Counted from the first letter of the stretch, positions 1 through 18,079 are shown. The stretch is 18,079 bases of DNA from Candidatus Cryosericum sp. (GCA_049699855.1 JBNAWM010000017.1:1-18079), one strand, 5' to 3'. Notes: generated from the letters alone by a model not told the origin. Program-made: numbers and translations.

Positions 1-2075
1 CCTATGGGACCAACAATGAGTTTGGATTTGACTACCTTCGTGATCATATGGCTCCATCGGAGCAGGATATGGTTCAGATGGGGGCGCTGGATTTTGGAAT
101 TGTCGATGAGGTTGACAACATCTTTATCGATGAAGCTCGAACGGCGCTCATCATTGCTGGGCCCGGCGGCGACTCGGACATGCCCTACTATGAGGCCGCT
201 GCTTTTGTTCGACGCCTGAAAGGGGTCATGCGGTCTGAGCTTGCTCAGGGCGAGAACGCAGTTCCCGAAGGGGCAGATTTCATCTTCGACGAGAAGCACA
301 AGACCATTGAACCCGCCGATGATCTGCTTACGCGCTTCGCGCGTTCGGCCAAGATTCCCCAGGAGAAACTTCTGAAGGATCAGGCGACGTATGACAAAAT
401 CTTGCGCAACGCCATTCGGGCTCAGGTGTTCTTCCACAAGGACAGCGAGTACATCATCAAGGATACGGAAGTCATCATAGTGGATGAATTCACCGGCCGT
501 CTGATGTATGGGCGCCGCTACTCCGAGGGACTGCACCAGGCCATCGAGGCAAAGGAAGGTCTCAAGGTCCGTGAAGAGAGCCAGACCCTGGCAACCATCA
601 CGATTCAGAACTTCTTCAAGATGTATCACAAGCTGTCTGGCATGACGGGAACGGCACTCACGGAAGCGGATGAATTCAAGGAGATCTATGGACTTGATGT
701 CCTTGAGATTCCCACGCATCGTCCAGTGCAGCGCCATGATGCCGATGATGAGGTTTACCGCTCGGAACGGGGCAAGCTGAACGCCATTCTGCGCGAGATC
801 CAGGAGCGGCATGAGAAAGGCCAGCCGGTGCTTGTCGGCACAAGGTCTGTCGAGAAATCCGAGGCACTCAGCCGCGAGCTGAAGAAGCTTGGGATCAAGC
901 ATCAGGTCCTGAACGCCAAGTACCATGAGAAAGAGGCGGAGATTATTGCCCAAGCAGGCCGCAGGGGGGCCGTGACCATCGCCACGAACATGGCGGGCCG
1001 CGGCGTCGACATTCTGCTTGGAGGCAACCCCGAGGCTCTTGCCCATGCGGGAGCTGTGGCACGCACCAAGGCCGACCCGAAGAAGCAGCCAGAGCAGTAT
1101 GCTCAGCAGTACAAGGAGGAGTATGACCGGCTGCTCGCCGAGTACAATGAGACATGGCCGAAGGAGCACGACGAAGTGGTACGATTGGGGGGTCTCTTCA
1201 TTCTGGGCACCGAGAGGCATGAATCGCGCCGCATCGACAATCAGCTGCGTGGACGCGCCGGTCGGCAGGGAGACCCCGGGGAGTCAAAGTTCTTCCTGTC
1301 GGCAGAAGACGACATCCTGCGGATCTTTGGCGGGGACAATATCAAGCACATCTTCGAAATGATGAAAGTGGAAGAAGACGTTCCTGTGAATCATCCGCTG
1401 TTGACGCGAACGATAGAAATGTCACAGAAGAAGGTCGAGTCCTACAACTTCGATGCCCGAAAGAGCCTTCTTGATTACGACAACGTCCTGAATAAACAGC
1501 GGGAGGTCATCTATGCTGAACGCGACAAGGTGCTGACCGGAGCCGACTTGACCGATGAGGTTCATGGCTTCATCAGCGAACAAGCTTCCATGACCGCTCA
1601 GCAGGTTGTCCAGGCGCAGCGCCTTGAAGAAGCCGATCTTGGCAAGATCTACAATGATCTCGTCGTCGAGGCCTTTGGCAGGCCATTGCCGATGTCACTC
1701 GAGGAGCTGAGCAGTCTTCTGGAGCAACGCGACGCCGAGGAGCAGCTTGCTTCAGCCATCCTTGAACGGGCCGAGTCGGTATACCGTGAAAAGTACGCCC
1801 GGTATGGAGATGATGTCATGCATCAGATCGAGCGCTACGTTTTCCTGCGCACGATCGACAGTGCATGGAGAGAACATCTGCTTCAGATGGATGATTTGAA
1901 AGATGGAATCGGACTGCGCGCCTACGGCCAGCAGGACCCGGTCATCGCCTATCAGAAGGAAGGCTATGATCTGTTTAATCAGCTGATGGATCAGATCAAG
2001 CAGGATGTAACGCGCATGCTGTTCATGTTTGAGTTGCAGCCTGCTCAACCGGAGAAGAAGCATGATCGATCTTGA
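1..2075 (+). CDS. secA: Preprotein translocase ATPase SecA, 5'-truncated by the window edge
   Basis: The frame is open from base 3 (YGTNNEFGFDYLRDHM). SecA motifs: IVDEVD..IDEART, IVDEFTGRLM.GRRYSEGLHQAIEAKE, GMTGTA, TIATNMAGRGVDI, ERHESRRIDNQLRGRAGRQGDPG. TGA stop at 2073-2075. Confidence 0.99.
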   Translation, partial: YGTNNEFGFDYLRDHMAPSEQDMVQMGALDFGIVDEVDNIFIDEARTALIIAGPGGDSDMPYYEAAAFVRRLKGVMRSELAQGENAVPEGADFIFDEKHKTIEPADDLLTRFARSAKIPQEKLLKDQATYDKILRNAIRAQVFFHKDSEYIIKDTEVIIVDEFTGRLMYGRRYSEGLHQAIEAKEGLKVREESQTLATITIQNFFKMYHKLSGMTGTALTEADEFKEIYGLDVLEIPTHRPVQRHDADDEVYRSERGKLNAILREIQERHEKGQPVLVGTRSVEKSEALSRELKKLGIKHQVLNAKYHEKEAEIIAQAGRRGAVTIATNMAGRGVDILLGGNPEALAHAGAVARTKADPKKQPEQYAQQYKEEYDRLLAEYNETWPKEHDEVVRLGGLFILGTERHESRRIDNQLRGRAGRQGDPGESKFFLSAEDDILRIFGGDNIKHIFEMMKVEEDVPVNHPLLTRTIEMSQKKVESYNFDARKSLLDYDNVLNKQREVIYAERDKVLTGADLTDEVHGFISEQASMTAQQVVQAQRLEEADLGKIYNDLVVEAFGRPLPMSLEELSSLLEQRDAEEQLASAILERAESVYREKYARYGDDVMHQIERYVFLRTIDSAWREHLLQMDDLKDGIGLRAYGQQDPVIAYQKEGYDLFNQLMDQIKQDVTRMLFMFELQPAQPEKKHDRS

Positions 2076-3189
2076 ACCACTGCGCAAGCGAATCTTGGAC
2101 TGTGATCGCCGCATTGCGGGACTCTATCAGCCTGGCTGACTGGCCAGCCGGCAGGCGCAGCTGGAAGAGCTGCGAAGCAAGACATTGGCTGCCGGCTTCT
2201 GGAACGATCAGGCTGCTGCTGCGGAGATCATGGGCACAATCGACCGTCTGGAGACAGACATTTCGTCCCAGAAGCGGGCCATGTCCGAACTCGATGACGC
2301 GCGGACCGCGGTTGATCTCCTGGAGGGGATGCCGGACGAGTCTCTGGAACGGGAAGCAACTGCCGGTCTTGATCGTCTTGAGCACGATCTTCAGCTCCTT
2401 GAGACGGCTGCCTACTTCAGCGGTCCATATGACGCGTCCAATGCCATCCTCTCACTTTCCAGCGGAGCAGGCGGAACGGACGCTCAGGACTGGACGGAAA
2501 TGCTCATGCGCATGTATACCCGTTATGCCGAACGACAGGGTTTCGAGGTCGTCGTGACAGATTACATGCCAGGCGAAGAGGCTGGCATCAAAGGCTGTAC
2601 CCTTGTCATCAAGGGGCAGTACGCGTATGGCCTGCTCAAACACGAAAAAGGCGTGCACCGGCTCGTTCGCATCAGTCCGTTTGATGCGAACAAGCGCCGC
2701 CATACGTCGTTTGCCGCCGCGGACATCATTCCTGAGATCCCGGAGACCAGCCTTACGATCGACATCCCGGAGGGAGACCTTCGCATCGACGTTTATCACG
2801 CCTCCGGTCATGGCGGTCAGAACGTTCAGAAAGTCTCTACGGCCGTGCGCATCACGCATATTCCAACTGGCATTTCGGCCAGTTGTCAGAACGAGCGTTC
2901 CCAGCTCCAGAACAAACGCATGGCTATGTCAGTACTCAAATCGAGGCTTCTTGTACAGCAGGAGCTGCAAAGGGACCAGGAGATCTCGCAGGTGCGCGGA
3001 GCCTTCAAGTCGGCCGAATGGGGCAACGAGATTCGGTCCTACGTCCTGCAGCCATACAAGCTGGCCAAGGATCACCGCACCGGTGTTGAAAAGGGTAATG
3101 TTGACGCAGTCCTGGATGGGGACTTGCAGGATTTCATCCTGGCAAGTGTGCGGCATGATGCGGAAAACCGTCGTTCGGGCGATTCGTGA
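2062..3189 (+). CDS. prfB: Peptide chain release factor 2, with an in-frame TGA at codon 26 (2137-2139); 375 aa if read through
   Basis: RF2-specific SPF motif (RISPFDAN), GGQ motif (ASGHGGQNVQK), GAGGTDAQDW and WGNEIRSYVLQPY. ATG 2062 has GGAG (2051-2054) 7 nt upstream and overlaps the secA 3' end. Codons 1-25 (MIDLEPLRKRILDCDRRIAGLYQPG) are in the same frame as the ORF-track entry 2185..3189. Confidence 0.96.
2122..2164 (+). other. Candidate recoding site: in-frame UGA-C within prfB, with local GC-rich hairpins
   Basis: CTC TAT CAG CCT GGC TGA CTG GCC AGC CGG CAG GCG CAG CTG. TGA at 2137-2139 is followed by C, and the downstream RF2 sequence is in the same frame. Confidence 0.7.
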
Positions 3190-4018
3190 CGTCGTTGGCA
3201 TAACGGTGGGGTGCATCATCTATGCCCTGTCGTTTGCCCTCTTCGTCGTCCCGATGAATCTTGCTCCCGGCGGAGTCTCCGGTCTTGCCATTATCATAAA
3301 CCACTTCTTTGGCATCGTTCCGATAGGACTGACCATCATCATTCTGAACGCACCGCTGTTCTTGATGAGTCTGAAGCGGCTCGGCAAAGGATTCCTGTGG
3401 CGCTCTGTCTATGCGACAGTGGCTTCATCCCTGATGATCGATGCCATTCTGCCATTTATGCGCAATTTCCATGTCGACATCGTCCTTTCCTCAATCTACG
3501 CGGGTGTGCTCATGGGAATCGGCATCGGCATTATCTTTCGATTCTTTGGCTCGACGGGCGGCACCGATCTTTTGGCACAGCTCCTGTCCGAGCACATCGG
3601 CCTGAGCTTTGGTACGACCCTCTTACTGATCGATACGGTGATCATCGGACTGTCGGGCATCGCGTTTCACAGTGTCACGATCCCGCTCTATTCCATCGTG
3701 TCGCTGTATATTTCGGCCAAGGCAATTGACCTGGTTCAGGAGGGCGTCTCGTTTTCCAAGGCTGCGTGGATTATCAGCAACCAGCCGGATGTCATTGTCG
3801 ACAAGATTATGACCGAGCTGGACCGGGGAGCCACCAAAGTCATGGCAACCGGCGGCTACTCCAAAGAGCCGAGGGAAGTCGTGTTCTGCGTTGTGCCCCA
3901 GAGCCAGATCTCCCATCTCAAGCAAATCGTTCATGAAGCTGATCCAAACGCATTCGTCGTAATCGTTGAAGTCACCGAGGCTCTGGGTCTCGGGTTTAAG
4001 GAGCTGGGAACACGCTGA
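3155..4018 (+). CDS. YitT/YvjA-family membrane protein (DUF161 + DUF2179), about 287 aa
   Basis: Hydrophobic helices with the family motifs NLAPGGVSGLAII and GSTGGTDLLA, and a C-terminal RGAT...GGYS...DPNAFV domain. Start ATG 3155 or 3158 overlaps the prfB 3' end. Same position as yvjA in the B. subtilis secA-prfB-yvjA...ftsEX cluster. The ORF-track start at 2603 is probably a spurious extension. Confidence 0.92.
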   Translation: MMRKTVVRAIRDVVGITVGCIIYALSFALFVVPMNLAPGGVSGLAIIINHFFGIVPIGLTIIILNAPLFLMSLKRLGKGFLWRSVYATVASSLMIDAILPFMRNFHVDIVLSSIYAGVLMGIGIGIIFRFFGSTGGTDLLAQLLSEHIGLSFGTTLLLIDTVIIGLSGIAFHSVTIPLYSIVSLYISAKAIDLVQEGVSFSKAAWIISNQPDVIVDKIMTELDRGATKVMATGGYSKEPREVVFCVVPQSQISHLKQIVHEADPNAFVVIVEVTEALGLGFKELGTR

Positions 4019-4683
4019 TGATACAGATGTTGAGCGTTTCAAAGAAGTACGAAGACGGATACTACGGTCTCAGGGACATTACGTTCACGATCAGCCCCGG
4101 CAAGTTTGTCTTTCTGACAGGTGAGTCTGGAGCCGGCAAGAGTACGGTGCTCCGCCTGGTCTACCGGTCGGAACATCCGACCAGCGGCACTATCCTGGTC
4201 GACGGGATGGACACGGCTGCAGCTCATGGCAAGTCCCTCACGGCACTCCGAAGACGGATGGGCATGGTCTTTCAGGATTATATGCTCCTGTTCGATCGCA
4301 CCGTCTTTGAAAATGTTGCATTGCCGCTGGCCGTCCGCGGTATCAGCAAAGATATTGTTTCCCAGGAGGTTGACAAGCACCTGGAGCGGGTGGGGCTGTC
4401 GGGGTACCAGCATCGCATGTGCTGTTCGCTGTCGGGAGGCGAAAAGCAGCGGGTGGCCCTTGCGCGCGCGCTTATTGCAAAGCCGGATATCATCCTCGCC
4501 GATGAGCCCACTGGCAACCTGGACCTTAGCAATGGCGAGAAGATCATTGAGGTTCTCCATGATGCGAACCGCCAGGGAGCCACCGTCTTGATGGCTACTC
4601 ATGACCTGTACCTCGTTCAGTCGACGCGTCTGCCATTTGTCAGGCTGCGCGGCGGACGAAAGGTCGAGGAGGGAAACTTCTAG
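4018..4683 (+). CDS. ftsE: Cell-division ABC ATPase FtsE
   Basis: Walker [11 protein letters not shown]-loop GMVFQDY, signature LSGGEKQRV, Walker B/D-loop [15 protein letters not shown]. Followed by an ftsX-like permease. TGATG overlap with the upstream gene. Confidence 0.9.
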
Positions 4684-4684
4684 C

Positions 4685-5587
4685 ATGTTTACGCTGAGAC
4701 AGACACTGCGCGATGTCATGAGACATCCGGTCAGAACAATCGTGGTTTCGATTCTCATAGCGGTTCTGATGCTGGCAAGCGCCGGCATCTATGCCATGTC
4801 CATCGATGTCCGCCATACCATAGCCGAGATCGAGCGCACGCACGCCATCAATGTATATTTGTTGCAGGGCCTCGACCAGGCATCCATCGCCACTCTGATG
4901 GACAACCTGCAGAAAGACGAGGCGGTGGCTCGCGCCGAGTACGTAAGTCCGGCAGATGGACTCAAGAACCTTCAGACGCGCTATCCCCAATTTGCTGGCG
5001 TCTTTCGTGACCTGACTCAGAACCCTATCCCCCCGCTTATTCGTGTCTACCCCGTATCGGCCAGCGGCATATCCACTCTGGCAACCGAGCTCCGGTCCGC
5101 TCCCGGCGTTCAATCGGTCGAATACGATGAGTCTTCGGTCCAGGGCATGCTCAGCGCCAACCAGTTCGTCAACAGCCTCTTTGTCTATGTTCTTATGCTG
5201 GCAGGATTTCTCTTCATTGCAGGTTTCTCTCTTATGGCCTTCAGCATCATCAACGGAAAACGAAAGGAGACAGCCGTCCTCAGCATCGTCGGAGCCAGCA
5301 ACACGCAGGTCCTGCTCGCAACGCCTGCCCACCTGGCCGTTGTGTGGGCGCTTGCCTCTGTACTCACCATGCTGGTCCTGCCCGGCGTCATCCGCTACTC
5401 CACCGCCCGGTTGGCATCTTCGTTTGCCTGGGTGACCCCGGAGGCATCTGGCATCGTTTATGCAGGGTCGGCCTCGGTCGTCCTCCTGGCATCTCTTGCG
5501 TGCCTCTTCCTGGCATCGCTGATTGCTACGATCCTTGCCTATCGGATCGATGAAGAGCAGAGACGAGAGGAGACCCTGCTCGAATGA
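4685..5587 (+). CDS. ftsX: Cell-division permease-like protein FtsX, 300 aa
   Basis: One N-terminal TM segment, an extracytoplasmic domain (INVYL...EYVS...NPIP...PGVQSVEY), then three TM segments with KRKE...IVGAS (FtsX R.EI.I...VGA-like). ATG lies 1 nt after the ftsE stop. Confidence 0.88.
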   Translation: MFTLRQTLRDVMRHPVRTIVVSILIAVLMLASAGIYAMSIDVRHTIAEIERTHAINVYLLQGLDQASIATLMDNLQKDEAVARAEYVSPADGLKNLQTRYPQFAGVFRDLTQNPIPPLIRVYPVSASGISTLATELRSAPGVQSVEYDESSVQGMLSANQFVNSLFVYVLMLAGFLFIAGFSLMAFSIINGKRKETAVLSIVGASNTQVLLATPAHLAVVWALASVLTMLVLPGVIRYSTARLASSFAWVTPEASGIVYAGSASVVLLASLACLFLASLIATILAYRIDEEQRREETLLE

Positions 5588-6762
5588 AGATGCTGAGGGT
5601 CGTCATCATTTTCCTGCTTTGTGCAGCATTCCTCGTGGGCAACTTTGCGATTGTTCCTGGCGTCCAGGGAGACCTTGCCAATGACCTCAAGACTGCACAG
5701 GCGAAGATGAATCAACTCAAGGCGCAGTTGCAGGAAATTCAGAAGCTGATCAGCGCAAACAAGTCGGCCAAGTACAGCCTGCTGAGCCAACTGTCGGCTC
5801 TGAATGATCAGATGGATCAGATGCAAACGGAGATCGACAGCATCAGCAGCCGCATTGTCAGTCTCCAGAACACGCTGACCAAAACGGCTGCACAGATTGC
5901 CGACAAAGAGAAACAGATCGACGCGCTCTCGGGTCAGACCAATGCCTCGATCAACCTGTTGTATCATGTGTCCAATCTGGATGTCGCAGGGCTTCCTTTT
6001 TCGGGCGGCAGCCTCAGCTCGACAGTTGAGGCTCAGCAAGCCGTCTCCGCCATTCTGCGGCAGATTACATCATCGCTGTCGGCTGCCAGCACGCAGAAAC
6101 TTGCTCTGCAGTCCGACAAAACATCGTACGCCGAGACAAAGGCTGAGCTGGAGAATGTGTACGCGCTCAAAAAACAGCAGGTGGCACTGCTTGCTCAGCA
6201 GAGAGCAGCCAAACAGCAGACGCTGGACTACCTTGCAGCCAAAGGAAGTCAGTATGCAAGTGATGACCAGCGCATTCAGAACGAAATTGCCAAGGAGAAC
6301 AAGCTTATCGACCAGATTGTCGCTGAGATTGACCGACAGAAACATCCTGGAAATGAGCCGACTGGGAAGTTGTTATGGCCAATTCCCGGGCCCATCCACA
6401 TCACTGAGCTCTTCGGCATGCGTCACGATCCAATCAATGGAGTCTGGGAGATGCATAACGGCATCGACCTGGGCTGTCCGACGGGTACGACACTGCTGGC
6501 ACCTGCGGACGGTGTTGTGGAATACGAAGGGCGCTTTTCGGGCTATGGCAATATGCTCATGCTTCAGTGCGGGCAGCACATGACCCTGGTGTTTGGCCAC
6601 CTCAAATCCTTTATTGCCAAGAAGGGCCAGTCTGTCAAGCGCGGCCAGGTCATAGCCCTCACGGACAATACTGGCTGGAGCACGGGACCGCATCTTCACT
6701 TTGAGGTGCGCATCGATGGAACCCCGAAGAATCCACTTTCGTATCTCGGGCCAAAGCCATAG
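5584..6762 (+). CDS. Secreted coiled-coil + M23 (LytM) peptidoglycan endopeptidase, EnvC-like architecture
   Basis: Signal peptide, long Q/K/E/A-rich coiled coil, C-terminal M23 domain with HNGIDL and STGPHLHFEV. ATGA overlap with ftsX. Confidence 0.93.
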   Translation: MKMLRVVIIFLLCAAFLVGNFAIVPGVQGDLANDLKTAQAKMNQLKAQLQEIQKLISANKSAKYSLLSQLSALNDQMDQMQTEIDSISSRIVSLQNTLTKTAAQIADKEKQIDALSGQTNASINLLYHVSNLDVAGLPFSGGSLSSTVEAQQAVSAILRQITSSLSAASTQKLALQSDKTSYAETKAELENVYALKKQQVALLAQQRAAKQQTLDYLAAKGSQYASDDQRIQNEIAKENKLIDQIVAEIDRQKHPGNEPTGKLLWPIPGPIHITELFGMRHDPINGVWEMHNGIDLGCPTGTTLLAPADGVVEYEGRFSGYGNMLMLQCGQHMTLVFGHLKSFIAKKGQSVKRGQVIALTDNTGWSTGPHLHFEVRIDGTPKNPLSYLGPKP

Positions 6763-6787
6763 TCTGCACCTTACAAAGGAGACCTTC

Positions 6788-7987
6788 ATGCTTTCAAGGA
6801 AAAATGGCGTACTGCTTGCGATCGTTGCAGTGATTGTGCTGGCATTGGCTTTTGCCGCAGGATTTGTCACCTATCCTTTCCTGGCGCCTCAGCTGGCTGG
6901 CTCTCCACGTCCGGCATCGTATCAGACGACGCTTGACCGTGACACGTATCTGAAGCTTTCGGGCAGTATCTACGACACCCTGAGCCGCCAGTACTATCAG
7001 AAGGTCGATGCCACAAAACTGCTCAAAGGTGAGGTTGCCGGACTTGGCGATCCGTACACAGAGCTCTTCACTCCTGCCGAAGCAGCGGACTTTCGCGACG
7101 AGCTTGCGGGTGAGTACGTAGGCATCGGGGTCGTCATTACTGCAACTAAGGATGGCAGTGCGGTTGAAATCGTGCGTGTATTTCCCGGAACGCCGGCGGA
7201 GAAGGCCGGCTTGAAGGCTGGAGACATTATCGACAGCATTGATGGCGTATCAGCCCGGCATCTTGATCTGGATACCGTCTCCAGCCGAGTCAAGGGCAAG
7301 GCGGGAACGACTGTGAAGCTCCGTATCGATCGTGGAGGGACCCTGCACGACTATTCGATCACCAGGGAAAGTGTCGAACTGCCCGTCGTCGAGAGCCGCA
7401 TTATTGGCAAGAACGTGGGATACATCTCCGTGTCGTCGTTCAGTTCGGGTGTCAGTGGCAAGTTCGCGCAGGCTCTTCTCAAGCTGGAGCAACAGAAAGT
7501 GTCGGGGCTGGTAATCGACATTCGTGACAATGGAGGAGGCTACCTCAACGAATGTCTCACTATGCTGTCCAACTTCATTCCCAGCGGAACGGCTCTGTGG
7601 ACTCAGGAGGCGGGCGGAAAACTGAATCCCATAACGGTGACGGGCAAGAGCATGAATCTGCCGGTGATTGTTCTTGTCAATGAGAACTCCGCAAGCGCCT
7701 CTGAGATCTTCGCCGCAGCTCTAAAGGAGAACAAGGCAGCGCTGATTGTCGGGGTGACGACATTTGGCAAGGGGCTTATCCAGCGCAGCTGGGACCTTGC
7801 AGACGGCTATGAGCTGAAGGTGACAGTACAGGAATACTACACGCCTGACAAGAATACCATTCAGAAGAAGGGACTCGTTCCCAACGTCGTTGTTGCAGAC
7901 CCGAGTCCGGCCAGCTTTGGTTTGCTGCCCGGTGACGGGCAGCTCGAGCGGGCGGTCCAGATGGTTGAAGCGGGGATGCGGCCATGA
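6788..7987 (+). CDS. Carboxyl-terminal processing protease (S41A, PDZ), CtpA/CtpB-like, 399 aa
   Basis: N-terminal TM/signal, LGDPYT, PDZ (YVGIGV...PAEKAGLKAGDII), IDIRDNGGG, catalytic SASASEI and TTFGKG. AAAGGAG RBS at 6775-6781 before ATG 6788. Confidence 0.95.
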   Translation: MLSRKNGVLLAIVAVIVLALAFAAGFVTYPFLAPQLAGSPRPASYQTTLDRDTYLKLSGSIYDTLSRQYYQKVDATKLLKGEVAGLGDPYTELFTPAEAADFRDELAGEYVGIGVVITATKDGSAVEIVRVFPGTPAEKAGLKAGDIIDSIDGVSARHLDLDTVSSRVKGKAGTTVKLRIDRGGTLHDYSITRESVELPVVESRIIGKNVGYISVSSFSSGVSGKFAQALLKLEQQKVSGLVIDIRDNGGGYLNECLTMLSNFIPSGTALWTQEAGGKLNPITVTGKSMNLPVIVLVNENSASASEIFAAALKENKAALIVGVTTFGKGLIQRSWDLADGYELKVTVQEYYTPDKNTIQKKGLVPNVVVADPSPASFGLLPGDGQLERAVQMVEAGMRP

Positions 7988-8532
7988 TCGTCGTGGTTTC
8001 CGGTCCAGGCGGTGTCGGCAAGAGCACGGTTGTGGCGGAGCTGCTGCGGCGCCATCCGGAGATGCAGCGGTCCATCTCCGTAACGACAAGGGTGCCGAGG
8101 CCTGGCGAGAGGGATGGGGTGGATTACCACTTTGTGACGGAGGCGCAGTTCAAAGAATGGGTTGACAAGGGGTTGTTCGCCGAGTATGCTGTAGTCCGCA
8201 ATCATCATTACGGAACGTTGAAGTCGAGTCTCGATGCCGTTGGCCCGAGCGACGTTGTTGTTTTGACTATTGACATTCAGGGAGCTTCATCGATCAAGCG
8301 TCTATATCCTGAAGCACTCATGATCTTTCTCAGGCCTCCGAATGTCAAAGAGCTTGAACACCGGCTCGAACACCGGGGATCGGAGACGCCCGACGAAATC
8401 GCGGCGCGCATGAAGCTCGGCGAGTATGAAATGACGTTTGCGAAGGACTATGATTATATGGTAACCAATGGTGACCTTGAAACGGCAGTGAACATTGTCG
8501 ATGTGATTGTCCGCAGTGCGCTGCGGAGATAG
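7984..8532 (+). CDS. gmk: Guanylate kinase
   Basis: P-loop SGPGGVGKST, SISVTTRVPRPGERDGVDYHF, HYGT, IDIQG, RGSE. Confidence 0.98.
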   Translation: MIVVVSGPGGVGKSTVVAELLRRHPEMQRSISVTTRVPRPGERDGVDYHFVTEAQFKEWVDKGLFAEYAVVRNHHYGTLKSSLDAVGPSDVVVLTIDIQGASSIKRLYPEALMIFLRPPNVKELEHRLEHRGSETPDEIAARMKLGEYEMTFAKDYDYMVTNGDLETAVNIVDVIVRSALRR

Positions 8533-8541
8533 GAGTCAGCT

Positions 8542-8793
8542 ATGGAAGAGCAGAAAGAAGTGACCGCCCGACAGCCTGAGCTCGCCAACCTCTACTTGGA
8601 GACGTTGACCGCGAAGGTGAATCCAAACAAGTACGAACTTATCCGCGAACTCCTCAATGTGGCCCACGAGATGCTGGAGGAAAAGGCAGACCCGCTTCGG
8701 GAATCGGTCGATGACACCCTTCGGAAGGCAGCAGGACGCATGGTACTGGCTGCAGAGCGAAACGAAACAGAGGCGACTGAGACAAACCCGTAG
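8542..8793 (+). CDS. Small protein, probably a highly divergent RNA polymerase omega subunit
   Basis: AGGAG RBS at 8531-8535. 83 aa, in the conserved gmk-rpoZ slot. LETLTAKVNPNKYELI...AHEM resembles the omega N-terminal pattern (l..ll.kv.nkY.Lv.....RA.ql), but the RAR motif is absent. Confidence 0.6.
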   Translation: MEEQKEVTARQPELANLYLETLTAKVNPNKYELIRELLNVAHEMLEEKADPLRESVDDTLRKAAGRMVLAAERNETEATETNP

Positions 8794-8849
8794 CGATCAG
8801 CTGTCGGGGAGACGTGGTGGGACCCATCGATTTGCGAAAGGAGCAGGAC

Positions 8850-10019
8850 ATGGAATTCAACCGCACTAGTCAGACTGTCGAGTTCGTCACCATTGGACAT
8901 CCCGATAAGGTCGCAGACCAGATATCGGATGCGATCCTGGATGATCTGTTGTCAAAGGATCCAGAAAGCCGCGTTGCCTGCGAAACGTTCGTGACTCATG
9001 GACTGGTGATTGTTGGCGGTGAAATCACCACCAGCGGTTACGTGGATGTTGACCATGTCGTTCGGTCAACCGTTGCGGACATTGGCTATGATCATCCGAA
9101 ATATGGGTTCGATGCGCACACCTGTGCTGTGGTCAGCGCAATTGGACGGCAGTCCCCCGATATTGCTCAGGGGGTTGACGTCGGAGGAGCTGGAGATCAG
9201 GGCATTATGTACGGCTACGCAACGGACGAAACGCCAGCCTACATGTCTCTTGCCTACGAGCTCGCACGCAAGCTCACCATGCGCCAGGAAGAGGTGCGTC
9301 GCCAGGGTATCCTGGACTATCTCGGGCCCGATGGAAAGAGCCAGGTCACCCTCGAGTATGATGAGAGCGGGCTGCCAATCCACCTCCACTCGGTCGTTCT
9401 TTCCTCTCAGCACCTGGAGACGGTTCTGGACCCAAGCGATCCCTCGCACATGTCTGAATCGGCACGCAACGAGATCATTGAGACGATTGTTCTGCCCTCG
9501 CTTCCGCCGGAGCTCATCGATGCCAGTACTAAATTCTATGTTAACCCCACCGGAAAGTTCGTGGTCGGGGGGCCGCAATCGGATACCGGCATGACTGGGC
9601 GGAAACTTGGCATCGATACCTATGGCGGGCGCATTCCTCATGGGGGAGGCGCTTTCTCCGGAAAGGACCCCACCAAGGTTGACCGCTCGGCCACCTATCT
9701 CATGCGGTATCTGGCAAAGAACATCGTGGCCGCTGGCATTGCGCGCCGCTGCCTCGTGCAGATAGCCTATATCATCGGTCAGAAAGATCCCACCTCATTC
9801 GAGCTTTCCTTCGAGGGCACCGGAGTCGTCCCTGAATCCGCAGTCCGCGAGGCCCTGGTCAAGAACATCGACATGACCCCTGCTGGTATCATCAAGCTCC
9901 TGGGTCTTCGCAGGCCCATCTATCGCACGACGGCTGAGCATGGGCACTTCGGTCTTCCGGGATTCAGTTGGGAAGAGCTGGGTCTGGTTCAGGATCTCAA
10001 GGGCTGGATCGACGCCTGA
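8850..10019 (+). CDS. metK: S-adenosylmethionine synthetase, 389 aa
   Basis: GHPDKVADQISD, RVACET, QSPDIAQGV, GAGDQG, PDGKSQVT, GGGAFSGKDPTKVDRS. AAAGGAG RBS at 8837-8843 before ATG 8850. Confidence 0.98.
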   Translation: MEFNRTSQTVEFVTIGHPDKVADQISDAILDDLLSKDPESRVACETFVTHGLVIVGGEITTSGYVDVDHVVRSTVADIGYDHPKYGFDAHTCAVVSAIGRQSPDIAQGVDVGGAGDQGIMYGYATDETPAYMSLAYELARKLTMRQEEVRRQGILDYLGPDGKSQVTLEYDESGLPIHLHSVVLSSQHLETVLDPSDPSHMSESARNEIIETIVLPSLPPELIDASTKFYVNPTGKFVVGGPQSDTGMTGRKLGIDTYGGRIPHGGGAFSGKDPTKVDRSATYLMRYLAKNIVAAGIARRCLVQIAYIIGQKDPTSFELSFEGTGVVPESAVREALVKNIDMTPAGIIKLLGLRRPIYRTTAEHGHFGLPGFSWEELGLVQDLKGWIDA

Positions 10020-10022
10020 TTC

Positions 10023-12101
10023 GTGATTGGCAGTTTCATTGTCCTGACACAGCGGGGTCCTTTTTCGCGTACCCTGCTGTCGTACGACCTGAGTTCGGTT
10101 GCTGATCAGCCTCAGGTTGGCAGCTGGTTTCTTGTGCCTTTCGCCCATGAACCTGCGCCAGGACTGCTGGTGGAATTGCCTCAGTCCGATCTAGTGAGCG
10201 CCGCTTCGGCGACCGTGCTTCCGGCCTTGTCGTTATTTAATGCACCTGGCATCTATCCCAACCTTGGTGCAAGCGTCACCGCTCTCTGGAGATCGCTGGA
10301 GCGCCAGCTGCTTGGCTGGGATGATGCTCTTGCAGCAGTGCGATTTCTGCAGACATCCCAGGCCCGCAACCACCAACGGGCACGTTTTGTCACCTCCGAC
10401 CTGACAAGACTTCTGGACCAGCTCCAACTGGTTGCCGGGCAGGATCCCTCATTTGCACGCCACAGTGATGCAGCGCGCACGGTCCTCCTCGAGTATGCGT
10501 CAGGACTTCCACTGCAAAAGGCGCTCCTCAAGATATCAACAGCTGAACGCCGCCTGATGTTTGACCAGGGACTGCTGGTCGATGCCGAGACTGCCGACAG
10601 CCTGCTGGTCCCGCGCCATCTCCCGCTGCCATCAGCAGGGAACGATGAACTCATCGTTGGAGCCTTTGGCGAGCGTGCCAAACAGTTTGCCGCTGCCATG
10701 GCTCAGACCACTTCGGCAGGTGGAAGCGCCGCCCTCATCGTGAGTTCAGATGTTCTGGCCGACCAGTACCAGCAGCTCCTTCAGGAGCAATACCATCTTC
10801 CTGTCATCCGATGGCCCTCCGTCTCGGGCAAGCACCTGCCCGCTCAGCGCCCACCCTCGGTCTGGCTGAGTACGCGACAGTTTTCGTCCGTCATCCTTCC
10901 CGAGGTCTCGCTGACCGCAATCGATCTTGGAATCCCGGGAGAGTGGCCTTTTTTCTGGGAACGATTCTCAATGCGAAGTCTTGTTGCCATTGTGCGCGAC
11001 TTCAGCAGAGCTCAAGGCATGCCATGTATGATCGGCACCACTGTTCCAACGCTCTCTGTGCTCGATGTCTGCGGTCTGACAGCCGACTCCGACGAAGCAG
11101 GCGGTCACAACGAGGGCAGAGCGAAGTTTGTCGTACGCACCCAGAGCGCCACGCAGCAAGCGCCCGTGACATCTGGAATACTCCTGAAGCCAACCTTGAC
11201 CGCACTTCGTGCTACCTACGAGCTGGGTCGCACTGCCCTGCTGCTCCTGAACATTCGCGGTCTGGCAACCGTCATCGAGTGCGCCGAATGCGGCTACACA
11301 GCGACTTGTCCGATCTGTGGAACGACGCTCACGCTCAGTGGCGACCGAACACGACTCTATTGCAAGCAGTGCGGCTATTCGGAGAGTCCCCCTGATGTCT
11401 GCCCGAACTGCCATGGAACGCAGCTGCGATCGCGCGGATATGGTCTGGATCGGCTCGCCCGCGAACTCCAGCGCACGTTCCCCGTCAACTCGATCGAGAT
11501 TCTCAGAACTGAGGATGAAAAGGCTCCCGTGACCGTCGGAACTGCTCGCTTGTACCTGGGAACATATGCAGATGTCCAGCGGATTTCCACCTTGAGCCCC
11601 GACTTGGTTGTTTTTCCCGATGTGAGCGTCGGCCTGCGACATCCGGTGTTCGATAACGTCGAACAGCTGGCCGCTGTCGTCCGCGGCGCGGTGCGGGAGG
11701 CTGGCCACGGCGGTGTTGTTGTTCAGCTTGATCGTCGGTCGCTCGGGTTGCAGGAGGCCCTTGATGGGCAGTACCCGTTCTCCTCATTCCTCAAGAAGGA
11801 GGCCCTTGAGAGGCAGGGGCTGCTTATGCCACCATTCGCCCGGCAGTTCAGCATTCGTGTTCCATGGCGCGGCGATGCACAGGGTGCCGAAGAGATCGCG
11901 TCACTTTTGCGGGAGGCCCTGCGCACTGAAGACGTTACAGCGCTGGGACTGCATGCTGACGTGCTGAGCGTATCTCCCCGGTCAAAGATTCTGTCTCTCG
12001 AATTTCGAGCAGATATAGCTGAGCCAGCACTTGAATTGCGCGTGAACGCTTCTCTTCGTCACACTAAGCTCTTCCAGAACGCTCTCATTCGCATATACTG
12101 A
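10023..12101 (+). CDS. priA: Primosomal protein N' (PriA) with degenerate helicase motifs
   Basis: PriA cysteine-rich region CxxC-x5-CxxC-x14-CxxC-x9-CxxC (11280-11411), preceded by LLLLNIRG and followed by GYG.DR...EL...FP. C-terminal ER....MPPF. Lies in the conserved metK-priA-def-fmt order. Confidence 0.88.
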   Translation: MIGSFIVLTQRGPFSRTLLSYDLSSVADQPQVGSWFLVPFAHEPAPGLLVELPQSDLVSAASATVLPALSLFNAPGIYPNLGASVTALWRSLERQLLGWDDALAAVRFLQTSQARNHQRARFVTSDLTRLLDQLQLVAGQDPSFARHSDAARTVLLEYASGLPLQKALLKISTAERRLMFDQGLLVDAETADSLLVPRHLPLPSAGNDELIVGAFGERAKQFAAAMAQTTSAGGSAALIVSSDVLADQYQQLLQEQYHLPVIRWPSVSGKHLPAQRPPSVWLSTRQFSSVILPEVSLTAIDLGIPGEWPFFWERFSMRSLVAIVRDFSRAQGMPCMIGTTVPTLSVLDVCGLTADSDEAGGHNEGRAKFVVRTQSATQQAPVTSGILLKPTLTALRATYELGRTALLLLNIRGLATVIECAECGYTATCPICGTTLTLSGDRTRLYCKQCGYSESPPDVCPNCHGTQLRSRGYGLDRLARELQRTFPVNSIEILRTEDEKAPVTVGTARLYLGTYADVQRISTLSPDLVVFPDVSVGLRHPVFDNVEQLAAVVRGAVREAGHGGVVVQLDRRSLGLQEALDGQYPFSSFLKKEALERQGLLMPPFARQFSIRVPWRGDAQGAEEIASLLREALRTEDVTALGLHADVLSVSPRSKILSLEFRADIAEPALELRVNASLRHTKLFQNALIRIY

Positions 12102-12105
12102 TGCT

Positions 12106-12615
12106 ATGAAAATTGTAGTCATTGGCAGTCCTGTTCTGCGCAAGAAAGCAAAACCGATTCGCAAGGTCACCAGCGATCTTGTTCATCTGGCATCGTCCAT
12201 GGAAGAGTTCATGAAGCCCACCGGAGTCGGGCTCGCTGCCCCGCAGATAGGCATCAGTGAAGCATTCTTTATCTATGATATTGGTGAGGGACTCCACCTG
12301 GTCGTCAATCCGCAGATCCTTGAACGCAAGGGTTCAGCCGTTGCCGAGGAGGGGTGTCTCAGTATTCCGGGGGTCTACGCCCCCATCGAGAGGCCCGACC
12401 AGATTACGCTGTCGTACCTTGACCACACTGGAAAGAGGCGCGTCCGCAAATTCACCGACTTTGAAGCGCGCGTCATCCAGCATGAGTACGACCACCTCCA
12501 GGGGACGCTGTTCGTGGACCTGATCACTGATCCCTCGACCATTTCTCTCCAGGAGGGAAGTCCTGTAGCAGATGCTCTCACCCAGGCTATGGGAGAGAAG
12601 GCACAGCAGTTGTAA
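12106..12615 (+). CDS. def: Peptide deformylase
   Basis: All three motifs are present: GVGLAAPQIG, EGCLS, QHEYDHLQG. Confidence 0.98.
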   Translation: MKIVVIGSPVLRKKAKPIRKVTSDLVHLASSMEEFMKPTGVGLAAPQIGISEAFFIYDIGEGLHLVVNPQILERKGSAVAEEGCLSIPGVYAPIERPDQITLSYLDHTGKRRVRKFTDFEARVIQHEYDHLQGTLFVDLITDPSTISLQEGSPVADALTQAMGEKAQQL

Positions 12616-12617
12616 CC

Positions 12618-13586
12618 ATGGCATCCGAAACGCCGCGCGTTGCTCTTTTCGGATCCTCGGCAATCTCAGTCCCCGTCTTTGAAGCCATCCGGCAACGCTG
12701 CACGGTTCCCATTGCAGTCATCTCCGAGGAGCCACGTGTTCGTCACGGCCGGGAACTCACCAACCCGGTGCAGGTCTGGGCTCAGTCCCATGCCATCCCT
12801 GTGTTCAATGGCGCGCTGACACCCAATCCCGCACTCGTTGCACTCCTCAGCCAGGCTGAGATCGACATCCTCTTTCTGCTTGCCTACGGACGACTGCTTC
12901 CCAGTGATGTGCTCAACGTTCCCCTTCACGGATCCATCAACCTTCACCCATCTCCACTGCCTTGGTACCGTGGAGCTGCACCGATCGAGAGACAGATCAT
13001 GGACGGACGCACGAAGTCGGCTGTCAGCATCATCCGCATGAATGCGCTTTTGGACCGGGGGGAGCTTCTGGCACAACAGCCCTTCGACATCCACCCAACT
13101 GACTACCGCCCAGACGTCGAAGCCTCTATTGTGCGGGTGGGAGTCCCCCTTGTCCTGGACGTCTTTGGGCAGTTGATGGCGGGCACGATCGTTCCCCTTC
13201 CGCAATCGGGTGAAGGTTCCTACGCACGCAAGGTGAAGACTGGCGAGGAGATCATCGACTGGTCCCTGCCCACCGCCCGCGTCTACAATCTGATCCGAGC
13301 ACTTGCCCCCGACCCGGGAGCATCAACATTTCAGGGAGCCGCCCGCATCAAGATCCTTCGGGCCTCGCCACTATCTCCACCCGCATCGCTCCCACCCTCG
13401 GCACCTCCCGGTCAGCTGATCGCCTTGGATCGGAAAAGAGCCGCCGTGCGCTGCGGCGATGGTTGGCTCGAACCTCTTCAGCTCCAATTTCCCGGGAAAG
13501 CCCCCGCCTCGACGCTCGACCTTCTCAACGGTCGCCGTCTTCAACCTGGAACGATTTTTGCTGAACCGTCTGCCTCCCTCCCCTGA
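12618..13586 (+). CDS. fmt: Methionyl-tRNA formyltransferase
   Basis: AYGRLLP, INLHPSPLPWYRGAAPI, LDRG, SYARK...IDW, IRALAPDPGA, C-terminal LQFPGK. Directly follows def. Confidence 0.95.
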   Translation: MASETPRVALFGSSAISVPVFEAIRQRCTVPIAVISEEPRVRHGRELTNPVQVWAQSHAIPVFNGALTPNPALVALLSQAEIDILFLLAYGRLLPSDVLNVPLHGSINLHPSPLPWYRGAAPIERQIMDGRTKSAVSIIRMNALLDRGELLAQQPFDIHPTDYRPDVEASIVRVGVPLVLDVFGQLMAGTIVPLPQSGEGSYARKVKTGEEIIDWSLPTARVYNLIRALAPDPGASTFQGAARIKILRASPLSPPASLPPSAPPGQLIALDRKRAAVRCGDGWLEPLQLQFPGKAPASTLDLLNGRRLQPGTIFAEPSASLP

Positions 13587-13605
13587 GCTGTTGTACACTG
13601 CCGAG

Positions 13606-13614
13606 TTATCCACA
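13606..13614 (+). promoter_or_regulatory. Perfect DnaA box (TTATCCACA)
   Basis: Exact 9-mer match to the R1/R4-type consensus in intergenic DNA, flanked by a CTGCC/GGCAG inverted repeat (13598-13602 and 13615-13619). Function not established. Confidence 0.45.
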
Positions 13615-13624
13615 GGCAGCCGCA

Positions 13625-13652
13625 ACTTCCGCAAAGATTGATTTGCGGTAGT
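13625..13652. other. Candidate dif-like tyrosine-recombinase site (11-bp arm, 6-bp spacer, 11-bp arm)
   Basis: ACTTCCGCAAA-GATTGA-TTTGCGGTAGT. The arms are inverted repeats at 10/11 positions, with the inner AA/TT seen in dif sites. Lies about 250 bp downstream of the tyrosine recombinase stop. Confidence 0.55.
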
Positions 13653-13900
13653 CTAAACAGACTGTCACACGGGGTACTTTTGATCTCTACCAATGAGTGT
13701 CCCAGAGGGAAGACACAGGGGAGGCAAAACGGATTCAGGGTACACAGCCCGTTGGTGATGACCTGCCCGCTTGGAACGAGGCAGAACAGAAATGGCGAAA
13801 GAGGGGGGATTTTGATGATCTGTTGTGTATGGATACGGTCCATGGATTGAAATCTCTTCTGAGTGGCACTTTTTGAGGAGATGGCACTAATGAGCCGAAA

Positions 13901-14836
13901 TCAGATCTTGATCGTGTCCTCGGCAGCGTGTTCCAGGCGATCGGTGGTGTGCACATAGATCTGGGTTGTTGTAATGTTCTGGTGCCGGAGCGTATCGCGC
14001 ACCTGTTCGATGGTTGCTCCGTTCTGAAGAGCCATGGTGGCAAAGGTATGACGCAGAGAGTGCGCAGAAATGCGCGAGGAATACAGCCCGATGCCGAGGA
14101 GCTTCTGCTTGACTTCAAGGCGCAGGGTTCTGGTGGTGATGCGCTTGTCCTTGTTGTTGTTGCTGTGGGATACAAAGAGAGGAGCGCGCGGATCGGTACA
14201 ATGCCGCGCTGCAAGGTACCGCGTGATCGGCTCATACGCCTCGCGTGTCAGCACAACAAAATCATCCTTGGCGTCTTTCCCCTTGCTGCGCACATAAAGG
14301 AGCGTTGCATTTGAGGTCTGGCGAATGTCGCCAACGTTGGACCCCACAACCTCCATTGTCCGAAGCCCAGTGCGAAGCATGAGATTGATCATGGCAAAGT
14401 CGCGCAGGCCGATGATCGTTGATGTGTCAATAGAGTTCAACAGATCACGCGCCTGCTGCAGGGTCAGAGGATCCCGGTTGAACCCGTAGGAACGCTTGAA
14501 GCCCTTCAAGCCAGCGGAGACGTCAGGATAAACCCGGTTGGACTCCAGATACTTGAAGAACTGACGAACAGCCGTCAAGTACAGATTCCCAGTCCTTGGA
14601 GACAACCCTACTGCGAGCAGATGGCTCTTGTATTGGACAATGTCGGTCTTCGTGAGGTAGCCCGTTCCGCCAGCTGCCTCACGAAGACGAAGGAACTCCT
14701 TGAATCGCTTCAAGGCCCTGCGATACACTACTTTGCTGGTGCCCCCAACGTCCTGCGCCAGCAGAAAACTCTCGATCAGCTGATCAAGATTCGCCGCCAG
14801 CGTACCCGCAGAAGGTCGCGGCGCGAGCTCTCTCAC
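13901..14836 (-). CDS. Tyrosine recombinase (XerC/XerD/integrase family), 311 aa
   Basis: Complete catalytic set: RDFAM..LM..TGLR (R), SKGK (K), HSLRHTFAT (HxxR), LRH...TTQIY (H, Y), plus an N-terminal core-binding (SAM-like) region. The GTG start overlaps the upstream TGA (GTGA). Confidence 0.95.
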   Translation of the reverse strand: MRELAPRPSAGTLAANLDQLIESFLLAQDVGGTSKVVYRRALKRFKEFLRLREAAGGTGYLTKTDIVQYKSHLLAVGLSPRTGNLYLTAVRQFFKYLESNRVYPDVSAGLKGFKRSYGFNRDPLTLQQARDLLNSIDTSTIIGLRDFAMINLMLRTGLRTMEVVGSNVGDIRQTSNATLLYVRSKGKDAKDDFVVLTREAYEPITRYLAARHCTDPRAPLFVSHSNNNKDKRITTRTLRLEVKQKLLGIGLYSSRISAHSLRHTFATMALQNGATIEQVRDTLRHQNITTTQIYVHTTDRLEHAAEDTIKI

Positions 14837-15177
14837 TTTTCTGTCGACGGATCGGCGTCGGATGCTCCGGTATCCATGATGATGCCTGCGTTGCGGGCAG
14901 CCTCTTCCTTAATCATGGAGATATCCCATGGGGGATCGAAGACGAGATCCACATGAACATTTCCCACCCCAGGGATGGTCCGGATCGCCTGTTCGGTCTG
15001 TTCCACCAGATAACTGCTCATAGGGCACTGTGGAGCGGTCATTGTCATGCGAACCATGACGCTGTCATCACTGCCGATCTGCACCTCATAGATGAGTCCC
15101 AGATCAACCACGTTGATCGGAATCTCTGGATCATAGACGGTTGTCAAAACGTCCAAAACCTGCTCTTTTGTCACCAT
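14833..15177 (-). CDS. DUF59 / SufT-PaaD-like metal-sulfur cluster assembly factor
   Basis: VYDPEIPINVVDLGLIY, MTMTAPQCPM, VDLVFDPPW. GGAGG RBS (plus-strand cctcc 15185-15189). Confidence 0.93.
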   Translation of the reverse strand: MVTKEQVLDVLTTVYDPEIPINVVDLGLIYEVQIGSDDSVMVRMTMTAPQCPMSSYLVEQTEQAIRTIPGVGNVHVDLVFDPPWDISMIKEEAARNAGIIMDTGASDADPSTEK

Positions 15178-15179
15178 TG

Positions 15180-16457
15180 TCAGACCTCCGTTTGATTGGC
15201 TCGCGTTACGTGAGCGCCAAGCTGTGCAAGCTTCGTCTCCAGCCCCTCGTAGCCACGGTCTATATGATAGATGGATTTCACTGTTGTCGTTCCTCGGGCT
15301 GCCAGCCCCGCCAGTACCAATGCAGCACCGCCCCGCAGATCCTTTGCCTGGACGATCGCCGAGTTCAAGAACTCGACACCTTCAATAATGGCTGTCTCCT
15401 CAGCCACCTTGATATGAGCACCCATACGCTCTAATTCAAGGATCGCACCAAACCTGTTCTCAAAAATGCTTTCTACAACGACAGAGTTTCCACGCGCAAG
15501 CGTCAGGTACGCCGTCATCTGCGGCTGAGCATCGGTCGGATAGCCCGGAAACGTCAGAGTACGGATATCTGTCGAGTGGTAGTCGTGAACACCCTTGACA
15601 ACGATGGCATCATCGCCCTCCACCTCGATGATGGCACCCGTTTCACGCAGCTTCGCAATGATCGACCAAACGTGCCGTGCGTCGACACCGGAGATCGTCG
15701 TCTCACCCTGGGTGATGGCGGTCGCCACCATCAGTGTTGACGCTTCAATCCGGTCGCCGATGATACGATGTGATGCTCCATGAAGCTGGCTCACTCCCTC
15801 AATGCGAAACCCAAAGGGGAAGACCGGCACAATACGAGCGCCAGCCTTGTTGAGAAACGAGATCAAATCGTAGACTTCTGGCTCCTGGGCAGCATTGAAG
15901 ATGCGCGTCGTGCCCTCCGCAAGTGCTGCAGCCATGAGCAGGTTTTCGGTGGCACCGACACTGGGGAAGTCCAGGTATACATCGCATGCTTTCAGAGCCG
16001 CTGCCTGTCCAACAAGGTACCCCTCTTTCCATTCGAACTGCGTCCCCATGGCTCGGAGCCCCTTGATGTGGAGATCGATGGGGCGGGCGCCAATGCTGCA
16101 TCCGCCCAGCGACGGGAGCATTGCCGTATGCTCGCGCGCCAGAAGAGCCCCGACCAGCGTCTGCGTCCCACGCAGGCTGTACCCGTTGGTGTTCTCGACG
16201 CGTGTCGCTATCGGACCCCTGCTATCCAGAACCAGCTCGCCGTCTGCGAATGAAACGACTTCCACCCCCATCGCCTGAATCAGCGTGAGAAGCGAACGCA
16301 GGTCGCTGATGTCGGGCACATTCTGGAAACTCACGACGTCACGGACCGCAATGGCGGCAGCGACAAGCGGCAGTATGGAGTTTTTGGCGCCACTGCAGCG
16401 GACCGAACCGTGAAGCGCGTTTCCCCCCTCAATAAGAAAGCTCTCTTGGTTGGTCAT
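15180..16457 (-). CDS. murA: UDP-N-acetylglucosamine 1-carboxyvinyltransferase
   Basis: SGAKNS, GGCSIGARPIDLH (catalytic Cys present), SVGATEN, NAAQEPEV, DRIEA, PGYPTDAQ, FENRF, DLRGGAAL, HIDRGYE. Confidence 0.98.
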   Translation of the reverse strand: MTNQESFLIEGGNALHGSVRCSGAKNSILPLVAAAIAVRDVVSFQNVPDISDLRSLLTLIQAMGVEVVSFADGELVLDSRGPIATRVENTNGYSLRGTQTLVGALLAREHTAMLPSLGGCSIGARPIDLHIKGLRAMGTQFEWKEGYLVGQAAALKACDVYLDFPSVGATENLLMAAALAEGTTRIFNAAQEPEVYDLISFLNKAGARIVPVFPFGFRIEGVSQLHGASHRIIGDRIEASTLMVATAITQGETTISGVDARHVWSIIAKLRETGAIIEVEGDDAIVVKGVHDYHSTDIRTLTFPGYPTDAQPQMTAYLTLARGNSVVVESIFENRFGAILELERMGAHIKVAEETAIIEGVEFLNSAIVQAKDLRGGAALVLAGLAARGTTTVKSIYHIDRGYEGLETKLAQLGAHVTRANQTEV

Positions 16458-16469
16458 TTCTTTTCCCCC

Positions 16470-17582
16470 TCAGTGTACGTCATTCAGGTAGTGGTCCAGG
16501 TGATCCAGGACCTGAGCAGAGGTCGTGCCATCTCCATAGGGATTTGTGCTGGCGCCGTCGGTCACAGCGAAACCTCTCTCGGAAAGATGCTCAAAGGATG
16601 AAACAATAAGCTCTTCATTTTGTCCTACCAGCGACACCCACCCACTGGACACCGCCTCGGGTCGCTCAGTTACCTCACGCAGCAGCAGCATGGGCTTGTG
16701 AAGCGTCACGGCTTCCTCCTGAATTCCACCGGAGTCGCTCAGCACCGCAACACACTTCTCCAGCATATACAGGAAGTCGAAGTAGGGAAGAGGATCCGTC
16801 AAAACCACGTTCGGCAGTCCTGAAGCGATGCCAAACACGGTCTCCCTCACGACTGGATTGAGATGTACGGGAAAAACGAATGTAAGCTCAGGATGAAGTG
16901 TGGAAAGCCGCACGAGCGCATCCGAGAAAATCGCAATGCCACTGTCCCAGTTCTCACGCCGATGTGCTGTCATGATCACTAGCGGGCTGCCGGGCCGGAT
17001 TTTCGACATGACTGTCGGCGGGTGGAGATGCGGCAGTGCCATTTGCACGGCATCGACGATGGAGTTGCCGACCACGTCGATCCTGTCTGGATCGACCCCC
17101 GAAGCAAGGAGGTTCTGCCGAGCCTCGTCGGTGGGCGCAAAGCACACGTCCGCGACCTGATCCGTGAGCATGCGGTTGACCTCTTCGGGAAAGGGACTGA
17201 ACTTCTGATGAGAACGCAGGCCGGCCTCGATATGACCAACGGGAATCTTGGCATACGTCGCCATGAGCGCACCCATAAACGTTGTTGTCGTGTCGCCGTG
17301 CACCAGAACCATCTCAGGCTTCACCTCGGCCAGTGCATCCGAGATCCGTGTCGCAAGGGCCGCCGTCAGATAGGGGAGCGTCTGCCGCTCCTGCATGACG
17401 CGAAGGTCACGCCAGACGCGGATGTCGAACATCTTCACCACGTCATCCAGCATCTGCATGTGCTGACCGGTAAGAAGCACCAAGCTCTCGAACCTGGGGT
17501 CTGCTTCCAGCGCCTTGGCGATGGGTGCCATCTTGATCGCTTCGGGACGAGTTCCAAAGATGGAGAGAATCCTGCGACTCAC
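16470..17582 (-). CDS. wecB: UDP-N-acetylglucosamine 2-epimerase (non-hydrolysing), 370 aa
   Basis: FGTRPEAIKMAP, TGQH, VHGDTTT, GHIEAGLRS, PFPEE.NR, TAHRREN, DSGGIQEEA, TERPEA, NPYGDG. Probable GTG start at 17582 with GGGAG 9 nt upstream, 1 nt after the upstream stop. Confidence 0.97.
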   Translation of the reverse strand: MSRRILSIFGTRPEAIKMAPIAKALEADPRFESLVLLTGQHMQMLDDVVKMFDIRVWRDLRVMQERQTLPYLTAALATRISDALAEVKPEMVLVHGDTTTTFMGALMATYAKIPVGHIEAGLRSHQKFSPFPEEVNRMLTDQVADVCFAPTDEARQNLLASGVDPDRIDVVGNSIVDAVQMALPHLHPPTVMSKIRPGSPLVIMTAHRRENWDSGIAIFSDALVRLSTLHPELTFVFPVHLNPVVRETVFGIASGLPNVVLTDPLPYFDFLYMLEKCVAVLSDSGGIQEEAVTLHKPMLLLREVTERPEAVSSGWVSLVGQNEELIVSSFEHLSERGFAVTDGASTNPYGDGTTSAQVLDHLDHYLNDVH

Positions 17583-17583
17583 G

Positions 17584-18079
17584 TCAACGCACTCCCACGA
17601 GGGCGATGACAAGCCCAATCGAACAGAGCACTACGGTTACCAGATAGTACAGCGTCGCGATGCGGCGCTGACTCCATCCTCGAAACAGCAGGCGATAATG
17701 GAAGTGACCATTGTCAGCTTCCATGGGCGACTGGTGTCTGGCCGCACGCCGGAAAATGCTCGAAATGGTTTCGGCAATCGGAATACCAAGCGCAAAGATG
17801 GCGACAATGAACATCACGGTCGTAGGAAGCTTCAAGGCTCCATACACCGAGAGCGATGCAATCATAAATCCGAGAAACTCAGACCCGGCATCGCCCAGAA
17901 AAATGCGTGCCGGATTGTAATTAAAGACCAGAAACCCAAGGGCTGCTCCGACCAGCGCAATAAGCATTGCTCCCATCGTCGCCATCCCTTTGAATGCAGC
18001 AAAAAAGAACATGGCAAGAAGGATGAGCGACCCCACTCCGCCGGCAAGGCCGTCCAGTCCGTCAATGAGGTTCATAGCA
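17584..18079 (-). CDS. MraY-superfamily undecaprenyl-phosphate GlcNAc-1-phosphate transferase (WecA/TagO-like), 5'-truncated
   Basis: NLIDGLDGLA, FNYNPARIFLGDAGS, RRAAR...AD.GHFHYRLL, multiple TM segments. Adjacent to wecB, and the frame runs off the window. Confidence 0.92.
   Translation of the reverse strand, partial: AMNLIDGLDGLAGGVGSLILLAMFFFAAFKGMATMGAMLIALVGAALGFLVFNYNPARIFLGDAGSEFLGFMIASLSVYGALKLPTTVMFIVAIFALGIPIAETISSIFRRAARHQSPMEADNGHFHYRLLFRGWSQRRIATLYYLVTVVLCSIGLVIALVGVR

What the first reader, a model, noticed from the sequence alone, without database searches (positions are those of the whole stretch)
2062..2205. prfB keeps its codon-26 UGA but continues in the same frame: possible RF2 autoregulation by readthrough instead of +1 frameshift
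Seen: from ATG 2062 (GGAG 7 nt upstream) the frame reads MIDLEPLRKRILDCDRRIAGLYQPG*LASRQAQLEELRSKTLAAGFWND and runs on into the RF2 body. Positions 2062, 2137 and 2185 are all 1 mod 3. Established: prfB in most bacteria has AGG GGG TAT CTT TGA C at codons 22-26 and needs a +1 shift; other lineages simply lack the stop. Against E. coli RF2 as I recall it, this translation is gap-free, with P6, R10, I11, D13, R17, L21, L34, E35, E36, W47 and N48 identical and the TGA exactly at D26. Both frameshift determinants are gone (codons 22-25 are TAT CAG CCT GGC: no internal SD, no CTT), yet the weak UGA-C stop is kept. A +1 shift here gives non-RF2 sequence (DWPAGRRSW...) that stops at 2557. TGA is not reassigned, since 13 of 18 genes in the window end in TGA, so RF2 should be needed and a pseudogene is unlikely. 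Inference: when RF2 is scarce a near-cognate tRNA (e.g. Trp) reads through this UGA, giving the same negative feedback by a different mechanism. I do not know of a described case.
Basis: partly seen in the sequence, partly recalled or inferred. Interest (0 to 1): 0.92.

Follow-up and report, generated by a model that had tools for sequence, protein, structure and literature searches.

The report
RF2 gene gated by in-frame UGA
In this bacterium and many relatives, the gene for the protein that ends translation at UGA is itself interrupted by a UGA in the same reading frame, so the full protein is probably made only when ribosomes read through that stop, a self-regulating design predicted decades ago.

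Summary
prfB (ATG 2062) has an in-frame TGA at codon 26 (2137-2139) and runs on in the same frame to 3189. It is a true RF2 (TIGR00020, 450 bits; SPF and GGQ present) and the only RF2 gene in a 97.9%-complete genome.

The stop is not an error. It recurs in 11 of 24 prfB sequences of the genus (Candidatus Cryosericum) and in 14 of 24 Caldisericaceae. All 23 others have TGG (Trp) at that codon, with no indel. Sister families keep the classical CTT-TGA +1 frameshift site at the same position.

TGA is not reassigned. It ends 54% of predicted genes, the only tRNA-Trp is CCA, and no tRNA-Sec or SelA was found. In rough ortholog screens, prfB was the only gene with an in-frame TGA supported in its true frame.

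TGA-bearing lineages conserve the stop context (GGC-UGA-CUG; UCY-UGA-CUR). In nine Cryosericum species, synonymous divergence falls about five-fold in codons 25-48, over a stem-loop 6 nt after the stop. TGG lineages show no such dip.

Best reading: RF2 autoregulation by UGA readthrough (Trp-tRNA against RF2), derived from the frameshift site. A 2016 review (PMC5009743) says no such case was known, and my searches found none since. Expression remains untested.

The parts
2051..2054 (+). Shine-Dalgarno-like GGAG, 7 nt before the prfB start
   Evidence: (AACCGGAGAAGAAGCATGA). The same GGAG/AGAG spacing is seen in the genus alignment.
2062..2136 (+). prfB ORF1, codons 1-25 (MIDLEPLRKRILDCDRRIAGLYQPG). 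The first 14 nt overlap the end of secA.
   Evidence: Protein-level constraint in TGA-type species: codons 6-25 have pN 0.237 and pS 0.603, dN/dS 0.23. This segment aligns to E. coli RF2 residues 1-25.
2137..2139 (+). In-frame UGA, codon 26: the proposed sensor codon, read either by RF2 (termination) or by Trp-tRNA (readthrough)
   Evidence: TGA in 11 of 24 Cryosericum and 14 of 24 Caldisericaceae sequences, TGG in all 23 others. It aligns to D26 of E. coli RF2, where the classical frameshift site lies.
2134..2142 (+). Immediate stop context GGC-UGA-CUG (-1 codon, stop, +1 codon)
   Evidence: The -1 codon is GGC in 11 of 11 TGA-type Cryosericum, against GGC 7, GGT 1, GAC 5 in 13 TGG-type. The +1 codon is CUG or CUA in 25 of 25 TGA-type sequences of both families.
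2146..2197 (+). Candidate readthrough-stimulating stem-loop. After a 6-nt spacer, a 9-10 bp outer stem (AGCCGGCAG / CUGCCGGCU) encloses the hairpin GCAGCU-GGAAG-AGCUGC (2157-2173).
   Evidence: MFE -44.6 kcal/mol for 2128-2220, z -2.09. By my reading of the per-pair table, all 16 pairs are standard in the nine crown TGA-type species (144 of 144 cells). 83.9% of cells pair in TGG-type. Synonymous divergence at codons 25-48 is 0.12-0.16 against 0.67 gene-wide, in TGA-type only. There is no compensatory covariation. The structure is absent in L022, L023 and in Caldisericaceae.
2140..3189 (+). prfB ORF2 in the same frame: RF2 residues 27-375 plus its own TGA terminator (3187-3189)
   Evidence: TIGR00020 prfB, 450.2 bits against a cut-off of 370. 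PCRF and RF-1 domains. SPF at 2674-2682 and GGQ at 2812-2820.
3..2075 (+). secA 3' part. Its TGA stop (2073-2075) lies inside prfB codons 4-5.
   Evidence: SecA domains. secA ends ...HDRS/T-TGA at the same place in 24 of 24 Cryosericum loci.

Best explanation
prfB of this Candidatus Cryosericum genome is expressed by programmed in-frame readthrough of UGA codon 26, and this makes RF2 synthesis self-limiting.

Proposed steps:
1. Ribosomes start at AUG 2062 and translate 25 codons.
2. They pause with UGA in the A site and GGC in the P site.
3. RF2, the only factor that reads UGA, competes there with near-cognate Trp-tRNA(CCA).
4. When RF2 is plentiful, the 25-residue peptide is released.
5. When RF2 is scarce, Trp is inserted and the ribosome continues in the same frame to make full-length 375-residue RF2.

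The balance is tilted by a weak stop context (UGA-CUG after Pro-Gly). In the crown Cryosericum species a stem-loop 6 nt downstream probably contributes too.

The arrangement most likely arose from the classical CUU-UGA-C +1 frameshift site through a net one-base deletion just after the UGA. At least three lineages later turned UGA into UGG, fixing Trp and losing the control.

Shown: the anatomy, conservation of the stop, the TGA/TGG alternation, the TGA-specific context and synonymous constraint, and standard use of TGA elsewhere.

Inferred: that readthrough occurs, that Trp is the inserted residue, that output depends on RF2 level, that the stem-loop acts as a stimulator, and the deletion scenario.
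For: - Real and conserved. In-frame TGA at codon 26 is found in 11 of 24 Cryosericum sequences (23 genomes) and 14 of 24 Caldisericaceae. All 23 others have TGG, with no indels.
- Ancestral and long kept. On the RF2 tree (53 rows) and the independent secA tree (23 rows), the basal Cryosericum lineages are TGA and the TGG lineages are nested. At least 3 changes are needed overall. The Caldisericaceae TGA clade (14 rows, SH-aLRT 99) spans saturated synonymous divergence (pS 0.72) without losing the stop.
- Same place as the frameshift site. Families f4-f6 have AGGAG/AGGGGG-TTT-CTT-TGA in 6 of 6 sequences examined. The TGA aligns to E. coli D26. Trp at this position is seen only in the two TGA/TGG families. 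f7 has D, N, H or P there in the 7 sequences read, and the 2 f2 sequences show no Trp.
- Both segments are translated. The ratio of pN in codons 6-25 and in codons 27-44 to pN in the body is 2.1 and 1.8 in TGA-type species. It is 3.0 and 4.2 in TGG-type species, where these segments are certainly part of RF2.
- Selection on a recoding signal. The -1 and +1 codons are invariant or near-invariant only in TGA-type lineages. In the nine crown TGA-type species, pS is 0.12, 0.13 and 0.16 in codons 25-48 against 0.67 gene-wide. These are the three lowest of all windows. TGG-type species have 0.45, 0.42 and 0.29 against 0.405. The constrained stretch folds into a stem-loop that stays intact in those nine species and is decaying in TGG-type.
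- No code change and no Sec. TGA ends 837 of 1556 ORFs. There is one tRNA-Trp(CCA), and no UCA-anticodon tRNA or tRNA-Sec among 44 tRNAs. No SelA was found. In 216 ortholog alignments (74,899 codons) against a TGG-type relative, prfB is the only in-frame TGA with conserved flanks in a frame that no longer ORF overlaps. The same holds in a TGA-type Caldisericaceae genome over 48 alignments.
- Only one RF2 gene exists in this genome and in the other TGA-type genomes, apart from G005, which carries one TGA and one TGG copy on separate contigs. The second match in each genome is RF1, at 36-40% identity.
Against: - There is no expression evidence of any kind. No RNA run was listed and no proteomics is available.
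- The stem-loop shows no compensatory pair changes, so constraint on structure cannot be told from constraint on primary sequence. It is missing in the two deepest TGA-type Cryosericum lineages (L022, L023) and in all Caldisericaceae, so it cannot be a universal requirement.
- Natural UGA readthrough by tRNA-Trp is usually only a few percent. One figure, 6%, is quoted for B. subtilis in PMC7918605. Supplying all cellular RF2 this way needs either unusually high efficiency or strong initiation.
- At least three lineages replaced TGA by TGG, so the control is dispensable.
- The tRNA-Trp has the ordinary U11-G24 D-stem pair, so there is no sign of a suppressor-like tRNA.
- M57 (ATG 2230) is conserved. 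A shorter RF2 started there cannot be excluded from sequence alone.
Confidence: 0.75

Rival explanations
1. Tolerated leaky nonsense codon without a selected regulatory role. UGA at a Trp position is simply read through often enough by tRNA-Trp, and TGA and TGG drift back and forth as near-neutral alleles.
For: TGA and TGG alternate among close relatives, including two alleles binned in one MAG (G005). TGG lineages are viable. L008 (TGA) sits among TGG rows on the secA tree with weak support, which would allow a TGG-to-TGA reversal. A UGG-to-UGA change in prfB read as a tolerated or degenerative change is described for a Providencia symbiont (PMC10540940).
Against: Under drift the flanks should not differ between the two states. 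Yet the -1 and +1 codons are fixed, and synonymous divergence in codons 25-48 drops about five-fold, only in TGA-type lineages. The stop persists across saturated divergence in 14 Caldisericaceae. It sits exactly where sister families have the autoregulatory UGA. Whatever its history, any UGA in prfB is fed back on by RF2.
Confidence: 0.12
2. ORF1 is only a 25-codon upstream ORF. Functional RF2 is a shorter protein initiated downstream (conserved ATG 2230 = M57, or TTG 2185), perhaps coupled to termination at the UGA.
For: M57 is conserved in all Cryosericum sequences, and a GGAG lies just upstream of it. The table-11 ORF listing starts the open frame at TTG 2185.
Against: TTG 2185 is not conserved: codon 42 is T, M, V or L in relatives. 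Codons 6-25 and 27-44 stay under protein-level constraint in TGA-type species, as strongly relative to the gene body as in TGG-type species where they are part of RF2. The +1 codon is CUA in 5 of 14 Caldisericaceae, so the adjacent codon cannot serve for reinitiation. The GGAG is only 3 nt from ATG 2230. Termination-coupled restart would give positive feedback, not negative.
Confidence: 0.06
3. UGA is decoded by dedicated machinery or an altered code: selenocysteine insertion, a UGA-reading suppressor tRNA, or a UGA=Trp code as in Mycoplasma.
For: The stem-loop a few nucleotides after the UGA superficially recalls a bacterial SECIS. The genome is a 157-contig MAG, so a tRNA gene could be unassembled.
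Against: aragorn finds no tRNA-Sec and no UCA anticodon among 44 tRNAs. No SelA was found in a 97.9%-complete genome. The alternative codon is TGG, never TGC or TGT. TGA is the commonest stop. No other supported in-frame TGA turned up in 216 plus 48 ortholog alignments. RF2 is retained under purifying selection, with body pN 0.03-0.11.
Confidence: 0.03
4. Artefact: a base-call or assembly error, or a dropped base that hides a normal +1 frameshift site.
For: The window comes from a fragmented metagenome-assembled genome. I could lay only contigs, not raw reads, on the site.
Against: 25 independent assemblies of different species carry the same in-frame TGA with colinear flanks, as does one further metagenome contig (L192). 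Contigs of three other studies cover 2056-2226 with no insertion or deletion. The CTT and SD elements a frameshift needs are absent.
Confidence: 0.01

Closest known systems
Classical prfB (RF2) autoregulatory +1 programmed frameshift (SD-like element, CUU UGA C; E. coli codon 26)
   Same: The gene is the same. The in-frame UGA sits at the same alignment position (D26) and is followed by the same C. The negative-feedback logic is the same, because RF2 alone reads the UGA. Sister families of the same class still carry this site.
   Different: ORF2 is in frame 0, not +1. The shifty CUU is replaced by GGC (or UCY). No internal SD is present. The recoding event must be readthrough with insertion of a residue (Trp in relatives) where the classical product has Asp. 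[quoted passage not shown]
prfB with a UGG-to-UGA change in the leech symbiont Candidatus Providencia siddallii PSAC (PMC10540940; passages read)
   Same: There is an in-frame UGA in prfB at a Trp position, tRNA-Trp(CCA) is retained, and the authors propose low-level readthrough.
   Different: In that symbiont 125 of 610 genes carry in-frame UGA, and the case is read as a pseudogene-like first step of a code 11-to-4 switch in a 22% GC reduced genome. Here UGA is the main stop codon, no other supported in-frame UGA was found, the stop is conserved across two orders with its own conserved context, and it occupies the ancestral regulatory position.
Plant eRF1 autoregulation by readthrough of its own stop codon plus nonsense-mediated decay (PMC5397192; search listing and abstract start only)
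   Same: A release factor controls its own synthesis through the efficiency with which ribosomes read through a stop codon it recognises.
   Different: That system is eukaryotic. The stop is the normal terminator, and readthrough acts through 3'UTR/NMD control of mRNA stability. Here an early internal stop gates synthesis of the protein body.
Viral programmed readthrough with a spacer and a downstream structure (e.g. MuLV gag-pol UAG plus pseudoknot; mentioned in PMC5009743)
   Same: There is an in-frame leaky stop, a specific 3' context, and a candidate stimulatory structure after a short spacer (6 nt here).
   Different: The gene is bacterial and cellular. The stop is UGA and the structure is a simple bipartite stem-loop whose role is unproven. 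The purpose would be sensing of the release factor itself, not a fixed ratio of two products.

Membership tests
Peptide chain release factor 2 (prfB, NCBIfam TIGR00020) | Scores above the curated TIGR00020 cut-off and better than the RF1 models | tested here: met
   450.2 bits against a cut-off of 370. The RF1 models score 235-239 bits, below their cut-offs.
Peptide chain release factor 2 (prfB, NCBIfam TIGR00020) | PCRF and RF-1 domains, the GGQ peptidyl-hydrolysis motif, and the SPF stop-recognition tripeptide (motif meanings recalled from the literature) | tested here: met
   PF03462 at 2.8e-51 and PF00472 at 1.5e-35. SPF is at residue 205 and GGQ at residue 251.
Classical prfB +1 programmed frameshift site | Early in-frame UGA followed by C | tested here: met
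   TGA at codon 26, next base C. It aligns to E. coli codon 26.
Classical prfB +1 programmed frameshift site | The RF2 body is encoded in the +1 frame relative to the start codon | tested here: not met
   The body is in frame 0. The +1 frame gives unrelated sequence that ends at 2557. The same holds in all 25 TGA-type sequences.
Classical prfB +1 programmed frameshift site | Slippery CUU (or UUU) codon immediately 5' of the UGA | tested here: not met
   GGC in 11 of 11 Cryosericum. UCC, UCU or UUC in 14 of 14 Caldisericaceae.
Classical prfB +1 programmed frameshift site | Internal Shine-Dalgarno-like stimulator a few nucleotides upstream of the shift codon | tested here: not met
   The upstream codons are CTC TAT CAG CCT. 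The classical sites of families f4-f6 show AGGAG or AGGGGG there.
Programmed stop-codon readthrough (recoding) | ORF2 in the same frame, with the stop conserved among species and protein-coding constraint on both sides | tested here: met
   dN/dS is 0.23 upstream. pN relative to the body is no higher than in TGG-type species.
Programmed stop-codon readthrough (recoding) | A cis signal (context or downstream structure) under selection | tested here: inconclusive
   The context is conserved only in TGA-type lineages. pS at codons 25-48 falls to 0.18-0.24 of the gene average in nine species, over a stem-loop. However, there is no compensatory covariation, and no shared structure in L022, L023 or Caldisericaceae.
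Programmed stop-codon readthrough (recoding) | A readthrough product is demonstrated and the inserted residue identified | not testable with these tools
   No RNA holder was listed and there are no proteomic data. Trp is inferred from the exclusive TGA/TGG alternation.
UGA=Trp genetic code (NCBI table 4) | Many in-frame UGAs at conserved Trp positions, loss or decay of RF2, and often a tRNA-Trp(UCA) | tested here: not met
   TGA ends 54% of ORFs. Only prfB carries a supported in-frame TGA, in 216 plus 48 ortholog alignments. RF2 is conserved. The only tRNA-Trp is CCA.
Bacterial selenoprotein gene | tRNA-Sec and SelA/SelB present, with Cys in homologues at the UGA position | tested here: not met
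   No tRNA-Sec. No SelA. SelB was not searched. Homologues have Trp there, never Cys.

The most novel reading that the evidence does not exclude
This is the long-hypothesised but never observed alternative design of RF2 autoregulation. An early in-frame UGA is decoded by near-cognate Trp-tRNA when RF2 is limiting. The design would have evolved from the universal +1 frameshift site by a one-base deletion and been kept for a long time in two orders of Caldisericota. It would have its own lineage-specific stimulators: a stem-loop 6 nt downstream in Cryosericum, and a conserved Gly-Leu-Asp-Tyr-Ser nascent end in Caldisericaceae. The Trp codon at this position in sister lineages would then be a fossil of the residue that readthrough inserts. 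It would also be a natural, stable state in which an essential gene depends on UGA being read as Trp while UGA remains the main stop codon. That is the kind of intermediate invoked for the origin of the UGA=Trp code.
Probability: 0.65. Interest if true: 0.92.

Novelty: new variant of a known kind. Interest (0 to 1): 0.88.

Why it matters
RF2 frameshifting is the textbook case of autoregulatory recoding. The field's main review (PMC5009743, passages read) records that a readthrough version was expected before the gene was sequenced. It also records that none had been seen in any RF2 gene, nor had frameshifting been replaced by readthrough in any known organism. The 12,751-genome survey of 2025 (PMC12421855 and its preprint, term searches) does not mention readthrough.

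If this case holds, it matters in four ways:

- The same feedback can be built from two different recoding events, and one can evolve into the other.
- It supplies a natural bacterial readthrough cassette, with a candidate stimulator, for mechanistic study and for RF2-sensing genetic circuits.
- It offers natural "knock-outs" (TGG lineages) for asking what autoregulation is worth.
- It shows that annotation pipelines and surveys relying on annotated prfB can miss or truncate such genes.

Tried and rejected
- RNA evidence. The look-up of sequencing runs listed no RNA holder, so this says nothing on expression.
- Reads. Only Logan contigs could be laid. Run X1 has no cover over 1999-2397. X2, X6 and X7 cover the site without indels, but they are 94-96% identical relatives. 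97 difference rows were hidden, so the letter at 2139 in those contigs is not established.
- Rfam. Only a chance match (SCARNA18, E 0.53) in 1800-2500.
- Shared downstream structure. None for Caldisericaceae (alifold -1.04 kcal/mol). Per-sequence z-scores are modest, with group means from -0.4 to -1.35.
- Synonymous-site test in Caldisericaceae. It has no power because pS is saturated at about 0.72.
- Suppressor-like tRNA-Trp. The D-stem has the ordinary U11-G24 pair. That the known UGA-suppressor change is at G24 is recalled, not taken from a tool.
- First in-frame-TGA screen. It was swamped by shadow-frame ORFs of this GC-rich genome, so I redid it with greedy genes and a codon-position filter. 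Two weak hits (C85:2125 and C19:6181, local identity about 0.6, at alignment positions 3 and 30) were not checked individually.
- Metagenome scan. It added only six Cryosericum-like sites (5 TGG, 1 TGA), too few to test covariation.
- Other phyla. Among the 80 best genome-contig loci, only Caldisericota loci show the in-frame TGA. This was not a systematic survey of Bacteria.
- Earlier notes of this scan. They hold phage RF1-like genes gated by UGA, but nothing on cellular prfB and nothing on relatives of this window.
- Literature searches. No description of an RF2 gene with a same-frame UGA was found, apart from the Providencia case.


Full report
**Observation.**
The window holds secA (3-2075) followed by prfB. 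From ATG 2062, with GGAG at 2051-2054, the frame reads 25 codons, then TGA at 2137-2139. It continues unbroken in the same frame to TGA 3187-3189. The +1 frame after the TGA gives unrelated sequence that ends at 2557. Codons 22-25 are TAT CAG CCT GGC, so the CTT shift codon and the internal Shine-Dalgarno element of the classical site are absent.

The product downstream of the stop is a genuine RF2. It scores 450 bits on TIGR00020 against a cut-off of 370, while the RF1 models stay below their cut-offs. It has the PCRF and RF-1 domains, SPF at residue 205 and GGQ at residue 251. I fetched E. coli K-12 prfB from NC_000913.3.

**Is it real?**
The genome has 1.63 Mb in 157 contigs and is 97.9% complete. 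It holds no second RF2 gene. The only other matches are two pieces of RF1 at contig ends.

The order contains a single genus of 23 species genomes. Their 24 prfB sequences are colinear with the window, and codon 26 is TGA in 11 and TGG in 13. One MAG (G005) carries one of each on separate contigs.

Record titles name the genus Candidatus Cryosericum, phylum Caldisericota. In a second family, Caldisericaceae (about 36% GC), 24 of 26 genomes gave a match. The homologous codon is TGA in 14 and TGG in 10.

Contigs from three other studies lie across 2056-2226 with no insertion or deletion. They are relatives of about 95% identity, and the letter at 2139 in them was not displayed. One more metagenome contig carries the TGA form and five carry TGG. 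An assembly or base-call error is therefore excluded.

**Where the stop sits in evolution.**
In families f4, f5 and f6 of the same class, all 6 sequences I read have the classical site: AGGAG or AGGGGG, TTT CTT TGA, followed by C in five and by A in one. The RF2 body there is in the +1 frame. The other genomes of these families match only from residue 31-37 onward, as a frame change would produce.

Family f2 (2 sequences read) and family f7, from another class (7 read), have a plain open frame with no stop and no Trp at the position. In f7 the residue is Asp, Asn, His or Pro.

On an RF2 protein tree of 53 rows, the two TGA/TGG families group together (SH-aLRT 88). Three short sequences were dropped from that tree. 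Within Cryosericum all basal lineages are TGA and the TGG sequences are nested. Caldisericaceae split into a TGA clade of 14 (support 99) and a TGG clade of 10. At least three changes are needed. A tree of the neighbouring secA fragment (23 rows) gives the same picture.

The simplest history is as follows. The regulatory UGA of the frameshift site was kept. A net one-base deletion just after it brought the body into frame 0. UGA then mutated to UGG at least three times. This explains why Trp, and not the usual Asp, occupies this position. The deletion scenario is inference.

**Is UGA still a stop?**
Yes. With table 11, greedy ORFs cover 89.3% of the genome, and 837 of 1556 end in TGA. In the window, 12 of 17 genes end in TGA. 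secA ends in TGA at the same place in 24 of 24 Cryosericum loci.

aragorn finds 44 tRNAs. One is tRNA-Trp(CCA), and there is no UCA anticodon and no tRNA-Sec. SelA is absent. The tRNA-Trp has an ordinary U11-G24 pair.

I compared 400 kb of a TGG-type relative (G019) with the whole genome, letting alignments run through TGA.
- After a filter for the coding frame, 216 ortholog alignments (74,899 codons) remained, with 642 Trp-on-TGG columns.
- prfB was the only TGA with conserved flanks in a frame that no longer ORF overlaps.
- The eight other well-aligned places all lay under a longer open frame in another frame (227-1119 codons).
- The rest were poorly aligned N-terminal extensions, and two of those were not checked one by one.

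In a TGA-type Caldisericaceae genome (G032, 160 kb), TGA ends 50 of 157 ORFs. Among 48 ortholog alignments, only prfB has a true-frame TGA. These screens are rough and partial, but they argue clearly against a code change.

**Signs of selection on a recoding signal.**
In TGA-type Cryosericum the flanking codons are GGC and CUG in 11 of 11 sequences. In TGG-type they vary: GGC 7, GGT 1 and GAC 5 before the codon; CUG 11, UUG 1 and CUC 1 after it. In TGA-type Caldisericaceae the end of ORF1 is Gly-Leu-Asp-Tyr-Ser in 12 of 14 sequences (one has Ile for Leu and one Phe for Ser), followed by CUG or CUA. TGG-type sequences are variable there. Across both families the +1 codon is CUR in 25 of 25 TGA-type sequences.

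The strongest signal comes from synonymous divergence in 12-codon windows. In the nine crown TGA-type Cryosericum species it is 0.12, 0.13 and 0.16 for codons 25-36, 31-42 and 37-48, against 0.67 for the whole gene. These are the three lowest windows of the gene. In ten TGG-type species the same windows give 0.45, 0.42 and 0.29 against 0.405.

The constrained stretch (2146-2197) folds, after a 6-nt spacer, into a 9-10 bp stem enclosing a 6-bp hairpin.
- In the nine species, every one of the 16 pairs is a standard pair. I derived this from the per-pair table.
- In TGG-type sequences, 83.9% of cells pair, even though these species are less diverged overall.
- There is no compensatory change, so structure and primary sequence cannot be separated.
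- The two deepest TGA lineages (L022, L023) and all Caldisericaceae lack this fold.

**Are both segments part of the protein?**
Non-synonymous divergence of codons 6-25 and of codons 27-44, relative to the gene body, is 2.1 and 1.8 in TGA-type species. It is 3.0 and 4.2 in TGG-type species, where these codons are certainly part of RF2. TTG 2185 is not conserved. M57 is conserved, so a shorter product cannot be formally excluded.

**Mechanism proposed.**
RF2 is the only factor that reads UGA. At codon 26 it therefore competes with near-cognate Trp-tRNA for its own mRNA. Abundant RF2 releases a 25-residue peptide. Scarce RF2 lets Trp in, and full-length RF2 is made. This is the feedback of the classical site with readthrough in place of a +1 shift. 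The exclusive TGA/TGG alternation points to Trp. A passage of PMC7918605 notes that Trp is what E. coli inserts at UGA and quotes 6% readthrough in B. subtilis. Readthrough itself, its efficiency and its dependence on RF2 level remain untested.

**Comparison with what is known.**
PMC5009743 (passages read) says this very design was considered before RF2 genes were sequenced. [quoted passage not shown]

The 2025 survey of 12,751 RefSeq genomes (PMC12421855 and its preprint) used annotated prfB. Term searches of both texts found no occurrence of "readthrough" or "Caldiseric".

The nearest precedent is the prfB of a Providencia leech symbiont with a UGG-to-UGA change. It is read there as an early step of a switch to code 4, in a genome where 125 of 610 genes carry in-frame UGA (PMC10540940, passages read). 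Plant eRF1 is autoregulated through readthrough plus NMD (PMC5397192, listing only).

Five library searches found no description of the present arrangement. The library lacks most subscription journals, so this is not proof of absence.

**Verdict.**
I put 0.75 on autoregulatory UGA readthrough. It is a new variant of a known kind of system and of high interest to the recoding field.

Noticed in passing
window 2062-2075: The secA stop codon TGA (2073-2075) lies inside prfB codons 4-5 (ATGATCGATCTTGA). This 14-nt overlap, with secA ending ...HDRS/T-TGA, is kept in 24 of 24 Cryosericum loci. secA and prfB are therefore probably translationally coupled.
   Followed up: partly
window 3187-3189, and loci L004-L023 and L054: prfB's own terminator is TGA in 17 of 19 complete Cryosericum sequences (TAA in L020, TAG in L023; five sequences are cut by contig ends). 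In Caldisericaceae it is TAA or TAG. In Cryosericum, RF2 therefore both gates and ends its own synthesis.
   Followed up: no
G005 contigs C174 (L054) and C187 (L007): One MAG (about 3% contamination) carries two prfB copies on separate contigs, one with TGA and one with TGG. L007 is nearly identical to L024 of another genome. This probably reflects two co-binned populations, not a duplication.
   Followed up: partly
G000 contigs C102:5-379 and C4:12-416 (L002, L003): The RF1 gene (prfA) of this genome is split across two contig ends. This is an assembly break, not evidence of a broken gene.
   Followed up: no
loci L030, L072, L073, L075, L076, L068, L070 (Caldisericaceae), about 10 nt after the TGA: A purine-rich tract (AAGGAAGAGGAAG or AGGAAGCGGAAG) about 10 nt downstream of the stop pairs with a UUCCCUUCCU-like tract about 30 nt further on (z from -0.3 to -2.6). 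It could be a lineage-specific counterpart of the Cryosericum stem-loop.
   Followed up: partly
window 10023-12101 (+) and 8542-8793 (+): A 692-residue ORF between metK and def, and an 83-residue ORF after gmk, gave no Pfam family at E <= 1e-5. By position they might be priA-like and rpoZ-like, but that is a guess from gene order.
   Followed up: no
window 3155-4018 (+): A YitT-family membrane protein gene (PF02588 plus DUF2179) starts at ATG 3155, 35 nt before the prfB stop, in another frame. The rest of the window is housekeeping: ftsE, ftsX, M23 and S41 peptidases, gmk, metK, def and fmt, then on the minus strand a XerC-like recombinase, a FeS-assembly protein, aroA and a UDP-GlcNAc 2-epimerase.
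   Followed up: partly
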